From contig CBDATR010000024.1 in the NCBI GenBank assembly GCA_965200155.1, positions 448,673-512,672 on the forward strand: a stretch of 64,000 bases of DNA, given 5' to 3'. Source of the stretch: Nitrosopumilaceae archaeon. Lineage in GTDB: Archaea; Thermoproteota; Nitrososphaeria; Nitrososphaerales; Nitrosopumilaceae. Positions 1 to 64,000 of this stretch are shown here, piece by piece (the stretch's first letter is position 1; the number at the start of each line of letters is the position of its first letter). The translations under genes were made by a program, and so were the position numbers. The notes under the pieces are model-generated. The model saw nothing but the letters and a program-made list of their open reading frames with translations. It made no database searches and was not told the DNA's origin.

Positions 1-57
1 GCAGCAGAACTGTTGGACTGGGTTACATCCGGTCAGATTGACGCAATGAGAAAGTAG
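1..57 (+). CDS. 3' end of upstream gene (partial)
   Basis: Open frame AAELLDWVTSGQIDAMRK* followed by a T-rich tract typical of archaeal terminators. Confidence 0.6.
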   Translation, partial: AAELLDWVTSGQIDAMRK

Positions 58-202
58 TTGCTTTATTCTTTTTGTTTTATATTCATGTAGTGCCTGTACG
101 GTATTATCATAACGGGGTTATAGTGAACAGGATAACACGCTATAACGGGGTTTTGAATTTTGATTATAGTTTAAATATATTCAGCGAATACTTAGTTTTG
201 TA

Positions 203-505
203 ATGCCAATTGCAATACTGCCGGACATAGACGAGCAGAGATGTATCGGTTGCGCACTTTGCGTAGAGATATGTACATCACTGGGCCCTGATGTCCTTAG
301 AATAAAGCCCGTCGAGGGTTGGAAGAGAGGAAAGGCATTCGTCTTTTACCCTGAGAGATGCATCTCCGATGGTGCATGTATTGGGGTTTGCCCGACAAAG
401 TCCATATTCTGGATGCGTCCAATGAATTACACTGCGGGACAACCAGTACCGCTACACAAGAATGGCGTATTCATAAATGGCTGGGCCGAAGACGCAGCCC
501 TATAG
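203..505 (+). CDS. 2x[4Fe-4S] ferredoxin
   Basis: CxxCxxCxxxC and CxxDxxCxxxCP motifs; TATA-like tttaaata at about 170. Confidence 0.92.
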   Translation: MPIAILPDIDEQRCIGCALCVEICTSLGPDVLRIKPVEGWKRGKAFVFYPERCISDGACIGVCPTKSIFWMRPMNYTAGQPVPLHKNGVFINGWAEDAAL

Positions 506-525
506 ACATCTTTTTTGTATTATTT

Positions 526-2007
526 TTATTTCTCAAGAGTACTGGACGGTACTGCCGTTTTATTGACGAAATATGAAATGAAGGGATCCGTGCGATCATA
601 TATGATGTGATTGATATTATGATTCCGGATGAAATCGTCCCAGGAATCACCAAAGGTAGGATAGTCTTGTGGATTCCTGTGTATGTTGGAGTCAAGATGG
701 TGTGCCGCGGGATAGAGATCAGACAGATCAAGCGGAATGAGACCCAGGTGCGGAGTGTATATGCATACCAGTACGTCCGGGTCCGTATCATTTATGGAGA
801 GATATGCAGGACTGGTTCGTGGTCTTGATACTATGTGTAGTGTACGCTTTTTGGTAGTGTATCTTTTCAGGGCGCGCCTCAGGGTTGCCGCCTCAGGACG
901 GTATTGATCCCATACATCAAAGAAGAATGCGGCCTTGCTCTTGAAGATGGGGGTTCCGGCATCAAGTATGGATTCAAGGGCCAGTATGGGGATAGCATCA
1001 TATAGTTTAGGGTGGGCCCTGGCCTTTTTTGTGACATACTCCCATAAACGGCCCTCGTGTAGGGCCTGCCTTGTGGCATCCACCTCCAGCTTGATGGCAT
1101 ACAGGTTGTGCAGTGCCAAAAGGTTGGTCCGTGCGTCACGTTTTTCGTTGCGAAGCTCTGAGGCCGTGTATGATGCGCATATGCGGCATGAGCACGGAAG
1201 GGTGTACATGTCCGAGAGGTATCTTGTGCCATCCGGTGTGATGTAACGGTCCTGCTTGGCGTATAGTATGTAGGATGCCGAATCAAAGGTATCGCAGCCA
1301 AGGGCGACAGCCATGGGTATTGTAATGGGATGGCCTGCGCCAAAGAGATGAAGTGGTATTCCGTATGGTATGGAAGTGCGGGCGGCATTTATGATGCGCG
1401 CCAGATGAGAGTATTCGTATGATTCCATGAATTCGACGGGGCTGCCCAGTGCCATGAACGTGTAGCCCTGCTTCACCAGAGAGCGGGCAGAGCGGCGCAC
1501 CAAGTCCAAGTGCTCTCCTCCCTGTATGGGACCGGCCCATATCTGGCCATTTGGGGCGGCTGCCTTTATGGTTTCTTGAGATGCCTTTAGGGTACGGGTG
1601 ACATAGGCGGCTGCCTGCCGGTGAGATAGACCAAAACCCGTTGGCTTGTCCAGGGGGACGGGTATGTCAGACATTATATCCGTCTCGTATTGGGCCATCT
1701 GGGGGGGCGTGATATTAAGGTCCCCATATTCAAGTACCTGGTACCCGCCGGAATCGGTCATTATGGGCCCATCATAATTTACTATATCATGGATGCCCCG
1801 GCGTATGGCGTCCTCGCCGTGCCGCTTCATGGTGATGTAGGCATTGGTTATTATCATCTGGAAGCCCATCTCCTTTAGTGTGTCAGATGAAATGTCATGT
1901 TTTGCAGGATGTACTACTGGAACGTATGCTGGCGTCTCCACGGTGCCGTGATTTGTATGGAGTTTGCCTATGCGGCCTGCCAGGTCAGTCTTCAATATCT
2001 CAAACAA
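526..2007 (-). CDS. tgtA: archaeosine tRNA-guanine(15) transglycosylase
   Basis: MTDSGGYQ, HLFGAGHP, GCDTFDSASY, CxCxxC zinc site, HNL motif. Confidence 0.93.
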   Translation of the reverse strand: MFEILKTDLAGRIGKLHTNHGTVETPAYVPVVHPAKHDISSDTLKEMGFQMIITNAYITMKRHGEDAIRRGIHDIVNYDGPIMTDSGGYQVLEYGDLNITPPQMAQYETDIMSDIPVPLDKPTGFGLSHRQAAAYVTRTLKASQETIKAAAPNGQIWAGPIQGGEHLDLVRRSARSLVKQGYTFMALGSPVEFMESYEYSHLARIINAARTSIPYGIPLHLFGAGHPITIPMAVALGCDTFDSASYILYAKQDRYITPDGTRYLSDMYTLPCSCRICASYTASELRNEKRDARTNLLALHNLYAIKLEVDATRQALHEGRLWEYVTKKARAHPKLYDAIPILALESILDAGTPIFKSKAAFFFDVWDQYRPEAATLRRALKRYTTKKRTLHIVSRPRTSPAYLSINDTDPDVLVCIYTPHLGLIPLDLSDLYPAAHHLDSNIHRNPQDYPTFGDSWDDFIRNHNINHIIYDRTDPFISYFVNKTAVPSSTLEK

Positions 2008-2049
2008 TTACTGTCCGTTGACAACAGCATATTTAATTCAAAAGTGCCA

Positions 2050-2595
2050 TTATGTTATACCGGTGGAGTAATCAAAGAAGCGTCTCATGTCATTATTCCG
2101 GTGTATCATGTCTAGCCAGTCCACCGTGTCAGAATGGTCAGGGTCGCGCAGGAGAGTCAGCGCCCTGTTGTAGTTGTAGTTTATTGTGTGGCCAGTTACA
2201 TCCAGCTGGGTGACCTTCTTTCCAAAGATAGTGACGGAGTCCTGGGCTATTACACCCAGTATCTCGGCGCCAAGGTTCTCTTTAGTCTTGTAATTATCAT
2301 ACCCCCTAGTATGGTATATGCCCTCCAGCTCGTACGGACTGCGCCGCAGTACCAGAATAGTATCAACAAAGTTTCGCCCCAAGACGTAGGGAGCCAGATG
2401 ACCTACAATGATGCACGATTCGGAGCATTCCAGGGCATGTGCCAGTCTACTGGTATCGACTGTATCATGCTCCAGCATTCCTAACCTGGAGGCTTCCGCG
2501 GATATATCCAGGAGTGGCAGATTCAGGGACTTGCTAATCATGTTTGAAATGGTGTGTTTGCCGGTACCGGGGCTTCCTGTTACCGCGTATATCAT
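2050..2595 (-). CDS. AK6/Fap7-type adenylate (nucleoside monophosphate) kinase
   Basis: TGSPGTGK P-loop; GHL and RGY..K..ENL.AEI motifs. Confidence 0.85.
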   Translation of the reverse strand: MIYAVTGSPGTGKHTISNMISKSLNLPLLDISAEASRLGMLEHDTVDTSRLAHALECSESCIIVGHLAPYVLGRNFVDTILVLRRSPYELEGIYHTRGYDNYKTKENLGAEILGVIAQDSVTIFGKKVTQLDVTGHTINYNYNRALTLLRDPDHSDTVDWLDMIHRNNDMRRFFDYSTGIT

Positions 2596-2632
2596 GAGAA
2601 TGGTTAGTGTTTGTGTTAAATGATTCTTGGGA

Positions 2633-4165
2633 CTACTGTGGCTCTATGGTGGCCGGAGGCTTGCTGGATATGGAATATGAGACCCATGTCACCTCGTCTA
2701 TCTCGTTTGTTATTCTATTGCTCATGGCCGATAATAGCGAGTGATCCAGGCGCGCCCAGTCGGCGGTCATGGCATCGACAGATTCGACTACCCTTATGGT
2801 TACGATACGACCGTACATACGCCCATCACCAACTACGCCCACAGCCCTATCCTCGCCTACCGCTGCATACGCCTGCCAGACAGAGTCATAAATGCCCGCG
2901 GCAATGAGTTCCTCTTCTACGATATGGCTGGCATCCCGGCATATGCGTATCTTGTCTGGAGTCACCTCACCCATAATACGTACGGCAAGACCGGGACCGG
3001 GGAAGGGGTGCCGCTTCAGTATGCTGTCGGGCAGTCCCAGTATATGCCCCACTTGCCGGACCTCATCTTTGTATAGTTCCCGCAGGGGCTCTAGTACTTG
3101 CAGTCCCATTTTTTCCGGGAGACCACCCACGTTATGATGGGACTTGATCACCACCGCGGGACCGCCAGAGACGCCACTTTCTATTATGTCCGGGTACAGG
3201 GTGCCCTGGGCTAGCCAGTCAAAGGGTCCGTTATTTTTGGAGAATTCTGTGAATGCCTTGATAAATTCGCCACCAATGAATTTGCGCTTGGCCTCGGGGT
3301 CTGTAATGCCCCGCAAACCATCCAGGAAAGAGTCGGCCGCGGATACCAAGTCTAGTTTGATACCCATACTCTCAAATATGTTTACCACTTGTGTGGCCTC
3401 CTTGTGCCGGAGTAGACCATTATCCACAAAGACGCACCGTAACCGCTCGCCCAAGGCGCGATGAAGCAGTACTGCGGCCACGCTAGAGTCCACTCCGCCG
3501 GAGACTCCGCAGAGTACGCGGCCAGACGTATTGGAGAGATTCTGTATGGATGACTCGACAAAGGCCTCCATGGTCCAGTTCTGTCTTGCCCCGCACAGTT
3601 TCACCGCAAAGTTGCGCAGAATCTCCGCCCCCCGGGGAGTGTGGGCCACCTCAGGATGGAACTGTATGCCCAGTATCTTGCCGGTGTTATCAGATATGGC
3701 TGCGGCCGCAGCCCTGTCGGTATGCCCTGCAACATGAAAACCTGGCGGTATGAGGGCGGCCTCATCACCATGACTCATCCAGGCACGAACAGAGGAACCC
3801 AAGCCCGCCAGCAGACCGGAGTCATCATCCACGTATAGGGTGGAATTACCATACTCCCTTGATGCCCGTCGTACCTTGCCGCCGTACTTGGTGACTATTA
3901 CCTGGTGTCCGTAGCATATGCCCAGGACTGGCAGGCCCGCAGCCAGTATGGAGTCATGGGGCATGGGAGCATTCTCGTCATATGTACTGCAAGGACCCCC
4001 GGAGAGAATTATTCCCTTAGTGTCAGGTGTAATTATGGTAGCTGGTACGGAATCATAAGGGAGCAGATCCGCCCGGACAGAAAAGTCCCGTATACGCCTG
4101 CATATCAGGTGGCTGTACTGGGAACCAAAATCCAGTACTACTATGCGATCAGTCTTGTCGGACAT
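2633..4165 (-). CDS. guaA: GMP synthase (glutamine-hydrolysing)
   Basis: LDFGSQY, GICYG, QFHPE, SGGVDS, KSHHNVGGLP, KPPATIE. Confidence 0.97.
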   Translation of the reverse strand: MSDKTDRIVVLDFGSQYSHLICRRIRDFSVRADLLPYDSVPATIITPDTKGIILSGGPCSTYDENAPMPHDSILAAGLPVLGICYGHQVIVTKYGGKVRRASREYGNSTLYVDDDSGLLAGLGSSVRAWMSHGDEAALIPPGFHVAGHTDRAAAAAISDNTGKILGIQFHPEVAHTPRGAEILRNFAVKLCGARQNWTMEAFVESSIQNLSNTSGRVLCGVSGGVDSSVAAVLLHRALGERLRCVFVDNGLLRHKEATQVVNIFESMGIKLDLVSAADSFLDGLRGITDPEAKRKFIGGEFIKAFTEFSKNNGPFDWLAQGTLYPDIIESGVSGGPAVVIKSHHNVGGLPEKMGLQVLEPLRELYKDEVRQVGHILGLPDSILKRHPFPGPGLAVRIMGEVTPDKIRICRDASHIVEEELIAAGIYDSVWQAYAAVGEDRAVGVVGDGRMYGRIVTIRVVESVDAMTADWARLDHSLLSAMSNRITNEIDEVTWVSYSISSKPPATIEPQ

Positions 4166-4721
4166 TCTCCTGCATCCGGGTAAGTGCCCACTTTATGGTA
4201 CCAGATATCTCCCGGACCCGGTCCTCCAGTCGGTAGTTGTGTATTATAATCTCCCGGATATGGCCATCCTCGTTTAGTATTTCATGTCTCATGGAGGCAG
4301 CTGTATCGAGATTTCCCGCAGATACATCCTGCTCGTCCCGCTTCTTCATTGTATCCAGGATTCGGTTCACAAAGAAGGACTGGAAGGGGGGCGTAGACTC
4401 GGTTACCCGAATAGCATCATCCAAGATTATAGATATTTTGTTTGGATATGTATGCATGGTGGCAATGGTATCACCAGCCGCGTTAGTAATATCCTTGGTT
4501 AAGGCCTTGGGAGATGAGGATTCCGGGTGCGAGGGCGTAGCCGGTGCAGAATCCGGCGTATAGCTGGACGCTTTTACAAAACTGGACCGCTTTAGTATGC
4601 TGTCAAGGGCCACTATGTTTAGATCAGTCATCTCCAACTCTTCGCGCATCTTGTCGGCTTTTTCTTGTAGTTTCTCGCGCAATGCAGCTATATCCCGAAT
4701 CTGCATATCGCTGAGCTTCAC
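4149..4721 (-). CDS. hypothetical protein with N-terminal coiled coil
   Basis: 190-aa ORF overlapping the guaA start, operon-like. Confidence 0.7.
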   Translation of the reverse strand: MKLSDMQIRDIAALREKLQEKADKMREELEMTDLNIVALDSILKRSSFVKASSYTPDSAPATPSHPESSSPKALTKDITNAAGDTIATMHTYPNKISIILDDAIRVTESTPPFQSFFVNRILDTMKKRDEQDVSAGNLDTAASMRHEILNEDGHIREIIIHNYRLEDRVREISGTIKWALTRMQENVRQD

Positions 4722-5390
4722 AGTTGGGAGACATGGATGTCATTTATTAAATTGTGAGGTATGCGGCGAACGTAACAGTTTATGTCTCACAAGTTCGAAT
4801 ACAAGCTTGCCGGGATAGTGGAAGACTGACCATTTTCAAAATACGTTTGTTTATTGCGAACCTGTTCTCTGAGCACACATTTGCCACAGACTTGTGTAAC
4901 ACGTCATAAACACTGGCAGCCTGGATCAGAGTATGGCGAAGGTGACCCAAATGGTCACTACAGGAACCGCTCATGACGGTAGTAAATGCTTACTCTGTAA
5001 TCCGGGCCCTTGGCAGTGACCAAGGTCATTGTACAATTGCTCTGTTATTGAGATTGATGTGACGCGATGGAGCAGTATACGCTATGACTGACAGAAGCAT
5101 ATCCTCTGTGTAGTATGTTTAATGTACGCGTAAACCCACTACAAATCTTGGATACCAACTTATGGTATGAACTCGCCACCTCAAATGGGGATCTCTGGGT
5201 GACCTAAAAGGTTACAATAAAACTCAGTAGGAGATTTAAATTGAAAAGAAAGGCAGTAGTATGAGTTCACGTGTTTTGATCATTCACTAAGATATAGATT
5301 GGCATGACAATATTTTACTTAAATACCAAATTTGCAATAAGAATCTAATGAGAAGACGCCGGTCCTATAAGGAATTGGAACTGAAAAATA

Positions 5391-5480
5391 GTATGAGTTC
5401 ACCTGTGTCTAAATTTACGCACAACTGATCGCGACAGTTAATGTGATTTGTGCACGATTCCGGAAGACGTGAACTCATAC
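5391..5480. mobile_element. 92-bp-family MITE (90 bp)
   Basis: TIR gtatgagttcac; near TSD gaaaaata/aaaaaata. Confidence 0.88.
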
Positions 5481-5505
5481 AAAAAATAAGCTTCTTCAGG
5501 ATACC

Positions 5506-5607
5506 CTTGCGTCTACCAAGAAAGAACTTGCACATTACAAGGCAGGGGCCATGGGCCGCCTTGTCCTACGTCTTGCGGCTACCGAGAAAGATCTTGCACA
5601 TTACAAG
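5506..5607 (+). CRISPR. CRISPR-like mini-array inside IS66 transposase (2 repeats, one 30-bp spacer)
   Basis: 36-bp repeats 5506-5541 and 5572-5607 (second degenerate); spacer is a deleted version of the last spacer of the 52173-52425 array. Confidence 0.65.
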
Positions 5608-7029
5608 GAACGTGTGAGAGTATTGGAAGCATATGTGTCCCGCACCACAAAAGAAATACGAAATCTCACACAAGATTTCCAAATTATTATAAATTATGTA
5701 AATGAATTGGAAAAGAAATTAAAAGAAAAACAGGGGAAAATTGCGGTAATCACAACGCGACTTAAATATTATGAGAATGCTCACTTGCCACCATCCCTTC
5801 AATCCCTCCAGTACAAGAAGCGGGAACAGGGAGATAATAAGCAACAGACAGAAGCCAGTACTAAATCAGCCAAAAAGGCTGGCGCGCAAAAGGGACACAA
5901 GGGGGTTTCCCGTTCCCACAACCCCGACAGAGTAATGCGCCACACCTTTGAGCATACTCCAATATGTGAGTGCGGCAATATAATGACAAAAAGTGGTTGG
6001 AAACAACGACGCATAACAGAATTAATACCAGCCAGAATAGAGGAGACCCTTCATGTGATAGAGATGGCCTCCTGCATGTGCGGCAAAAAACAACTGGCCC
6101 CAGCAGTGGGCGTCCCAGAGAGTGGTGGTTTTGAGATGTGGTGCCATCACTGCATTGCGTGCGGAAAAGATTCCAATAAAACGCGTACCTGTAATTTCGA
6201 GGGATCTCTTCGGCCTGAATATATCGGTGGGTGCGGTAAACAACATAATTGCCAGGGCCGCCGATGCATGCGAATCATTTATGGAAACAATTTATGAGAA
6301 TATAATAAAATCACCCAGCATTCATGTGGACGAAACTGGTATATCACTGGCGGGTAAGCGTGGCTGGATATGGGGGATGCGGGCCGAAGAGTGGATGATA
6401 TGCAAAAGTAGGAGTCATATGTAGTGGACAAATACCTGAACGGTTACCAGGGCGCGATAGTCACAGACAGGTACGTTGTGTGTTACCGGTTTGATGACGG
6501 TGGGAAGCACCATCTGGGCGCATTTATTGCGCAATACCAGTATATTACATGCAGGATTCTATATCGATCCCGGTGATCAGGACGCCCGGATCAAACTTGA
6601 CAACTATTTGATCCGGAGCGCACGTGAATCGCTGCGGGCCGTCCGCGCAATTACGACACTCATTTGAGACAGGAGCAGATGCATCAGTACTGTGATGTTG
6701 AGGATACTGAACTGCAAAAGAAGGTAAAAGGATTGAATAAGGCCATACCAGGCATGTTCGTATTCCTAGAATATGACAGTGTGGAGCCGACCAACAATCC
6801 AGCGGAGCAGTGGAACCGGTTCTGATACGCAGTGGTATTCCGCAAGATTAGTGGTCAGATAAAGGGTGTAATGCGCCGCATGTCCATATGTGTTCAGACA
6901 TGGAGGACTCAGGGCCTTTCTGTAATGAATGAGGTTGCTGCCAGAATGCAATTATAATTAAAAAACTGGGATGCATTCTATCTTATTATGTGATCAAAAC
7001 ACGTGAACTCATACCTTTTACTAGTCCAC

Positions 7030-7193
7030 GACGGGGCTTTGATGTAATAGTGGGTAATCTGCCGTGGAAGAAAAACAAGATGAATGAGGATAAATTCTTC
7101 TCAATATATGATCCGGAGATACAGACACTCAATCCTAACACTAAAAAAAAGAAACGTATAAACAAGGGCTGTCATAGTCAAATCGTACTATAA
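7030..7193 (+). pseudogene. fragment of N6-adenine methyltransferase (Type IIG/Eco57I-like)
   Basis: GFDVIVGNLPW (decayed NPPW motif IV) followed by NE..FFS.YDP; cut by the IS66 end. Confidence 0.65.
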
Positions 7194-7211
7194 CCGGATA
7201 CGCCCTAGCCA

Positions 7212-7622
7212 TTATATCCCACCTGCATATTTAGGGTGAAATGCCGGAATTCCCACCATGGTGGCCACCTTAAGCATTCCCCGATCAAGCGTAATCAGGC
7301 CAATTCCATGTATGCGGCACGTGGCCAGAATGCGGTGATCACCATTATGTGCATAGTGATACTGGTTACGTAGCATTTGGGCGGTATCCTCAAGATCTGT
7401 GGGATCCGATATTATGCCGACGCGTCTCTCACCAAATATCTTGCGCAGGCTACCAAGAATTGCATCAACTGTCAGGTTACGTACCCGTCTGAGCTCCCAT
7501 AATACTTGGCTACACAGCACTATCTTGTATTGCTTGCCCTTAAGATTGTCTCGCAGTTTACTGACGACCGAGGCGCCCTCCATTATGTCTATTACAACGC
7601 ATGTGTCAAAGGCTATTTTCAT
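7212..7622 (-). CDS. PIN-domain (VapC-like) nuclease
   Basis: FDTCV, E.L, D..ILA, ITLD acidic PIN motifs. Confidence 0.85.
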   Translation of the reverse strand: MKIAFDTCVVIDIMEGASVVSKLRDNLKGKQYKIVLCSQVLWELRRVRNLTVDAILGSLRKIFGERRVGIISDPTDLEDTAQMLRNQYHYAHNGDHRILATCRIHGIGLITLDRGMLKVATMVGIPAFHPKYAGGI

Positions 7623-7835
7623 GATAGTGGTATGCTAATATAGTTATTATTGATTACTTACATAGTATTGTTAGTATCCATAGTATTAATAATATACTAA
7701 ATAATTAAAAATCACTCAATAAAACACGAAATGCGGCACAAGGCGGGGACATGGTAATGGGGAGTATAAGTGAAAAAGAAGTGAACCCTAGTGATGCTCA
7801 CAGTCCAATGCTTGCCGCGTCTATTACTGAACTCA

Positions 7836-8108
7836 TTATGCATACTCCCCAATATCGGCATATTGGCGGCGTCTTATCGCCCTGGCCTCATCTTCTAAGA
7901 GCGACTCACCGTATCGTGCTAATAGCACACCACGCATGAATCGACTTAACGCGATTTCCTTCCTTTTGGCTTCTTTCTGTGCCCATTGATGTACATCATT
8001 ATCAATTGATATTTTGACTTGTACAATATTTTGCAAATGTGTTCCGATCGCATCAATATTGAAATCATTATTGAATGATAAAATCACGACTTTCTTTTTT
8101 TTGAACAT
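7836..8108 (-). CDS. small protein, possible ribbon-helix-helix DNA-binding protein
   Basis: VKISIDNDVHQWAQKEAKRKEIALSRFMR fits the RHH pattern. Confidence 0.5.
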   Translation of the reverse strand: MFKKKKVVILSFNNDFNIDAIGTHLQNIVQVKISIDNDVHQWAQKEAKRKEIALSRFMRGVLLARYGESLLEDEARAIRRRQYADIGEYA

Positions 8109-8344
8109 TATGGCCCCTCTATTGTCGCTTCATATGGCAATATTTTATCATAATTAGCCAAATATGCAATTTTATTAGCGACGCGCGCATATACGTATTG
8201 TATACAATTATCATCGTCATCTTTTGTTGATAAATTTTCAGCATATGATTTTATTTTATACCATTTATCAATATTCCTGATTTTTACAATATCTCCTATT
8301 TGAGGAAATTGGCCCTCTGGAATAATTAATTTGAGTAATGTCAT
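8108..8344 (-). CDS. small hypothetical protein
   Basis: AT-rich 78-aa ORF translationally coupled to both neighbours. Confidence 0.5.
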   Translation of the reverse strand: MTLLKLIIPEGQFPQIGDIVKIRNIDKWYKIKSYAENLSTKDDDDNCIQYVYARVANKIAYLANYDKILPYEATIEGP

Positions 8345-8535
8345 TTCATGTCCCCCTCACTCGGCATCCATAATCGTAAATCCTTGGCAATATCCTGCAA
8401 TTTCTTTTGTGCATCCGGGGATGATATACCATAACTATTTGTCAGCGCCACGAGTATGGAATGGGTATCATATGTCGTGCAGCACAGACTAACTTGTTTC
8501 ATTATACTACCTACTATTGACCTGTTAAAGACCAT
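8341..8535 (-). CDS. small hypothetical protein
   Basis: 64-aa ORF with ATGA overlap into the next gene. Confidence 0.45.
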   Translation of the reverse strand: MVFNRSIVGSIMKQVSLCCTTYDTHSILVALTNSYGISSPDAQKKLQDIAKDLRLWMPSEGDMK

Positions 8536-8823
8536 ATCGGTTTGTATATTCTAATTTGAAAAATTCTATATACAAACTTGGACGGCTTAACGTGAATATT
8601 ACAGCTATGTGATTCAAATTGACCCTGTGGGCAAGGACTTATGCACAAAATAAACGAATTATTAACATGAACTTATGCACACAGATTTCTGAGTTAAAAT
8701 TTTTCAGGGCACAAAATCCTATACGGACCTCTATTACACGCCCCCCTTCTTACTACTCTGCTAACTAATTTGTGCATTCTATTGTATATGATCATTCGTA
8801 TAACACCCATTTTTTAGCTGCCG

Positions 8824-9083
8824 GCACACCCCTGGGCTTCTTATGCTATTGATCATATGTCATATATCCACACACGCCCCTGATCTTATACTATTGACCA
8901 TACCGCCCTACTCTTATGATGATATCCATATGTCATACGCCCCTGGGCTTACTATTGATCATATATCCGCCACGACTCCTTATGACCTGCACGCCCCTGA
9001 TCTTATACCACTGCTCCTTATGACGCCCCCGCCCCACTGTCACTGCTCCTTATGACTATCCAGAACGCCGCGACTCCTTATGC
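8824..9083. repeat. cluster of short C-rich direct repeats
   Basis: acgcccctg/acacccctg x4, ctccttatg x4, ctattga(t/c)cata x3. Confidence 0.7.
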
Positions 9084-9112
9084 CGGTTACCTAGTGAGTT
9101 AAATTTTCGAGG

Positions 9113-9207
9113 ACAAGTGCCTTACTATGATACGGAACGCTTCAAAAGACTGATCATTCCAACTCATGTTAACACTATTCTCTATGTACTGACTTCTTAA
9201 CAGCGCC
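9113..9207 (-). mobile_element. IS1595-like terminal repeat remnant
   Basis: Reverse complement of 39366-39457, starting ggcgctgttaag. Confidence 0.75.
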
Positions 9208-9229
9208 CCATATGCGCTAGACGAATATT

Positions 9230-9898
9230 CTAGGGAATAGGCGCCTTGTAGTACTTGTCCAGGCCGGTTGGTTCTGGTTGCAATGATGATTCCATTTCGA
9301 ACTGTTCTGGTAGTTGGTCTATGATCCTGTCTGACGCTATTCCCACATAGACCAACCGCTCTATTATGGCGCGTACCATGTCGCCATTCACGCCCTCTAG
9401 TGGATAATTCGTGATGCCACTCTCGGCATTGGAACGATACTTGTATCTATCAACGAACCATCCTACAGGCGTTCTACCATTGACTGAGTAATGGATTGTT
9501 GGCATATTATCGTATACTAACACGTTATCCAGTAGTAGTTTGGATTGATCAACTATTCCCTTTGGTCCGGGACCGTCATTAGGTTTCTTACCAAAGGCTA
9601 TCTTCTTTGGAGCGTCAGGTATTGGAACCAGCGACTCGCCCAGGTTGTAACGGGGGCCGGTCTCATAATTGAGATGCAAGTCAGCTAGCTGTCTACCTGC
9701 TTTCATGAATGAGTGGAAATCGGGTGCCATGGGTATGCTTGGTAAACCACGAACGAGAAATACCTGGTACTTGGTACGATAGCCGGGGTGGTGTAGAATC
9801 CCATACGTATAGTAGAAGATGTCCTCTTTAGTAATTGAATTATCATTATAGACATCACAATAGTGTTTTAACGCCCAGTCTGTAATGTTATCATTCAT
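9230..9898 (-). CDS. Type ISP restriction-modification C-terminal (specificity) subunit, allele 2
   Basis: DNITD, ITKEDIFYY.YGILH, LADLHLNYE, Y.VNGRTP; paralog of 38681-39343. Confidence 0.85.
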   Translation of the reverse strand: MNDNITDWALKHYCDVYNDNSITKEDIFYYTYGILHHPGYRTKYQVFLVRGLPSIPMAPDFHSFMKAGRQLADLHLNYETGPRYNLGESLVPIPDAPKKIAFGKKPNDGPGPKGIVDQSKLLLDNVLVYDNMPTIHYSVNGRTPVGWFVDRYKYRSNAESGITNYPLEGVNGDMVRAIIERLVYVGIASDRIIDQLPEQFEMESSLQPEPTGLDKYYKAPIP

Positions 9899-9929
9899 TT
9901 CGTCACCATCATTGTTATTTTGTTTCTTT

Positions 9930-10175
9930 GTATGAGTTCACGTGTTTTGATCACATAATAAGATAGAATGCATCCCAGTTTTTTTAATTATAACTGCATT
10001 CTGGCAGCAACCTCGTTCATAACAGAAAGGCCTTGAGCCCTCCATGTCTGAACACATGATACAAATGTAGACATGCGGCGCATTGCCCTTTCGCCACCCT
10101 TTATCTGACCACTAATCTTGCGGAATACCACTGCGTATCGCAAAGCCTGCTCCGCTGGATTGTTGGTGGGCTCCA
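9930..10175 (-). mobile_element. IS66 right-end fragment with unscarred transposase C-terminus
   Basis: TIR at 9930; encodes NNPAEQALRYAVVFRKISG...QL*. Confidence 0.85.
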
Positions 10176-10267
10176 GTATGAGTTCACGTCTTCCGGAATC
10201 TTATGCACAAATCACATTAACTGTCGCGATCAGTTATGCGTAAATTTAGACACAGGTGAACTCATAC
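10176..10267. mobile_element. 92-bp MITE
   Basis: Both TIRs; no TSD. Confidence 0.9.
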
Positions 10268-10501
10268 GATGGGTAAGTTGTTTAATAAAATAAATGTCGC
10301 CAACGAGGTTGTAGGTACTGACTCGGAGATACTAGGTGAGGAGCTCATGCCAAAACAATTCAACGATAATTACACCAAGATAAGAAAGATGGCGTATGAG
10401 TTCACGTGTTTTGATCACATAATAAGATAGAATACATCCCAGTTTTTTAATTATAACTGCATTCTGGCAGCAACCTCGTTCATTACAGAAAGGCCTTGAG
10501 C

Positions 10502-10600
10502 GTATGAGTTCACCTGTGTCTAAATTTACGCACAACTGATCGCGACAGTTAAAGAACCGGTTCTTTTGTGCACAAGATTCCGGAAGACGTGAACTCATAC
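10502..10600. mobile_element. MITE (99 bp, with palindromic scar)
   Basis: TIRs; TSD ccttgagc. Confidence 0.92.
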
Positions 10601-10707
10601 CCTTGAGCCCTCCATGTCTGAACGCATGATACGAATGTAGACATGCGGCGCATTGCCCTTTCGCCACCCTTTATCTGGCCACCAATCTTGCGGAATACCA
10701 CTGCGTA

Positions 10708-12162
10708 TCAGAACCGGTTCCACTGCTCCGCTGGATTGTTGGTGGGCTCTACACTGTCATATTCTAAGAATACGAACATGCCTGGTATGGCCTTATTCAA
10801 TCCTTTTACCTTCTTTTGTAGTTCAGTATCATCAACATCACAGTACTGATGCAGAATGGATTCTGCTCCTGTCTCAAATGAGTGTCGTAATTGCGCGGAC
10901 GGCCCGCAGTGATTCAGGGATTCCCGTGCGCTCCGGAACAATCCTTTCAGGTCGTTGTCAAGTTTGATCCGGGCGTCCTGAGCACCGGGATCGATATAGA
11001 ATCCTGCATGTAATGCCTGGGTATCGCGCAATAAATGCGCCCAACACAACTGGTGCTTCCCACCGTCATCAAACCGGCGGTACACAACGTACCTGTCCGT
11101 TACTATCGCTCCCTGGTAACCGTTCAGGTATTTGTTCACTACATTTGAACTCCTACTTTTGTCATATATGGACATCATCCACTCTTCGGCTCGCATCCCC
11201 CATACCCAGCCACGCCTACCCGCCAGTGATATACCAGTTTCGTCCACATGAATGCTGGGTGATTTTATTATATTTTCATGAATTGTTTCCATAAATGATT
11301 CACATGCATCGGCGGCCCTGGCAATTATGTTGTTTACTGCACCCACCGATATATTTAGGCCGAAGAGATCCTTCGAAATTACAGGTATGCGTTTTATTGG
11401 AATCTTTTCTGCGCGTAATGCAGTGATGGCACCGCATAATTGAACCCCAAAACTACCACTCTTTGGGACGCCAGCTGCTGGGGCCAGTTGTTTTTTGCCG
11501 CACATACATGCAGCCATTTCTATCATATGGTGGGCCTCCTCTATTTTGGCTGGTATTAATTCCGTTATGTGTCGTTGTTTCCAACCAATTTTTGTCATCA
11601 TATTGCCGCACTCACATATTGGTGTGTACTCAAAGGTGTGATGCACTACTCTGCCGGGGTTGTGGGAACGGGAAACCCCCTTGTGTCCCTTTTGAGCGCC
11701 AGCCTTTTTGGCTGATTTCGTACTGGCTTCTTTCTGTTGCTTATTATCTCCCTGTTTTCGCTTCTGCTCCTCCTGTTTTCGCTTCTTGTACTGGAGGGAT
11801 TGAAGGGATGGTGGCGAGTGAGCATTCTCATAATATTTAAGTCGCGTTGTGAGTACCACAATTTTCCCCTGTTTTTCTTTTAATTTCTCATTCAATTCAT
11901 TTACATAATTCCTAATAATTTGGAAATCTTGTGTGAGATTTCGTATTTCTTTTATGATGCGGGACACATATGCTTCCAATACTCTCACACGTTCCTTGTA
12001 ATGTGCAAGATCTTTCTTGGTAGACGCAAGCAAGCGACTCATTCGCAGTGTCGCCCCGCCCAAATACTTGTAATGTGCAAGATCTTTCTTGGTAGACGCA
12101 AGGGTATCCTGAAGAAGTTTATTTTCCAGTTCCAATTCCTTATAGGACCGGCGTCTTCTCAT
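10708..12162 (-). CDS. IS66 DDE transposase, C-terminally truncated by a scar
   Basis: Coiled coil, NAHSPPS, GAQKGH, CxC zinc, HVDETG, TDRY, QLCWAHLLR, EPTNNPAE. Confidence 0.9.
   Translation of the reverse strand: MRRRRSYKELELENKLLQDTLASTKKDLAHYKYLGGATLRMSRLLASTKKDLAHYKERVRVLEAYVSRIIKEIRNLTQDFQIIRNYVNELNEKLKEKQGKIVVLTTRLKYYENAHSPPSLQSLQYKKRKQEEQKRKQGDNKQQKEASTKSAKKAGAQKGHKGVSRSHNPGRVVHHTFEYTPICECGNMMTKIGWKQRHITELIPAKIEEAHHMIEMAACMCGKKQLAPAAGVPKSGSFGVQLCGAITALRAEKIPIKRIPVISKDLFGLNISVGAVNNIIARAADACESFMETIHENIIKSPSIHVDETGISLAGRRGWVWGMRAEEWMMSIYDKSRSSNVVNKYLNGYQGAIVTDRYVVYRRFDDGGKHQLCWAHLLRDTQALHAGFYIDPGAQDARIKLDNDLKGLFRSARESLNHCGPSAQLRHSFETGAESILHQYCDVDDTELQKKVKGLNKAIPGMFVFLEYDSVEPTNNPAEQWNRF
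11995..12102 (-). CRISPR. CRISPR-like mini-array inside IS66 transposase (2 identical repeats, one 36-bp spacer, in frame)
   Basis: Repeats 11995-12030 and 12067-12102; unique spacer 12031-12066. Confidence 0.7.
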
Positions 12163-12660
12163 TAGATTCTTATTGCAAATTTGGTATTTAAGTAAAATAT
12201 TGTCATACCAATCTATATCTTAGTGAATGATCAAAACACGTGAACTCATACAAGATGGCCACAAAAGATGGTGCCAAAACCATAATTGAATCACTAGAGC
12301 GGGAGTCGGATATGATGCCAAATACATCACCACTAAATGAGCTTAGAAAGTTCGTCAAGAAGCGTGGTATAGATAGTATGAGCGAATTCCCAATGGGGCG
12401 CAGAGCAGGCAAGCGCGGCAAGCGGGAGATTATACTATCCTATAAAGAAAAAGGGGGCATGTATATTTTGTGACCTATGACAGGAACAAGAAGAAGGCGA
12501 AAGTACCGGATGATGAATCTGAACTTGTCCGGCGATTACAATGTGTCCCTGACACAGAGTCTTATTTGTCGGAAGACGGACCGAAACACAGGGAATCATT
12601 CATGACTTTATTGGAGGTAGACAAGGCCGCTCGTAAGAAAATTATGGAACGAAATGAATT

Positions 12661-12752
12661 GTATGAGTTCACGTCTTCCGGAATCTTGTGCACAAATCAC
12701 ACTAACTGTCGCGATCAGTTATGCGTAAATTTAGACACAGGTGAACTCATAC
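12661..12752. mobile_element. 92-bp MITE
   Basis: TSD aatgaatt. Confidence 0.93.
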
Positions 12753-13360
12753 AATGAATTTACTGCAAAAATGAAGCGTGAGTTGAAGACAAAACGCCGT
12801 AGTAATATTATTGATAAAATCGAGGGTGCAGTATCAGAGGGAGTTGGTGAGGGAGAGATTTCACATGAAACCGGCGAACAAATATTCGAGTTACTTGGTA
12901 CGACAGGGATAAAAGCGTGGGAGGATGTAGTGAAACAAAGATGGGAGGAGTATCAACAGGACAGGGATATCAAAAAAATGACAACATCTCTGATGGAGTT
13001 AAAAGAAGATATTAACACCGAAAAAGAGGAACCGGTCAATAATAGAACCATTCCAGGGGAACTAAAGCTTGTCGGCGCAGTGTTCATTAATGATGTTGCG
13101 GATATCCGTACACAGTTGGGAGCATGAATATGTTATTTGTTGTGCATACGCGCCCTGTAATGGCAGTCCACTGTTGGACTCGATGAACTAACCTTCCTTG
13201 TTGGAGTGTGTAGTGATGGAATGGTTGGGCAGTTGTGTTCCTAGTTGGACTTTTTATAAAAAAAAGTCCTCTGGTAAAACAACCTCTTGTGGGACATTCT
13301 TCTATATCTCCCGTGACTGTATGGTATACGAGTCAGCGCCACACCACCCCCTACATTTTT

Positions 13361-13539
13361 GTATGAGTTCACCTACGTGTAAATTTACGCACAGCGGATC
13401 GCAGAGATTCAAGCACGAATTGAAGGTATGAGTTCACCTGTGTCTAAATTTACGTATAACTGATCGCGACAGTTAATGTGATTTGTGCATAAGATTCCGG
13501 AAGACGTGAACTCATACAATTGAAGACGTGAACTCGTAC
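13361..13539. mobile_element. divergent MITE (about 79 bp) with nested 92-bp MITE at 13426-13517
   Basis: Outer TIRs gtatgagttcac/gtgaactcgtac; inner TSD aattgaag. Confidence 0.85.
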
Positions 13540-13552
13540 CATTCCACATGGA

Positions 13553-14311
13553 CTACCCGGTCAAAATACGTTCCATTTCGTGAAATGATGACACACTGTT
13601 AACACCGGTAATGGGACAGGATGCAGTATACAGGGAAGTACCGCTAAAAGTGGCCAGCCATTCCAAGAGTTTTGCCGCTATACCAAGTTTTTTTAGCTTT
13701 ATTTCCGGATTATTAGTAGACCGCAACGAGACAGGTCCGCCCAAATCCATCCCCAGCATTATGGCGGCGCGTGCACCAAAATGGTGTGCCAAAAAGACTG
13801 CACGATCACCATCAGTGAATCCGCCAATATTGTATACTTTGCCCACAGGCTCATTTTGGGTGGTACCCATGCAGGAGGGAAATCTTTCTACCATGGGCAA
13901 AGCGGGAACATTATCGCCATGTGCATGCACTACGTAAATGGCACTATTCCGGAAATGATTCAGACACTCCATGTCCCCATCCAAGTCAGTGATCACAATA
14001 TGGGGGGCAACACCATTTTCCAGTAACGGTAGAGTGGCAGAGTCAGCTGCAATACATGTTACATCAGGATGGTTACGTAAAACGGGAATCCAGGAATCCA
14101 GGGAAGGCCCTGCACCCACGCAGAATACAATTCTGTCACAGACAAGACCGGACAGGGAATCCAGGGGCGGATCAACCTCTAGCATGTCATTTAGTATAAT
14201 GGCAGCTGCTTGATCCTTTCTAGTATCATAACCAAACTCACTGGCAATATCACGATACCGCGTCATCCAGCCGGGAACTGTCATTGTATCACAAGCAATA
14301 TGTGATGTCAT
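13553..14311 (-). CDS. mptE: 6-hydroxymethyl-7,8-dihydropterin pyrophosphokinase MptE-like
   Basis: GAGPSL, AAD, TDLDG, HAHGDN, GGFTDGDRA. Confidence 0.88.
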   Translation of the reverse strand: MTSHIACDTMTVPGWMTRYRDIASEFGYDTRKDQAAAIILNDMLEVDPPLDSLSGLVCDRIVFCVGAGPSLDSWIPVLRNHPDVTCIAADSATLPLLENGVAPHIVITDLDGDMECLNHFRNSAIYVVHAHGDNVPALPMVERFPSCMGTTQNEPVGKVYNIGGFTDGDRAVFLAHHFGARAAIMLGMDLGGPVSLRSTNNPEIKLKKLGIAAKLLEWLATFSGTSLYTASCPITGVNSVSSFHEMERILTG

Positions 14312-14326
14312 GTATCATAAAATGTC

Positions 14327-15193
14327 ATGCATACACTGGCTGGCATACCAGTAGGGGAGTGCCATCCGCCGCGCATAATGGGAATCATTAACGCCAGTCC
14401 GGAATCATTTCTCAAATCATCAGTCCAGGAGTCATATGATGACATATGCAATACGGCCGCATCCATGGAGGAGCAGGGAGCAGACTACATAGATGTGGGC
14501 GGCATGTCCACCGCCCCATACCTGAAAACTGCAATACCCGAAGAAGACGAGATACGCCGCATAGAGAGAGCCATAGACGCGATCATGTCATCATGCAATT
14601 TGCCCATATCGATTGATACATGCAGGGCGGCAGTCGCGAACGAGGCCCTGGCTCGGGGCGCCACCATACTAAATGATGTGACAGGCCTGCGGCATGACCC
14701 CGGAATGGCCGACATCATATCACGATACAAGCCTGACTTGGTACTGTGCGCCCATGACAGGAATATACGCAGCGGGACACCCCAGGACACACGGGACATA
14801 CTCTCAGACATAGTTGGCGAGGCTCAAAAGTACGGAGCCATTACAGACAGAATGGTCGTGGATCCCTCCATTGGTTTCTTTAGGCAGGGCGGTACCGGTA
14901 ACACGCACACCCGTATACGGGGGAATCAAGTGAGCCGGGACATTTCCATACTTGCAAACATTACAATACTCTCCGGCATGTGGCCAGTCCTGATATCAGT
15001 ATCCAACAAGTCATGCATAGGGGATACACTACAGGGCAGGGAGCCAGCTCATCGTTTGTATGGATCCTTGGCCGCCGAGGCCATAGCCGTATTGGGGGGA
15101 GCCAGCATAATTCGTACCCACAACGTGAATCAAAGCCGGGATGCCGCAATCATGGCAGAAGCCTGCCGCTCCGGGAAAGTGACTAATATATAA
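14327..15193 (+). CDS. folP: dihydropteroate synthase
   Basis: MGIINASPESF, IDVGGMSTAP, ISIDT, NDV, DPSIGF, SNKS, IIRTHNV. Confidence 0.9.
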   Translation: MHTLAGIPVGECHPPRIMGIINASPESFLKSSVQESYDDICNTAASMEEQGADYIDVGGMSTAPYLKTAIPEEDEIRRIERAIDAIMSSCNLPISIDTCRAAVANEALARGATILNDVTGLRHDPGMADIISRYKPDLVLCAHDRNIRSGTPQDTRDILSDIVGEAQKYGAITDRMVVDPSIGFFRQGGTGNTHTRIRGNQVSRDISILANITILSGMWPVLISVSNKSCIGDTLQGREPAHRLYGSLAAEAIAVLGGASIIRTHNVNQSRDAAIMAEACRSGKVTNI

Positions 15194-15215
15194 TTCCCGA
15201 TTCACAATTAAAAAA

Positions 15216-16007
15216 ATGCAAGAAAGGGAGTACCTTGACTGGAACGACTCCCTCAAGACGCTAAATACCGCATACAGGACTAGCCTGTTTACCCTGATAA
15301 TAGGACCAAAGGGTACAGGCAAGACCACACTTGTGCGCCAGTTTGCCCGCAGCGTGGGGGCGCCACTGGATTCCATAAACTTTAGCCTGCGCACAAGGGA
15401 GAGTCACCTTGTGGGCACAAAGACGCTGAATGAGGGGACGGTGGGCTTTACAGAGGGGGTACTGATACGATCCATGAGAGAGGGCGGTATACTGTACCTA
15501 GACGAGATAAACGCCGCCGAGGCTGACGTACTATTGCGTCTGGATGAAGCCCTAGATGATCGGCGCCAAATAGTACTAAAGGAGTCCCAGGGCGAGGTAG
15601 TCCAAGCCAAGAGCGGCTGGTTTGTAGTGGGCACCATAAACCCCCTAACACATTCTGGTACAAAGGAGCTGCCGCCGCAAATACTTAGTAGATTCCCCGT
15701 AAGGATACGGCTGGAGTATCCACCGGAAGACACAGAGTGCGACATTGTGGGAAGGTATGTCTCTGATAATAACCGGGACAGGATTGTTCAAGGAGTCCGG
15801 CTGGCCAACATTCTGCGACAGGCCGCCGCCGTAGAGGAGCTCTTTTACTCACCCAGCATACGGGAGACCATAGCATATGGTATGTTAATGGACAGGGGAG
15901 TCGAGGCTATAGAGGCGGCAACCATTGTCTTTGGGAATGTATATGCGCAGTGGGGTCACATGGAGTATCAAAAGGTAAAAGACATCATAACATCCATGTT
16001 TCAATGA
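15216..16007 (+). CDS. MoxR/CbbQ/NirQ/NorQ AAA+ ATPase
   Basis: GPKGTGKT, LYLDEIN, TINP, SRF. Confidence 0.9.
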   Translation: MQEREYLDWNDSLKTLNTAYRTSLFTLIIGPKGTGKTTLVRQFARSVGAPLDSINFSLRTRESHLVGTKTLNEGTVGFTEGVLIRSMREGGILYLDEINAAEADVLLRLDEALDDRRQIVLKESQGEVVQAKSGWFVVGTINPLTHSGTKELPPQILSRFPVRIRLEYPPEDTECDIVGRYVSDNNRDRIVQGVRLANILRQAAAVEELFYSPSIRETIAYGMLMDRGVEAIEAATIVFGNVYAQWGHMEYQKVKDIITSMFQ

Positions 16008-17563
16008 CCCTGCACGACTCCGCCATGCTGGAGATAGGAACTTTCCTTGCCAGAAGGTGGTCCGGGAACGACTCCATAAGCGTCAGCTTCTCAGACAAGG
16101 TGGGCGCCAGAACCCGGCTCTCGGAGGGCCGTATCATAATACCCACCATACGAAAGCGGCTGGGTGATGACTTTGCCAGATACAGACAGTTTCGCATGGA
16201 CGTATGGTACGAGTCCATGCGCGTGCGCTTCTGTAACAAGATACTAAGCAATGATCACGCCTTTGGTTTCATCCTGAATACTTTGGAGACGCACAGAATA
16301 GAGCGGCTGGGCAGGAAAGTATGGCAGGGCATGGATGAGGAGATAATATTCGCCCACACATACAGGTTCCTGTCCAGGCCGTCACTACCATCAGTGTATG
16401 GCAGAGCCCGCATACTGGAGGCATTTTACCAACATTTCACATTCGGCGCCTTCCGGGGCGAGGTGCAGCCCAGCCAGTTTGAGAGGATACTTCAGGCCTC
16501 AAAGATGTCCAAGAGGGCAGTGGAGAAAGCACTAACCAATGATTACGGCACCACATGGCTGGAGAAGAGTGTTGGAGATATTGTGAAACACCTGGACATA
16601 GACGCCCTGCAAACGGTCCCCGTATCCCTGCCCTTTGTGAGGGAGGATATGCCCGTATCGGAGAATGATGTGACCCGGTTCCTGCGGGTAGTATACAAGA
16701 AGAGGGAGGGCGACTTTGGCAGGATAGATGCAGAAGCCCTGCTGCGGGGCGATGCCATATCCGGTGAGTATCACAGCATAGTGGAAGAAGAACACAAGGA
16801 CCAAAAGCGGGAATCATCTCCGGCCATAGGAGATATCAAGGTGCCCACTCCCAGGGAAATAGACGAGTCTGTTATATATGACATGGACCTGATAAGCGGC
16901 CTCAAGACGCGATTCCGGGCATGGAGGAGAGGGTATAAGGAGACATATCACCACACAGGCGAGGAGTTTGATACGGAGAACTATATTGATGGATATGACC
17001 CATTCTACAGGGACCGGCGGCAGTCAATAAAGACCAAGATAATCATTCTACTTGATCACTCCTCCAGCATATCTCCGGATGCACTAGGATACAAAAAGGC
17101 CACCTTGGGCCTCTGCGAGGTAATGTCGTATCTGGGCGTTCGCTTTGCCGTATACGCCTTTAATACTCAGGAGAGAGCGGTAGTGTGCTGGCTCATAAAA
17201 CCCCACAGTAATCAGTGGGGCCGGACCCATGCAAAACGACTGGCACAGGTGGTAGCCAATGGCTCTACCCCCCTGGCCCAGGTATACCAAAAGATGCTTC
17301 CCGCCCTGGAATCATGGAGGCCGGACATATTTCTGACGCTGACCGACGGTGAGCCCTCGGACTCTGCTTCCGTTCGGGAAACCCTAAGAACCGTCAGAAG
17401 ACAGGGCGTCAAGGCAGTAGCCATGGGCCTGGGTCCGGGAACCTTCAGGGCAACCCAGATAGCTGCCAACCTAAAGCGCCTGGGTTATGACCGTACCCTG
17501 GCTATAAGCCGACTCTCGGACATACCAGGCAAGGTACTGGGCATACTGGACGGCGATGCATGA
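16004..17563 (+). CDS. VWA-domain (NorD/CobT-like) partner protein
   Basis: LLDHSSS MIDAS, GSTPL, LTDGEP; ATGA overlap with the ATPase gives start 16004. Confidence 0.85.
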   Translation: MTLHDSAMLEIGTFLARRWSGNDSISVSFSDKVGARTRLSEGRIIIPTIRKRLGDDFARYRQFRMDVWYESMRVRFCNKILSNDHAFGFILNTLETHRIERLGRKVWQGMDEEIIFAHTYRFLSRPSLPSVYGRARILEAFYQHFTFGAFRGEVQPSQFERILQASKMSKRAVEKALTNDYGTTWLEKSVGDIVKHLDIDALQTVPVSLPFVREDMPVSENDVTRFLRVVYKKREGDFGRIDAEALLRGDAISGEYHSIVEEEHKDQKRESSPAIGDIKVPTPREIDESVIYDMDLISGLKTRFRAWRRGYKETYHHTGEEFDTENYIDGYDPFYRDRRQSIKTKIIILLDHSSSISPDALGYKKATLGLCEVMSYLGVRFAVYAFNTQERAVVCWLIKPHSNQWGRTHAKRLAQVVANGSTPLAQVYQKMLPALESWRPDIFLTLTDGEPSDSASVRETLRTVRRQGVKAVAMGLGPGTFRATQIAANLKRLGYDRTLAISRLSDIPGKVLGILDGDA

Positions 17564-17694
17564 GGTAACCGTTTAGGTCAGCCCTAGACAATCATTCAAA
17601 ATACACCGCGAACATCTGTGTCTTTTATGCTACCCACGATTACATGCATGAGCCCTGCAACGTTATAATGGAGTGATCAAGAGTCATTTGAGCA

Positions 17695-20600
17695 ATGGCC
17701 ATTCCGGTTAAGTTTGATGTCAAGGGCATAGAGAAACAAGTAAGGGATAACCTGAATCTCAAAGAGACTAGACGTGTAATAGCGGAATCTGGCCGCCCCG
17801 CCATATCGTTCATAGAGGGACCGCCTACGCTGAATGGCAACCCACATGCAGGGCATCTTCGGGGAAGGGTGATCAAGGATTTGTGGTACCGGTATAATAC
17901 GCTGGCAGGAAAGAATGTGGCCTTTCAGGGTGGATGGGATACGCAGGGGCTGCCCGTGGAACTGCAAGCCGAGAAGGAGCTGGGAATCACAAAATCCCAG
18001 ATAAAAGATGAAGCAGGGGTGGAGAACATGGTAGCCACATGCAAGGATATAGTGAAGAGATACAACAGGCAGTGGGAGGAGGTTGATGCCCTCATGGGCA
18101 TGTCCATGGATCATTCCAGGTCATACTGGACATACAGGGACAGTTACATAGAGAGGGAGTGGGACATACTCAGAAAAGCCCAAGAGTCAGGGATACTGGA
18201 GGATGACTATACTGTAATAGGATACTGCCCCGGGTGCCAAACCTCGCTTAGTCATGCGGAGGTGAACCAGGGGTACGAGATGGTCCGGGATCCCTCGCTG
18301 TACTACAAGGTACTATTGCAAGATGAGGATATCTATCTGGTGGTCTGGACTACCATGCCATTCACGCTGGTCACCGACGCCATGGTAGGCCTGCATCCAC
18401 ATGAGGACTATGCAATAGTACAGGTAGGGAGTGAGAAATGGGTCATTGCCAAGCGGAGACTGGAGGAGTTCATGGAGGAGGTGAGGACACCAGAGTATCA
18501 TGTACTAGACACGGTGAAGGGATCACACTTTGAGGGCAAAAAGTATGTGCATCCATTACTGGAGGAGATACCGCACCTGGCTTCTCTGGCAGCATCAGAC
18601 AATTACCATACGGCCGTGGCAGAATCCTTTGTCGATGTGAATACGGGCAGCGGGCTTGTTCACCTAGCCCCGGCCAACGGCGAGGAGGACATTGCCATAG
18701 CCAAGAGAAGAAATGTCAGAATATTCTGCCCCATGGACGAGCAGGTACGCTTTACTAAAGAGGCGGGCGCGTATAGTGGGATGTTCGTCCGGGACGCGGA
18801 TGAAAGAATAGTGGAGAATCTCAGAGAGAGAGGCGCCCTGGTCAAGGTGGGACGGATAAAGCACAAGTACCCGCTATGCTGGAGATCCCGTCACCCCATA
18901 GTGTGGCTGGCCCGGAGGGGCTGGTTCTACAAGCTGGATAGGATGGGGGACGCTGTAATTAATGCCGCGAGTGCAGTCCGGTACTTTTTTGACTCACCAA
19001 AGAACAGGTTCCTTGGAATAGTCAGCGAGAGGCACCCCTGGTGCATATCCCGGGAGAGATACTGGGGATGCCCCATACCCGTCTGGAGTTGTAATGACTG
19101 CCAGGCCAAGACATGGTGCTATAGTCGCGCCGAGATATGCAGGGCAGCCAAGAATCTCCCCGATGGGCCAAACTTTGAGCTACACAGACCCTGGATAGAC
19201 AGAATCAGCGTGAAATGCTCAGAATGTGGCCGTTACAACACCAAAAGAGAGCAGTTCGTACTGGATACATGGCACAATAGCGGCGCCGCCCCCTTTGCAT
19301 CCCAGAGTGACTTGGCATATAATGAAACCATACCGGCTCCCTTCTTTACTGAGGGGATTGATCAGACCAGGGGATGGGCGTATACCTTACTGGTGGAGAA
19401 TGTCATTCTGGATGGCAAATCCCCCTACAACTCATTTCTGTTCCAAGGACACGTACTGGACGAGAAGGGCGGCAAGATGAGCAAGAGTCAGGGAAACGTA
19501 ATAGATGCCAAACAGCTGTTAACAGAGCACCCGGCGGATCTAGTACGGCTGTATTTCATGTGGAAGGCCAGTCCCGTAGAAGCTCTAAACTTTAACCCCC
19601 AGGAGATGATGTCAAGACCATACCAGATACTGAGTACATTATACAACCTGCACCTGTTCTACATGCAGAATGCAGAATACGACAAACATGACGTAACGCA
19701 GGATGTGAAATGGACCGCCGGACATGGGTTCTTGGAACCGCCGGACATTTGGCTTCTCTCCAAGCTGCAGAGGGTCACAGAAGTGGTTACAGAAAAGTGC
19801 GAGGCCTGCAAGTTCCATGAAGCGGCCAAGGCAATAGATGATTTTGTCATTAACGTACTCAGCCAGTCCTATGTGCAGAGTATCAGGAATGAATTGTGGG
19901 AGGAGTCCGAGAGTGATAGGCGCGACACCATATATGCGGTATTAAGGCATGTACTCCTGTGCATAGATATAATGCTGCACCCCTTTTGTCCATTTACTAC
20001 CCAGTACCTGTATCACAGTATATCCGGGGGCACGATACTGCTGCAAGCTTGGCCCAAGCCCGACACCTCCCTGATAGATTATGACATGGAAGAAGACTTT
20101 GACTCCATGAGGACTATACTATCGGTAGCCTCGGCCGCAAGAGCCAAGGCTAGACTCAAGAGGCGCTGGCCCCTGGAGCGGGCCATAGTTGTGGTACCGC
20201 CGGGCAAAGAATCGGTGGCAAGGTTGCGGGAACGGCTACAAAATCAGATGAACGTGGAGGCCATAGATGACATTAAAGTATGTACGGACAAGGGGGACTT
20301 GGAGACATTAAATGATTTAATGAAACTGAACATGCCTATCACCCCCAAGATAGAGATGAACATGAATCGCATAGGGCCCCGCATAAAGAGTGGTATGGGA
20401 GCCCTTCGAAAGGCATTTGCGCAGACCATTCCACAAGACATACTGGACTCGCTTGCAGAGGGCGGACACGGGTTCGATACAGGTAGTGATGGCACGATGC
20501 TGTACCGGGAGGACTTTGTCTTCGGGTATGAACCCCAGGAGGGGTTCCAGGTGGCATCCCGGGACGGATACATTGTATTTGTATCCACCACGCAAAGCGA

Positions 20601-20862
20601 GACAACCAGGGCACGATGGCTGCTCCGGGATGTGGTTAGACGGATACAGAGTCTTAGAAAGGAGAGGGGTCATAACCCCACACAGATACTTGATGTGGCG
20701 CATGTAATAGGCCTGGATGCCTGCGCCCAGCAGATAGCTGCCTCGGGCCAGTATGACCTGGCATCCGCGGTTCGGGTCAAAAGTCTGGTCTTTGAGGAGG
20801 CAGACAGGGAGTACCAAGATACGGATATCGATGGCACCGCCATAAGGATAGACATTGAGTGA
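17695..20862 (+). CDS. ileS: isoleucine--tRNA ligase
   Basis: EGPPTLNG.PHAGH, GWDTQGLP, WTT, WCISR, EGIDQTRGW, KMSKS. Confidence 0.97.
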   Translation: MAIPVKFDVKGIEKQVRDNLNLKETRRVIAESGRPAISFIEGPPTLNGNPHAGHLRGRVIKDLWYRYNTLAGKNVAFQGGWDTQGLPVELQAEKELGITKSQIKDEAGVENMVATCKDIVKRYNRQWEEVDALMGMSMDHSRSYWTYRDSYIEREWDILRKAQESGILEDDYTVIGYCPGCQTSLSHAEVNQGYEMVRDPSLYYKVLLQDEDIYLVVWTTMPFTLVTDAMVGLHPHEDYAIVQVGSEKWVIAKRRLEEFMEEVRTPEYHVLDTVKGSHFEGKKYVHPLLEEIPHLASLAASDNYHTAVAESFVDVNTGSGLVHLAPANGEEDIAIAKRRNVRIFCPMDEQVRFTKEAGAYSGMFVRDADERIVENLRERGALVKVGRIKHKYPLCWRSRHPIVWLARRGWFYKLDRMGDAVINAASAVRYFFDSPKNRFLGIVSERHPWCISRERYWGCPIPVWSCNDCQAKTWCYSRAEICRAAKNLPDGPNFELHRPWIDRISVKCSECGRYNTKREQFVLDTWHNSGAAPFASQSDLAYNETIPAPFFTEGIDQTRGWAYTLLVENVILDGKSPYNSFLFQGHVLDEKGGKMSKSQGNVIDAKQLLTEHPADLVRLYFMWKASPVEALNFNPQEMMSRPYQILSTLYNLHLFYMQNAEYDKHDVTQDVKWTAGHGFLEPPDIWLLSKLQRVTEVVTEKCEACKFHEAAKAIDDFVINVLSQSYVQSIRNELWEESESDRRDTIYAVLRHVLLCIDIMLHPFCPFTTQYLYHSISGGTILLQAWPKPDTSLIDYDMEEDFDSMRTILSVASAARAKARLKRRWPLERAIVVVPPGKESVARLRERLQNQMNVEAIDDIKVCTDKGDLETLNDLMKLNMPITPKIEMNMNRIGPRIKSGMGALRKAFAQTIPQDILDSLAEGGHGFDTGSDGTMLYREDFVFGYEPQEGFQVASRDGYIVFVSTTQSETTRARWLLRDVVRRIQSLRKERGHNPTQILDVAHVIGLDACAQQIAASGQYDLASAVRVKSLVFEEADREYQDTDIDGTAIRIDIE

Positions 20863-21313
20863 TGACATGAAATGCCTCTCGGTATGCCAACCCTTTGCTG
20901 ACTTGATAGTGTCCGGGCGCAAGACCATAGAGCTCAGAGGATGGAGTACGCGATACCGGGGTCACGTACTTGTGCATGCGCCCATAATGGTACGATGGGA
21001 CGACTGCGCCAGGCTGGGTATCACAGACCCCGTAACAGGTGCAATACTGGGCCGGGTTACCCTGGCAGATGTAAAGAGATATGAAAGCGCCGATGAAGTA
21101 CGGCAGGACGCATTGCTGCACCTGGCGGGCAGGGACTTTGAGACCAAACGATACGGCTTTGTACTACAGGACCCCATACCTTTCCGGTTCCCCATAGCCC
21201 AGAAGGGGAGGCTGGGATTATTTGAGGTAGAACCCCACGATATGGATTCGGATTCGCTGGTGCGGGATATAATGGAGGACAATCACCGGTACCGGCTGGT
21301 GGGCCATCACTGA
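20855..21313 (+). CDS. ASCH-domain protein
   Basis: LSV.QPFA.LIV.G.KTIELR motif. Confidence 0.88.
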   Translation: MSDDMKCLSVCQPFADLIVSGRKTIELRGWSTRYRGHVLVHAPIMVRWDDCARLGITDPVTGAILGRVTLADVKRYESADEVRQDALLHLAGRDFETKRYGFVLQDPIPFRFPIAQKGRLGLFEVEPHDMDSDSLVRDIMEDNHRYRLVGHH

Positions 21314-21402
21314 GATATGTCAGAGCATTACTGTAATCACTACTAATTAGTATGGGTAATGTTCCATGCCGGTATATATATGGTATTAATAAAGTGCACA
21401 TA

Positions 21403-21966
21403 TTGGCGCACACCAAACCAATAGTAAGTATAGAGAATGTAGTAGCATCAGCCACAGTAGATCAGATAATAAACCTGCCAGACATAAGCAAGAATTTTCC
21501 ACAGACGGAGTATAATCCGGAACAGTTTCCGGGACTTGTATTTCGGCTACAGAACCCCCGTACCGCGACCCTCATATTCCGCACGGGCAAGATGGTATGT
21601 ACAGGCGCAAAGTCCGAAGAGATGTCCATCAAGGCGGTACGTACTGTAGTGCAGCGGCTCCGCAAGGGCGGGGTGCCCATAAAAAAGGACGCGGTGGTCA
21701 CCATACAGAATATGGTAGCTGCCATAAATCTAGGCGGCAAGATACACCTAGAGAGATCCGCCATGATGCTCCCCCGTTCCATGTATGAGCCGGAGCAGTT
21801 TCCGGGACTCATACACAGGATGCTGGACCCAAAGACGGTCATACTCCTGTTCGCGTCCGGCAAGCTTGTATGTACAGGCGCCAAAAAAGAGAGTGACGTG
21901 TATAGATCGGTTCACAACCTGCACGCCATTCTAGAAGAAAAGGGACTCATGCTTTATGACGAGTAA
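21403..21966 (+). CDS. tbp: TATA-box binding protein
   Basis: Two repeats IENVVA/IQNMVA, YxPEQFPGL, GKxVCTGAK; TTG start at 21403 inferred. Confidence 0.95.
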   Translation: MAHTKPIVSIENVVASATVDQIINLPDISKNFPQTEYNPEQFPGLVFRLQNPRTATLIFRTGKMVCTGAKSEEMSIKAVRTVVQRLRKGGVPIKKDAVVTIQNMVAAINLGGKIHLERSAMMLPRSMYEPEQFPGLIHRMLDPKTVILLFASGKLVCTGAKKESDVYRSVHNLHAILEEKGLMLYDE

Positions 21967-21983
21967 TTTGTGACGGAATTTCA

Positions 21984-22592
21984 CTAATCGAACTGAAACT
22001 CATATTTAAAGACAGAATCGCCGTGTACGGATTCTATCATGTATGTGCCGGGAATCCATTCGGAGCCACCGGCTAGCGCAAGTGTGTGGTATGATCCTTC
22101 CCCGTCCACTATAACCTGGGTATCGGACCACACAACATTCTCATAGTCGTCAAGTATTCGTATGGTTAGTGTGTCACCAAGAGCAGGATTTGTAGTTCCC
22201 TCAATTTCTATAAAGTCGCCTGATGAATACGTGTCAGAGGCGGCCCATATGCCATAGTTTGGCGACGGCGGGGCAGGAATTAACGCCAGTGCCGCAACGG
22301 CAACAACGGCTGCCACCCCGGCGACGGCAATCAGTATAAGCTTGGTATTGTTATTGGTGCTACTCTGCTTGGGGGCAGTCTCCTCCTTTGCGGGAGAGGG
22401 CGGGGTTGTCTCCGGTGGTGCGGGAGTTATCTCGGCCTCGTGTTTGTCGACCAAAGATTGTACATAGTTTCGCTCATTATTGCTGACTATTTCACCGTGC
22501 AGGACGGCCCTGTGTATCTGCTCCAGCACACGGGTATCACCCAAACCCTGTTTCAGTAACATTCTGGTCTGCTCTTCGAGCTTGTCGTCCAT
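21984..22592 (-). CDS. membrane-anchored hypothetical protein
   Basis: Pro-rich linker, single TM helix, beta-rich C-terminal domain. Confidence 0.75.
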   Translation of the reverse strand: MDDKLEEQTRMLLKQGLGDTRVLEQIHRAVLHGEIVSNNERNYVQSLVDKHEAEITPAPPETTPPSPAKEETAPKQSSTNNNTKLILIAVAGVAAVVAVAALALIPAPPSPNYGIWAASDTYSSGDFIEIEGTTNPALGDTLTIRILDDYENVVWSDTQVIVDGEGSYHTLALAGGSEWIPGTYMIESVHGDSVFKYEFQFD

Positions 22593-22798
22593 TATGATGA
22601 AACAGGTGCAGGATTATTTATGTTGGATGTAGATCAGATTCCGGACAACGAATAATATTACTGTGGCTTCATTATGATTATCATGTATGACATGATTGTC
22701 GTGGGGGCAGTAATAGCAGGTGTGGTATCGTATCTTTTGATGAAACGGTACCAAGATCAGTAGGCGCCGCCACACGGAATATTGGCAAAATAAAAAAT

Positions 22799-23140
22799 TT
22801 AGAGGGCTGCTGAACCTCGCTTCTTGCTGGCTATATTGACAACCTCGTCTACAGTGGAAACAACAATGATGCCGTCGCCGGAATTTCCAGTATAGGTTGC
22901 GTCAGACAGGATGTTGATGGTCGAGTCTAGTTTAGTATCATCCACGATGGTAACAATTGTTGCTACTTGGTTATACTCTGCGGTCATGGTACCGGTTCCC
23001 CGACCCATACGTAGTGTTGGCCTTGCTCCGGAGCCACGCCCTTTGGACTCTGAGACGACAAACCCACCTACCTTGCCTTCGAGTGCATCTACTACCGTCT
23101 TTAGTTTGTTCGCTTGAACGATCGCTTCAACCCGCTTCAT
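22799..23140 (-). CDS. P-II family nitrogen regulator
   Basis: MKRVEAIV, KGRG, T-loop, TG..GDG.I.VS. Confidence 0.9.
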   Translation of the reverse strand: MKRVEAIVQANKLKTVVDALEGKVGGFVVSESKGRGSGARPTLRMGRGTGTMTAEYNQVATIVTIVDDTKLDSTINILSDATYTGNSGDGIIVVSTVDEVVNIASKKRGSAAL

Positions 23141-23191
23141 GTATTAGCACTATATTAGTCCTTTAAAAAGTTGGTGGGTAACCGTTGCGCG

Positions 23192-24665
23192 TCAATAGTA
23201 CGAAAAGTAAGTCCACTTAGGATCCGGCGTACAGTAGTTCAGATTGCACAAGCCACGAAAGGCTATGGTAAAGAGAATAACAGAGGAATCAAGACAAGAG
23301 GCGTTGCCGCCACCAAAATGTATGAGTTCACGTCTTCCGGAATCTTATGCACAAATCACATTAACTGTAGCGATCAGTTGTGCGTAAATTTAGACACAGG
23401 TGAACTCATACACCAAAATAGCTCAAGACCTGAAACAAGACACGTGCGAAGATTGTGAACCAGAGAACGGGAACGACTCGAGTAAAGATGGGCAGGCCTA
23501 TGATACCAATCACCGCCACCCAGATACGAATGGTAACTGAAGCATATCACAAGGATCCCGCCGGAGTAAGTACGTATTGCAAAGAGGCTTAGACAGAATT
23601 ACAATATATCATATCGCGCAGTATATCGCAATAATGAAAAAGAACGGTACGGCAGGATCATCACCTGCAAAGTCAGAGTGGGTACGCTATGAGCGTAAAT
23701 ATTCCAATGCAATATGGCAGTATGAGTTCACGTCTTCCGGAATCTTATGCACAAATCACATTAACTGTAGCGATCAGTTGTGCGTAAATTTAGACACAGG
23801 TGAACTCACACATGTCGCACGTAGACTGGCATGTCATGAAAGATGAGCGCTTCAAGGGACTGAATCTCATAGATGATGCAACCGGGTGTATAGTCGGGGC
23901 GGCACTTTGAGCATGCAACCTCAGAGAACGCCGCTCTATTACTGAGACTGGCAATGAAACGATTCGGCGCCCCTGCATCCATACTATCTGATAACGGCGC
24001 GTGTTTCGTAGGACAATAAAGGGGCAAGAAAAGCTGGAAACCCACACTATTCTAGGAAGAACTGCTGGATCAAGACATCAGTATGAGTTCACCTGTGTCT
24101 AAATTTACGCATAACTGATCGCAACAGTTAATGTGATTTGTGCACAAGATTCCGGAAGACGTGAACTCATACAGACATCATACTAATCAATTCCAGACCA
24201 TACCACCCGCAGACAAATGGCAAACTGGAGCGCTTCCATAGAACGATTGAGGACGAGATATGGCATTCAATCTCCCACTGGGACCATGACCCCCGTCCTG
24301 CAGGCTTCACAGAACGATTGAGGACGAGATATGGCATTCAATCTCCCACTGGGACCATGACCCCCGTCCTGCAGGCTTCCACAGAACGATTGAGGACGAG
24401 ATATGGCATTCAATCTCCCACTGGGACCATGACCCCCGTCCTGCAGGCTTCCACAGAACGATTGAGGACGAGATATGGCATTATGACAGTCTCCGGGATT
24501 ATGTGGACTACCACAATGAGAGAAGATTGCACTTCTCACCGGATATAGATAACGGCGAAACGCCGCTTCAGGAATAAAAAGGCGACCCAGACAACTAGGG
24601 CAAATGATGCAAAATGGATGGAGCGGGATACCAATGACTAGCGGACCGACTTTTCATACATTACA
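23192..24665 (+). mobile_element. IS481-family element, degenerate, with three MITEs (23320-23411, 23720-23811, 24081-24172)
   Basis: Imperfect TIRs tcaatagtacgaaaagt / tgtaatgtatgaaaagt; 15-bp TSD ggtaaccgttgcgcg; remnants RYER...WHVDW, DDA, ILSDNG, QTNGKLERFH; MITE TSDs accaaaat and agacatca. Confidence 0.85.
24232..24482 (+). repeat. 36-bp duplicated IS481 sequence x4 separated by a foreign 36-bp insert x3 (CRISPR-like unit)
   Basis: Repeat gcttccacagaacgattgaggacgagatatggcatt; insert caatctcccactgggaccatgacccccgtcctgcag is absent from the IS481 copies near 61057 and 62600. Confidence 0.9.
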
Positions 24666-24789
24666 GGTAACCGTTGCGCGACTTTGACAGTACACAAGTC
24701 CCCGCCGTGAAATAATTCCCCCAGGCTTGTGTAAGGAATATTACCACTTTTATATCTGCACTGACAAATATTGGTATGGAGTGTAAAGA

Positions 24790-25029
24790 ATGGCGACAGC
24801 ATACGTGCTTATAAACTGTGAATTGGGTTCTGAGGAATCTGTTATATCGGAACTCAAAGACATGGAAGATGTAGTAGAAGTACATGGTACTTTTGGGGCT
24901 TACGACGTACTTGCCAAGGTAGAAGCAGAGCAAGTGGAGAAATTACGTGAGACCATAACCTGGAAGGTAAGAAAGATACCCAAGATACGATCCACTCTGA
25001 CCCTGATGGGCATAGAAGGGCAAGAATAG
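24790..25029 (+). CDS. Lrp/AsnC ligand-binding-domain protein
   Basis: AYVLIN, FGAYD, IRSTLTL. Confidence 0.9.
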   Translation: MATAYVLINCELGSEESVISELKDMEDVVEVHGTFGAYDVLAKVEAEQVEKLRETITWKVRKIPKIRSTLTLMGIEGQE

Positions 25030-25138
25030 GCTCAGGTTTATGCACATATTACCTTACTTTTTTGTATAACCTCGAAATTATGCAGGCAGTGCCGAGCGCG
25101 TAATTAGGAAAAATGGATCGCGTCTAATGTAAGATAAA

Positions 25139-26098
25139 TCACGAATAGTGAGACCTAACCGCGGACCTCAGATCATGCACATTCTTAGATAGGGTTATTT
25201 TTTCTCTTAGTCGGGGCGCCCCCCGAACCCCTCTTGTGAACCGCATGGCCTGCGCCTTTAGTGTGGAAAATTTTATGCGGTAGTTCTGTGAGGCCTCTAC
25301 GTATTCAAAGAAGGCATTCATGCGATCTTGTGTCGTGTAGGGGTGGTATGATCCGCTACTCAAGTAGTCGTTAATCTGCTGAAACAGGAAAGGATTCCCC
25401 ATGGCGCCCCGGCCCACCATGACATAATCGCACCCGGTCTCCCGAATCATGCGCGCCGCATCCTCCGGAGTCGCTACATCACCATTGCCCACTACAGGTA
25501 TCCTGACTGCCCTCTTTAGCTCCCCTATAAGAGACCAGTCGGGGGTGCCGGAGTATCCCTGAGAAGCTGTACGGGGGTGCAGTGTTATCATGGAGATACC
25601 CGCATCCTGGGCTATTGCGGCTATATTCAAAAATCGGTGCCTGTCGTCTTGCGTGACGCCTGCCCGCATCTTTACTGTTACCGGTCTCTCCACTGACTCT
25701 ACCAGTACGCGGAATAACTGTCTGGTCAGTCGCTCCTCCTGGAGTAGTGCGGATCCGGCCATCTGCTTTGTTATATGAGGCGCAGGGCACCCCATGTTAT
25801 AGTCTATAATATCAAAGTACGGCTCCACTATGCGCGCCGCCCGCCTCAGAACATCCGCATCAGAGCCAAAGAGCTGTACTGCCAGCGGTCTCTCCTCATC
25901 AGAGTATTCAAGAAACTCCTGTATTGTGGCGTGTCTTGCCTTGAGACGGCTGGCCTGAGCTACAATACTGTGTATGCTGGTAAATTCGGTAACCACCAAG
26001 GAGGCTCCCCACCGCCTAGCCATTAATCGCAGGGCAGGATCCGATACGCCCGCCATAGGTGCAAGAAACGCCCTGCCCGAGAACTTGGGCAGGCTCAT
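25139..26098 (-). CDS. dusB: tRNA-dihydrouridine synthase
   Basis: LAPMAGVSD, VQLFG, NMGCP, VTVKMR, HPRT, GNGD, MVGRGA.GNP. Confidence 0.92.
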   Translation of the reverse strand: MSLPKFSGRAFLAPMAGVSDPALRLMARRWGASLVVTEFTSIHSIVAQASRLKARHATIQEFLEYSDEERPLAVQLFGSDADVLRRAARIVEPYFDIIDYNMGCPAPHITKQMAGSALLQEERLTRQLFRVLVESVERPVTVKMRAGVTQDDRHRFLNIAAIAQDAGISMITLHPRTASQGYSGTPDWSLIGELKRAVRIPVVGNGDVATPEDAARMIRETGCDYVMVGRGAMGNPFLFQQINDYLSSGSYHPYTTQDRMNAFFEYVEASQNYRIKFSTLKAQAMRFTRGVRGAPRLREKITLSKNVHDLRSAVRSHYS

Positions 26099-26103
26099 CC
26101 GGT

Positions 26104-28266
26104 TTATTCGGGACACCCGTCGGTATCCTGATCTCCATCGTAATCCTCAGGAGAGTCAGGACACATGTCATTGGAATCCAGTACGCCGTCTAAATCAGAA
26201 TCATGAACAAACCGGGCCTGCTCCGGAGCTACATCCGGACAACCATCTTCGTCATTGAACTTGTTCCATGTCTCCGGGTTCACCGGACACTGGTCCAGCT
26301 CATCCCAATACCCGTCATTATCAGAGTCGCTCCTGCCCGGTCCCCCGCTACCGGCTGCAAGCGTATCCGGGCAGCCGTCCCAGTCCAGGTAATTGTTGGG
26401 CGTCTCCGGCTCAGTCGGACATGTGTCCCAGCGGTCATCGACGCCATCGTTATCAGCATCAGATATTACATAGCCGCCGGGTACCTCACTGTCTACTGTG
26501 TCCGGGCAGCCGTCAGTATCCTCGTACATGTTGTAGGTCTCAGGCTCCAAGATGCATTCGTCCACATCATTGGTTATGCCATCGCTGTCCGTATCGTGAA
26601 CCACTGTGTAAAAGTCCGGGCAGCCGTCGTCATCAAGAACGTTATTGTATGTCTCGGGCCTAGTAGGACACATATCGGTACTGTCAGGTATGCCGTCCCC
26701 ATCACTATCAAGAATGGCGGCACCGGGAGGCGCCACATCCGGGCAACCGTCCGCATCATTATACAGGTTGTATACCTCCGCCACATTAGGGCACATATCT
26801 ACATCATTAAAGAGACCGTCATTGTCATTATCGTGAATGCGGGGTATGTCATAATAGTCCGGGCAACCATCATCATCCTGGAACCGGTTAAAGTTCTCCC
26901 GTAGTGCAGGACACATATCTACAGAGTCAGGTATGCTGTCATAGTCCGAATCCAGCCATGTGTTTACTGAGACTATAGCCAAGTCCGGGCAGCCGTCCCA
27001 GTCCAGGTAATTGTTGGGCGTCTCCGGCTCAGTCGGACATGTGTCCCAGCGGTCATCGACGCCATCGTTATCAGCATCAGATATTACATAGCCGCCGGGT
27101 ACCTCACTGTCTACTGTGTCCGGGCAGCCGTCAGTATCCTCGTACATGTTGTAGGTCTCAGGCTCCAAGATGCATTCGTCCACATTATTGGGTATACCGT
27201 CACTGTCGCTGTCTTGAATTATGGAGTAAAAGTCCGGGCAGCCGTCGTCATCAAGAACGTTATTGTATGTCTCGGGCCTAGTGGGACATGAATCCAGAAC
27301 ATCCACAATACCGTCACCGTCGCTATCATCTAGTGTAGGCGGTCTCACCACAGAATCAGGGCAGCCGTCAGTATCCTCGTACAGGTTGTATGTCTCGCTG
27401 ACAAAGGGACACAGATCGTTTGCATCATGTATACCGTCAAGGTCATAGTCACCGGTCACCGAAAAGGGCAGAGTATCCGGGCAGCCGTCTTCATCCTGGA
27501 ACTGGTTAAAGACCTCCCTCATGTCAGGACACGAATCAGAGGAGTCCGGTATGCTGTCATAGTCCGAGTCCATCCATGTATTTACAGAAGATATGACCGA
27601 ATCCGGGCAACCATCCCGGTCCAGGTAGTTGTTATAGGTCTCCGGCTCAGTTGGGCACGCATCCCAGCGGTCATCGATACTGTCGCTGTCGGCATCAGAT
27701 AATACATAGCCACCGGGGGTCTGGCCATCTAGTGCATCAGGGCAGCCGTCAGTATCCTCGTACAGGTTATAGGTCTCCGGCTCAGTTGGGCACTGATCAA
27801 GTGTATCATGTACTCCGTCCCTGTCCGAGTCCATGGGTACCACATAGTCGTCCGGGCAGCCGTCATTGTCTTGTATACCGTTCATGGTCTCGTACTGTGT
27901 CGGACAGAGATCCACATCATCTGCAATTCCGTCTCCATCACTATCAGGACCGACTCCCGTGTCTACCGGCGAGACATCCGGGCAACCATCTTCATCCTCG
28001 TACCAGTTGTAGTTCTCCCGAATAGTGGGGCACTGATCAAGGTGATCCTGTATTCCGTCATAGTCGGCATCATACCAGGGGACAAAATCTGCCGGGCAAC
28101 CATCCACCACATTATCATACTGGGAGTCATAGTCCTCTATCAAGTTAGGACACAAGTCCATAATGTCCGGGACGCCATCACCGTCGGTATCCGGTGTGGC
28201 AAAGGCGGGTAGAGTGGATCCCAGTAGGACTGCCGCCGCCATAACAGAGTACTTGCCGGGTATCAC
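26104..28266 (-). CDS. secreted thrombospondin type-3 repeat protein
   Basis: Signal peptide; many DxDxDGIxDxxDxCP...N...DxDGCP units; GTG start inferred. Confidence 0.9.
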   Translation of the reverse strand: MIPGKYSVMAAAVLLGSTLPAFATPDTDGDGVPDIMDLCPNLIEDYDSQYDNVVDGCPADFVPWYDADYDGIQDHLDQCPTIRENYNWYEDEDGCPDVSPVDTGVGPDSDGDGIADDVDLCPTQYETMNGIQDNDGCPDDYVVPMDSDRDGVHDTLDQCPTEPETYNLYEDTDGCPDALDGQTPGGYVLSDADSDSIDDRWDACPTEPETYNNYLDRDGCPDSVISSVNTWMDSDYDSIPDSSDSCPDMREVFNQFQDEDGCPDTLPFSVTGDYDLDGIHDANDLCPFVSETYNLYEDTDGCPDSVVRPPTLDDSDGDGIVDVLDSCPTRPETYNNVLDDDGCPDFYSIIQDSDSDGIPNNVDECILEPETYNMYEDTDGCPDTVDSEVPGGYVISDADNDGVDDRWDTCPTEPETPNNYLDWDGCPDLAIVSVNTWLDSDYDSIPDSVDMCPALRENFNRFQDDDGCPDYYDIPRIHDNDNDGLFNDVDMCPNVAEVYNLYNDADGCPDVAPPGAAILDSDGDGIPDSTDMCPTRPETYNNVLDDDGCPDFYTVVHDTDSDGITNDVDECILEPETYNMYEDTDGCPDTVDSEVPGGYVISDADNDGVDDRWDTCPTEPETPNNYLDWDGCPDTLAAGSGGPGRSDSDNDGYWDELDQCPVNPETWNKFNDEDGCPDVAPEQARFVHDSDLDGVLDSNDMCPDSPEDYDGDQDTDGCPE

Positions 28267-28270
28267 AATA

Positions 28271-30421
28271 TCACTCCGGGCAACCGTCATGGTCATTATC
28301 ATTGTCATAATCTTCGGGCACATATACACAATCGTCCTCATCATTTATAATTCCATCAAGATCCTCGTCATGGACAAATCGAGACTGCTCCGGTACGGAG
28401 TCAGGACAGCCGTCCGCATCACTGTACTTGTTCCAGGTCTCAGGAGATAGCGGGCACAAGTCTACACCATCAGCATATCCATCCCCATCAGTATCGGTTA
28501 TGGCTGGTTGGGTTGAGCCCGCGGCTACTACATCGGGGCAGCCGTCCCAGTCCAGGTACTGGTTGTAGTTCTCAGGCTCGTCCGGACACGAATCCCACCT
28601 ATCCTCTATTCTGTCATTATCGGCATCTGGAAACTCAAACATTACGTCATCATCAGTTACCACATCAGGGCAGCCGTCGTGATCCATGTAGCGGTTGTAG
28701 TTCTCCGGCTGGGTTGGACAGGCGTCAACAAAGTCAAAGACACCATCCCGGTCACTGTCAGTTATCAGTACAAAGTTGTCCGGGCAGCCGTCAGTATCCA
28801 GCAGGCCATTAAACGTCTCGGCCCTAGTGGGACACAAATCCAGATTGTCCAGCAGGCCGTCACCATCACTGTCTATACTACTAACGTAGCCGGGCAGCCA
28901 GTCCGGGCAGCCGTCCGCATCCTCATACAGATTGTAGGTCTCCCTAGCCGTAGGACACATATCCTGGCTGTCCAGCAGACCGTCGCCATCAGTATCCAGG
29001 TCAGGGCCTGCCAGTACAGGCATGTCAGGGCAGCCATCCTCATCCAGATAGCCATTGTACCGTTCTGCATCGTTAATACATTGATCATTTACATCAGGAA
29101 TGCCATCATAGTCAGCATCGGCGAGCTGACCAGTATTGGTTCCCGGCATGTCAGGGCAGCCATCCCAGTCCAGGTACTGGTTGTAGTTCTCAGGCTCGTC
29201 CGGACACGAATCCCACCTATCCTCTATTCTGTCATTATCGGCATCGGGGAACTGGAACATTACAATATCATCAGTTACCACATCAGGGCAGCCGTCGTGA
29301 TCCATGTAGCGGTTGTAGTTCTCCGGCTGGGTTGGACAGGCGTCCAGCAGATTAATTATATTGTCATGGTCGGTATCATGAGAGTCGTCATTGTTATCCG
29401 GGCAGCCGTCTGTGTCCATGTAGCCATTCATGGTCTCCCGCTGGTTGGGGCACAAGTCTATCAAGTCTATTAACCCATCGCCATCAGCATCGGCCGAGGG
29501 TGCCCCGCCAGATACAGAATCCGGGCAGCCGTCGTGATCATTGTACATGTTGTACACTTCCGGAATATTGATGCACATATCCGCATCATCCAGTATGCCA
29601 TCTTTGTCCTGATCTCCGTTATAAGTTACGAACAAGGTATCCGGGCAGCCATCGTCGTCCTGGTATTTGTTATAGTTTTCTCTGCGCTCCGGGCATTGAT
29701 CCACATCATCATTAAGCCCGTCATAATCGGTGTCCGGTACCGTCTCTATGTTAAAGCCTGGTGTGTCAGGGCACCCATCCCAGTCTAAGTAGTTGTTAAA
29801 ATTCTCAGGCTCGTCCGGACACGAATCCCACCTATCCTCTATTCTGTCATTATCGGCATCTGGAAACTCAAACATTACGTCATCATCAGTTATTACGTCC
29901 GGACAGCCATCGGTGTCCAGGTAGTGGTTGTACAGCTCCTGCTGGAGCGGGCACTGGTCCACAGAATCGGATATACCATCACTGTCTGTATCCTTTAGGG
30001 TATGTCTGTCAGGGCAGCCGTCAGTATCATCTACGCCGTTAAAGGACTCTGGCTGGGTGGGGCAGTTGTCAATCAGATCTATAAAGCCGTCACCGTCAGT
30101 ATCCACAACATCAGAGGTTTGTTGTGGCGGCACATCCAGACAGCCATCACCGTCTTTGTATAGATTGTAATTCTCCCTTACCGTGGGACACAGGTCTAGG
30201 TGATCCTGTATTCCGTCATAGTCGGCATCATACCAGGGGACAAAATCGGCCGGGCAACCATCCACCACGTCATCATACTGGGAGTCATAGTCCTCCATTA
30301 GGTTTGGGCACTGATCCAAATCATTGGGGACACCATCACCGTCTAGGTCATTGATGGGAACCGCATAAGCAGAAGATAACCCCGCTACTAGTATTAACAT
30401 TGCAATTATAGCATGTCGCAC
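28271..30421 (-). CDS. secreted thrombospondin type-3 repeat protein
   Basis: Signal peptide MRHAII...AYA plus TSP3 repeats. Confidence 0.92.
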   Translation of the reverse strand: MRHAIIAMLILVAGLSSAYAVPINDLDGDGVPNDLDQCPNLMEDYDSQYDDVVDGCPADFVPWYDADYDGIQDHLDLCPTVRENYNLYKDGDGCLDVPPQQTSDVVDTDGDGFIDLIDNCPTQPESFNGVDDTDGCPDRHTLKDTDSDGISDSVDQCPLQQELYNHYLDTDGCPDVITDDDVMFEFPDADNDRIEDRWDSCPDEPENFNNYLDWDGCPDTPGFNIETVPDTDYDGLNDDVDQCPERRENYNKYQDDDGCPDTLFVTYNGDQDKDGILDDADMCINIPEVYNMYNDHDGCPDSVSGGAPSADADGDGLIDLIDLCPNQRETMNGYMDTDGCPDNNDDSHDTDHDNIINLLDACPTQPENYNRYMDHDGCPDVVTDDIVMFQFPDADNDRIEDRWDSCPDEPENYNQYLDWDGCPDMPGTNTGQLADADYDGIPDVNDQCINDAERYNGYLDEDGCPDMPVLAGPDLDTDGDGLLDSQDMCPTARETYNLYEDADGCPDWLPGYVSSIDSDGDGLLDNLDLCPTRAETFNGLLDTDGCPDNFVLITDSDRDGVFDFVDACPTQPENYNRYMDHDGCPDVVTDDDVMFEFPDADNDRIEDRWDSCPDEPENYNQYLDWDGCPDVVAAGSTQPAITDTDGDGYADGVDLCPLSPETWNKYSDADGCPDSVPEQSRFVHDEDLDGIINDEDDCVYVPEDYDNDNDHDGCPE

Positions 30422-30432
30422 GAGGATTCACC

Positions 30433-32871
30433 TCACAGATCGGGACAGCCATCGGTGTCCTGATCTCCATCGTAATCTTCGGCTTCTAACGGGCATTCAT
30501 CCTGATCGTTAATCTTGCCATCCAAGTCCAAGTCGTGCTTGTATCTTGACTGCTCTGGAATTACATCGGGACAGCCATCTGTATCCTCATACTTGTTCCA
30601 GACTTCTCTCTCGGTGGGACAGGAGTCTTCACTGTCTCGTATGCCATCGTTGTCGCTATCCAGGTTTTGATCAAAGCTCGGTATCACGTCCGGACAGCCG
30701 TCCAAGTCCACATAGCGGTTCCATACCTCAGAGAGGTTGGGGCACAAGTCCATTATGTCTGGTACGCCGTCACCATCACCATCTGAGAGACGCTCATCAG
30801 TGTCCGGACAGCCGTCGGCATCCTCAAAGCCATTGTATACCTCAGGCTGTAATGGACAGGCGTCACTGCGATCTACGATTCCGTCATTGTCCGTATCCAC
30901 CACATATGTAATGCTTATCTCATCCGGACAGCCATCCATGTCCTGGAAGCGGTTATACGTCTCGGGCACCAGTGGGCAGCGGTCAATGTCATCGATTACT
31001 CCGTCACGGTCACGGTCACGGTTTACATCATAGTAGTCAGGACAGCCGTCAAAGTCCAGTACACCGTTGAAGGTCTCAGACTGGGTTGGGCATAGATCGT
31101 CATAATCGGTGATTCCGTCATTGTCAGAGTCCGGTATTTCACTTCCGTCTAATCTCGTATCATGACAGCCGTCGGTATCATCAAAGCCGTTGTAGTTCTC
31201 CTTGACCAGCGGACACTCGTCTATGGAATTTGGTATTCCGTCAAAGTCGGTGTCATAATCTATCACGTATGACTCAAAGTCAGGACAGCCGTCCTCATCC
31301 TGGTATGAGTTGAAACGTTCCCGCTCTGTGGGACACTTGTCTATGGCATCCGGAATTCCGTCCAGATCCGCGTCCGGGTCCTGGGGATCGTCTGGGCAGC
31401 CGTCAGCATCAAATATTTGGTTCCAAGTCTCCGGTGTCAGCGGACATGTATCTATGGAATCAGGTATGCCGTCAGAGTCACTGTCGGTTATAAGGGAATC
31501 AGGGCAGCCGTCAGAGTCACGATAGCCATTGTATGACTCTGGTTGTGTGGGACACTTGTCATCAAGATCAATTATGCTGTCATTATCAAAGTCCAGTATT
31601 ACCTGCGGGGTCTCCTCCGGGCAGCCGTCGGAATCCTGTATAAGGTTGTACGTTTCCCGAAGCAGGGGACATGCATCAATGGAGTCTGGCAGGCCGTCAG
31701 AGTCACGATCTGGCGTGTTAAAGGAGTCAGGACAGCCGTCAGTATCATACACGCTATTGAATATTTCTGGTTGTGTGGGGCAGTGATCATTTAGGTCGTT
31801 TATGCCATCGCCATCACTGTCGGGCAGGGTGAACTCTTCCCCTACAAAGTCCGGACAGCCGTCCGTATCCATGACATAATTATAGACCTCGGCACTGTTT
31901 GGACATTCATCCACTGAATCCAGAATTCCGTCACGGTCGCTATCCCCGTCCAGTGACTGGGGCGGGATATCCGGGCAACCATCCTCGTCCTGATACGAGT
32001 TGTATCTTTCAGGATCAATAGGGCACATGTCGGACTCGTCCGGTACCCTGTCACCGTCTGCATCGCCGGGTGGCCCTTGCAGATTTGGTAATTGATCAGG
32101 ACAGCCGTCATAATCGGCGTAGTGATTCAATGTCTCCACATCATTTGGACAAATATCATATCTATCGGCCACGCCATCGGCATCCGTATCCATGAATGTA
32201 TCTCCATTGACTGCGTCTGGGCAACCATCGGTATCTCGGTAGTCGTTGTATACTTCCTTCTCGGTTATGCAAAAGTCCAGCACATCTATAATGCCGTCCT
32301 CATCGGTGTCCGCCTGTGCGGGATCCACCAGTACGTCAGGACAGCCATCGGTATCCATATAACGATTGTACGACTCTGGCTTCAATATGCACTCATCAAT
32401 TGCGTCCGGAATTCCATCACGATCAAGATCGTGACTTATGTTATAGTTGTCCGGACAGCCATCACCATCCTCAATTCCATTAAAGTTCTCCGCCCGGCTG
32501 GGACACAGATCAATGAGATCTATTATGTTGTCCCCATCACTGTCGGGAAGACTGGAACCTCCACTACCAGGGAGCGTATCCGGACAGCCATCCTCATCCT
32601 GATACTGATTATAGCGCTCTGCCACATCAGGACACTGATCGGATTCATCGTCTATGCCATCCTCATCCTCATCATACCAAGGAACAAAGTTCGAAGGGCA
32701 ACCATCCAGCTCTTCCGAATAATCCTCTTGCAGATTGGGGCACTTGTCGGCGGAATCAGGTATACCATCTCTATCTATGTCAGAGTCTGCATATGTATAA
32801 CCCATGGGCACCATCATTAAGGTAGTAACCAGCAGTATGAGGAACCCTAACATACGCAGACTCTCCGCCAT
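30433..32871 (-). CDS. secreted thrombospondin type-3 repeat protein
   Basis: Signal peptide plus TSP3 repeats. Confidence 0.92.
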   Translation of the reverse strand: MAESLRMLGFLILLVTTLMMVPMGYTYADSDIDRDGIPDSADKCPNLQEDYSEELDGCPSNFVPWYDEDEDGIDDESDQCPDVAERYNQYQDEDGCPDTLPGSGGSSLPDSDGDNIIDLIDLCPSRAENFNGIEDGDGCPDNYNISHDLDRDGIPDAIDECILKPESYNRYMDTDGCPDVLVDPAQADTDEDGIIDVLDFCITEKEVYNDYRDTDGCPDAVNGDTFMDTDADGVADRYDICPNDVETLNHYADYDGCPDQLPNLQGPPGDADGDRVPDESDMCPIDPERYNSYQDEDGCPDIPPQSLDGDSDRDGILDSVDECPNSAEVYNYVMDTDGCPDFVGEEFTLPDSDGDGINDLNDHCPTQPEIFNSVYDTDGCPDSFNTPDRDSDGLPDSIDACPLLRETYNLIQDSDGCPEETPQVILDFDNDSIIDLDDKCPTQPESYNGYRDSDGCPDSLITDSDSDGIPDSIDTCPLTPETWNQIFDADGCPDDPQDPDADLDGIPDAIDKCPTERERFNSYQDEDGCPDFESYVIDYDTDFDGIPNSIDECPLVKENYNGFDDTDGCHDTRLDGSEIPDSDNDGITDYDDLCPTQSETFNGVLDFDGCPDYYDVNRDRDRDGVIDDIDRCPLVPETYNRFQDMDGCPDEISITYVVDTDNDGIVDRSDACPLQPEVYNGFEDADGCPDTDERLSDGDGDGVPDIMDLCPNLSEVWNRYVDLDGCPDVIPSFDQNLDSDNDGIRDSEDSCPTEREVWNKYEDTDGCPDVIPEQSRYKHDLDLDGKINDQDECPLEAEDYDGDQDTDGCPDL

Positions 32872-33215
32872 TAGTTAGTGAAGCTATAATCCTGTTATTA
32901 ACTTTATAGTGACTGCCATAAGTCTTAGTGTATGACATTTCATGTAGATGCATACTGGGCTTACCGTTTGGCAAAAGGATGCATGCTGCCGCCATACCAG
33001 GATCGCGGCACCAACATTTTAGCATGAGACTCCACACTAAAGCCAGACGGGCGGGTTCTCACGCGTGACAAGTGTAGGGGCACATAGGAGAGGCACTACC
33101 GCCAATACTCCGGTCTCATATTTCTGGCCCAGATTGCGCAGAAATGAAACGGGTCAGATCCCCCTTGACTTATAGACTCGCAACCTTATTGGCTCCATTT
33201 GGGACCTCACATGCC

Positions 33216-33307
33216 GTATGAGTTCACCTGTGTCTAAATTTACGCATAACTGATCGCGACAGTTAATGTGATTTGTGCATAAGATTCCGAAAGACGTGAA
33301 CTCATAC
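33216..33307. mobile_element. 92-bp MITE
   Basis: TSD cacatgcc. Confidence 0.93.
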
Positions 33308-34553
33308 CACATGCCAGGTTGTGAGTATTTATCCAGATACGGCTTACTGGACGGCGCATGTCCCGGCTAGCCCTTGAGCGAACCTATTACCACATCTATT
33401 ACTTGTGTGTCATGAACGGCTGTCATGGCCATGCCACTGCCTGCACGGCACGGCTTTAGCATCGATATGAATCGCAAACACGCAGTCGTCTGGCCGGGTT
33501 CTTTTGCTGGAGCAATACACGATCTGGAATGATTTCATGTTACATGAACGATTAACCGGATTCGCCTAACATGAACTCGGCGACTGCCCTTTTGCACACA
33601 TATCTTCAGTGGCGGCTCACCTGATGCATTAACCGGGCGAATTTTTGGCTCGGTGGTAATGTGACTATTACGGTATATGTTACCTTTTTCATGGTTCTAA
33701 TGCGGTACTATTTCTTTATAAATATACAACAAAGACGGCGCTGTTAAGAAGTCGGTACATATAGAATAGTGTTAAAAAGTACATGCGTTCTAGAACAGGT
33801 GTACCAATTTATCTAAGAATCAAGGGGAAATCTACCATTCCCAACAAGGGGGACCCACCCCATGTAACCAGGGCGCATACGATTGCGCTTCGCGCAACCG
33901 TGTTACAACTGTAAAGGAATGGGCGCGTGGAATGGACTCTAAAAAAAATCGGCGCGTGTATTGTCGTACGACTTGTCGTGATTGCGTATGGTAAACCGCC
34001 CCCCCATGTTTGACTATAATAACGAAAGTAACCGGTTATTCGTACTGTGTTTACAAGGGAAAGAACCGGTTCTAGCGATTCAACACGAAGGATTGCCAAG
34101 ATTTGAGCACGTGGTTGAGGAAGACATGAACTCATACGGTTATTCTGTCAACTGGAATGAAATGTAAAGGGGACTCTTATGGTCTAAGATCATGGTTTAA
34201 AAACTATCATTCATACTGAAGCATAATGCACACAGGTTCTCAAGGGCACCGAATCGTTCCCTGTGGCACTACGCGTAACTGGCAACAAGAGATGTATGTA
34301 TCCCCATACGAGGGCGCGAACCACAATGAGACGTCAACAGTCCATAAGACGGAAGTAGTGCGGCAGATCGGCAACAACTCGTTGACTTAGGCGGTTACCA
34401 CAGCGATGTAGACTATCCAATATTTGAGTGGAATTGTTCCCATGCAGTTTGTGGGGAAAGAACAGGTTACTCTTCCCCACCTTATCGGGTAGGAATTTGT
34501 GAAATAGAGAACATCAGAATCTGGCGCGCCAGCCTAATCAGGGGGACTCGCTG

Positions 34554-37500
34554 ATGGCCGGGTTCAGCGAAGCACTAGAGTACCTGCGCGCCAGATCAGA
34601 TGGGCACGGACATGTCAAGGGGGGACTGTTTGAGAGGCTGATAAAGTCATTCTTGGAGACAGATAATCTATACCGGGAACGATTTGAATAGGTATGGTTA
34701 TGGGATGATTATCCCGGGAGGCGTGGACGTTCTGATTTCGGCGTTGACATAGTGGGAAAAGAGAGGGACGGTTCACTATGTGCAATACAGTGCAAGTTCT
34801 ATGATCGAAAACGGTTAGTGAAAAGTGACATAGACAGTTTCCTGGAAGCCTCTCGACGATCAGAATTCGATAGCAGGATGCTATTCTATACGGCGAAGGG
34901 TTATGGCAAGCAGGTAGAAGATGCCATGAAGGGACATGACTGCCAGGCGGTAAATTTTGCGTCGCTGGCTAACAGTAACGTAGAGTGGCCGGACCTTGCA
35001 ACAGGTATAACAGAAGTGAAACGTGGAGAACCGCTTTCTTTACGGAAACATCAGGAGAAGGCTATAGAAGCGGTCATGACTGGATTGGAGGGAAATGATC
35101 GCGGTCAGCTACTCATGGCATGTGGAACAGGCAAGACCCTGACATCATTACGACTGGCAGAAAGAATGGTTGGAGTGGGCGGACTAGTTCTGTATGCAGT
35201 TCCCTCCATCAGTCTAATGCATTAGGCTATTCGATACTGGTCCGAGAATCAAAATTTGCGACACAAGTACGTGGGTGTCTGCTCCGATAGTAAGGTGAGT
35301 CACGGCGAGAATACGAACATACCTATCATAGAAATGGAGATAGGCATCACAACTGATCATACCAGAATAGCAGGTGTCATAAGGAATCATCATTCTGATT
35401 CCATGATCGTCTTGTTCACCACGTATCAGTCCATGAGTGCGGTGGTGGAGGCGCAGAAGAACAGTGGTAAATCATTCGATCTTGTACTAAGTGATGAGGC
35501 GCATCGCACCACAGGAGTGGAGGGAGAGTCATCATTCACAATGATACATGATGATATCAAAGCCGCAAAGTGGTTATACATGACCGCTACGCCCCGCATA
35601 TACAAAGAGCAATCAAAGAATCGTGCCAAAAAAGAGGACAAGATACTCCATTCCATGGATGATGAAACGGTATTTGGTCCGGTCCTGCATGAATTATCAT
35701 TCTCTGATGCAATAGACCAGAGATTACTGTCAAATTATCGAGTTATTGTTCTCGGCGTGGATGAGCGGTACGGTGAGAAAGGAATCATCAATAGTACCAC
35801 TGATGATGGGGATCTTAACCTGACAGATGCCGCCCGTATGCTGGGATTGTACAGGGCGCTGGAACACCCGGACAAGGATGATCCACCTCTAAAAACTGCA
35901 ATAGTATACACGAATCGTGTAAGAGACTCCAAGCGGTTTGAGAAGTCATTCTCCAATCTTACGCTGGGAATGGGAGATGGTTTTTCTTGTGACGCAAAAC
36001 ATGTGGATGGTACTCATAACGCATCAGAGCGAGCGGATGCACTGCAGTGGTTGCGGAATGGAGATGATAACCAAAACCAGTGCCTCATACTCAGTAATGC
36101 CAAGTGCCTGTCCGAAGGTGTGGATGTCCCTGCACTGGATACCATCTGTTTTCTTAATCCTAAACGATCCCAAGTGGAAATAGTTCAGGCAGTCGGTCGA
36201 GTGATGAGAACTGCAGATAACAAAGAGTGTGGCTATGTAATAATACACATAGGTATCCCTCCAAATGAAGAACCCGAGACCATTCTGAATAATACAAAGG
36301 TGTTCAAGCAGGTATGGGATGTTTTGCGCGCCCTGCGATCACACGACGAGAGAATGGGCGTTGAGGCAGATGCGGCAAGCTTGCGGAGAAAACCGCCGGG
36401 GAATCTTGAGTTCATCGGCGTGGACAGAGAGGGAAATATCAGTAAACAGGAAAATGATGCGATTATACGATTGGGGGAGCTGGATGTCCCCGCGGACATG
36501 CTCTACTCTAAAATCGTCGGGGAAGTTGGGGATCGTCGACACCTGGAAAAGTGGGCCAAGGACGTTGCCACTATAGTACAACGTATACAGAACCGCATAG
36601 AGGGATTAATAGGGCAACCCGGTATTGCCAAGGAACGATTTAACCAGTTCATGAAAGGGCTCCGGGAGATAATACATGACGGTTTGGAAGAGTCAGAGGG
36701 CATAGACATGCTATCGCAACATATGGTAACCAGGAGAGTATTCAACGCGCTATTCCAGTCTGATGATTTCAGCCGGAATAACCCGGTTTCATCTGCATTG
36801 GATAGGGTGGTTGATCAATTACGCGAATATGGCCTGGATACTGAATTACGAGATATAGAGCCATTCTACCGTTCCATTGAGAACCGCGTATCATTCCTGG
36901 ACAGACATGATGCACGTCAGGAAGTGATAAGAGAGTTGTATGGGAAATTTTTTGATAGTGCATTTCCCAAGATGGCTGATCGGCTGGGAATCGTGTACAC
37001 GCCGGTTGAAGTCGTGGACTTTATACTAAAATCAGTAGACCATGTATCACGTGAGAACTTTGGCAAGGGACTCACCGATGAAATGGTAAATGTCATTGAT
37101 CCATTCACCGGGACTGGAACGTTCCTGACTAGATTGATGTCGCCGGATCTGGAATTAATACTGGATGCAGACATAGAGAGGAAGTACAAGCATGAACTCT
37201 TTGCCAGTGAGATCGTTCTACTGGCGTATTATATCGCGGCAGTGAATTGTGAATCCGTATATGGTTCCAGGACTGGTTCATTCAAGCAGTTTGAGGGATT
37301 GTCACTATGTGATACATTCAATCCGGGCCAGTTGGAAGAACACACTGGTGACATCATGGCTGAGCCAAAGAAGCGTATTAGAAAACAACGAGAATCTGAG
37401 ATTAATGTGGTTATATGTAATCCACCATACTCTGGTGGGCAGAGTACCGCCAACGAGGATAACAAGAATGTCTCTCACCCCATTCTAGAACGACACATAA

Positions 37501-38684
37501 AGAATACGTACATTAGAATGGCGCCCAAGGGGAATAAGAGGGGATTATACAATTCATATGTCAAGGCCCTCCGCTGGGCCTCTGACAGAATTGGTGACTC
37601 AGGAGTAATCGGTTTCATAACACCGTCTGGTTTCATTACCGGGAATAGTGAAGCTGGTATACGCGCCTGTCTTGAAATGGAGTTCACCGACATATACTGC
37701 TTTGACTTGAGGGGTGATGTAAAAGGTAAGCAGGATTGGAGACGAGAGGGTGGCAAGATATTTGGGAGTGGCTCAACTGTGGGCACCGCTATAACCATCC
37801 TGGTGAAGAACCCCGCCAAACATCATTCTACGATTCACTATCATGACATCGGCGACTAGAGTAGAGAGGAAAAGTTGGAAATCATAAAAGAACATGGTTC
37901 CATTGCAGGAATAGAATGGGAGGTTATAACACCAGATCGATTCCATGACTGGCTGAATCAGCGTGAATCCAGTGATGAGTGGGATTCCATCACTCCAATG
38001 GGAAGTAAGGAGGGAAAACGTGGGAAGACCAATGATGTAATGTTTGGAATGTATTCCACTGGGTTGATAACTCATAGAGATGATTGGGTATACAACGCAT
38101 CGCCCCAAGACCTGGAAGAGAATATGAGAAGAACCATAGAACATTGTGCTGTGCAGGATCTGGATGATTTTGACAAAGATGTGAAACATGTTGCATGGTC
38201 CAAAGAGATGGCGCGAGATCTAAAAAAGATGGCGCCAAGCAAACCCAGGTTCAATAAAACAATCAGGACAGCACTGTATAGACCATTCCTGAAACAGTAT
38301 CTATATGCAGACTATGAAGTAATGGTATCCACACCCTCTAATATCCCCTCATTCTACCCACACCCCGACTCCAAGAATGTTACCATCATGGTGCCTGACA
38401 AAGCAAAAAGTGAATTTTCTACTTTTGTTACGGATGTCACGCCGGATCTTAACAATATCGCACCACCCCAATGCTTTCCCATGAGAGTCAAGAAACAAAA
38501 GGACAAGAATAGACATGTGGTAGGTAGCCAGTCAGCCATCAAGAACCTGGCGATAATAGTTCCCGACAAGATCAAGGGCGAATTCTCAGTATTCATAACC
38601 AATGCACCACCGGATCTACAAGTGATAACCAACGGGCAGGTATTCCCCATGTTCACACAGTCACCGGAGGTGACGACTCCATGA
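34554..38684 (+). pseudogene. Type ISP (LlaGI-like) nuclease-helicase-methyltransferase with three in-frame TAG stops
   Basis: Mrr-like D.GVD..AIQCK, MACGTGKT, DEAH, TATP, QAVGRVMR, YTPVEVVD, DPFTGTG, NPPY in one frame; TAG at 34689, 35223, 37857. Confidence 0.88.
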
Positions 38685-39343
38685 AGGACAACATCACCGA
38701 CTACTCCCTGGAACTATACCAGAAACGATATAATGATGACTCCATAACTAAAGAGGACATATTCTACTATACCTATGGCATCCTACATCATAGTGGTTAT
38801 CGTTCCAAGTATCAAGCATTCCTTGTTAGAGGATTGTCGAATATTCCCATGGCGCCTGACTTCCATGGAATCATGAGAGCAGGCCGAGAACTAGCTGACT
38901 TACACCTGAACTATGAGACATGCCCACGTTATGACTTGGGTGAGCCGCTTCACTCCATACCTGATCACCCAAGAACGATTAGATTCGGTAAGAAACCAAA
39001 TAGAACCGGTTCCCCGGGCCCCAAAGACAAACCGGATCCGTCAACCATCATAATAGACGGCCAAAAGATATACAATAACATACCATTAATCAATTACAAA
39101 GTGAATGGCCGCACACCTGTAGGGTGGTTAACCTTCATACCAAAGAAGGCAAAGAGTGGGATAGATAGGTACCCATTCCGGGTCTTTACAGGAGAACAGA
39201 TCCGAGCCATGCTAGAACGACTAGTGCATGTCGGTCTAGAATCCGATAGGATCATAGCCAACCTCCCAACTGAATTCGAGATGGATGATATCAAGACAGA
39301 ACCAACCGGTCTGGACAAGTACTACAAGGCGCCTATTCCTTAG
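38681..39343 (+). CDS. Type ISP C-terminal (specificity) subunit, allele 1
   Basis: ATGA overlap, GGAGGTGA ribosome-binding site; DNITD, ITKEDIFYY, YKVNGRTP. Confidence 0.85.
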   Translation: MKDNITDYSLELYQKRYNDDSITKEDIFYYTYGILHHSGYRSKYQAFLVRGLSNIPMAPDFHGIMRAGRELADLHLNYETCPRYDLGEPLHSIPDHPRTIRFGKKPNRTGSPGPKDKPDPSTIIIDGQKIYNNIPLINYKVNGRTPVGWLTFIPKKAKSGIDRYPFRVFTGEQIRAMLERLVHVGLESDRIIANLPTEFEMDDIKTEPTGLDKYYKAPIP

Positions 39344-39837
39344 AATATTTGTCTAGCGTATATGGGGCGCTGTTAAGTAGGTACATAGAGAATAGTGTTA
39401 ACATGAGTTGGAATGATCAGTCTTTTGAAGCGTTCCGTATCATAGTAAGGCACTTGTTATCGCCTTCTATTCTAATACCGGCTGCCTCACTGGGCGTACT
39501 ATTATCTGGCAGTCCCTGATGCTCCCGGACATGGTTATGGTAGAATCTCAGACCTGTAATGATGGACAAAGTGTGTCTAAACTAGAATGGCTAGGCGTGG
39601 TACGTTTAGGACTATTCCACTATCAAACCCATGTACCTTTTTTAACACTATTCTCTATGTACCTACTTCTTAACAGCGCCACAAAGACTAGTGAATAGCC
39701 GTTTAGGCCGCACAAGAATACAAGTTCATACACTCAGGGCCATTTTGATAACACCGACAAGCATGCAGGTAGTGAGTGTATAGAGAGTCATGTAGGTAGT
39801 AACCTAAACGATTACACTTGTGGTGTTCATCACATAA

Positions 39838-40380
39838 TCAGTAGTTACTGCAATACCACTGGGCAAAATCACGCAACGCCCGAGCCCTGTGGGAAAACGC
39901 GTCCTTCTCTATTTGAGCAAAGGTACCGATGGCTCCCTGTGGTATGAATATGGGATCATATCCCCACCCTTGTCCCTGCATTCTGGTGGCTATGTGACCG
40001 GGAACCGCGGAAGTAAATACAGAGGGGGCATGCCCATTATGATATGCAACTACGGCAACAAAGCGCGCCTGTCTTGAGTCGTCCAGCAAGTTCAGGATCC
40101 CCCTGTTGCCTATGGTCTCAAAGACGTATGAGGAATAGGGACCAGGAAAGCCGCCCAGAGAGTCAATGAATAGGCCGTCATCTTCCACAAGGATAGGGCT
40201 GCCTGTAATGCCGTACGCCTGTTCTGCCTTGTGTATGGCGATACGCTCTATGGAATGCGCCTGTATCTCGGTAAGCCTGACATTTGTATGGGATATGGGT
40301 ATGTGGAACGGTTCCAGTATACGCCGGACCTCGCTATACTTGTGAGTGTTGGAGCTTGCAAAGAGTATATCAGACGACAT
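39838..40380 (-). CDS. rdgB: RdgB/HAM1 non-canonical purine NTP pyrophosphatase
   Basis: SSN.HK, EDDGL, GFPGPYS, GWGYDPIF, SHR. Confidence 0.93.
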   Translation of the reverse strand: MSSDILFASSNTHKYSEVRRILEPFHIPISHTNVRLTEIQAHSIERIAIHKAEQAYGITGSPILVEDDGLFIDSLGGFPGPYSSYVFETIGNRGILNLLDDSRQARFVAVVAYHNGHAPSVFTSAVPGHIATRMQGQGWGYDPIFIPQGAIGTFAQIEKDAFSHRARALRDFAQWYCSNY

Positions 40381-40981
40381 TGGCATATCTCCCACGTCTC
40401 TCTATGCTTGAGACAAGGCGCAGTATATGATCCCAGTCAGTCATTATACCGGAATATCCCTTTATGAGAAGTTCCCATGCCTCATCCAGTATGACCGCGT
40501 GTGCGCTACCCAGAATCTCTTTTATGAGCCTCAAATCCACTGCGCAGTCCTCAGGCTTGGCTGCGCGCCTAGAGAGTCCCATATCCAGCAGATACAGCCG
40601 GTCGGATATGATAAAGTTGGAGGTTGTAAGGTCCCCATGCATTATGCCCCCGGCATGTAATAGTCCCACGATGCGACCCATCTCAGGGCAGTGATTCAGT
40701 ATTTCATGTGGGGGAAGAGAGTGCAGGGTATCTCCGTCTATGTGCTGCATTATTATCGTATACTGAGTAGGATCCACAAAGTACACCAAGGGAGTGGATA
40801 TGCCCAACGACTTTACCTCGCTGAGCATGGAGGCTTCCCGGAGGGTTCTCTGTCGGCGCAGTCGTATATCAAGATCATGGTTGCGGTATGGCTTGGGCTT
40901 GCGTACCTTTGATATGGCAGAACGATCATGCCACAAAATTTTGAATATATCTGCCTCGGCTCCCCGTTTGATTAACTGCAT
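40370..40981 (-). CDS. bud32: KEOPS kinase Bud32
   Basis: GAEA, K.R.PK.YR, HGDLTTSN, LDMGL, AVDL; start 40981 (ORF-track N-terminus is MITE-derived). Confidence 0.92.
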   Translation of the reverse strand: MQLIKRGAEADIFKILWHDRSAISKVRKPKPYRNHDLDIRLRRQRTLREASMLSEVKSLGISTPLVYFVDPTQYTIIMQHIDGDTLHSLPPHEILNHCPEMGRIVGLLHAGGIMHGDLTTSNFIISDRLYLLDMGLSRRAAKPEDCAVDLRLIKEILGSAHAVILDEAWELLIKGYSGIMTDWDHILRLVSSIERRGRYANVV

Positions 40982-41011
40982 GTCAAAATTATGGGTGCTA
41001 TCAATATTTGA

Positions 41012-41766
41012 GTATGAGTTCACGTCTTCCGGAATCTTGTGCACAATCGCATTAACTGTCGCGATCAGTTGTGCGTAAATTTAGACACAGGTGAGCTCAT
41101 ACGGATATGGGGGATGCGGGCCGAAGAGTGGAGGATATACAAAAGTAGGAGTTCATATGTAGTGGACAAATACCTGAACGGTCACCAGGGCGCGATAGTC
41201 ACAGACAGGTACGTTATGTGTTACCGGTTTGATGACGGTGGGAAGCACCAGTTGTGTTGGGCGCATTTATTGCGCGATACCAGTATATTACATGCAGGAT
41301 TCTATATCGATCCCGGTGATCAGGACGCCCGGATCAAACTTGACAACGATTTGATCCGGAGCGCACGTGAATCGCTGCGGGCCGTCCGCGCAATTACGAC
41401 ACTCATTTGAGGCAGGAGCAGATGCATCAGTATTGTGATGTTGATGATACTGAACTGCAAAAGAAGGTAAAAGGGTTGAATAAGGCCATACCGGGCATGT
41501 TCGTATTCCTAGAATATGACAGTGTGGAGCACACCAACAATCCAGCGGAGCAGTGGAACCGGTTCTGATATGCAGTGGTATTCCGCAAAATTAGTGGCCA
41601 GATAAAGGGTGGTGAAAGGGTCATGCGCCGCATGTCCATATGTGTTCAGACATGGCGGGCTCAGGGCCTTTCTGTAATGAACGAGGTTGCTGCCAGAATG
41701 CAATTATAATTAAAAAACTGGGATGCATTCTATCATATTATGTGATCAAAACACGTGAACTCATAC
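41012..41766 (+). mobile_element. hybrid unit: MITE (41012-41102) plus IS66 3' half
   Basis: MITE TIR on the left, IS66 right TIR at 41766; transposase 3' remnant. Confidence 0.85.
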
Positions 41767-42401
41767 GTTCTTTTTGCCCTTTTATTGTCCTACGAAACAC
41801 GCGCCGTTATCAGATAGTATGGATGCAGGGGCGCCGAATCGTTTCATTACCAGTCTCAGTAATAGAGTGGCGTTCTCTGAGGTTACATGCTCAAATAGTG
41901 CCACCCCGACTATACACCTGGATGCATCATCTATGAGATTCAGTCCCTTGAAGCGCTCATCTTTCATGGTATGCCAGTCTACGTGCCACATTGCATTGGA
42001 ATATTTACGCTCATAGCGTACCCACTCTGACTTTGCAGGTGATGATCCTGCCGTACCGTTCTTTTTCATTATGCGATATACTGCGCGATATGATATATTG
42101 TAATTCTATCTAAGCCTCTTTGCAATACGTACTACTCCGGCGGGATCCTTGTGATATGCTTCCGTTACCATTCGTATCTGGGCAGCGGTGATTGGTATCA
42201 TGGGCCTGCCCATCTTTACTCGAGTCGTTCCCGTCCTCTGGTTCACAATCTTCGTACGTGTCTTGTTTCAGGTCTTGAGCTATTTTGGTGGAGGTAACGC
42301 CTCTTGTCTTGATTCCTCTGTTATTCTCTTTACCATCTGGCTTGTGCAATCTGAGCTACTGTACGCCGGATCCTAAGCGGACTTACTTTTCGTACTATTG
42401 A
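41767..42401 (-). mobile_element. IS481 left-part remnant
   Basis: Homologous to 23192-24030; left end at 42401. Confidence 0.82.
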
Positions 42402-42429
42402 CCTTGTTGGCAAGCAGGACAAAATGATA

Positions 42430-42747
42430 TTATCTTATGTTTGTCTTTATACAAATTAGTTTGCGATGCGTATATCCGCAGTACAGGCATGTGAGCAGTA
42501 TGGATTTGGGGCGGCCCCGTCCCAGCCTTACACGGGAACGGGATCCGGGAGGGATGAATGACTTGCAGCGGTGACAGAATAATGAGCGCATTTCGTATGG
42601 CATGCGTAGGCGATATCTAGTATTCATCCTCCACGCAAGGGCAGCATATCGATTGGCTAGCGATATATCATTAGGCATTGTCTTTATGGCCATCTCCATC
42701 ATGAGATGCATCTTGGCTAGCGCCACCGGCCTCTGGGAGCGTTTCAT
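42430..42747 (-). CDS. rnp4: RNase P protein subunit Rpp21
   Basis: A.RY, R...FCHRC...PG, R.R, TCLYCG...R. Confidence 0.88.
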   Translation of the reverse strand: MKRSQRPVALAKMHLMMEMAIKTMPNDISLANRYAALAWRMNTRYRLRMPYEMRSLFCHRCKSFIPPGSRSRVRLGRGRPKSILLTCLYCGYTHRKLICIKTNIR

Positions 42748-42787
42748 GGTTGTATTAGTTCATGACAGGGCATTATATTACTGACAA

Positions 42788-42861
42788 TGCGGTCACCGGG
42801 ATTTGAACCCGGGTGATTGGCTTGGAAGGCCAACATATTAACCAAGCTATACTATGACCGC
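42788..42861 (-). tRNA. tRNA-Gly(TCC)
   Basis: gcggtca acceptor stem, anticodon loop ct-tcc-aa, GGTTCAAATCC T-arm. Confidence 0.93.
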
Positions 42862-42880
42862 ACCAGATTGTGAGATGTAA

Positions 42881-43552
42881 TTAGCCATTAAAATGGTTTT
42901 CAGCCTCATATGTAACACGACTTACCACCACATGGGATTCCAGAGCACCACTCCATATGGAGTATGAATTATGCAGAAGGGACTTTGTAGAATCACCAAA
43001 CTCGCCCTTTTGAAAGCCGCCTATCACCATGCAGGGATTCTCTCCCAGATTGGTGACTATTTCCTGGCATGATCGTGGAATCCCTGACTCGGACATTCTC
43101 GCAATGCCCGAGGGTTTTATGTCATTTACTAATTGGGTCATAGTACAGGATTTGGCCTCCAATAGTGTACTACCATCGGGCGCGGCAATACGCTTCTGTG
43201 TCAATAGTTTGGCAAAGAGGCCCTCAAAACGGTGATATGCCTTTGGAATGCGTATTGTTGGAGCCATGTATATCACCACATCCTGCCAGGTATGCACATA
43301 CACACGCATCATTCCCTGACGGTATAGTGGCGTCGATGTGGCTGCCAGAATGGAAAAATGCACTATATCCGGACGGCCCCGCTTGTGCTCACACTCCATA
43401 TGTGTCATTGCCGCATAGTGCCAGGAATTGTCCAGAAGGGTCTCTTCCGGATGGCGGCCAATCCTTTTGGCGTATGCCCGGACTGATGCATGGTTTTGGA
43501 TATGGCTTGGCACGCATTCTAGGGCAGACTCTGCCAAGATCAGGTGGAACAT
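42881..43552 (-). CDS. nep1: Nep1/Emg1 rRNA pseudouridine methyltransferase
   Basis: LILAESALE, RGRPDIVH, TPL, RIPK.Y.RF.GL, IGGF..G. Confidence 0.92.
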   Translation of the reverse strand: MFHLILAESALECVPSHIQNHASVRAYAKRIGRHPEETLLDNSWHYAAMTHMECEHKRGRPDIVHFSILAATSTPLYRQGMMRVYVHTWQDVVIYMAPTIRIPKAYHRFEGLFAKLLTQKRIAAPDGSTLLEAKSCTMTQLVNDIKPSGIARMSESGIPRSCQEIVTNLGENPCMVIGGFQKGEFGDSTKSLLHNSYSIWSGALESHVVVSRVTYEAENHFNG

Positions 43553-43567
43553 CTATGTCGGTAATAA

Positions 43568-46201
43568 CTAGCCCGATGTGCAACCGCTATAGCCGCATTC
43601 TATACACGTACTGCAGCCCTCGGCAAATACAAGGCGTGTATTACACGTGGGGCACAGCATCTCTTCGGGTATGTCATCAGGAACGGGGGTATGAATCACT
43701 GGCGTCTCCCGGGGGGGACCTAGCAGTGACTGTATGTGTGACTTTATGTAATTATTGGTAGTGTGATTATGCAGAATATCCAGTACCGAAGAGCTTGGGG
43801 AGGTCTCAAAGGACTTTTCTGCATTCTTGTCGGTCATGTGAAGTACCTGACTCTGTCTGGAGCCGTCCCGGTATACCGTTATTCCTTTGAGTCCCAGCTC
43901 GTGTGCCAATATATACGCGGTCTTCACATCATCGATCGTGGCGTCATAGGGCATGTTTATGGTCTTTGCTATGGCATTGCCTATCCATTTCTGCCACACT
44001 GACTGCGCCAGAAGATGATCCGACCAGTGTATATCCATTGCCGTAACGAATACGTCTTGCATCCATTGTGGTATTCCTGGTATGCCACGTAAGGATCCGT
44101 AATTGTTGGCTATCTTCTCTAGTATCTCGTCATTGTACAAATCTTCCTCCATCAGCGCCTCCTTGAGTAACTTGTTTGTGTACATGAACTTGCCAATGGT
44201 TACCTTCTTCTCATAGGCCAGAGCAAAGTTAGGCTCCATCCCGTTAGAGCAGTCAGCGATCATGGATAAGGTTCCTGTGGGAGCCACCGTAGTAACCATA
44301 ACATTGCGGAGTCCATGAGAGCGTATCTTGGATACAAGGGCGTCCCAGTCATAATTGGTGTCGCTATCCTCGTAGTATCCGGATATTGGTATGCGACCAT
44401 CGGGGTACTCCGTATCCTGGTATAGCGCAAAGGACCCACGCTCCTGAGCAAGTGCAACACTCTCATCCATGGAATAGTACGACAGGCACTCGGCTAGCCG
44501 GGACTGTAGCTGGTATCCCTCCTTGGAGTTGTAGGGTATGCGAAGTTTGTACAACAGGTCCGCGACCCCCATGACACCCAAGCCTATCCGGCGTGACTCT
44601 TTTGATGCCTTGTCTATATTGTCTACAGGATACAGGTTGACGTCGACAACATTATCCAAGAATCGTGTAGTCTTGCGTATGACGGCCTCATACTCGTCCC
44701 AGTCGAATTCATACTGGCCCTGCTCATTCTTGTGTGCCAGCTGGGAGAGATTTATGGAACCCAAGTTACAGGACTCGTTGGGATACAGGCTCTGCTCGCC
44801 GCAGGGGTTGGTAGCTCTCAGCGGACCATGGCGGGCCTTTGCCATTACGTTGTATTTGTTTATATGATCAAAGAATATCAGTCCAGGCTCTGCACTCTTC
44901 CAGGCAGATACGGCTACCTGGTCTATAATCTGTCGGGAGTTTATCTCCTTGACAGGGGCATGATCCCTAGGGCTCCGTAGCATGTACGTGCCATCCTCAC
45001 TCTCCGTGAGCGCCTGCCAGAAATCTTCCCACAATCCTACGCTGACATTAAAGTTCTCCAAGACGCCGGGCTTTGTCTTGTTGCTGACAAATTTTTCAAT
45101 ATCCGGGTGCCACACTTCCAGTATACCCATGTTGGCACCACGACGCTTGCCACCCTGCTTTACCACCTCGGTTACAGTGTTTATTATATTCATGAATGAT
45201 ACCGGACCAGAGGCCACCCCAGATGTGGAAGCGACTATGTCCCCTTCGTGACGCAAGTCCGAGTAGTTTATTCCCACGCCACCGCCGGACTTAAATATAA
45301 GCGCCGCATCAGTAGTGGACTTCATTATTTCATACATGTCGTCTTTCATATCCAGTACAAAACACGCAGAGAGCTGGCCCAGCCTGCCACCCGCATTCAT
45401 CATGGTAGGGGAGTTGGGCAGGTATAGCTGGGAGGTCATTAGTTTCTCATACTCCTGTATATAAGACGTGAACTCGTCAAACTTCTTGGACGCCAGATAC
45501 TCCAATACCTGTCTAAAGCTGACCATCATTTTTCCCTGATTGGCCAAGGTGACATAGTGTGCTATGAGGGATCTAAAGTGCCATTTGTTGAGGTAGTATC
45601 CTCCAATACTGAACTTGTTATCAAAGTTCTCCAGTTTCTGTAGATAGGACTCGGCTTTATCGACGTCCTGCTTTGTGTTACCGTCCTTGTTAAAGAGGGT
45701 GGGATCATATAGCAGATCACCTATACACACCTGCATAGCTACCCGCTCAAAGAGTTGCGAGGGACTCTCTATTATGCGATTCTTGGAGTCCCGGAAGAGG
45801 TATCTGGAGGCAAGAACTCGCAAGCAGTTGGTATCAAACTCCTTGGATACTGTATCCAGGGTCTTTGTATTTAGCACACGCATCTTTTCATCCCGGATGA
45901 GGCGACGATCCTGCCTGTACAGAATGTATGCCTTAGCAATATCACTCTGGCGGTTCTCAAGGAGGACCAGCTCCACCATATCCTGTATGTTCTCCACGCT
46001 GGGTATGGTTGTCTCAGAATAACCGGCATGTACTAGCTTATCTACAACACGGGTAGCCAAATCGCTGGCAAGAACTCTATCATATAGCGAACAGGCCCTC
46101 ATGGCTTTGTATATGGCAGCCACTATCTTTTCCTTGTCAAATTCCGTTATAGTTCCACTGCGCTTTATGACAGTGGAGACAAGGATTTTGTGTTCACTCA
46201 T
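43568..46201 (-). CDS. nrdJ: class II (adenosylcobalamin) ribonucleotide reductase with ATP cone
   Basis: ATP cone VIKRSG, PNSPTMMNAG, SACF, TNPCGEQ, SCNLGS, VAPTGT, C-terminal Cys motifs. Confidence 0.95.
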   Translation of the reverse strand: MSEHKILVSTVIKRSGTITEFDKEKIVAAIYKAMRACSLYDRVLASDLATRVVDKLVHAGYSETTIPSVENIQDMVELVLLENRQSDIAKAYILYRQDRRLIRDEKMRVLNTKTLDTVSKEFDTNCLRVLASRYLFRDSKNRIIESPSQLFERVAMQVCIGDLLYDPTLFNKDGNTKQDVDKAESYLQKLENFDNKFSIGGYYLNKWHFRSLIAHYVTLANQGKMMVSFRQVLEYLASKKFDEFTSYIQEYEKLMTSQLYLPNSPTMMNAGGRLGQLSACFVLDMKDDMYEIMKSTTDAALIFKSGGGVGINYSDLRHEGDIVASTSGVASGPVSFMNIINTVTEVVKQGGKRRGANMGILEVWHPDIEKFVSNKTKPGVLENFNVSVGLWEDFWQALTESEDGTYMLRSPRDHAPVKEINSRQIIDQVAVSAWKSAEPGLIFFDHINKYNVMAKARHGPLRATNPCGEQSLYPNESCNLGSINLSQLAHKNEQGQYEFDWDEYEAVIRKTTRFLDNVVDVNLYPVDNIDKASKESRRIGLGVMGVADLLYKLRIPYNSKEGYQLQSRLAECLSYYSMDESVALAQERGSFALYQDTEYPDGRIPISGYYEDSDTNYDWDALVSKIRSHGLRNVMVTTVAPTGTLSMIADCSNGMEPNFALAYEKKVTIGKFMYTNKLLKEALMEEDLYNDEILEKIANNYGSLRGIPGIPQWMQDVFVTAMDIHWSDHLLAQSVWQKWIGNAIAKTINMPYDATIDDVKTAYILAHELGLKGITVYRDGSRQSQVLHMTDKNAEKSFETSPSSSVLDILHNHTTNNYIKSHIQSLLGPPRETPVIHTPVPDDIPEEMLCPTCNTRLVFAEGCSTCIECGYSGCTSG

Positions 46202-46247
46202 TGACCTACCCGTAATGATGAATTAGACTATTAAAATCTATAATGTT

Positions 46248-46339
46248 GTATGGGTTTACCTGTGTCTAAATTTACGCATAACTGATCGCAACAGTTAATG
46301 TGATTTGTGCATAAGATTCCGGAAGACGTGAACTCATAC
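46248..46339. mobile_element. 92-bp MITE (diverged left TIR)
   Basis: Internal identity to the family; no TSD. Confidence 0.85.
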
Positions 46340-46747
46340 AAAAAAAAACGGTTCAAAAAATGCAGGCGGTGCGGAAAGCACATCCGTATCGGCCGGTATA
46401 GTACAAAAGGCCAAACTAGGTTACCTACAAAGTAGTTGGTACACCATTTCATCCCACCCTGATCAGGGAATAAGTGGTGGATTTTTGTGCGTGATCGTTC
46501 TGGAGGCCCATACATATGCACAGTCATTATATGCCGCTAAACTCATCATGAAGTATTCCATGTCCATAAAGTATGGTAGGGTACATTACTTACATCTGCT
46601 GATTCAGCCTGTCTGCCATCCCTGTTGTGATATTTTATGGAAAACCACCGCCAAGACTTATGGTGACTGCTATATGTCCCATACTCATCCCGGACATGTC
46701 CGTTATACGCGACAATAATAAATCGGCGTGAGCGATTCCTGATTGTA

Positions 46748-47923
46748 ATGCAAATAGGTCTGCTGGGAAAAGCCAACGTTGGCAAGTCCACCTTCTTTGC
46801 AGCGGCCACCGAGAGTGCAGTGCCTACCGGTAACTTTCCATTCACTACAATAGAGCCCAACACCGGTATCTCTTACGTGCGGACCATATGCGCCTGTAGG
46901 CATTTTGATGTGGCGCACAGTAATGACATGTGTAATGACGGAATACGTATGATTCCAGTAAAGTTGATTGATATCGCGGGCTTGGTACCCGGCGCCCACC
47001 AAGGACGTGGGTTGGGCAACCGATTCCTGGATGATGCCCGGCAGGCATCGGCGCTCATTCATGTAGTGGATGTAGCTGGCAGTACGGACATACAGGGTCA
47101 GCCGGTGAAACCTGGAACGCATGATCCAAGACTGGACGTAAAGTTCGTCGAGGAGGAGTTTGATTTATGGTTCCTGGACATTCTTGGGCGGGAGTGGGAG
47201 AAGCTATGCCGGGAGGTGGACCAAAAACGGACCAAGATGGCTGCCGGTATAGCATCCCGATTCACGGGACTTGGCATAACCGAGGCGGACGTGCAGGCAG
47301 TCCTGCAGCGTATGAATGCGGCTTTTCGGAACCCTAAGGAGTGGACTGATGATGAGATAAGGAAGTTTGCCCATGCACTACGCGCAGACACAAAACCTCT
47401 TCTGGTAGCCGCCAACAAGGCGGACCTCTGCCCGGATCCCGGTATTCTGGGAGAGAATTCCATACCCTGCAGCGCAGAGACCGAGTTGATACTGCGTAAA
47501 GCTGCCAGTGGGGGCTTGGTAGAGTATGCGCCCGGCGGGAAAACCTTTGATATTACAAACACTGCAATATCGCCGCCTCAGCGGAAGGCACTAAACGTGG
47601 TAGAATCGGTTCTCAGTAAGCTGGGGGGCACCGGAATACAGGACGTACTGGACGCTATGGTATTCAAGACACTGGGACTGATAACTGCGTATCCCGTGGA
47701 GGATGAGACGCGCCTTACCGACAAGGATGGCCACGTCCTGCCGGATGTATTTCTATTACCGCAGGGGTCCACGGCCAAGGATTTAGCTGCCGCGGTTCAT
47801 ACGGATTTGGCCAAGGGATTCCTGTACGGTATTAACTGCAAGACTCGCCAGCGCATAGGCGCCACCTATGCCATACAAGATGGCGATGTCATAAAGATAG
47901 TGTCCACTGCCGGGAGAAGCTAA
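46748..47923 (+). CDS. ychF: YchF/OLA1-like GTPase/ATPase
   Basis: GKANVGKST, FPFTTIEPN, DIAGL, GLGN.FL, NKAD, TGS domain. Confidence 0.93.
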   Translation: MQIGLLGKANVGKSTFFAAATESAVPTGNFPFTTIEPNTGISYVRTICACRHFDVAHSNDMCNDGIRMIPVKLIDIAGLVPGAHQGRGLGNRFLDDARQASALIHVVDVAGSTDIQGQPVKPGTHDPRLDVKFVEEEFDLWFLDILGREWEKLCREVDQKRTKMAAGIASRFTGLGITEADVQAVLQRMNAAFRNPKEWTDDEIRKFAHALRADTKPLLVAANKADLCPDPGILGENSIPCSAETELILRKAASGGLVEYAPGGKTFDITNTAISPPQRKALNVVESVLSKLGGTGIQDVLDAMVFKTLGLITAYPVEDETRLTDKDGHVLPDVFLLPQGSTAKDLAAAVHTDLAKGFLYGINCKTRQRIGATYAIQDGDVIKIVSTAGRS

Positions 47924-47924
47924 C

Positions 47925-48917
47925 ATGCTAGCTCTGGGCATAGAGAGCACGGCTCACACCTTCTCGTGCGCCATACTAGATGACACTAGCATACTGTCTG
48001 ATGTCCGTAGTATATACCGGCCCCCCGAAGGTCAGGGTATACACCCCAGGGAAGCCTCCCGGCATCATGTGGATAACGGTCCCAGAGTCCTTCGGGAGTC
48101 GCTGGATGAATCCGGGGTCAGTATAAACGATATAGGCATAATATCCTATGCTGCCGGTCCCGGTCTGGGACCCTGTCTGAGAGTGGGCGCCGTAATGGCC
48201 CGGGCTCTTGCATTATACCATTCCAAGCCCATATACCCAGTTAACCATGCCATCGGGCACATAGAGCTAGGCAAGATGCTCACCGGGGCCCGGGATCCCC
48301 TGGTATTATTGGTCTCCGGAGGCCATACCATGATACTGGCATTCCTGGAGAGGCACTGGCGCGTCTTTGGGGAGACCCTCGATATCACGCTGGGACAGCT
48401 ATTAGATCAGTTCGGCCGCTCCCTGGGACTGGCCTCACCCTGCGGCAGAGAGATTGAGTCCAGGGCCGGTCAGTCTGATAAGTATACCGACCTCCCTTAT
48501 ACGGTACGGGGTAACGACGTATCCTTCTCCGGATTGCTCTCCGCGGCCAAGACTGCCGCAGCTTCTGGCAGTATACCGGATACGTGCTACTCTCTTCAGG
48601 AGACTGCCTTTGCAATGATAGCAGAGGCCACCGAGAGGGCCCTCTCCCTTACGGGAAAGAGAGAGCTAATGGTTGTAGGCGGTGTGGCCGCCAACCGGCG
48701 ACTGGCCGAGATGCTCAGTCACGCCTGCCAGCGACACCAATGCCGGCCATTCACCGTTCCCATAAGATATGCCGGTGACTGTGGCTCGCAGATAGCCTGC
48801 ACCGGAATTCTTGAATCCACCGTCAAGGACTCTGCGGATATTGCGGACACCTTTGTACGACAGTCATGGCGCCTGGACTCGGTTCCAGTAGATTATATCT
48901 CGTCAATGGCATCCTGA
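47925..48917 (+). CDS. kae1: KEOPS t6A synthase Kae1
   Basis: LGIESTAHT, GIHPREA, GPG, HAIGHIE, SGGHT, GETLD, GGVAAN. Confidence 0.95.
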   Translation: MLALGIESTAHTFSCAILDDTSILSDVRSIYRPPEGQGIHPREASRHHVDNGPRVLRESLDESGVSINDIGIISYAAGPGLGPCLRVGAVMARALALYHSKPIYPVNHAIGHIELGKMLTGARDPLVLLVSGGHTMILAFLERHWRVFGETLDITLGQLLDQFGRSLGLASPCGREIESRAGQSDKYTDLPYTVRGNDVSFSGLLSAAKTAAASGSIPDTCYSLQETAFAMIAEATERALSLTGKRELMVVGGVAANRRLAEMLSHACQRHQCRPFTVPIRYAGDCGSQIACTGILESTVKDSADIADTFVRQSWRLDSVPVDYISSMAS

Positions 48918-49210
48918 ATGTCCTGTGCCCATCCACCGGGACTGAGAACGCCAAACTTGTAGGATTTCTCAGATTCATTCTCCCGTACGTATATGCATAC
49001 CTTCTTCATTATTAGTCCCTCCTTCCGTACCTCCTTGATCTGGGCCAGGGGTATATCCATCACGGTCTCGCCCATTTGCTTTGTGAAATCCATTATGCGG
49101 GAGCGAGTCTTGTCAAAAGCCACCCGCTTGCTGGTGAGAGTAAGAATTCCTGCGCCCAGCGAGTCTTCGTGGCAGTCTTCCTGCCGAAGTTTCTTCTCCT
49201 TCCCTTCCAT
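48893..49210 (-). CDS. PH-like hypothetical protein
   Basis: G.LTLTSKRVAF pattern; start MEGKEK inferred to avoid overlap with the next gene. Confidence 0.65.
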   Translation of the reverse strand: MEGKEKKLRQEDCHEDSLGAGILTLTSKRVAFDKTRSRIMDFTKQMGETVMDIPLAQIKEVRKEGLIMKKVCIYVRENESEKSYKFGVLSPGGWAQDIQDAIDEI

Positions 49211-49339
49211 AATGGTGTGATGGTGACATTGCATATTTATGATGTGGGTTTTCTGCGGTATGCCACGATGGGAGAATTGTTGGCACCATGATCCCCGGAC
49301 TCTGATATGCCCTAAATACACGCAACTCATACTAGTATT

Positions 49340-50665
49340 ATGGGCTCTGTCATAGTGGTGGGCGCGGGTATTAGCGGTCTTGCGTCTGCGGCCATGCTGG
49401 CCCGTGACGGCCATAAAGTGACCGTATACGAGAGGGCTTCCCATGTTGGCGGACGCACCGCCGCGACTCGCTACAAAAATCACGTCTTGGATAACGGCTT
49501 CCATATAATGCCCTTTTACAAGAAATCCGCCGTCTACAGCGTACTGCGCATGCTGGGAATACATAACAAGATTAGCCTGGTGCGGGTCTCTGATATCATG
49601 TTCTATTATGGCAACCGTTTCCACAAGTACCCGGGAGGCATCTCTGACATAATCGGGCTGTCCATGATTCCATTCCGCAGCCGACTGGCTCTGCTCCGGT
49701 TACTGCTGCCTATGGCATTCTCCAGTATGAAATCTGCAGAAAGAATGGATGAGCGGTCTTTATCCTCTGTGATTGTTACGCTGGAACCCCGGGCCCGGGC
49801 ATTCTTTGATGCGGTATGCATGCTGGCCTTTGCCGATACGCCAGACCGTATAGCGCTAGGCGAGTTTGTCCGAACCATGATTCGTGCAAACCCATTCCGG
49901 GGCGGCACCAGCCATTTCGCCTATCCTGCAGGCGGTGGATATGACTCCATATGCAAGGTCATGGCATCATACGTGACCTCGGCGGGCGGCAGGGTGCTGA
50001 CCTCCAGTCCCGTAAAATATGTGGAGGTAGATGACGGCCGTGTCACTGGCATAACTGACATGTCAGGAGACTATCATGCCGGTGATGCGGTGATAGTGTC
50101 GCTTCCGGCATATCATGCCGCGACTCTGTTCCGCAAGGGGATCATAGAGCCTGACACCCTAGGACTCATGGACAACCTCAACGAGACTACATCCGTAGTG
50201 GAGGTTCACTATGCTACGAACCGCCCCATTGACTCCCGGCATGTGGTCTTTCCTGTAGGCAGTTATGCCTCCAAGGGCATATTCTTTACGTCCAACATTA
50301 CTTCCTCCATATGCCCTCCAGGCGAACACCAGATAATATCCGGAACTCCCGTAAGCACCAAGGATGCATCAAACCGGTCTGCCGTCCTGGAGATAGCGGA
50401 AAGAATGCGCAACGACATAGAGTCACTGTACCCCGGTTTCTCGAGTAGCATACTGTGGGAGCGACCCATGGCCTGGAGACTGGTGGAGGCAGTGGTAAAG
50501 AGGCCGGGCATGGTATGGAAGTCAAAGATGCCTCATACCATTCCCTATATACGGGGTCTCTTCTTTGTGGGGGACTCGACCATAAGCTATGGGATCGGTA
50601 CCGACTCTGCGGCGCACAGCTCACTGTTGTGTACGCCACATATCCGGCGTCATCTGGCCAACTAG
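49340..50665 (+). CDS. NAD(P)/FAD-dependent oxidoreductase (phytoene desaturase-like)
   Basis: VVGAGISGL, E...VGGR, DNGFH, YP.GG, GLFFVGD. Confidence 0.88.
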   Translation: MGSVIVVGAGISGLASAAMLARDGHKVTVYERASHVGGRTAATRYKNHVLDNGFHIMPFYKKSAVYSVLRMLGIHNKISLVRVSDIMFYYGNRFHKYPGGISDIIGLSMIPFRSRLALLRLLLPMAFSSMKSAERMDERSLSSVIVTLEPRARAFFDAVCMLAFADTPDRIALGEFVRTMIRANPFRGGTSHFAYPAGGGYDSICKVMASYVTSAGGRVLTSSPVKYVEVDDGRVTGITDMSGDYHAGDAVIVSLPAYHAATLFRKGIIEPDTLGLMDNLNETTSVVEVHYATNRPIDSRHVVFPVGSYASKGIFFTSNITSSICPPGEHQIISGTPVSTKDASNRSAVLEIAERMRNDIESLYPGFSSSILWERPMAWRLVEAVVKRPGMVWKSKMPHTIPYIRGLFFVGDSTISYGIGTDSAAHSSLLCTPHIRRHLAN

Positions 50666-50756
50666 TAGATTTTGTTACAAATTGTTGTGTTGGGACAGGT
50701 AACCGGTATTGACTACTCCTGTTGAGTGTATGCGAGGTTCAAAGACCTTCAAATAT

Positions 50757-52576
50757 GTACGAGTTCACGTGTTTTGATCACATAATAAGATAGAATGCAT
50801 CCCAGTTTTTTAATTATAATTGCATTCTGGCAGCAACCTCGTTCATTACAGAAAGGCCCTGAGCCCGCCATGTCTGAACACATATGGACATGCGGCGCAT
50901 GACCCTTTCACCACCCTTTATCTGGCCACTAATTTGTATGAGTTCACGTCTTCCAGAATCTTATGTACAAATCACATTAACTGTCGCGATCAGTTATGCG
51001 TAAATTTAGACACAGGTGAACTCATACACTAATTTTGCGGAATACCACTGCATATCAGAACCGGTTCCACTGCTCCGCTGGATTGTTGGTGTGCTCCACA
51101 CTGTCATATTCTAGGAATACGAACATGCCCGGTATGGCCTTATTCAACCCTTTTACCTTCTTTTGCAGTTCAGTATCATCAACATCACAATACTGATGCA
51201 TCTGCTCCTGCCTCAAATGAGTGTCGTAATTGCGCGGACGGCCCGCAGCGATTCACGTGCGCTCCGGATCAAATCGTTGTCAAGTTTGATCCGGGCGTCC
51301 TGATCACCGGGATCGATATAGAATCCTGCATATAATATACTGGTATCGCGCAATAAATGCGCCCAGATGGTGCTTCCCACCGTCATCAAACCGGTAACAC
51401 ATAACGTACCTGTCTGTGACTATCGCGCCCTGGTGACCGTTCAGGTATTTGTCCACTACATATGAACTCCTACTTTTGTATATCCTCCACTCTTCGGCCC
51501 GCATCCCCCATATCCAGCCACGCTTACCCGCCAGTGATATACCAGTTTCGTCCACATGAATGCTGGGTGATTTTTTCATAAATTGTTTCCATAAATGATT
51601 CGCATGCATCGGCGGCCCTGGCAATTATGTTGTTTGCCGCACCCACCGATATATTCAGGCCGAAGAGATCCCTCGAAATTACAGGTATGCGTTTTATTGG
51701 AATCTTTTCCGCACGTAATGCAGTGATAGCACCACATCTCAAACCACCACTCTCTGGGACGCCCGCTGCTGGGGCTAGTTGTTTTTTGCCGCACATGCAG
51801 GAGGCCATCTCTATAACATGAAGGGTCTCCTCTATTCTGGCTGGTATTAATTCTGTTATGCGTCGTTGTTTCCAACCACTTTTTGTCATTATATTGCTGC
51901 ACTCACATTGTGGAGTATGCTTAAAGGTATGACGCATTATTCTGTCGGGGTTGTGGGAACGGGAAACCCCCTTGTGTCCCTTTTGCGCGCCAGCCTTTTT
52001 GGCTGATTTAGTACTGGCTTCTGTCTGTTGCTTATTATCTCCCTGTTTTCGCGTATGAGTTCACCTGTGTCTAAATTTACGCACAACTGATCGCGACAGT
52101 TAATGTGATTTGTGCACAAGATTCCGGAAGACGTGAACTCATACCCTATGCTTCCAATACGCTCACACGTTCCTTGCAATGTGCAAGATCTTTCTCGGTA
52201 GCCACAAGACGTAGGACAAGGCACATGTTGCCCATGGCCCCTGCCTTGCAATGTGCAAGTTCTTTCTTGGTAGACGCAAGATTCCGTGCGGCGATATGGA
52301 TCTGAAGCAACAACGACCTTGCAATGTGCAAGTTCTTTCTTGGTAGACGCAAGGAGAGGCTCGCATATAATGAATCGCGTGCCCGTGACCTTGCAATGTG
52401 CAAGTTCTTTCTTGGTAGACGCAAGGGTATCCTGAAGAATCTGAATTTCCCGTTCCAATTCCTTATAGGACCGGCGTCTTCTCATTAGATTCTTATTGCA
52501 AATTTGGTATTTAAGCAAAATATTGTCATACCAATCTATACATCTTAGTGAATGATCAAAACACGTGAACTCATAC
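50757..52576 (-). mobile_element. IS66 element, degenerate, with MITEs at 50936-51027 (TSD actaattt) and 52053-52144
   Basis: Both TIRs; frameshifted transposase; deletion next to the 52053 MITE. Confidence 0.9.
52173..52425 (-). CRISPR. CRISPR-like array inside IS66 transposase: four 36-bp repeats, three unique spacers (36, 37, 36 bp)
   Basis: Repeat CTTGCGTCTACCAAGAAAGAACTTGCACATTGCAAG at 52390-52425, 52318-52353, 52245-52280 (identical) and degenerate terminal copy 52173-52208. Confidence 0.8.
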
Positions 52577-52649
52577 AGGTCAATTGCTCGTATCTAACAA
52601 CTTGGTTTAGACGTGCAGGGTGGGAGAAGTGATTCTGCGCATACGGTCT
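52577..52649 (-). mobile_element. IS5/ISL2-like left-end remnant
   Basis: Matches 59762-59834. Confidence 0.75.
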
Positions 52650-52881
52650 ACTATACAAAGCACTTGTGACGTATGCATGGCAGCGCGGCATGCAATTAGA
52701 TTGGTAGGATAATTTTGGGATACCGCAGGCTCGGGACAACGCGTTCAATATTGCCGCCATCTTATTCTGCTGTACAGATGTGGTATGCACACAAGCGTCA
52801 GGTGGGAGTATAATCTCCGGGGTGACCTAAACGGTTACCGCGACGCTTTGTCTAAAATATTAATAGTCCATACGAGATCAT

Positions 52882-53391
52882 ATGTTAATGGCGTACAACC
52901 CGGCAGGAACAGTGGATACACTTAATCTACTCTTTGAAAAGTTGGATACCTTATTCAACGAGTCCCAGGGATATTATGAGTCATTCTTAGATATAAACAA
53001 CATGTACAAGGCAGGTAAAATTAGCGACAAGGAGTTCTTTCAGAAACTAGGAGACTATGTAGTTGCATATTCGGCATTGGAGTTTCTTGCGATAAAGGTG
53101 CTCTTTGAGGTAAAAAAATCATTACAGTCTGGACACGGTACGACTCAGTCTCCGGGATTAATGCCCGGTATGGGTCAACCAGGCCCAATGACGACTAATC
53201 GACCGGGCACGACATCAAATCCTGTGGGTGGCCCACCTGGTATTGTCTCTGCAAAAGATGCCTTTAACACGCCCGGGACACTGCCCTCGCCGGACCCTGC
53301 ACTGGTTGTCAAGAGCGGCGGGTGCCCATCATGTGGCGCTCCACTAAAACAAAACGCAAAATTCTGCACATCCTGTGGTTCACGTATTTAG
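52882..53391 (+). CDS. zinc-ribbon domain protein
   Basis: C-terminal CPSCG...AKFCTSCG. Confidence 0.85.
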   Translation: MLMAYNPAGTVDTLNLLFEKLDTLFNESQGYYESFLDINNMYKAGKISDKEFFQKLGDYVVAYSALEFLAIKVLFEVKKSLQSGHGTTQSPGLMPGMGQPGPMTTNRPGTTSNPVGGPPGIVSAKDAFNTPGTLPSPDPALVVKSGGCPSCGAPLKQNAKFCTSCGSRI

Positions 53392-53735
53392 GATTGTGTG
53401 GTACCGCATTGGCCACAGAACTTTGCTACCGCACTAAGCTTTGCCCCACACTCAAAACAATATCGTGCGGCTGCTGCCGAGCCGCTGTGTACGCTTGTAT
53501 TTTTTACAGCGCCTGTTGGAACATACGTATCATCATCTATGACCATGGGCTCTAGGTCCTGATCAGTCATATAGGTCATGGCTCTTGATATGTTCTTGGT
53601 CTTGTCACTTGGATCAGGTATGGTGTCACCAAGCCAGAACGCGAAGCGTGTAAGTGTCATTTCTGGCGTAGAGAACGCTAGTGTATGCGCGGACATATAA
53701 TCTGTAGATGCCTTTCTGCCATCAAATAGCTCCAT
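53388..53735 (-). CDS. zinc-ribbon domain protein
   Basis: C-terminal CFECG...AKFCGQCG. Confidence 0.85.
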   Translation of the reverse strand: MELFDGRKASTDYMSAHTLAFSTPEMTLTRFAFWLGDTIPDPSDKTKNISRAMTYMTDQDLEPMVIDDDTYVPTGAVKNTSVHSGSAAAARYCFECGAKLSAVAKFCGQCGTTQS

Positions 53736-53870
53736 GGTTGTATTTGCAATATTTACAGTATAACAGTTTTCCTTCCCGGCAGTATTTCACGTTTCCTCAC
53801 TCTCCCGTATTATTTACAGTTGGGATCCGTGTGATTGATTAGATCACTGTGCAGAGATAGCAATTACGTT

Positions 53871-53962
53871 GTATGAGTTCACCTGTGTCTAAATTTACGC
53901 ACAACTGATCGCTACAGTTAATGTGATTTGTGCATAAGATTCCGGAAGACGTGAACTCATAC
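53871..53962. mobile_element. 92-bp MITE
   Basis: TSD attacgtt. Confidence 0.93.
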
Positions 53963-54379
53963 ATTACGTTTTTTCGATAATGTGTTCCTGTCTACATTTT
54001 TGAAGTGTTTAATTAATTATTTTAAGCGTAACAGTTATAGCTGAAAATATTATTTAATAAAATATGTCTGAAACCCTACAGATAACAAGAAAGTAACCTA
54101 TGGGAGGTCATTAGACCTTATGCGCATGATTGACAGTAACAGCCCATGTTGCGTATGAGTTCACGTCTTCCGGAATCTTGTGCAAAAATCACATTAACTG
54201 TCGCGATCAGTTGTGCGTAAATTTAGACACAGGCGAACTCATACACACAATCAGTCAAGCATGAACAATGTGAATGGCACCTGCCAGGTATGAGTTCACG
54301 TCTTCTGGAATCTTATGCACAAATCACATTAACTGTCGCGATCAGTTATGCGTAAATTTAGACACAGGTGAACTCATAC

Positions 54380-55340
54380 GCATGTGCGGCAAAAAACAAC
54401 TGGCCCCAGCAGCGGACGTCCCAGAGAGTGGTGGTTTTGAGATGTGGTGCCATCACTGCGTTACGTACGGAAAAGATTCCAATAAAACGCGTACCTGTAA
54501 TTTCGAGGGATCTCTTCGGCCTGAATATATCGGTGGGTGCGGTAAACAACATAATTGCCAGGGCCGCCGATGCATGCGAATCATTTATGGAAACAATTTA
54601 TGAGAATATAATAAAATCACCCAGCATTCATGTGGACGAAACTGGTATATCACTGGCGGGTAAGCGTGGTTGGATATGGGGGATGCGGGCCGAAGAGTGG
54701 ATGATATACAAAAGTAGGAGTTCATATGTAGTGGACAAATACCTGAACGGTTACCAGGGCGCGATAGTTACAGACAGGTACGTTGTGTATCGCCGGTTTG
54801 ATGACGGTGGGAAGCACCAGTTGTGTTGGGCGCATTTATTGCGCGATACCAGTATATTACATGCAGGATTCTATATCGATCCCGGTGATCAGGACGCCCG
54901 GATCAAACTTGACAACGATTTGAAAGAATTGTTCCGGAGCGCACGTGAATCGCTGCGGGCCGTCCGCGCAATTACGACACTCATTTGAGACAGGAGCAGA
55001 TGCATCAGTACTGTGATGTTGATACTGAACTGCAAAAGAAGGTAAAAGGATTGAATAAGGCCATACCAGGCATGTTCGTATTCTTAGAATATGACGGTGT
55101 GGAGCCCACCAACAATCCAGCGGAGCAGTGGAACCGGTTCTGATACGCAGTGGTATTCCGCAAAATTAGTGGCCAGATAAAGGGTGGTGAAAGGGTCATG
55201 CGCAGAATGTCCATATGTGTTCAGACATGGAGGGCTCAGGGCATTTCTGTAATGAACGAGGTTGCTGCCAGAATGCAATTATAATTAAAAAACTGGGATG
55301 CATTCTATCTTATTATGTGATCAAAACACGTGACTCATAC
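54380..55340 (+). mobile_element. IS66 3' fragment
   Basis: Transposase remnant and right TIR. Confidence 0.87.
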
Positions 55341-55506
55341 CATGATATACGTCATCAAGATCCGGTCCCCTCACTACACGGCATACGTTAGTGCTGGTAG
55401 GTGCCATTAACATTGGTTTGTTCATGCTTGCCTGATTGTGTGCCATAAAATACACCCCAGTTTGAAGCAATATGGGATGTTACTGTCAATCATGCGCATA
55501 AGGTCT
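55341..55506 (+). mobile_element. IS5/ISL2-like right-end remnant
   Basis: Reverse complement of 58258-58420. Confidence 0.78.
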
Positions 55507-55532
55507 ATTAGTTTGTACATATATTTTGTATT

Positions 55533-55964
55533 ATGAAACTACGCCACTTCTCTGTTGCAGCCCTTTCAGTAGTAATGGTGGTCTTTGCATTCGTGCCCTT
55601 GGCCGCTGGAGAAACCATGAATCAATATATTCCAATAAGTGATACCATTATGTTACAAAAAACCACAATCACCTTAGATGTTCCATCTGATAACCCCTTC
55701 CCTTGGGGTTACATACGTGGAACAGTAGAAAATCCAGCAAGCGGTTATCCCGTAATAATACAAATTTTTCAACATGAGCATCCAGTTCATTTTGCCCAGG
55801 TGAATGTTCTGGACGGCGGCGAATATGAGTACCGGTTTAGAGCTTTGGATGTAAGTGACGGTGTGGTGACCCGTATATTCGACGGCATCTATCAAGTGGT
55901 CATATACAAGGTTGTCTATAACTTGGGTGGCGATTGCCAAGACATATCTAATGAGTGCGTATAA
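55533..55964 (+). CDS. exported hypothetical protein
   Basis: Signal peptide; PWG...G, YPVIIQIF, HFAQV. Confidence 0.75.
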   Translation: MKLRHFSVAALSVVMVVFAFVPLAAGETMNQYIPISDTIMLQKTTITLDVPSDNPFPWGYIRGTVENPASGYPVIIQIFQHEHPVHFAQVNVLDGGEYEYRFRALDVSDGVVTRIFDGIYQVVIYKVVYNLGGDCQDISNECV

Positions 55965-55968
55965 ATGA

Positions 55969-56859
55969 CTAAAATCCGCGCAATCCCTGTGGCCTAGCTG
56001 TCTCCGGATGATCTTTAAACCATTCTATCTGTTGCAACATCTCTTCCTTGTCATGAGGGAATGTTCCCTTTATGGTATATGCATTAGAACCATGATTTGC
56101 GCGAAAAACCATGTCGTCCTGAACCTCGATCTGAGATATTAACCGGCCTAATTCTTCTAGGGTTTCTGCATCATTAAGTCGCTTAAAGTTACCCTCATAC
56201 TTATCGATAAATTCCTGTTTTATACCATTTTCCAGGTATAGTGTTAAAGCACCTAGATAATTGGGTGAGCAGGAATTAATCACCTTGGCAGTGTCTGATA
56301 TGTGTTCTTGTGAGTATTTCTTACCGCCTAGTCCTATTATTACCATGCACGACATTTTGTAACCCGCAGCTTTGGCCTTGTTGACTGCTTTGATTATGGT
56401 TGATCCCAGCGCGCCTTTTGTGACCTTTTTGAGAACGGTATCTGATCCACTTTCTATGCCTAGATATAGCATATCTAATCCTGCCTTGTGCATATCGGAC
56501 AACTCCTGTGGTGTTTTTTTAAGCAGGTTCATGGGCATGGCGTAGCAGGATATTCTGTCTAGATGGGGAAATTTCTCTTTTAAATGAGTAATTATTTTGA
56601 TGATATACTGAGTATCTAGATTCATCGCATCCCCATCGGCTAGGAATATTCTGCGCGTATTTGGCAGGTGCTTCCCCATAAGATCTATCTCCGACTTTAT
56701 CTGATTCCATGGCCTTTCCGAGTATTCTTTGGAACGATACATGTCACAAAATGAGCACTCGTTAAAGGAGCAGCCCAACGTGACTTGAAATATTAATGAT
56801 TTGCCCTCAGATGGGGGGCGATATAACGGCGCATCGTATGCGGGGCTTATCATCATCAC
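55969..56859 (-). CDS. radical SAM protein
   Basis: YRPPSE, CxxxCxxC (CSFNECSFC), FLADGD, GIESG, FRANH.SN. Confidence 0.9.
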   Translation of the reverse strand: MMMISPAYDAPLYRPPSEGKSLIFQVTLGCSFNECSFCDMYRSKEYSERPWNQIKSEIDLMGKHLPNTRRIFLADGDAMNLDTQYIIKIITHLKEKFPHLDRISCYAMPMNLLKKTPQELSDMHKAGLDMLYLGIESGSDTVLKKVTKGALGSTIIKAVNKAKAAGYKMSCMVIIGLGGKKYSQEHISDTAKVINSCSPNYLGALTLYLENGIKQEFIDKYEGNFKRLNDAETLEELGRLISQIEVQDDMVFRANHGSNAYTIKGTFPHDKEEMLQQIEWFKDHPETARPQGLRGF

Positions 56860-57341
56860 GCCCTTCTTGGTGTCTTTTTATATATTCCTTGGTGGTCCAA
56901 TAATTGTGTGTGAGTTCACCTGTGTCTAAATTTACGCATAACTGATGGAACAGGTTGTTCTAGTTAATGTGATTTGTGCATAAGATTCCGGAAGACGTGA
57001 ACTCATACCCTGCCAGCACTAACGTATGCCGTGATTGCAAATGTCATGTAGTGGGGTGACCGGATCTTGATGACGTATATCATGAGTGAGCTAAATGGTT
57101 ACCACAAAACCCATTAATTTAGTGGATTTTCTGATGAGTAATATTCGAATTATAATAACACGGAAATTATGGACAGATATTTTTCAAGAATTTCTTGTAC
57201 CTGGTATGCTTGTGCATAATGTGTAAATTATGCAACCCGGATACTACGAGATCTTCCCGGAATTCCTCACGACTACCATCATATACCTGACTTAATCTAC
57301 GATATACCTTTAGCATTCGAATTACATTCTCGATTAATATG

Positions 57342-57715
57342 GTATGAGTTCAGGTGTTTATCATATGATAATATAGAAACCGCGTTTTTGGCTTGGTAGG
57401 AGATATCCAAGTTTTTTTAGTTAGATATTATCGTAATTATTCTGGAGCAATGGTGAGTTAAACTATAACTGCGTTCTAGCGGCAACCTCTGCCATTATCG
57501 AGAGTTTCTGGGCCCTCCATGTCTGGATGCATGATACGAATACGGACATACGGCGCATGGCTTTTTCACCACCCTTTATGTGGCCGCTAATCTTGCGGAA
57601 TATGACAGGATTATCGTAATGCCGTATGAGTTCACGTCTTCCGGAATCTTATGCATAAATCACATTAACTGTCGCGATCAGTTATGCGTAAATTTAGACA
57701 CAGGTGAACTCATAC
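57342..57715 (-). mobile_element. hybrid unit: divergent IS66 right end plus MITE (57624-57715)
   Basis: Variant TIR gtatgagttcaggtgttt; outer TSD ttaatatg. Confidence 0.8.
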
Positions 57716-58257
57716 TTAATATGCGCCTTTTTGATACATATTGGTTGTATTTCCTTTCAGTTTTAGTGAGTGATTCCCTACCCCTGTATGGAATTATGAC
57801 CTTTGCGCCGGGTAGGAAGTCTTTCATACCCTGGTATCCTGCATCTGCTATTACTGTTATCTTGTATGAGTTCACGTCTTCCGGAATCTTATGCACAAAT
57901 CACATTAACTGTCGCGATCAGTTATGCGTAAATTTAGACATAGGTGAACTCATACAGATCTTGCACATTACAAGGAACGTGTGAGAGTATTGGAAGCATA
58001 TATTTCACGCACCACAGAAGAAATACGAAATCTCACACAAGATTTCCAAATTATTAGGAATTATGTAAATGAATTGAAAGAGAAATTAGAAGAAAAACAG
58101 GGGAAAATTGCGGTAATCACAACGCGACTTAAATATTATCAGAATTCTCACTCGCCACCATCCCTTCAATCCCTCCAGTACAAGAAGCGGAAACAGAAGC
58201 GAAAACAGGGTATGAGTTCACCTGTGTCTAAATTTACGCATAACTGATCGCGACAGT

Positions 58258-59834
58258 AGACCTTATGCGCATGATTGACAGTAACAGCCCATGTTGCTTC
58301 AAACTGGGGTGTATTTTATGGCACACAATCCGTCAAGCATGAACAATGTGAATGGCACCTGCCAGCACTAACGTATGTCGTGTAGTGGGGTAACCGGATC
58401 TTGATGAAGTATATCGGAAGTGAGCTAAACGGTTGTATGAGTTCACCTGTGTCTAAATTTACGCACAACTGATAGAACCGGTTACCAGTTAATGTGATTT
58501 GTGCACAAGATTCCGGAAGACATGAACTCATACCATTAATTTAGTGGATTTTCTGATGAGTAATATTCGAATTATAATAACACGGAAATTATGGACAGAT
58601 ATTTTTCAAGAATTTCTTGTACCTGGTATGCTTGTGCATAATGTGTAAATTATGCAACCCAGATACTACGAGTAGATCTTCCCGGAATTCCTCACGACTG
58701 CCATCATATACCTGACTTAATCTACGATATACCTTTAGCATTCGAATTACATTCTCGATTAATATGCGCCTTTTTGATACATATTGGTTGTATTTCCTTT
58801 CAGTTTTAGTGAGTGATTCCCTACCCCTGTATGGAATTATGACCTTTGCGCCGGGTAGGAAGTCTTTCATACCCTGGTATCCTGCATCTGCTATTACTGT
58901 TATCTTATCGGATGGTGGCGTGGTTGATTCTTTTAGGGACTTGCCCCATTTGCCACCGAGGGGAATATCATTCTTGAATATACCATAATCGTGTCTTTTT
59001 CCCTCATATACTCCACTTACGTGAATTATCAGTCTTTTCTTGTTTGATGTTATCTGTACGTTATACGTGTGGGTTTTTTGTTTACCAGAGTACATTGCCT
59101 CCTGATTTTTTTTAGGACGTTGTACGCGTACATGTGTCCCGTCAGTCTTTATCTCCCCTCCGGCTCGGCCTGGAACAATTTCCTTAAAGTCGGGTGTTGA
59201 CTTGATTTGTGATATTGCTTTTGCAACGGTATCTGCCGTTGGAAGTATCTTGATCAGTCCCTGCTTTGTAAACTGGATGTAACGGCATATGTTTGACTGG
59301 TTTATCTTGAGTATTGCTGCCAGCAGCTCCTGCTTTGTATTGCAGCGCAGGCGTATCAGTGTAACTAAGAGTACATGCCTGACCGGAAATTTGTTCACAT
59401 GGCCGCGATCATTTGTAAGTTCTAAGAATCGCCGTGCATCATCGCCTTCCAGGGACTCTACGTATTCTGTGAATCTGGTTAGTATCCATTTGAACTCTTC
59501 CGGGGTGCATCCGGTCAGGGAATGAAGCTGATCCTTGCGTTCTATGATGTCATCAAGATTTGAAACGAGGGCATTCTTTGTTTGAGCTTCAAGTTTGGCG
59601 TGCAGGTTTGTTACTTCGGCCTCGGACCTGGTGCGTAGCCGGTAGTACTCTGTGACTAACTGCTCCCTGGTGAGTTCTTCTGCTTTTAGCATACCTGGTA
59701 TTACAAAATTAGGTCTTAACTTTTCTGTTTCACACGAGTCTGTGGGAAAACCCATGATACTAGGTCAATTGTTCGTATCTAACAACTTGGTTTAGACGTG
59801 CAGGGTGGGAGAAGTGATTCTGCGCATACGGTCT
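58258..59834 (-). mobile_element. IS5/ISL2-like element inserted in a MITE; contains MITE 58435-58533
   Basis: TIRs agacc(t/g)tatgcgca; 3-bp TSD agt. Confidence 0.88.
58589..59755 (-). CDS. IS5/Harbinger-like DDE transposase, intact
   Basis: LTG...EF, HTH, DGT, YSGK.K.H, G..HD, ADAGYQG, N...SK.RI.IEN. Confidence 0.9.
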   Translation of the reverse strand: MGFPTDSCETEKLRPNFVIPGMLKAEELTREQLVTEYYRLRTRSEAEVTNLHAKLEAQTKNALVSNLDDIIERKDQLHSLTGCTPEEFKWILTRFTEYVESLEGDDARRFLELTNDRGHVNKFPVRHVLLVTLIRLRCNTKQELLAAILKINQSNICRYIQFTKQGLIKILPTADTVAKAISQIKSTPDFKEIVPGRAGGEIKTDGTHVRVQRPKKNQEAMYSGKQKTHTYNVQITSNKKRLIIHVSGVYEGKRHDYGIFKNDIPLGGKWGKSLKESTTPPSDKITVIADAGYQGMKDFLPGAKVIIPYRGRESLTKTERKYNQYVSKRRILIENVIRMLKVYRRLSQVYDGSREEFREDLLVVSGLHNLHIMHKHTRYKKFLKNICP

Positions 59835-60840
59835 AGTTAATGTGATTTGTGCACAAGATTCCGGAAGACGTGAACTCATACGTTATCTTATCGGATGGTG
59901 GCGTGGTTGATTCTTTTAGGGACTTGTCCCATTTGCCGCCAAGGGGAATATCATTCTTGAATATGCCATAATCGTGTCTTTTTCCATCATATACTCCACT
60001 GATGTGAATTATCAGTCTTGTTTGATGTTATCTGTACGTTATACGTGTGGGTTTTTTGTTTATCAGAGTACATTGCCCCCTGATTTTTTTCAGGACGCTG
60101 TACGCGTACATGTGTCCCGTCAGTCTTTATTTCCCCTCCGGCTCGACCGGGAACAATTTCCTTAAAGTCCGATGCTGACTTGATTTGCGAATTGCTTTTG
60201 CAACTGTATCGGCCGTTGGAAGTATCTTGATCAGTCCCTGCTTTGTAAACTGGATGTAACGGCATATGTTTGACTGGTTTATCTTGAGTATTGCTGCCAG
60301 CAACTCTTGCTTTGTGTTGCAGCGCAGGCGTATCAGTGTAACTAAGAGTACATGCCTGACCGGAAATTTGTTCACATGGCCGCGATCATTTGTAAGTTCT
60401 AAGAATCGCCGTGCATCATCGCCTTCCAGGGACTCTACGTATTCTGTGAATCTGGTTAGTATCCATTTGAACTCTTCCGGGGTGCATCCGGTCAGGGAAT
60501 GAAGCTGATCCTTGCGTTCTATGATGTCATCAAGATTTGAAACGAGGGCATTCTTTGTTTGAGCTTCAAGTTTGGCGTGCAGACTGTCAACTTTTCCACA
60601 CAAACTGTCATTTTTTCCACGCAGGCTTGTTACTTCGGCCTCAGACTCGGTGCGTAGAAGGTTGTACTCTGCTATTAACTGCTCCTTGTTGAGTTCTTCT
60701 ACTTTTAGCATACTGGATACCACAAGATTAGACCTTAACTTTTCTGTTTCGCACACGTGTTTGTGTTAGGCCAATCATTTGGATCTATAAACTTGGTTTA
60801 AACGTGTAAGGTGGGGCAAGTGATTCTGCGCATAAAGTCT

Positions 60841-61276
60841 AATAAAAGGGCAAAAAGAACTGGAAACCCACACTATTCGAGGAAGAACTGCTGGATCAAG
60901 ACATCATACTAATCAATTCCAGACCATACCACCCGCAGACAAATGACAAACTGAAGGTATGAGTTCACCTGTGTCTAAATTTACGCATAACTGATCGCGA
61001 CAGTTAATGTGATTTGTGCATAAGATTCCGGAAGACGTGAACTCATACAACTGAAGCGCTTCCACAGAACGATTGAGGACGAGATATGACATTATGACAG
61101 TCTCCGGGATTATGTGGACTACTACAATGAGAGAAGATTGCACTTCTCACTGGATATAGATAACGGCGAAACGCCGCTTCAGGAATAAAAAGGCGACCCA
61201 GACAATTAGGGCAAATGATGCAAAATGGATGGAGCGGGATACCAATGACTAGCGGACCGACTTTTCATACATTACA
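60841..61276 (+). mobile_element. IS481 right-part remnant with MITE 60957-61048 (TSD aactgaag)
   Basis: Right end ...ttttcatacattaca. Confidence 0.85.
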
Positions 61277-61478
61277 ATTGTTGGGCGCGATCCATTATAC
61301 TAGTATATAAGATCGAAGTTTTCGACTTTTATCTTGCTTCAAAGTACCATTTTTAGCTGCGCACAATACCATATTGACATGCCAAATTAACCACCCCCTT
61401 GGGGACGCGCAAATAAGCATGTGATAATTGTGATATTTTGATCAAATTAGTCGCCCAAAGACTTATGGCGGTCGCCAT
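61277..61478 (+). repeat. about 200-bp direct repeat, second copy 63621-63822
   Basis: Near-identical non-coding sequence following IS481 ends. Confidence 0.85.
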
Positions 61479-61622
61479 AAGTGTCGGAAAAGTTAGGTGA
61501 TGGAGTCGTTTATGGGCTTGCATGACACCTGTCCTGCACCAGTTCCCTTATGCAAGACTCATACTTGGCCTTCAGTTCATTCGCAGCCATACATGCATAC
61601 CATAAAAGTCGCTAGGGAACAG

Positions 61623-61696
61623 CGGGTCTAGGGGGATTCGAACCCCCGACAGCCGGATTAAGAGTCCGGTGCTCTACCTGGCTGAGCCATAGACCC
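61623..61696 (-). tRNA. tRNA-Lys(CTT)
   Basis: gggtcta acceptor stem, ccgga-ct-ctt-aa-tccgg anticodon arm, GGTTCGAATCC. Confidence 0.93.
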
Positions 61697-61737
61697 GAAA
61701 TGAACTCATAAAGTGTCGTTATTAACCTTGAGATTAG

Positions 61738-62337
61738 TCAGGCCGCTTTTGCTTGTACCTGATCGTACTTTTCCAGAATTGCAGTCAATACCGTAGATAC
61801 AGGCAAGTCATTCATCCTCTTCTTTTCGTCCAACAGTTTGCGATATGCGTCCAGCGTTATGTACACCGGAATAGAGCCATTCCCTTCTAGGAGGCCCCTA
61901 ACGTTATACAGTGCAGTCTCCATGCCTCGCTCAGCGGACTTGGCAAATTTTGCCTTGTCCATAATACTGCCCAAGGGTCCAAATGGCATCTCATAATCCA
62001 CGGTCATGGTAACCCTAGTGAGATTGGGGCCCAAGGATTCGAACTGGTTGGTTATTGACCACTTCTTGAAGGGGCCATCTATCTGCTTTGCGGATATTAG
62101 CTGGTTGCGATCAAATCTCGTTGTCTCACAGTCCCATTCCAGCTGCTTGCCGTTGAAGTTGCCAATGATACGGAATGTGGTTCCTACACCCATTCCCTCT
62201 TTGATATCCATGGGAACTACGGCCATTCCTACGGCGTCATTCTTTATCTGGTCTGACACATGCTCAGGGCGTGCAAAATATGTAAACACACTGTCCACAG
62301 GTGTCTTGATATCTATGGACTTTGTGACTACTGTCAT
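61738..62337 (-). CDS. SRPBCC/polyketide cyclase family protein
   Basis: KSIDIKTPVDSVF, GPFKKW, VDYEMPFG. Confidence 0.85.
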   Translation of the reverse strand: MTVVTKSIDIKTPVDSVFTYFARPEHVSDQIKNDAVGMAVVPMDIKEGMGVGTTFRIIGNFNGKQLEWDCETTRFDRNQLISAKQIDGPFKKWSITNQFESLGPNLTRVTMTVDYEMPFGPLGSIMDKAKFAKSAERGMETALYNVRGLLEGNGSIPVYITLDAYRKLLDEKKRMNDLPVSTVLTAILEKYDQVQAKAA

Positions 62338-62414
62338 AAGTTCAAGGACTTGAGATCTTGATTTAAAGGTTTGTTAACATCTAACTTGAGAATACATTCT
62401 TGTTGGCAAGCAGG

Positions 62415-63485
62415 TGTAATGTATGAAAAGTCGGTCCGCTAGTCATTGGCATCCCGCTCCATCCATTTTGCATCATTTACCCTAATTGTCTGGATCGCCT
62501 TTTTATTCCTGAAGCTGCGTTTCGCCGTTATCTATATCCAGTGAGAAGTGCAATCTTCTCTCATTGTAGTAGTCAACATAATCCCGGAGACTGTCATAAT
62601 GCCATATCTCGTCCTCAATTGTTCTATGGAAGCGTCCAGTTTGCCATTTGTCTGCGGGTGGTATGGTCTGGAATTGATTAGTATGATGTCTTGATCCAGT
62701 AGTTCTTCCTCGGTATGAGTTCACCTGTGTCTAAATTTACGCATAACTGATCGCGACAGTTAGTGTGATTTGTGCACAAGATTCCGGAAGACGTGAACTC
62801 ATACCTTCCTCGAATAGTACGGGTTTCCAGTTCTTTTTGCCCTTTTATTGTCCTACGAAACACGCGCCGTTATCAGATAGTATGGATGCAGGGGCGCCGA
62901 ATCTCTTTATCGCCAGTCTCAGTAATAGAACGGCGTTCTCTGAGGTTACATGCTCAAATAGTGCCACCCCGACTATACACCCGGATGCACCATCTATGAG
63001 ATTCAGTCCCTTGAAGCGCTCATCTTTCATGACATGTCAGTCTACGTGCCACATTGCATTGGAATATTTACGCTCATAGCGTACCCACTCTGACTTTGCA
63101 GGTGATGATCCTGCCGTACCGTTCTTTTTCATTATGCAATATACTGCGCGATATGATATATTGTAATTCTGTCTAAGCCTCTTTGCAATACGTACTACTC
63201 CGGCGGGATCCTTGTGATATGCTTCCGTTACCATTCGTATCTGGGCAGCGGTGATTGGTATCATGGGCCTGCCCATCTTTACTCGAGTCGTTCCCGTCCT
63301 CTGGTTCACAATCTTCGTACGTGTCTTGTTTCAGGTCTTGAGCTATTTTGGTGGAGGTAACGTCTCTTTTGCGCTGTCTTACTATTGATTTCTCTGTTAT
63401 TCTCTTTACCATGGCCTTTCGTGGCTTGCGCAATCTGAACTACTGTACGCCGGATCCTAAGCGGACTTACTTTTCATACTATTGA
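62415..63485 (-). mobile_element. IS481 element, degenerate, with MITE 62713-62804 (TSD cttcctcg); duplicated left end to 63620
   Basis: Both ends; frameshifted integrase-type transposase. Confidence 0.87.
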
Positions 63486-64000
63486 CTATTTTGCTTGTGG
63501 CAACGCCTCTTTTGCGCTGTCTTACTATTGATTTCTCTGTTATTCTCTTTACCATCTGGCTTGTGCAATCTGAACTACTGTACGCCGGATCCTAAGCGGA
63601 CTTACTTTTCATACTATTGAATTGTTGGGTGCGATTCATTATACTAGTATATAAGATCGAAGTTTTTAACTTTTATCTTGCTTCAAAGTACCATATTTAG
63701 CTGCACACAATACCATATTGACATGCCAAATTAACCACCCCCTTGGGGGCGCGCAAATAAGCCTGTGATAATTGTGATATTTTGATCAAATTAGTCGCCC
63801 AAAGACTTATGGTGGCCGCTATATGTGAGACGCCATGATAAAAAGCAAGATCGGACATGTTAGCGGTGTGTTTGAACAGTTGCCCGGGGGTGACCTAAAC
63901 GGCTACCTCATGACATGCGTGAACATTTTTAGATAGTATGAAAAATGTAATCTGCAATGGAAAATCTAAGTGTAGCACAATGGCAATCGGAGGTAATTGA

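Follow-up and report, generated by a model that had tools for sequence, protein, structure and literature searches.

Spacer arrays inside an IS66-family transposase gene of a Nitrosopumilaceae archaeon: probable off-target integration by a resident type I-G CRISPR system

How does an array of repeated units and unrelated spacers come to lie inside the transposase gene of an insertion sequence (IS), and does it behave as a CRISPR array? The question is raised by positions 5506-5607 of a 64,000-nucleotide stretch of a Nitrosopumilaceae genome (hereafter the window), where two copies of a unit enclose a short spacer, just as an earlier reading made from the letters alone (the sequence-only reading) had described. 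On the forward strand, unit 1 (5506-5541; 36 nt, CTTGCG..CAAG) is transposase coding sequence (LASTKKELAHYK) and the 5′ copy of a duplicated target, spacer S1(30) follows at 5542-5571 (30 nt; GCAGGGGCCATGGGC followed by CGCCTTGTCCTACGT), and unit 2, the trailer unit (5572-5607), has 3 mismatches to unit 1 and carries the variant GGCTACCGAGAAAGAT. A larger array of four units and three spacers (S4, S3 and S1(36)) lies on the reverse strand at 52173-52425. Three of its units (52390-52425, 52318-52353 and 52245-52280) are identical to one another, and its trailer unit (52173-52208) differs from them at 4 positions and shares the GGCTACCGAGAAAGAT variant with 5572-5607. Its last spacer, S1(36) (52209-52244; 36 nt), is the sequence of 5542-5571 with 6 nt extra (AACATG), as claimed, and the two additional spacers reported on the side of the IS left end were found there as S4 (52354-52389; 36 nt) and S3 (52281-52317; 37 nt, frame shifted). 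The sequence-only reading had missed a third array-bearing copy of the IS in the window, which holds a single-spacer array on the reverse strand at 11995-12102 (units 12067-12102 and 11995-12030); its spacer, S5 (12031-12066; 36 nt), is in frame and without a stop. The duplicated unit is 36 nt long and not 37, as the copies with S5 and with a further spacer, S6, exclude the final G from it, and the spacers are therefore 30, 36 or 37 nt. With up to 3 mismatches allowed, the 37-nt pattern itself matched 7 times in the window and not once in 100 shuffles.

All three window arrays sit 149 nt inside copies of one IS, within its open reading frame (ORF). The element is about 1.65 kb long without nested MITEs, and its terminal inverted repeats begin GTATGAGTTCAC. 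Copy A (5259-7014, forward strand; decayed, with a nested MITE at 5391-5480) has these repeats at 5259 and 7014, retains an open frame of 274 codons through the unit and is 88% identical to the reference copy over 1,307 nt. Copy B (10394-12251, reverse strand) has a nested MITE at 10502-10600 and an 8-bp target duplication, and copy C (50757-52576, reverse strand; decayed) has nested MITEs at 50936-51027 and 52053-52144. The flanks of copies A and C showed no matching target duplication. Elsewhere in the genome, an intact copy (C43:71556) has a single 541-aa ORF that matched DDE_Tnp_IS66 (PF03050; 6.4e-39) and the NCBIfam model transpos_IS66 (NF033517; 224.8 bits, cut-off 180). This transposase domain, the GTATGAGTTCAC inverted repeat at both ends and 8-bp duplications in three copies all place the element in the IS66 family. 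Classical IS66 elements carry three ORFs; this IS carries one, and the accessory ORFs are absent. The roughly 90-nt MITE with IS66 terminal repeats is very abundant and is nested within the IS copies themselves, and GTATGAGTTCAC has 48 matches in the window, those of the four MITEs above among them. The window also holds a 143-nt tandem repeat at 63338-63620 (2 copies, 89% matches).

The unit, which encodes LASTKKELAHYK in the N-terminal coiled-coil part of the transposase ORF, was counted at 66 IS loci genome-wide. It stands alone at 49 of these, and the other 17 have one to three inserts of 30-37 nt (13 multi-unit arrays, 2 loci added by the 36-nt pattern and 2 truncated loci recovered via their spacers). 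A single unit is also the state of a distant subfamily (74-81% identity, 7 loci) and of an 11-locus subfamily (for example C10:296887 and C24:95418) with a 21-nt tandem duplication (KKDIEDY, one heptad) at the same coiled-coil position, which is ordinary slippage, unlike a spacer. The distribution over these subfamilies marks the single unit as the ancestral state. Beyond this genome, none of the 20 relatives searched had the IS unit, and a protein search for outgroup transposases returned 2 proteins only, both from this genome.

A type I-G CRISPR locus that looks complete from its predicted genes lies on contig C9, a different contig from that of the window. A Cas4g/Cas1g fusion (intact ORF of 549 aa; NF049935, 710.7 bits) and Cas2 (91 aa, open) adjoin the main array, C9:71011-92087, which has 289 repeats of 36 nt each; a Cas3-extension protein, Cas3g, Csb2 and Csb1 are encoded downstream of the array on the opposite strand. 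A search for Csx17/Cas8g gave no match in this genome, and control genomes gave no match either. At C9:98716-100753, where the type I-G large-subunit gene would be expected, lie fragments of an IS5-family transposase. Spacers of the main array are 37 (101 spacers), 36 (85), 38 (63), 35 (16) or 39 nt (15) long. The IS arrays follow this spacing (unit 36 nt, spacers 36-37 nt; main-array repeat 36 nt, spacer modes 36-38 nt) and show neither the consensus repeat, nor a leader, nor adjacency to cas genes. Their unit shares 15 of 36 positions with the true repeat (ATTTCCGCAGCCTAACGGTTGCGGCCTCATTGAAGG) and lacks its internal palindrome, and the only sequence that they have in common with the main leader is a 9-mer (GAATTGGAA) at a different distance, possibly by chance. 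The suggestion that the element carries a leader-driven CRISPR array as cargo thus had to be given up: the unit is part of the transposase coding sequence, it does not resemble the true repeat and most copies of the element have it only once.

The spacers themselves hold information on where the inserts came from. S1 to S6 (36, 36, 37, 36, 36 and 37 nt, plus the 30-nt deleted form of S1) are mutually unrelated, and none aligns with the unit. S2 corresponds to C24:21285-21319 in the family-B DNA polymerase gene (polB; 35-36 of 36 nt). S1(36) matches C1:23454-23489 at 31 of 36 nt, the sole S1 match outside the arrays at E<0.01; it falls within the ribulose-phosphate 3-epimerase gene (rpe), in an ORF that carries PF00834, and the cell's own rpe gene is the likely donor of S1. 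Since the donor has the 6 nt that are missing from S1(30), the shorter form is the deletion derivative. Both S1 and S2 lie in sense orientation and in the native reading frame of their donor genes, while the frame-breaking spacers S3 and S6, of which S6 brings a stop, are confined to one IS copy each. No donor for S3-S6 was found in the genome, and blastn queries with 52173-52425 and 11995-12102 gave no match for S3-S5 among 50,697 phage records.

We consider it very probable that the IS array formed by off-target spacer integration by the host type I-G Cas4/Cas1 and Cas2, at a hot spot in the transposase gene. The reading builds on direct observations (array geometry, donor genes, single-unit copies, cas genes with a main array, target duplications and presence in sequencing runs): the duplication has the length of the resident repeat, the insert falls in the resident spacer range, an insert-free allele exists, S1 and S2 have donors, and the adaptation module is predicted to be intact. 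The integrase would take a 36-nt stretch of the IS66 transposase gene for a CRISPR repeat, make staggered cuts 36 nt apart and insert a spacer-sized fragment of the cell's own DNA, after which repair would duplicate the 36-nt target. Spacers S1-S6 would record at least six such integrations, all at one register but in different IS copies. S1, the oldest of them, would have left the reading frame open, and the IS copies that carried it would have spread by transposition while recombination exchanged segments among them. Further hits on the 5′ unit would have followed in some lineages (S2; S3 and then S4), giving growth nearest the IS left end, and the 30-nt spacer of 5542-5571 would be S1 after a 6-nt in-frame deletion. 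The old age of S1 has to be assumed, because the units on either side of it differ at 3-5 positions. The lack of a clear PAM beside the self protospacers, the mere 15 of 36 positions common to unit and true repeat, the missing palindrome and the missing leader also count against this reading. Both the identity of the enzyme, putatively Cas4/1-Cas2, and the order of the integration events are what we infer from these patterns, and the IS arrays presumably confer no immunity.

The same geometry was found across the genome. When exact direct repeats with periods of 41-140 were counted with the main array excluded, periods 71-75 held 69 runs, against mostly 1-7 at each other period (the exceptions being 82, 120 and 123, with 11-18 runs each), and run lengths peaked at 36 (17 runs) and 37 (20 runs). 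A catalogue of ectopic insertions, defined by at least 33 of 36 unit matches and by not being tandem, had 80 rows; once low-complexity contigs and copies were removed, 51 distinct targets with 64 distinct spacers were left. Duplications of 36 nt that enclose inserts of 35-39 nt occur at about 60 further places across the genome. The duplication is fixed at 36-37 nt and the insert varies over 35-42 nt, without compensation between the two; at C34:37404, for example, a 36-nt unit encloses a 42-nt insert.

At least 25 of the 64 ectopic spacers match unique places on the cell's own chromosome at 94-100%, compared with 2 of 288 spacers of the main array that match the genome. The first of these two matches is to an ectopic spacer, C25:4797-4832, which shares 27-28 nt with main spacer 58 (C9:75220-75246), and suggests that overlapping fragments of one donor were captured at a canonical and at an ectopic site; the second is 17 nt long and probably due to chance. 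The asymmetry in self-derived spacers would fit lethality in the expressed array and harmlessness elsewhere. Within the 9 kb upstream of the main array, near the cas4/1-cas2 genes, there are five ectopic sites. One of them, C9:70400-70610, consists of three 36-nt units and two self-derived spacers that sit precisely where cas4/1 stops and cas2 starts, a case in which the integrase would have struck its own operon; the same stop and start are 2-4 nt apart, with no insert, in two same-genus relatives. An empty-site comparison by DNA was bounded by same-genus genomes that are only ~72% identical and by a tested site that lies in a non-conserved stretch.

The window contains a second type of ectopic array at 24232-24482 (forward strand), in another multi-copy element, with four R units alternating with three S segments (R-S-R-S-R-S-R; period 72, 3.5 copies by TRF) and one spacer that occurs three times. 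Positions 1-36 of the consensus match many single copies elsewhere in the genome, and positions 37-72 match one place only, C9:50235-50270, at 36 of 36 nt. The pattern suggests an ectopic integration whose unit-spacer module was then amplified in tandem.

Some of the insertions fall in genes. Long open frames are interrupted by 73-74-nt ectopic insertions at C10:229607, C10:268681, C10:288031 and C10:311422; in one example the frame has 495 codons after in-silico excision versus 57 with the insert. From these frames, misplaced spacers appear to have broken genes at all four sites. Ectopic periods divisible by 3 are over-represented (34/64 versus 102/288 in the main array; p=0.003), and a crude split of the sites into coding (9/17) and non-coding (25/47) did not sharpen this bias.

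The ectopic targets gave a weak description of what the integrase would recognise. They match the true repeat at a mean of 12.8 of 36 positions, versus 11.6 for random sites (p=2.6e-5), an excess that is real but small. A weight matrix was built from the 50 non-IS targets, with orientation set by expectation-maximisation and leave-one-out scoring; it separated held-out sites from 20,000 random sites (p=4.6e-10), with a motif that is weak and has its information at T3, C11(-C12) and C26-C27. The IS unit, itself held out, scored at the 99.7th percentile in transposase orientation versus the 58th when reversed. The true repeat scored at the 99.3rd percentile in leader-to-spacer orientation; as the repeat had served to set the starting orientation, this value is in part circular. 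The orientation of the motif therefore puts the leader-equivalent side of the IS unit on the IS-left-end side. Six independent spacers at one register would be beyond chance for ~64 events in 2.38 Mb.

The best surviving alternative, which we nevertheless regard as improbable, is an undescribed CRISPR-independent process that adds ~72 nt by joining a copy of self DNA to a target duplication. Self-derived spacers without a PAM and a weak target preference would suit such a process, and neither raw nor motif-based orientation gave a PAM consensus beside the self protospacers (29 oriented flanks, with A only weakly over-represented at +1 to +3), although a PAM might be expected there after Cas4-guided acquisition. 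It would have to account for a duplication fixed at 36-37 nt beside an uncompensated insert of 35-42 nt (C34:37404), and for unit and insert lengths that equal those of the resident array. The clustering of five ectopic sites within 9 kb of cas4/1-cas2, the 27-28-nt overlap of one ectopic spacer with main spacer 58 and the (partly circular) percentile of the true repeat under the ectopic-site motif also argue against it.

We give still less weight to a genuine functional mini-CRISPR array that travels as IS cargo and supplies guide RNAs to the element or its host. Its regular unit-spacer geometry, polar growth and location in a transcribed gene would be in keeping with this, and mobile elements with mini-arrays are known (CRISPR-associated transposons, in the parts of PMC11300857 available to us). 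Against it stand the coding nature of the unit with its 15/36 likeness to the true repeat, the 49 of 66 loci with a single unit and the lack of cas genes in an IS with a single ORF. The PAM of type I-G systems is TTN. The S2 protospacer in the cell's essential polB gene is preceded by TTG, and with a match of 35-36 of 36 nt, an S2 guide would probably be self-destructive.

Expansion of a coding tandem repeat, by slippage or unequal crossing-over in a coiled coil, is less probable again. It draws on the position of the array in the N-terminal coiled-coil region, on periods that are mostly multiples of 3 (72 or 66) and on the 21-nt (7-aa) duplication at the same place in the 11-locus subfamily, but it does not explain six spacers that resemble neither one another nor the unit, two of which were copied from other genes, nor the 37-nt spacers S3 and S6 that break the frame (S6 with its stop), nor the recurrence of the 36+36-37 geometry at ~50 unrelated targets.

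Independent sequencing runs bear on whether these structures exist in the organism. A 10-kb stretch with five ectopic sites was sampled as words, and seven runs from two studies (a sponge metagenome; organism A) contained 0.89-0.93 of them; the assembly itself may derive from one of the two studies. Contigs built from the runs span the ectopic site C9:65225-65331, which 31-mer contigs pass through because its two units differ by one base; elsewhere contigs end at exact 36-nt units, as expected for 31-mers. Runs X1, X5 and X6 agree with the assembly at this site. Run X3 has 25 substitutions and 3 inserted letters, all in the spacer, which is replaced by one of about 38 nt between unchanged units, and the spacer content of this site therefore varies among samples. 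Duplication of 36 nt as an artefact of assembly or sequencing is almost certainly not the explanation, even though that length was once a short-read length and most duplications are exact, given structures in contigs from two studies, a run with a different spacer between the same units, unit pairs that differ at 1-3 positions and arrays that recur, with SNPs, in IS copies at different loci.

The proposal that spacers are added directionally was supported. Each of the 13 loci with a whole S1 has it in the 3′-most place, S2 lies 5′ of S1 in 6/6 loci with both, and S4-S3 lie 5′ of S1 in copy C. Identity to the donors is 97-100% for S2 and 86% for S1, and the units next to the 5′ spacers are the same (copy C) or 1 nt apart, against 3-5 nt of difference for the trailer unit. 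Polarity is thus supported by three extension events together with spacer ages, unit divergence and motif orientation. By counts alone it is statistically not strong, because there are only three extension events; the chance of all three falling at the first unit, if any unit were usable, is about 1 in 12. The apparent polarity would also be open to another cause, a trailer unit that makes a poorer target.

That the spacers were inherited by way of the mobile element, as had been proposed, is likewise borne out: S1 arrays lie at different loci, each with its own perfect 8-bp target duplication (GATTGATC at C10:6462, with S2-S1; CCTAATTT at C43:71556, with S1), and the S5 array of window copy B has a perfect 8-bp duplication of its own (GCCATCTT). 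Flanks are common to C13:25762, C24:97241 and C31:2830, and also to C24:55151 and C9:134740; C31:58798 and C43:71556 share a flank on the left side only. Shared flanks among IS copies indicate duplication of a larger unit or nesting, not separate jumps.

The history of gain and loss is less orderly. Presence or absence of S2 and of the 6-nt deletion failed the four-gamete test: S2 occurs with both S1(36) and S1(30), and each form of S1 also occurs without S2. These combinations require at least one loss, recurrent deletion or recombination. At C31:2830, S2 is duplicated in tandem. By sliding identities the IS backbones are mosaic, with C43:71556 and C31:58798 carrying S1 in a ‘young’ backbone. 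Judged from such combinations, spacer loss or recombination between copies also shaped the array pattern. A tree of IS copies, onto which the sequence-only reading would have mapped spacer gains, was built as a quick IQ-TREE run from 46 of the 66 loci (those with at least 500 aligned positions; the 20 too-short loci were dropped). It united 5 of the 9 array-bearing rows, with 3 single-unit rows, in one clade (SH-aLRT 96) and required 6 state changes. Its rows are contaminated by flanks of nested copies, and with these and the mosaic backbones it cannot order gains and losses cleanly.

The 541-aa frame of C43:71556 includes S1, and a 22-aa insert is therefore compatible with an intact gene. Together with the native frame of S1 and S2, the two spacers that spread, and the confinement of S3 and S6 to one copy each, this suggests, short of proof, that multiplication was limited to copies whose transposase frame stayed open. 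A bolder form of our reading is possible, and we put it forward tentatively, as more doubtful than the opposite: the transposase gene may hold a natural type I-G integrase hot spot, the IS may seed, carry and leaderlessly grow proto-CRISPR arrays, and S1, an old spacer taken from a housekeeping gene in its native frame, may serve as a 22-aa insert in an intact and probably active transposase. Leaderless growth at one end would then make polarity intrinsic to the asymmetric target motif.

Work of Nivala, Shipman and Church from 2018 (Nat Microbiol 3:310) reportedly described off-target Cas1-Cas2 integration that creates ‘neo-CRISPR’ loci. It is cited in bioRxiv 10.1101/148544 and PMC6698737, of which the accessible text of the former describes the evidence in two other species as circumstantial only. 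As these citing passages portray it, the likeness to our arrays is close: a non-CRISPR target is duplicated over the length of a repeat on either side of an insert the size of a spacer, new arrays can be seeded, and the cell's own DNA may supply the spacers. The same passages concern over-expressed type I-E in E. coli, whereas here the system is a natural type I-G in an archaeal sponge symbiont, with a transposase hot spot struck at least six times, multiplication by an IS, up to three spacers and leaderless growth at one end. Ectopic spacer acquisition within arrays is described, in the portions available, for Streptococcus thermophilus CRISPR1/CRISPR3 (PMC7999890) and S. mutans (PMC7316486, PMC8265633). 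There too insertion takes place away from the leader-proximal repeat, but into true repeats within arrays, while the targets here are non-CRISPR DNA on other contigs. In excerpts on target choice, Haloarcula hispanica has mid-repeat motifs that underlie a ruler-and-anchor model (PMC4872114), and Pyrococcus furiosus Cas1-Cas2 has off-target sites in vitro (PMC6698737). The fixed duplication length and the few informative positions of our targets (T3, C11-C12, C26-C27) resemble the model as excerpted there, whereas our motif is weak and comes from natural type I-G ectopic sites, not mutagenesis. The arrays of CRISPR-associated transposons, as far as PMC11300857 was available, are minimal, functional and unable to gain spacers; as in our element, a unit-spacer array moves with a transposon, but by that partial account the IS66 arrays differ in being accidental, in lying inside the transposase ORF and in gaining spacers. 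Overall, the case is a natural, if unusual, form of something known from the laboratory, off-target Cas1-Cas2 integration. Among open-access full texts and preprints, we found no paper that describes a transposase hot spot, spread by an IS or leaderless arrays growing at one end, and these features (a hot spot in a transposase gene, leaderless one-end growth of multi-spacer arrays, IS spread and a spacer serving as transposase coding sequence) appear to be new.

Off-target spacer integration is the leading idea for the origin of new CRISPR arrays, and the evidence for it is, according to the literature searched and the passages that cite it, mainly from over-expression in E. coli. The IS66 arrays offer a natural case with internal controls, in the form of 49 single-unit copies, six hits at one register, a readable order and donors, and the ~50 further targets across the genome yield a target motif for a type I-G integrase. 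They also expose costs and by-products of adaptive immunity, in that inserts taken from the cell itself disrupt or extend genes, and the scars of integration are carried around by a transposon, one of them now being part of an open transposase frame. If the bolder reading put forward above is true, mobile elements would be both cradle and vehicle for new CRISPR arrays, and spacer integration would be a source of new protein sequence.

Follow-up and report, generated by a model that had tools for sequence, protein, structure and literature searches.

The window examined here, a 64,000-nt stretch of DNA from a Nitrosopumilaceae archaeon, contains three copies of an IS66-family element, each harbouring one or more short repeat-spacer-repeat units. 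The features of the copy whose spacer is termed S4, and the corresponding regions of the other two copies, are as follows:

10394 to 12251, minus strand: IS66-family element copy (ends and flanks read directly)
10708 to 12162, minus strand: transposase ORF of 484 aa (P0001), including a 24-codon insert and ending at a premature stop (ORF list and translation)
12067 to 12102, minus strand: 36-nt repeat copy on the transposase-start, leader-like side (direct reading)
12031 to 12066, minus strand: 36-nt spacer S4, captured DNA (direct reading)
11995 to 12030, minus strand: distal 36-nt repeat, with the same sequence as the transposase-start copy (direct reading)
10708 to 10722, minus strand: 15-nt segment replacing 9 nt of intact copies and ending in TGA (sibling comparison)
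10501 to 10600, no strand assigned: MITE of ~100 nt inserted towards the 3′ end of the IS; 8-bp duplication GCTCAAGG (direct reading)
5506 to 5607, plus strand: second IS copy, with repeat, old spacer S1 in its 30-nt form, and repeat; the repeats have diverged
52173 to 52425, minus strand: third IS copy; its four repeats enclose S1 (36 nt), S5 (37 nt) and S6 (36 nt)

The S4-bearing copy displays terminal inverted repeats (GTATGAGTTCAC...) at both ends of 10394-12251, and its target duplication, the 8-bp GCCATCTT, occupies 10386-10393 and 12252-12259. Target duplications of 8 bp are typical of the IS66 family, and Pfam PF03050 (DDE_Tnp_IS66) matches both P0001 (E=1.3e-34) and P0002, the 508-aa form of the transposase (E=9e-40). 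The element is ~1.6 kb in size with one long ORF, and the tnpA/tnpB accessory ORFs of canonical IS66 elements are absent. This counts against the canonical three-ORF form, but not against membership of the IS66 family, within which single-ORF subgroups exist. The nearest transposases outside this genome show 30-34% identity and lack the whole N-terminal segment of ~73 aa. A search of 40 relatives for the 5′ region of the IS gave only three short and weak matches, and the IS repeat returned 0 matches in metagenome contigs and 0 in genome contigs.

A sequence-only reading of this region had described two identical 36-nt repeats around a 36-nt spacer, and had proposed that the insert arose by in-frame spacer acquisition that leaves the transposase ORF open. 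Direct reading confirmed the repeats at 11995-12030 and 12067-12102, with the insert at 12031-12066 being the reverse complement of the string originally quoted. The 72-nt unit corresponds to 24 codons without a stop inside ORF 10708-12162, and its frame on the minus strand reads ...LASTKKDLAHYK-YLGGATLRMSRL-LASTKKDLAHYK... throughout. The ORF is thus left open locally, in that the S4 unit is in frame, but not in the copy as a whole, which has both a premature stop and a MITE insertion. The C-terminus of P0001 (..AEQWNRF*) falls ~48 aa short of the P0002 form, and this premature stop is common to four single-repeat siblings. When up to 3 mismatches are allowed, the repeat has seven matches in the window, at 5506-5607, 11995-12102 and 52245-52425, compared to none in 100 dinucleotide shuffles of the same sequence. 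The 37-nt spacer at 52281-52317 was correctly described as a frameshift; this is S5 of the third IS copy, which is also broken by a MITE at 52053-52144. The MITE family itself (~100 nt) bears the terminal repeats of the IS66 element, GTATGAGTTCAC, has hundreds of copies in the genome (at least 284 BLAST hits), and is inserted in all three IS copies of the window (5388-5478, 10501-10600 and 52053-52144).

With regard to the IS66 site beyond the window, the genome is represented by a 2.38-Mb assembly of 51 contigs, estimated to be 87.6% complete, within which a full-length match to archaeal SSU rRNA is present. With a tolerance of 7 mismatches, there are 90 occurrences of the repeat, distributed over 66 places: one repeat at 50 of these, two at nine, three at six and four at one. 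A two-repeat place, C24:175463, is an internal partial duplication without a spacer, and therefore 15 places carry spacers. Single-repeat alleles not only exist, but are in the majority (50 of the 66 repeat-bearing places). Alignment of two such empty-site siblings, C22:659 and C24:157697, with the S4 copy reveals a clean 72-nt insertion, with the site otherwise unchanged. The S4 copy groups with C22:659 in an IS tree that was built from 400 nt, is noisy, had 24 of 63 copies dropped, and was used only for this grouping. The possibility that the insert is native transposase sequence is contradicted by the predominance of single-repeat alleles, together with the lack of the N-terminal segment in distant IS66 homologues; and no S4-like sequence was found as native sequence in related IS66 elements.

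Across the genome, six unrelated spacers occur at this site, always within the same 36-nt boundaries:

S1: 36 nt, also present as a 30-nt deletion form; common to many copies, with diverged flanking repeats
S2: 36 nt (35 nt in one copy)
S3: 37 nt
S4: 36 nt, at 12031-12066 of the window
S5: 37 nt
S6: 36 nt

The identical boundaries of these unrelated spacers uphold the earlier proposal that a single 36-nt site was hit independently. S3 and S4 are each found in otherwise single-repeat lineages, whilst S1 is old and shared among IS copies. There is a clear polarity to the arrangement, in that S1 always lies on the far side from the transposase start, and in the four-repeat array the three near-side repeats are identical and the far repeat is different. 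Copies bearing S1 and S2 occupy several different flanks, indicating that these mini-arrays multiplied with the IS after acquisition. At C31:2830-3009 an IS copy displays the order repeat-S2-repeat-S2-repeat, in which the same spacer unit is duplicated, presumably from recombination or slippage and not from a second acquisition.

Support for the S4 unit from public sequencing runs takes the form of assembled contigs. Such contigs from the runs of two studies, some of these runs being labelled as sponge metagenome, extend over the S4 bin, and one contig from a third study joins across precisely these 72 nt. In the public-run contigs, depth at the S4 bin is much lower than that of the multi-copy IS flanks. 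As for the origin of the captured DNA, a BLAST search of the organism's own genome found no donor for S4, and its 24-nt core returned 0 matches in viral contigs and 0 in metagenome contigs; donors of S1-S3, S5 and S6 were likewise not found in the own genome or in viral or metagenome contigs.

The genome possesses one Cas1 gene, encoding a 549-aa Cas4/Cas1 fusion, which is followed by Cas2 (Pfam, E=1.1e-18). The fusion matches PDB 7mi4 from Geobacter sulfurreducens over residues 9-548 (E=1.1e-147). An array of 289 repeats lies downstream of cas1-cas2, with Cas8g, Cas3g, Cas5-6g and Cas7g beyond it, PADLOC matches for the type I-G genes being 1.4e-172, 1.5e-58, 5.9e-153, 1.8e-116 and 2.1e-40. 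The Cas3 frame is continuous, and the system is a complete type I-G system and the one such system in the genome. It is located on a different contig from the S4 unit, which sits inside the transposase ORF. The native repeat is 36 nt in length and returned 0 matches in the genome contigs searched; the 288 native spacers are mostly of 37 nt (101), 36 nt (85), 38 nt (63), 35 nt (16) or 39 nt (15). In view of these lengths, a 36-nt duplication with a 36- or 37-nt insert is the exact footprint of the native integrase. The S4 target duplication equals the native repeat at 36 nt, and its 36-nt insert falls within the native spacer range, 280 of the 288 native spacers being 35-39 nt long.

A further unit is present within the cas locus itself, where three repeats lie between the cas1 stop and the cas2 start (C9 ~70400-70590; L032 ~18400-18590), ~400-450 nt upstream of the native array. 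This unit has 37-nt repeats and two spacers, both with chromosomal sources, and its repeat and the native repeat have TTTC and GGTTGCG in common, in register. The cas1-cas2 interval of three relatives from the same genus contains no extra repeats.

The off-target phenomenon spans the genome, a scale that the sequence-only reading did not see. A search of the assembly for exact direct repeats (24 nt or longer, periods of 30-200), with tandem arrays and the native array excluded, gave 219 pairs, of which 70 had periods of 71-75 (7, 28, 18, 10 and 7, respectively), compared to a largest count of 10 for any other period, and 0-4 for most. The repeat length of these 70 pairs peaks at 36 nt (17) and 37 nt (20). 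A set of 54 pairs was reduced to 50 distinct units by dropping C2:5217 and C10:347801 (tandem or protein repeats) and two with repeats shorter than 33 nt. These 50 exact units have duplications of ~36 nt, and four of them are in IS66. A mismatch-tolerant scan yielded ~6 further diverged units, and a comparison of repeated elements gave two further pairs ~72 nt apart, so that with S1 and S2 the total comes to ~55-60 events. A crude array finder also flagged an 18-mer that occurs four times, ~75 nt apart, at ~24239-24464 of the window (C24:472911-473136), and this recurrence is probably a coding repeat. As a control, the same scan was applied to G005, a complete sister genome of 2,214,775 bp whose system is of the same kind and has a repeat of 36 nt, and gave only two candidate units, the period-75 matches there being protein repeats. 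These candidates, at 586038 (L079:8938) and 2004738 (L150:14738), measure 36/38 nt and 37/35 nt, and no self donor of either was found.

Half of the inserts (25 of 50) match another place at E<=1e-6. In 24 cases the match is to chromosomal sites, with 19 identical over the aligned part, and in these self-derived cases the duplication length is 36 in 13 and 37 in four. Contig C10, which makes up 23% of the assembly, holds 13 of the 24 chromosomal donors (P=0.0008), one of the 13 being a multi-copy MITE. By contrast, no credible chromosomal source exists for any of the 288 native spacers; besides N58 there is one 17-nt match at chance level. The remaining one of the 25 matching inserts, the ectopic spacer at C25:4797-4831, overlaps native spacer N58 (array on C9) by 26-28 nt with offset ends, indicating that the same foreign DNA was sampled for both correct and stray integration. 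TTN is not enriched at the flanks of self-protospacers (5 of 48 sides, compared to ~3.4 expected). As the Geobacter enzyme selects TTN, this lack suggests that the stray events bypass the Cas4 checkpoint, or else take another route.

Turning to target choice, comparison of the targets with the native repeat in register gives a mean best identity of 13.17/36, compared to 11.37 for random 36-mers (sd of the mean 0.32), and none of 2000 resamplings reaches 13.17. Repeat positions 2, 3, 5, 11, 12 and 26 are enriched at the targets, an excess that persists when the two IS66 entries are removed (0.46-0.56, compared to ~0.3). For these six positions, which were picked post hoc from the same 39 sites, 21 of the other sites (n=39) match at four or more (background 13%) and none at all six, whilst the IS66 site matches at 6/6 (background 0.08%) in the transposase-sense orientation. 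This is also the orientation implied by the polarity of the arrays. The IS66 site has inverted CTTG/CAAG ends, with four of five terminal positions pairing, a level reached by 1.7% of random 36-mers; terminal symmetry amongst 15 exact 36-nt targets averages 2.2, compared to 1.26. An EM motif search over the targets produced a weak motif with no control, and was replaced by the in-register comparison. Similarly, GAATTGGAA was considered as a common leader motif and set aside, as it is not enriched at the other targets (~1.3 expected in 100 flanks, and one non-IS match).

If events were evenly spread, ~0.0014 hits would be expected on the ~60 IS sites, compared to at least three primary hits (S1, S3 and S4) and three secondary hits observed at the IS66 site. 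The preferences described above explain this hot spot only partly, as they were chosen post hoc and all six favoured bases coincide at 1495 positions in the genome. A second hot spot is a MITE of ~80 copies with five independent events at one 36-nt site (C13:35858, C34:37402, C34:161231, C10:326758 and C10:127995), single copies of which are present in the window at ~23936, 41830 and 62893. A third repeated element shows three events, at C22:6122, C10:339147 and C35:29690.

The sequence-only reading had also suggested that spacer length could gate IS activity, with 36-nt spacers tolerated and 37-nt spacers disruptive. When tabulated, four of the six IS spacers have a length that is a multiple of three (P=0.12) and all four in-frame spacers are without a stop (P=0.10), and gating of IS activity by spacer length is not supported by these numbers; most IS copies are broken anyway. 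A full-length ORF is kept at 10 places, comprising nine of the 50 single-repeat places and one of the 15 that bear spacers; this sole full-length spacer-bearing copy, C43:71455, has the 30-nt form of S1 in frame. The 37-nt spacers S3 (C10:83012) and S5 both shift the transposase frame. Over the whole genome, the period is divisible by three in 26 of 50 units, compared to 35% expected (P=0.010), but this excess is no stronger in long ORFs (9/15) than elsewhere (17/35; P=0.54). Selection for in-frame inserts was therefore rejected as an explanation, the enrichment being overall and not specific to long ORFs. Some host ORFs stay open through in-frame units, such as one extended from 575 to 599 aa at C22:16729, and others are split by units (C10:141058, C10:229607, C10:288031 and C10:311421).

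Spacer acquisition as the origin of the insert, as first proposed, is supported by these data, and the 72-nt unit is very probably the product of one off-target (ectopic) integration by the organism's own type I-G Cas4/Cas1-Cas2. In such an event the integrase would attack the two strands at positions 36 nt from each other, within a repeat-like stretch of the transposase gene's 5′ coding region, a 36-nt prespacer would be joined, and gap repair would duplicate the 36-nt target. These would be the same steps by which spacers enter real CRISPR arrays. Further spacers would then be added on the transposase-start side, as at a leader, and IS transposition would multiply the older mini-arrays. That this site has been hit at least six times may reflect its six-position match, its inverted CTTG/CAAG ends and its presence in ~60 copies.

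It is highly improbable that the mini-array instead functions as a CRISPR locus, or is the beginning of one, being transcribed with or against the transposase mRNA and processed into type I-G guide RNAs. The repeat-spacer-repeat architecture and leader-like polarity are as such a locus would have, the 9-nt GAATTGGAA precedes the IS site by 36 nt and the native array by 41 nt, and contigs from an RNA library lie over the S4 bin, which does not in itself demonstrate transcription. However, the IS repeat and the native repeat agree at only 15-16 of 36 positions, and the IS repeat forms no stable hairpin (-4.4 kcal/mol in the transposase sense and -8.3 on the other strand, compared to -14.3 for the native repeat), and in half of the other ectopic units the spacers are self-derived, and would be autoimmune if used. 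From this limited repeat identity, the weak fold and the many self-derived spacers, we infer that the stray units are non-functional by-products, which may be tolerated because they are not turned into guides. Ectopic integration could alternatively be a selected, interference-free means of disabling mobile elements, in which repeat-like sites of IS66 and MITEs would be preferred targets and frameshifts would kill individual copies, in line with the earlier idea of gating by spacer length. All three multi-copy hot spots are indeed repeated elements (at least six events for IS66, five for the MITE and three for the third element), and 37-nt spacers do shift the frame, but the list of hot spots carries a strong ascertainment bias, because independent hits at one site become visible only where a sequence exists in many copies. 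Single-copy sites have also been hit twice (the cas1-cas2 junction and C24:237593), host genes are split too, IS lineages bearing S1 or S2 went on to several flanks, and full-length ORFs are rare either way (1/15 with a spacer and 9/50 without); selected disabling consequently appears most improbable.

An origin by native protein-repeat evolution, through slippage or tandem duplication in a coiled coil, by a small mobile element, or as an assembly artefact can be given almost no weight. The site does lie in a repetitive, coiled-coil-like N-terminal extension, and one IS variant (C24:175463) has a partial internal duplication lacking a spacer, but the 36-nt inserts bear no relation to the repeats around them and vary among copies. 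In addition, terminal repeats are absent from the inserts, 24 of the 50 similar inserts elsewhere copy single chromosomal sites, and the S4 bin is covered by contigs from the runs of two studies. In a wider and rather unlikely scenario, the native adaptation enzyme would act as a genome-wide insertional mutagen, repeat-mimicking transposable elements would be both its traps and its vehicles, stray spacers would disable some IS and MITE copies without interference, and transposition of the surviving copies would spread ready-made seeds for new arrays.

Off-target integration by the adaptation enzyme has a counterpart in the neo-CRISPR arrays described by Nivala, Shipman and Church (2018) in Escherichia coli over-producing Cas1-Cas2, which likewise involve a non-CRISPR site, a duplication of repeat length and repeat-spacer-repeat units that can grow; a citing preprint describes natural evidence for neo-CRISPR arrays as circumstantial and in two other species. 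Unlike the E. coli arrays, formed with over-produced enzyme, those here derive from a natural archaeal type I-G system with 50 exact events and a few diverged ones, approximately half of the spacers are self-derived, and the hot spots lie in transposable elements that copy the arrays. Cas1-Cas2 of Pyrococcus furiosus shows off-target integration in vitro at repeat-like sites (PMC6698737), and just as those off-targets share repeat features, the targets in the present genome are more repeat-like than chance; the P. furiosus substrates were plasmids in vitro, whereas the events here are fixed in the genome with their duplications repaired. Ectopic spacer acquisition in Streptococcus thermophilus similarly takes place away from the leader-proximal repeat (PMC7999890), but within a genuine array, as opposed to the non-CRISPR targets seen here. 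Finally, the type I-U/I-G Cas4/Cas1-Cas2 of G. sulfurreducens is homologous to the present enzyme (PDB 7mi4, E=1.1e-147) and selects TTN-flanked spacers, described there as non-chromosomal in origin (PMC6547450), whereas the ectopic spacers of the archaeon have no TTN signal and half are chromosomal. Full-text searches, which covered main texts, found no natural genome with dozens of such events and no IS-borne spacer units, although natural cases may be listed in supplementary files. The mechanism is known from engineered E. coli, and it is the natural scale, the self-derived spacers and the spread by an IS that are new.

Demonstrations of off-target integration have come mainly from engineered E. 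coli and from work in vitro. The ~55-60 fixed natural events of one type I-G system provide a data set on target preference, as well as a contrast, in a natural setting, between ectopic sites with self-derived spacers and a working array that has none. Among the events are stray spacers that split host genes and mini-arrays copied by an IS, and taken together they open both the fidelity of CRISPR adaptation and its cost in fitness to direct testing.

Follow-up and report, generated by a model that had tools for sequence, protein, structure and literature searches.

Neo-CRISPR loci, which arise from noncanonical spacer integration, were described by Nivala, Shipman & Church (2018, Nat Microbiol 3:310; via PMC7054753, bioRxiv 10.1101/148544, and PMC9456107) for an E. 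coli type I-E system with over-produced Cas1-Cas2 and supplied oligonucleotides. For the natural occurrence of such loci there was "circumstantial evidence" in two other species, and its frequency was called unclear (bioRxiv 10.1101/148544). The two sites attacked by Pyrococcus furiosus Cas1-Cas2 are defined by a leader-repeat junction motif together with spacing, and the off-target sites of this enzyme in vitro, on plasmids and with a 30-nt repeat, share short features with the repeat (PMC6698737). The type I-G Cas4/1-Cas2 itself carries out both the processing of its prespacers and their directional integration (Dhingra & Sashital 2023, PMC10504553); in canonical type I-G adaptation the prespacers are PAM selected and the target is the leader-repeat junction. 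Off-target spacer acquisition is also one proposed origin of stand-alone arrays (Shmakov 2020, CRISPR J 3:535, cited in PMC13142298). Minisatellites expand by slippage or unequal crossing-over.

We analyzed a 64,000-nt stretch of the genome of a Nitrosopumilaceae archaeon (the window), in which a short tandem array lies inside a decayed IS481-family element. The array is like the neo-CRISPR loci of Nivala et al. in having a spacer-sized insert, a repeat-length duplication, and a non-CRISPR site that resembles the natural integration site, and its mechanism is likely of this known kind, namely, noncanonical spacer integration. It differs from those loci in being natural, archaeal, and of type I-G Cas4/1, and also in that approximately 66 distinct inserts are present in a single genome, with half of these inserts taken from self and some of the units tandemly amplified. 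As with the P. furiosus enzyme, the sites share short features with the repeat, but here the products are fixed in a genome and follow a 36-37-nt ruler. The Cas4/1-Cas2 protein family is the same as that of canonical type I-G adaptation, whereas the target is an IS and no donor PAM was found. Unlike the stand-alone arrays of Shmakov 2020, which were found with detectors, the neo-arrays described here have arbitrary host or IS sequence as repeats and mostly one spacer, and we infer that standard CRISPR detectors might miss most of them. The locus resembles a minisatellite in its 72-nt unit, 3.5 copies, and small intercopy differences, but its seed duplication is attributed to an integrase and not to slippage. 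No natural case of this scale was found in the literature searched, from which supplements were excluded.

Structure of the array and origin of its insert

Tandem Repeats Finder returned 19 rows for the window, only one of which had a period of 72, at positions 24232-24482 (3.5 copies, 98% matches, score 488). The locus has the layout R-I-R-I-R-I-R, in which four 36-nt IS481-family segments (R) alternate with three identical 36-nt inserts (I), and the 72-nt unit is in frame (24 codons) (Table 1). R was found at 6 sites in the window at ≤3 mismatches and I at three, all with 0 mismatches, compared to 0.00 expected by chance for either. Outside the array, R occurs as single copies at 61058-61093 (+ strand) and 62598-62633 (- strand), and R1 is 100% identical to the R of other copies of the IS, such as that at C5:83399-83434. 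The original prediction, which was made from sequence alone, held that 36 bp of IS481 sequence is duplicated around a 36-bp insert in a 72-bp unit occurring three times and that the IS481 copies near 61057 and 62600 have one R and no insert, and both of these claims were confirmed.

Table 1. Features of the array and of the IS481-family copy that carries it, in window positions (a caret marks a junction in the text)
Feature	Positions	Strand	Remarks
Decayed IS481-family copy hosting the array	23190-24665	+	Repeated-sequence coverage ~90 within, 1-2 outside
MITE insertion 1 in host IS copy	23315-23410	-	Repeat coverage
MITE insertion 2 in host IS copy	23720-23811	-	Repeat coverage
MITE insertion 3 in host IS copy	24081-24172	+	Ends 59 nt upstream of array
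R1, 36-nt IS-derived repeat	24232-24267	-	C>T change (CCATAG variant); leader-distal copy if read on minus strand
I1, 36-nt insert	24268-24303	.	Identical to C9:50235-50270 (-)
R2, 35 nt	24304-24338	-	1-nt deletion, CC>C; placed at 24303-24338 by mismatch search
I2, 36-nt insert	24339-24374	.	Identical to I1
R3, 36 nt	24375-24410	-	Mismatch search
I3, 36-nt insert	24411-24446	.	Identical to I1
R4, 36 nt	24447-24482	-	Reverse complement starts AATGCC, the pseudo-repeat 5' end
Pseudo-leader flank	24483-24497	-	Minus strand: ...gactgtcaT immediately before AATGCC

The host IS copy is broken up by three MITEs, whose family has 577 near-full-length copies genome-wide, and by a 215-nt expansion. Its assignment to the IS481 family rests on a subthreshold match: the best NCBIfam match of the longest related open reading frame was the IS481 transposase (142.7 bits, E = 1.6e-41), with a score below the cutoff of 224 because every copy of this IS is decayed; the Pfam matches were rve (46.6 bits) and rve_3, and the longest open stretch in any copy of this IS in the genome is ≤278 aa.

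The insert matches G000 C9:50235-50270 exactly, and this is its sole occurrence in the genome besides the array. Neither insert junction is ambiguous, since on each side the sequence next to the donor departs from that next to the insert in the array. The donor is native, as the alignment with another genome of the same genus (G002) runs through the donor sequence with the surrounding context preserved. The insert had been predicted to be foreign, and this part of the prediction failed; the proposed comparison of the insert with viral and host sequences led to the host donor, and there were no exact matches in the viral contigs searched or in the genomes of other species searched.

We considered whether the insert is instead an ancestral or alternative IS481 allele or the product of recombination with another IS variant; an ancestral allele would have refuted the original prediction. 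Nothing beyond the in-frame length of 72 nt supports this. The insert is absent from the other approximately 90 copies and fragments of the host IS in the genome, with BLAST coverage of the locus at approximately 90 over the IS flanks versus 4 over the insert part, and the IS-like matches in 9 of 9 genomes of the same genus span the flanks only, without the insert. A further 41 R-like sites genome-wide (≤6 substitutions) are all single. The identity of the insert to a native, single-copy chromosomal sequence that is kept in a congener also argues against an IS481 allele, and this explanation can be set aside almost entirely.

An assembly or strain-mixing artifact of the metagenome-assembled genome is very unlikely. 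In its favor, the genome is a draft of 51 contigs with 87.6% completeness, and short reads make it difficult to establish exactly how many copies of a 72-nt tandem repeat are present. Against it, contig pieces of 100-102 nt in which I stands between R sequences, with 0 differences, were found in runs of three studies (X5, X6, and X10); these public runs are available as contigs only, fragmented by repeats, and one of them is possibly the source sample. In addition, the four R copies bear distinct variants, and to our knowledge no artifact would produce 36+36 structures at 53 targets that have a motif in common. A joint in run X10 that skips 24239-24455 was considered as a polymorphism and rejected, as the piece carries other differences and is probably from another copy of the IS.

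The type I-G system and the recurrence of R-I-R structures

The genome encodes one Cas1, a full-length Cas4g/Cas1g fusion (NF049935, 710.7 bits versus a cutoff of 560, profile positions 1-546 of 546) that retains every column invariant across three Cas4/1 proteins of the same genus. The cas2 gene neighbors cas4/1 (TIGR01573, 35.4 bits, over the cutoff), with a neo-array of 148 bp separating the pair; in G005 and G008, cas4/1 and cas2 are adjacent. On the far side of the array from these two genes are those for Cas3g (TIGR02621, 709.1 bits), a Cas3-extension protein, Csb2 (TIGR02165, 284.5 bits), and Csb1 (TIGR02570, 72.8 bits), with the three scores given all over their cutoffs; the search for type I-G components left out the large subunit (Csx17/Cas8g). 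The canonical array beside cas4/1-cas2 contains 289 repeats, and all 289 are exactly 36 nt long. Its 288 spacers range from 34 to 57 nt, with lengths of 35, 36, 37, 38, and 39 nt found for 16, 85, 101, 63, and 15 of them, respectively. None of the 288 matched a chromosomal locus outside the array; the 11 with any match in the genome comprised 10 with matches inside the array and 1 with a partial match to another neo-array.

Genome-wide, 70 R-I-R junction sets were found, with 66 distinct inserts and 53 distinct targets. When the main array was excluded, direct repeats of 33 to 42 nt occurred 62 times at spacings of 71 to 75, versus 45 times in total at the other 61 spacings from 45 to 110. The lengths of the R runs peaked at 36 (20 runs) and 37 (30 runs); in the array studied here, the 36 nt of R equals the canonical repeat length and the 36 nt of I falls within the canonical spacer range. 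Near-full-length donors elsewhere in the genome were identified for 34 of the 66 distinct inserts, and of these 34 inserts, 24 matched at 100% identity and 28 had single-copy donors. Some of the neo-arrays have more than one distinct spacer (e.g., C9:70400/70477, C24:237593/237669, and the IS66 site). The original prediction would have been refuted by the lack of cas1 in the lineage or by the absence of other 36+36 events, and neither was the case, as shown by the intact Cas4g/Cas1g with cas2 and by the 70 junction sets. Its claim that the same strict ruler of 36 applies here and in the IS66 arrays held only in part, with the ruler found to be 36-37 nt.

No R-I-R events were detected in 400 kb each of two same-genus genomes, G003 and G005, which were not scanned whole. 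G005 has an intact Cas4g/Cas1g and yet 0 events in the 400 kb scanned, and therefore possession of the enzyme is not sufficient. Period-75 matches in G003 were considered as R-I-R events and rejected, since they are a protein-coding tandem repeat.

As a separate observation, the event spacing was divisible by 3 in 30 of 59 cases, versus 35% of canonical periods (binomial P = 0.011), with no difference between events inside long open frames (9/18) and those outside them (21/41). The de-duplication behind these counts was faulty in that IS66-carried copies were left unmerged, and no conclusion about in-frame selection was drawn.

The targets share a short motif. On the minus strand, the array site reads gtcaT^AATGCC, compared to gcagT^ATTTCC at the canonical leader-repeat junction (motif cAgT^ATTTC), and the T at -1 in the pseudo-leader flank is also found in the real leader. 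The sequence T-[G/T]-C was present at positions 3-5 of one R end in 28 of 49 unique sites, versus 5.9 ± 2.2 (maximum of 13) in 500 sets of matched random sites; the other 21 sites lacked it. Positions that were not used for orienting the 28 motif sites agree with the real leader end: 14 of the sites have A at -3 and none has T there, 14 have T at -1, and only 1 has T at +1. Overall, the targets resemble the repeat only weakly, at 4.48 of the first 10 nt, versus 3.78 ± 0.18 for random sites. The predicted dissimilarity of the target thus failed in part, and the target consensus that had been proposed as a check was obtained, in the form of this junction-like motif.

No PAM consensus emerged from the flanks of the donors, whether these were taken raw or were first oriented with the target motif, or from five flanks recovered from overlapping canonical spacers. 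TTN was on the expected side in only 2-3 of 11 oriented events, and the donor of I is without it. The missing donor PAM counts against the integrase reading, since one would expect a Cas4 domain that works to select for a PAM.

The donor of I sits 7-8 nt from a MITE end. Transposon-excision breaks at MITE ends were considered as a source of prespacers and rejected because donors are not enriched there: of the 28 single-copy donors, 1 lay ≤10 nt and 2 lay ≤50 nt from a MITE end, versus 3.0% and 5.8% of random sites, respectively. We also considered Cas-independent origins of the array, in the form of either an aberrant reaction of a transposase or replication template switching, with a fork-stalling/microhomology jump to C9 followed by a return to the IS. 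The transposon-rich region, with three MITEs in the host IS copy, and the proximity of the donor to a MITE end can be cited in support. However, there is no microhomology at either junction, the 36+36 lengths match CRISPR repeat and spacer lengths, and approximately 66 parallel events have in common both the ruler and a motif that resembles the leader-repeat junction. Furthermore, donors generally are not near MITE ends, and the 400-kb samples of two same-genus genomes are without such events. A Cas-independent origin is therefore very unlikely.

Proposed formation of the array and its significance

The reading that we consider likely is that the organism's own type I-G Cas4/1-Cas2 integrated a 36-bp self prespacer into a dead IS481-family copy, although there are no direct data on integration, activity, transcript, or population polymorphism. 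This supports, with the corrections given above, the original prediction of a Cas1-Cas2-like integrase inserting spacers off target. In the proposed pathway, a prespacer would be cut out of C9:50235-50270 in the chromosome of the organism itself, and the integrase would meet an IS site resembling the leader-repeat junction, a resemblance that is itself shown. As inferred from the product, the first strand transfer would occur at the T^AATGCC junction and the second on the other strand, 36 bp away, at a distance set by the ruler for a 36-bp repeat, and gap filling would then double the 36-bp target to give R-I-R. This structure may have grown to R-I-R-I-R-I-R when the 36-bp repeats slipped during replication or recombined unequally, and the C/T change in R1 and the 1-nt deletion in R2 would have come later.

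The amplification step is an inference. An integrase does not normally make three identical spacers, and tandem amplification, which had been predicted to follow the insertion, is the likeliest route to the three identical units. The alternative is that the same integrase inserted one and the same prespacer three times in succession at the pseudo-leader end, without slippage. Adjacent identical units were found at 6 of 53 neo-array targets, versus 1 duplicated spacer among the 288 canonical spacers; this excess is not explained by slippage alone and hints at a process beyond it, and the neo-arrays with more than one distinct spacer did gain spacers repeatedly. Against successive integrations, the donor is single copy and no more abundant than others, MITE ends are unsupported as a recurrent source of DNA ends (1/28 versus 3.0%, as above), and it would be very improbable for one 36-mer, with identical ends, to be captured on three occasions from a genome of 2.4 Mb. 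We consider this alternative unlikely and prefer amplification after integration.

The array produced by integration and amplification is likely inert, because the hairpin seen in the true repeat is missing from R and a perfect self-match is tolerated; no RNA data are available. R folds at -5.5 kcal/mol on the minus strand (z -1.2) and at -3.1 kcal/mol on the plus strand (z +0.25), whereas the true repeat forms an 8-bp hairpin and reaches -14.3 kcal/mol (z -2.85). What would be expected of a functional array is also unmet in that R shares only short end motifs with the true repeat and in that the three spacers are identical and self-derived rather than distinct or invader derived. The view of the locus as a natural snapshot of de novo array formation is thus supported as regards the origin of a CRISPR-like array, with the array itself probably inert.

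A bolder reading, to which we lean slightly less than to its opposite, is that the type I-G Cas4/1-Cas2 is a genome-wide insertional mutagen in this sponge-associated archaeal lineage. It would write PAM-less pieces of self at a minimal junction-like motif (A-N-T^V-W-T-K-C), including at its own cas4/1-cas2 junction and in active-looking transposase genes, and the resulting proto-arrays would amplify more readily than true arrays. If this is true, the genome records the intrinsic specificity of the integrase and the unfiltered ratio of self to nonself capture, and the first steps in the birth of a new CRISPR array from arbitrary sequence are visible in it.

On the reading that we favor, the locus and its approximately 65 sister events form a natural, internally controlled data set on off-target spacer integration. 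Approximately half of the inserts at the off-target sites are self, versus none in the working array, and it would therefore be autoimmunity that filters the array, with the integrase itself being nondiscriminating. In this decaying symbiont genome, Cas1-Cas2 would disrupt genes and give rise to insertions of 72-75 bp and to new tandem repeats, and the events that it has left may offer a rare chance to see in nature how CRISPR-like arrays originate.

The array and the origin of its insert

At the array locus, Tandem Repeats Finder returned a single array (period 72, 3.5 copies, 98% matches, score 488), which sequence reading and pattern searches resolved as R1-I-R2-I-R3-I-R4. Here R is 36 nt of an IS, coding for the conserved ...ERFHRTIEDEIWH... 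portion of an rve-type transposase, and I is a 36-nt insert whose three copies show zero differences. R1 carries a single C>T change, R2 lacks one base (35 nt), and R3 and R4 are the same in sequence. The best family match of the host IS was IS481 at 142.7 bits, under the curated cut-off because all copies are decayed; approximately 90 copies or fragments of this IS481-like element, including the host copy, are present in the genome, and three MITE insertions also lie inside the host copy. The assembly carries 577 near-full-length copies of this MITE (~95-111 nt, with GTATGAGTTCAC...GTGAACTCATAC as its terminal inverted repeats), and many IS copies contain it.

In the source assembly (GCA_965200155.1; 2.38 Mb, 51 contigs), I was found in this array and in one further exact copy on the minus strand of contig C9, here called the donor. 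Donor and array flanks are unlike each other on both sides, and therefore the 36/36 boundaries are exact and microhomology is absent. The remaining 41 R-like sites of the genome are all single, BLAST coverage goes from ~90 on the IS flanks to 4 over the insert, and in all of the same-genus genomes (9/9) IS-like matches are restricted to the flanks of the insert. The insert is a derived state, not ancestral IS sequence. The genome of a same-genus relative, G002, aligns through the donor sequence in the same context, with the same downstream gene adjoining, and the donor is native sequence. An exact search for I gave zero matches in viral contigs or other species' genomes.

These results confirmed the original prediction that a 36-bp IS481 segment is duplicated around a 36-bp insert in a 72-bp unit occurring three times, and its observation that two other IS481 copies have one copy and no insert also held (61058-61093 and 62598-62633, one R each without I). 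The claim that the insert is foreign failed: the suggested comparison with viral and host sequences gave only the conserved host match, and the insert is self-derived. Derivation from an ancestral IS481 allele, named as a possible refutation, was not met, given the single sites and the relatives.

Contig pieces of 100-102 nt in which R sequences flank I, without a single difference, were present in three public sequencing runs from three studies (X5, X6, and X10, labeled as sponge metagenome or coded organisms), and a fourth run (X1) gave depth at the array locus. The assembly may derive from one of these runs, and contigs are uninformative on copy number or polymorphism.

Coordinates of the array and other features (bare positions, window; C numbers, contigs of the source assembly)
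Feature	Coordinates	Remarks
R-I-R array, the finding	24232-24482	
Host IS element of array	~23190-24665	
Donor of I	C9:50235-50270 (-)	
R-I-R	11995-12102	IS66-family transposase gene
Multi-spacer array	52244-52426	IS66 target identical to that at 11995-12102
Other IS66 hotspot sites	C10:6462, 83012, 210130; C13:25654; C24:97241; C31:2830; C51:127	
Overlapping targets	C24:352098-352300	events at 352098 and 352190
Off-target insert	C25:4760-4868	overlaps spacer 58 (C9:75210-75246)
Cas4g/Cas1g fusion, full-length	C9:68770-70419	710.7 bits vs cut-off 560
cas2	C9:70569-70844	downstream of cas4/1
Canonical CRISPR array	C9:71011-92087	289 repeats, 288 spacers
Neo-array between cas4/1 and cas2	C9:70400-70590	two spacers, 148 nt
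MITE (examples)	13420-13525, 24081-24172, 60951-61052	about two dozen in window
Internally repetitive region	26107-32673	units ~114-126 nt, 20-37 copies per family (repeat search); likely one very large repeat-protein gene, minus strand (presumed, untranslated)
Tandem repeat	63338-63620	Tandem Repeats Finder: period 143, 2.0 copies, 89% matches; adjoins IS481-family copy at 62503-63433
Two neighboring copies of another transposase-like gene	58589-60756	one intact 388-aa frame; one broken (209-aa frame plus fragments); common 300-nt direct repeat, 98% identity

Recurrence, ruler, and target motif

The source assembly, with the canonical array left out, was scanned at all spacings from 45 to 110 for direct repeats 33-42 nt long. 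Spacings of 71, 72, 73, 74, and 75 nt gave 4, 26, 18, 8, and 6 direct repeats, respectively (62 combined), and the other 61 spacings together gave 45. The commonest lengths of repeat runs were 36 nt (20 runs) and 37 nt (30 runs). Among inserts delimited by a donor, at least four have a duplication of exactly 36 nt and at least two have one of exactly 37 nt, giving a ruler of 36-37 nt. Clustering grouped the events into 70 R-I-R junction sets, which comprise 66 distinct inserts and 53 distinct target sequences; three of these lie in the window, the finding included. At one of the other window sites (11995-12102), a 484-aa IS66-family frame remains open across the 24-codon insertion.

One 36-37-nt target in the IS66-family transposase gene (183.5 bits, above the cut-off) is a hotspot with 10 junction sets and several different inserts. 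One of these inserts is common to 5 IS copies, and the element therefore apparently transposed after integration.

The targets are diverse, with a tendency to N-W-T-[G/T]-C at one end of R. T-[G/T]-C occupied positions 3-5 in 28 of 49 unique sites, compared to 5.9 +/- 2.2 (maximum 13) in 500 matched random sets. Sites were oriented by this motif, and positions outside it were then compared with the leader-repeat junction, ...gcAgT-ATTTCC (hyphen at the junction). Position -3 (A in 14/28, T in 0/28), position -1 (T in 14/28), and position +1 (T in just 1/28) all agreed with the junction. Clear conservation was not found in the remainder of R across targets; likeness to the first ten repeat bases (4.48 versus 3.78 +/- 0.18 for random) and the last ten (4.33 versus 3.82 +/- 0.16) was modest and above random. 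The R of the window array matches the motif on the minus strand (gtcaT-AATGCC). On contig C24, the 36-37-nt targets of two independent integrations overlap, and these integrations begin on opposite strands of a TAATGC...GCATTA palindrome. The targets thus resemble the in vitro off-target sites of P. furiosus Cas1-Cas2, where a junction motif defines one end and a ruler sets the other (PMC6698737).

An integrase inserts one spacer per event. Three independent captures of the identical 36-mer could in principle explain the three units of the window array, but this is very unlikely for a single-copy donor with one spacer per event. The 36-nt repeats would allow the 72-nt unit to multiply by slippage or unequal recombination, and we infer this as the likely default, which leaves an excess of identical units unexplained. 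Five more neo-arrays (off-target arrays outside canonical CRISPR) have 2-4 identical units each, one of them also with a different spacer, so that identical units occur at 6 of 53 neo-array targets, versus one duplicated spacer among 288 canonical ones.

The type I-G system and the sources of spacers

The source genome, whose small-subunit rRNA scored 1437.6 bits with the archaeal model versus 1093 with the bacterial one, has exactly one Cas1, the Cas4g/Cas1g fusion, which retains all columns invariant across three same-genus orthologues. Type I-G Cas4/1 alone processes and orients prespacers (PMC10504553). All canonical repeats are exactly 36 nt and 287 are identical; the terminal one is degenerate, which places the leader on the cas2 side. 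Canonical spacers are mostly 36 (85), 37 (101), or 38 nt (63), with 16 of 35 nt and 15 of 39 nt. Cas3g, a Cas3-extension protein, Csb2, and Csb1 lie on the far side of the array, and the system is type I-G.

A neo-array also separates the stop of cas4/1 from the start of cas2. Its duplicated 36-37 nt include stop and start, so both genes remain open; they abut in two same-genus relatives, G005 and G008, which represent the empty site. The donors of its two spacers are on C10 and C24. A bearing on integrase fidelity is conceivable, its effect being unknown.

Near-full-length donors elsewhere in the genome were found for 34 of the 66 distinct off-target inserts (24 donors 100% identical, 28 single-copy), versus 0 of 288 canonical spacers matching the chromosome outside the array. 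Only 11 canonical spacers had any match: 10 matched inside the array, and one overlapped an off-target insert on C25 by 28 nt. The simplest reading, which we infer, is that the integrase takes up self DNA freely and that autoimmunity would purge self-targeting spacers from the working array, such spacers being harmless where no crRNA is made. The C25 insert and canonical spacer 58 overlap on opposite strands, and therefore one unknown foreign element was sampled both on-target and off-target. Contig C10 (23% of the assembly) holds 16 of the 28 single-copy donors, spread over its 540 kb, possibly because acquisition is concentrated there or because of a copy-number effect.

Relatives, function, and significance

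Approximately 10 events per 400 kb are expected from the density in the source genome. Zero R-I-R events were found in the 400 kb scanned of either G003 (same genus, no Cas4g/Cas1g match) or G005 (intact Cas4g/Cas1g, 724.9 bits); the phenomenon is therefore lineage-specific, and the enzyme alone is insufficient. Period-75 matches in G003 were rejected as R-I-R, being a coding tandem repeat.

The two strands of R fold at -5.5 and -3.1 kcal/mol, versus -14.3 kcal/mol for the true repeat, whose 8-bp hairpin is missing from R. With no hairpin, a spacer perfectly matching the chromosome, and a dead IS, the array is, as inferred from sequence alone, probably an inert scar.

The original prediction of a Cas1-Cas2-like integrase inserting spacers off-target was supported by ruler, enzyme, recurrence, and motif. 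Absence of further 36+36 events together with a lack of cas1 in the lineage would have refuted it; neither applied, given the 70 junction sets and the full-length Cas4g/Cas1g with cas2. The suggested target consensus proved to be a short leader-repeat-junction-like motif, present at just over half of the unique sites.

Over-production of Cas1-Cas2 in E. coli leads to off-target integration and "neo-CRISPR" formation (Nivala et al. 2018). A preprint citing that work (bioRxiv 10.1101/148544) describes natural evidence as circumstantial, from two other species, with frequency unclear, and off-target acquisition is among the proposed origins of isolated arrays (Shmakov 2020, cited in PMC13142298). 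The literature searched, supplements being outside the search, contained no description of dozens of off-target integrations in one natural genome. The array is very likely a natural instance of this known mechanism, off-target spacer integration, with integration by the enzyme inferred, and its high interest lies in the scale, the contrast between self-derived inserts and canonical spacers, and the readable target motif.

Follow-up and report, generated by a model that had tools for sequence, protein, structure and literature searches.

The stretch of DNA analysed here (the window; 64,000 nt) comes from a sponge-associated archaeon of the Nitrosopumilaceae, the assembly of which consists of 51 contigs and is 87.6% complete. 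It carries a whole copy of an IS66-family insertion sequence (IS), and in the 5′ end of the transposase gene of this copy four repeats of 36 nt alternate with three spacers (36, 37 and 36 nt), forming a CRISPR-like array at 52173-52425, as an earlier note made from the letters alone had reported. The features of this copy, read from the transposase start, and the same site in two further IS copies are given below in window coordinates.

50758..52576, minus strand: whole IS66-family copy bearing the array, with a fragmented ORF and a DDE_Tnp_IS66 match
52553..52576, unstranded: IS terminal inverted repeat at the transposase-start end, with inverted termini seen
52426..52486, minus strand: first 20 transposase codons (MRRRRSYKELE...), between the start codon and the array
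52390-52425, minus strand: repeat R4, the copy closest to the IS end and to the start of the transposase, with the sequence of R2 and R3
52354-52389, minus strand: spacer Sf, 36 nt, found only in the window IS copy, frame kept
52318-52353, minus strand: repeat R3, identical to R2 and R4
52281-52317, minus strand: spacer Se, 37 nt, found only in the window IS copy, shifts the transposase frame so that the ORF breaks here
52245-52280, minus strand: repeat R2, identical to R3 and R4
52209-52244, minus strand: spacer Sa, 36 nt, the oldest spacer
52173-52208, minus strand: repeat R1, the degenerate, trailer-like end, with 4 mismatches against the other repeats
52053..52144, unstranded: MITE with IS-type termini, just downstream of the array
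about 50937-51027: second MITE in the array-bearing IS copy
11995..12102, minus strand: same site in a second IS copy, two identical repeats around a different 36-nt spacer, Sd, in frame
5506..5607, plus strand: same site in a third IS copy, a repeat, a 30-nt variant of Sa and a degenerate repeat

The carrier was characterized by comparison among IS copies. Full copies are about 1.8 kb long, with one ORF of 508-530 aa and without the accessory tnpA and tnpB of canonical IS66, and we take them to resemble the single-ORF IS66 subgroup. The Pfam family DDE_Tnp_IS66 matches the neighbouring copy with E=2.7e-25 and a fragment of the array-bearing copy with E=3.2e-7. The second copy (10387-12252) is flanked by the 8-bp target duplication AAGATGGC; no matching 8-bp target duplication was found around the array-bearing copy at 50758-52576. 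The MITE at 52053..52144, which was defined by comparison with intact IS copies, takes the place of about 190 nt of transposase sequence, and thus the array-bearing copy is dead.

Within the array the repeats start 72, 73 and 72 nt apart, and a search with the repeat allowing up to 3 mismatches returned six matches in the window vs. none in 100 shuffles. The three spacers are mutually unrelated, the best ungapped match over all shifts and both strands being 13-14 of 36-37 positions, which is why Tandem Repeats Finder makes no call at the array locus; that result is uninformative. Only R1, the farthest of the four repeats from the IS end, is degenerate, whereas R4, which would be the newest integration site, lies 151 nt from the end of the terminal inverted repeat at 52576. 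The repeat is also coding: its minus strand reads LASTKKELAHCK within the ORF starting MRRRRSYKELE. The unrelated spacers, the single degenerate distal repeat, the nearness to the IS end and the coding repeat had all been pointed out in the earlier note, and all four descriptions are borne out. Public sequence support for the array consists of contigs. A 153-nt public contig covers 52120-52272, i.e., the MITE end, R1, Sa and the beginning of R2, with 0 differences from the window in three runs and 1 in a fourth, the four runs belonging to two studies. The listed pieces reach R1-Sa-R2 only, not Se or Sf individually; such contigs are blind to rare alleles, starts and strand, and bins without a listed bridging piece were left out of the evidence. 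None of the public runs found to contain the stretch is recorded as RNA.

A different contig of the host encodes a CRISPR-Cas system of type I-G, in which a Cas4-Cas1 fusion and Cas2 adjoin a 289-repeat array and Cas3g, Csb2 and Csb1 are located past this canonical array. The fusion (549 aa) shows full-length Pfam Cas4 and Cas1 matches, Cas2 is 91 aa long, and the only Cas1 match in the genome lies on a contig other than that of the window. A search of Cas4-Cas1 for a fidelity defect revealed 48 lineage-specific substitutions, none of which removes the conserved Cys, RecB and Cas1 motifs, and gave no lead; judged by its sequence the adaptation module is apparently present and intact. Cas8g/Csx17 was unmatched in the genome and in the small ORFs by csb1; as the control gave a match in 0 of 14 genomes, this result says nothing on absence. 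The canonical repeat is 36 nt long, with periods of 73 (101 intervals), 72 (85) and 74 (63), and is predicted to form an 8-bp stem followed by a 12-nt tail. The IS repeat has 16 of 36 bases in common with it, lacks the predicted stem and tail, and folds end to end instead, although its end ATTGCAAG resembles the canonical ATTGAAGG. Searched beyond the array itself, the 288 canonical spacers yield a single match, 23 nt long and to one of the ectopic inserts described below, not to a host gene; copies of host DNA number 0 of 288.

Across the genome the IS repeat site was found at 66 loci, at which it is present as one repeat (51 loci, the spacer-free or empty version), two repeats (8), three repeats (6) or four repeats (1). 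Six different spacers are found across the IS copies, all of 36-37 nt. Four of the six (36 nt) keep the transposase frame, and the two 37-nt spacers, Se of the window and Sc at C10:83012, break it; among the transposase ORFs of the genome, the longest (530 aa) itself holds an in-frame repeat-spacer-repeat unit. Spacer Sa is present at 14 IS loci (the window and 13 others), elsewhere often as a 30-nt deletion variant, and is 30-31/36 identical to a non-IS site at C1:23455-23490. Spacer Sb, which matches the host chromosome at C24:21284 over 36/36 positions with the 5′ flank TTG, is kept in at least six IS copies, and one Sb variant has a TGA stop. Sa and Sb are the two of the six IS spacers that can be traced to host DNA elsewhere. 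Searches with the array gave Se and Sf no other match in the genome and none in phage or plasmid collections, and two IUPAC patterns built from the repeat core had no match in JGI metagenome contigs, although these collections may leave out records close to the present genome. Se and Sf are therefore without a known source, and in total no source turned up for four of the six IS spacers, these two included, whether in the genome, in phages and plasmids or in JGI metagenome contigs.

The geometry of the IS site recurs at unrelated loci. The whole genome was scanned for near-exact duplications of 30-45 nt around unique DNA, at offsets of 45-199. Offsets 71-75 account for 70 loci (5, 30, 19, 10 and 6, respectively), vs. 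0-6 loci at each other offset; 3 of the 70, being tandem repeats within proteins, were removed afterwards. The duplication measures 36-37 nt in 51/70 loci and the insert 35-37 nt in 49/70, and the periods of the ectopic units do not differ from those of the canonical array (chi-square p=0.14). There are about 61 distinct ectopic inserts and about 55 non-IS sites, the 'repeats' of which are all different. One of these sites, a three-repeat array, overlaps the cas1 stop and the cas2 start, and both of its spacers match host DNA elsewhere. Retained units lie in long open frames in 14/56 cases, vs. 66% of random positions. In two genomes of the same genus with Cas4-Cas1 fusions, no such units were found in the 400 kb sampled of each.

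Of the approximately 61 inserts, 28 independent ones match host DNA elsewhere (94-100% over 30-38 nt). Most of the traced sources lie on other contigs, which excludes local slippage, and 14/28 are on one contig. These 28 self protospacers mark the inserts as captured DNA with identifiable sources; Se and Sf themselves are unsourced. One ectopic insert overlaps the source of a canonical spacer by 26 nt. The trinucleotide TTN, reported as the PAM of the Geobacter I-U system (PMC6547450), flanks 9/28 protospacers vs. a random mean of 3.6 (P=0.007), compared with 50% of unique spacers in Geobacter sulfurreducens (PMC6547450). A second trinucleotide, RTA, is found beside 7/28 protospacers and is unexplained.

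The ectopic targets resemble the canonical repeat slightly more than random sites do, with a mean identity of 14.0/36 vs. 12.7/36 (p=6e-8). This whole-repeat effect is real but small, and a matrix of the target ends was therefore used instead. The target-end motif is symmetric and reads, inward from either boundary, T at +3, G/T at +4, C at +5, G/C at +11 and C at +12. The weight matrix was trained on 42 targets that are neither IS sites nor the cas1-cas2 junction, with the canonical repeat kept out of training. With this matrix the canonical first repeat scores 9.7 bits, placing it in the top 5e-5 of 4.75 million genome sites, and the IS repeat variants score 5.1-8.4 bits, i.e., the top 5e-3 to 2.4e-4. 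The matrix is weak, no position contributing more than 0.38 bits, and the IS site is used far more than the matrix alone predicts. The earlier note had proposed that the IS end acts as a leader. The IS upstream region and the canonical leader do have the 9-mer GAATTGGAA in common, at a similar distance, and all three later IS spacers lie between the oldest one and the IS end. However, that placement would arise by chance about once in six, the other available repeat is degenerate, and the ectopic sites have no common flank motif: in 110 ectopic-site flanks searched for a leader-like motif, the best 6-mer reached p=4e-4, a value that fails correction for about 2,900 tests. These observations do not lend support to a leader role.

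We consider the array to be a product of off-target integration by the host type I-G Cas4-Cas1/Cas2 ('neo-CRISPR'), with a probability of roughly 0.88. An ectopic neo-CRISPR sink was one of several options in the earlier note, and it is the option that the genome-wide data back; the Cas1-Cas2 signature noted there is likewise recovered, in that the duplication has the host repeat length, the insert has the host spacer length, 51 sites are empty and two of the six IS spacers are sourced. The geometry, the counts, the insert sources, the target motif and the empty sites are observed directly, while the enzyme, the order of events and the silence of the units are what we infer. Within the transposase gene, the integrase would attack a 36-bp segment twice, with a stagger of 36-37 bp; either end of this segment would mimic the end of a true CRISPR repeat. 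Gap repair would then leave the 36 bp duplicated around a 36-37-nt prespacer, and repeated integrations at the one site may have built the array of four repeats and three spacers. The same process would have marked about 55 other genome sites, the cas1-cas2 junction among them, with about half of the inserts self-derived. The IS site is presumably a hotspot because the motif fits both of its ends and about 66 copies are present. Units with 36-nt spacers would keep the transposase frame and spread by transposition, which may be how the oldest spacer came to occupy 14 IS loci. The units are most likely immunologically silent scars, not working CRISPR loci.

The earlier note had also described the IS as the carrier of a mobile array. 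The mobile part of this claim stands, given the number of loci that hold the oldest spacer, one of them with an intact 530-aa frame through Sa, whereas a role as a working array is not supported. A working mobile mini-CRISPR would have its transcript, started at the transposase promoter, processed into crRNAs for the host Cas proteins, e.g., for use against competing elements. The array is in sense orientation 60 nt past the transposase start codon and would therefore be co-transcribed with the transposase gene, its newer spacers are on the promoter (IS-end) side, and the repeat end and the leader 9-mer are the canonical-like features already described. However, the IS repeat departs from the canonical repeat in most of its sequence and in its fold, and Sb, if processed, would be self-targeting, its perfect host match lying beside TTG and its copies being retained in several ISs. 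In addition, the approximately 55 unrelated sites all have different 'repeats', and thus no single processing enzyme could recognize them. We regard such a source of crRNAs as very unlikely. Very unlikely, too, is the proposal of host defence, also raised in the earlier note as a deliberate poisoning of the IS, in which the host would direct insertions to the IS site and thereby disable the transposase. The frame breaks caused by Se and Sc and the TGA stop in one Sb variant fit this proposal, but most of the IS spacers keep the frame, the longest transposase ORF carries its unit in frame, and Sa persists at many loci; since the non-IS sites are marked in the same way, nothing shows the IS being aimed at.

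An origin independent of Cas proteins, through replication slippage, template switching or an unknown integrase, would make the CRISPR dimensions coincidental. Such an origin accords with the host derivation of half of the inserts, with a PAM at fewer than one third of the protospacers and with the lack of units in the sampled sequence of the two relatives with the same Cas type. Against it, the period peak at 71-75 matches the canonical 72-74 and the duplicated stretch is as long as the repeat, most of the source sequences lie on different contigs from the inserts, the matrix singles out the canonical repeat, an ectopic insert and a canonical spacer draw on overlapping source DNA, and the genome has one Cas1 homologue only, so that we hold it to be highly improbable. 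An assembly or sequencing artefact might be suspected in a fragmented assembly and in a region rich in IS and MITE copies. The units, however, show one exact geometry on many contigs, contigs from three runs, drawn from two studies, contain part of the array without a single difference, and we know of no artefact by which 36 bp would be duplicated around 36 nt taken from a distant locus; to this explanation we give almost no weight.

Off-target integration by the host integrase, our preferred reading, sets the array apart from other short arrays on mobile elements. Archaeal virus mini-arrays are short repeat-spacer arrays riding on a mobile element. CRISPR-associated transposons (PMC11300857) resemble the present case in the same respect. 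The repeats of both kinds of array are bona fide CRISPR repeats serving a Cas effector. Here, unlike in those mobile-element arrays, the 'repeat' is a coding transposase segment duplicated by mis-integration.

The nearest precedent is the E. coli neo-CRISPR (Nivala, Shipman & Church 2018, Nat Microbiol), in which out-of-array spacer insertion was likewise accompanied by a repeat-sized target duplication and repeated events can seed an array. Those events were reportedly rare and followed Cas1-Cas2 overproduction in a laboratory strain (10.1101/148544, PMC7054753, PMC9456107), and the evidence for natural off-target integration, in two other species, was called circumstantial (10.1101/148544). 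The present case, in contrast, is a wild archaeal genome with about 61 distinct units, a type I-G Cas4-Cas1 and many self-derived inserts; it has hotspots in a transposase gene and at the cas1-cas2 junction, and its units are spread by transposition. Pyrococcus furiosus Cas1-Cas2 also made paired attacks one repeat length apart at off-target sites, there on plasmids in vitro with a 30-bp repeat; as in the present case, these sites showed conserved repeat-like bases, chiefly at the borders, and spacers entered in uncontrolled orientation (PMC6698737). The units reported here differ from those in being chromosomally fixed, with a stagger of 36-37 bp and the consensus T3, G/T4, C5, S11, C12 from each end. 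The I-U system of G. sulfurreducens has a Cas4-Cas1 fusion and a predominant spacer of 36 bp, as in the present host (PMC6547450). Compared with that system and with the host I-G array, the IS array differs in repeat and fold, has no adjacent cas genes and no recognizable leader, and takes some of its spacers from the host chromosome. A full-text literature search returned no report of a wild genome with dozens of off-target integrations or of a transposase gene in which an array is growing.

Should off-target integration hold as the explanation, these units would form a natural record of a type I-G integrase acting without selection for immunity, including its target motif, its spacer sources and its use of the PAM. 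They would also illustrate how an array could originate and then travel with an IS. The scarcity of retained units in long open frames would be a measurable cost of CRISPR adaptation, and in-frame 24-residue insertions in proteins would be explained. A broader and more tentative proposal, which we think possible although the odds are against it, is that CRISPR arrays are born in the wild in this way: a I-G integrase largely free of leader control would place spacers chromosome-wide, half of them self-derived, and one proto-array, arising within a transposase gene, would thereby be copied around the genome by transposition and could lengthen a protein by in-frame segments of 24 residues. Transcription and processing of any IS-borne array would make the IS a vehicle for creating and spreading new CRISPR loci.

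The four-repeat array that the earlier note had described inside an IS66-family transposase gene is borne out: a 36-nt sequence (the IS repeat) occurs four times at 52173-52425, with start-to-start distances of 72, 73 and 72 nt, on the minus strand at the 5′ end of the gene (Pfam DDE_Tnp_IS66). The spacers are indeed 36, 37 and 36 nt long and mutually unrelated (best ungapped match 13-14 bases), and only the distal repeat is degenerate, i.e., three of the four copies are identical and the one farthest from the IS end carries four mismatches. The repeat, as had also been stated, is coding, translating as LASTKKELAHCK about 20 codons past the transposase start MRRRRSYKELE, and the array lies close to the IS end, at a distance of 151 nt from position 52576, where the terminal inverted repeat finishes. 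Six matches to the IS repeat with up to three mismatches are present in the window, and none was obtained in 100 shuffles. A 153-nt public contig spans 52120-52272; it is free of differences in three runs and has a single one in a fourth.

The genome assembly (51 contigs, 2.38 Mb, 87.6% complete) contains 66 loci with the IS repeat, 51 of which have a single repeat and are empty sites, while eight have two repeats, six have three and one, the window array, has four. Six distinct spacers, Sa to Sf, occur in the multi-copy loci.

Spacers at the IS site
Sa: 36 nt, also a 30-nt deletion form; always at the far end; 14 loci
Sb: 36 nt; one lineage, placed toward the IS end relative to Sa
Sc: 37 nt; flanked by two repeats that are identical; IS copy otherwise ordinary
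Sd: 36 nt; window 12031-12066; flanked by two repeats that are identical; IS copy otherwise ordinary
Se: 37 nt; window array only
Sf: 36 nt; window array only

A 36-nt repeat plus a 36-nt spacer adds exactly 24 codons per unit. The longest transposase ORF of the genome (530 aa, contig C43) is open across two repeats flanking the 30-nt form of Sa, and the reading frame of the second IS copy in the window is continuous across repeat-Sd-repeat. One locus carries two tandem Sb units, which recombination between repeats would be expected to produce. The IS itself is counted 86 times in this genome vs. 0 in nine other genomes of the genus. In one IS subfamily, a 21-nt in-frame tandem duplication (LASIKKDIEDYKKDLAHYK; 515-aa ORFs) was seen at the array position (C10:16384, C10:267631, C24:251557 and others), a change at this hotspot that differs in kind from the repeat-spacer units.

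The array-bearing IS copy (50758-52576) is dead. Its 37-nt spacer breaks the frame, the ORF is fragmented, and about 190 nt of the transposase gene immediately downstream of the array have given way to a MITE of 92 nt whose termini resemble those of the IS; another MITE is found at about 50937-51027. The absence of a matching 8-bp target duplication around this copy suggests a rearrangement between IS copies.

MITE family, about 92-101 nt, with the terminal inverted repeats of the IS66-family element
52053-52144
53871-53962
54153-54247
54288-54382
50937-51027
10503-10601
5388-5480

These MITEs sit within and around IS copies, one substituting for part of the array-bearing transposase gene. One copy has AGAACCGGTTCTTTT at 10551-10566, which corresponds to the near-palindromic GAACCGGTTC; other copies differ in this short stretch, and public contigs have the same letters as loose ends at window 52103. 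An inverted partial second IS copy was also observed 2.6 kb off (51500-51798 vs. 54380-54687, arms 96-97% complementary).

Contig C9 carries the sole Cas1 match of the genome, a Cas4-Cas1 fusion, followed by Cas2 and then by the canonical array of 289 repeats; Cas3g, a Cas3-extension protein, Csb2 and Csb1 come after this array and bear NCBIfam names of type I-G. The Cas4-Cas1 protein is 58-63% identical to those of relatives and keeps the conserved motifs. The canonical repeat is 36 nt long with periods of 73 (101 intervals), 72 (85), 74 (63), 71 (16) and 75 nt (15), and thus the IS arrays share the repeat length and spacer length of the host system. A search of the genome for the large subunit Cas8g/Csx17, the control of which was uninformative, did not find it. 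An IS5-family transposase lies immediately upstream of csb1, the expected place of this subunit (C9:98700-100750; 6717-8754 of L003, a locus cut from C9), and no remnant of the Cas8g/Csx17 gene was found. At the cas genes themselves, a 37-nt segment across the cas1 stop and cas2 start recurs as three copies separated by two 37-nt inserts (C9:70403-70587; 18404-18588 of L002, likewise cut from C9), and both inserts match the host chromosome (37/37 at C10:291114-291150; 36/37 at C24:421310-421346).

Such ectopic units, i.e., targets duplicated around an insert outside the canonical array, which we read as off-target Cas4-Cas1/Cas2 integration, were scanned for as near-exact direct repeats of 30-45 nt around unique DNA at all start-to-start offsets from 36 to 199, excluding the canonical array. 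Offsets 71-75 yielded 70 loci (5, 30, 19, 10 and 6, respectively), and other offsets from 45 to 199 gave 0-6 each. Among the 70, 51 have a duplication of 36 or 37 nt and 49 an insert of 35-37 nt; eleven loci are at the IS site, 56 are elsewhere (one copying another) and three are protein tandem repeats. The sites are not random, since different spacers struck the identical position in several multi-copy elements.

Inserts match the genome elsewhere in 39 of the 70 loci, giving, after removal of copies of one unit, 28 independent self protospacers at 94-100% identity across 30-38 nt, mostly on other contigs. Sb (36/36 at C24:21284, TTG on the 5′ side) and the two inserts at the cas genes are among them, and Sa is identical to C1:23455-23490 at 30-31 of 36 positions. 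Only one of the 288 canonical spacers matches outside the array, over 23 nt, to an ectopic insert that has a 26-nt overlap with the source of this spacer. The insert at C25:4760-4868 and the canonical spacer at C9:75221-75246 have 26 nt in common in a shifted register, apparently taken from overlapping pieces of one source outside this genome. TTN stands beside 9/28 protospacers, on one of the two flanks, where random expectation averages 3.6 (P = 0.007), and RTA flanks 7/28 (P = 0.008); for a Geobacter I-U module, a published study gives TTN as the PAM, in 50% of unique new spacers, and 36 bp as the chief spacer length (PMC6547450). Contig C10 is the source of 14/28 protospacers (positions 28035 to 478564) and makes up 22.7% of the genome (p = 0.0014), a bias that could reflect a replication origin, a terminus or a break-prone region.

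Read inward from either boundary, ectopic targets prefer T at +3, G/T at +4, C at +5, G/C at +11 and C at +12, a motif that fits both ends of the canonical repeat and both ends of the IS repeat. A matrix was trained on 42 targets outside the IS and junction sites, and its scores were ranked against 4.75 million genome sites.

Target-matrix scores
Canonical first repeat (outside the training set): 9.7 bits, top 5e-5
IS repeat variants: 5.1-8.4 bits, top 5e-3 to 2.4e-4
Training-set median: 5.0 bits, top 5.5e-3

The reconstructed empty site of the IS variant in the window scores 7.1 bits. By our own arithmetic, six independent acquisitions over 66 copies amount to thousands of times the genome-wide per-position rate, which exceeds what the matrix explains, so that the IS site has some further attraction. 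This IS family contains another target, empty in the window near 50903-50939 and struck twice elsewhere. No motif common to the flanks of ectopic sites was found.

The genome encodes an archaeal AmoA and the window sequence is present in sponge-metagenome runs of two studies; we take the organism to be an ammonia-oxidising archaeon associated with sponges. Cas1 is found in 14 of 31 genomes (this one and 30 relatives), with fusion-sized frames in four genomes of the genus. The first 400 kb of each of two of these held no ectopic units, with about 10 per 400 kb expected at the density of this genome; one had 0 events at any offset and the other 45, every offset being divisible by three. Earlier reports describe off-target integration seeding "neo-CRISPR" loci in E. 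coli in which Cas1-Cas2 was overproduced; the evidence given for two further species is circumstantial (10.1101/148544, PMC7054753, PMC9456107). P. furiosus Cas1-Cas2 is reported to integrate in vitro at non-CRISPR sites that resemble the repeat, with a spacing of one repeat length and uncontrolled orientation (PMC6698737). Neither a natural genome carrying dozens of off-target units nor an array within a transposase gene came up in our literature searches.

The evidence for the proposal that the IS end acts as a leader is weak: all later IS spacers are on the IS-end side of Sa, but there are three additions and the far repeat is degenerate. The 9-mer GAATTGGAA is shared by the region upstream of the IS repeat (-36 to -28; window 52426-52470) and the canonical leader (-41 to -33; C9:70970-70978), a co-occurrence with a chance of about 1% by our own estimate.

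Reconstructed empty sites lie within a stop-free frame of at least 150 aa in 14/56 cases vs. 991/1500 random positions (p = 4e-10), and periods divisible by three are somewhat enriched (36/70 ectopic vs. 100/280 in the canonical array, p = 0.02), both of which point to the loss of disruptive insertions. In its predicted fold the canonical repeat forms an 8-bp stem with a 12-nt tail behind it that ends in ATTGAAGG. The two ends of the IS repeat pair with each other instead, and only 16 of its 36 bases agree with the canonical repeat. Because the roughly 55 other units each have their own "repeat", a single processing enzyme cannot handle all of them. Perfect self-matching spacers are kept in the ectopic units, with none in the canonical array; either interference is off, the canonical array perhaps being out of use, or, as we infer, the ectopic units are not made into guides.
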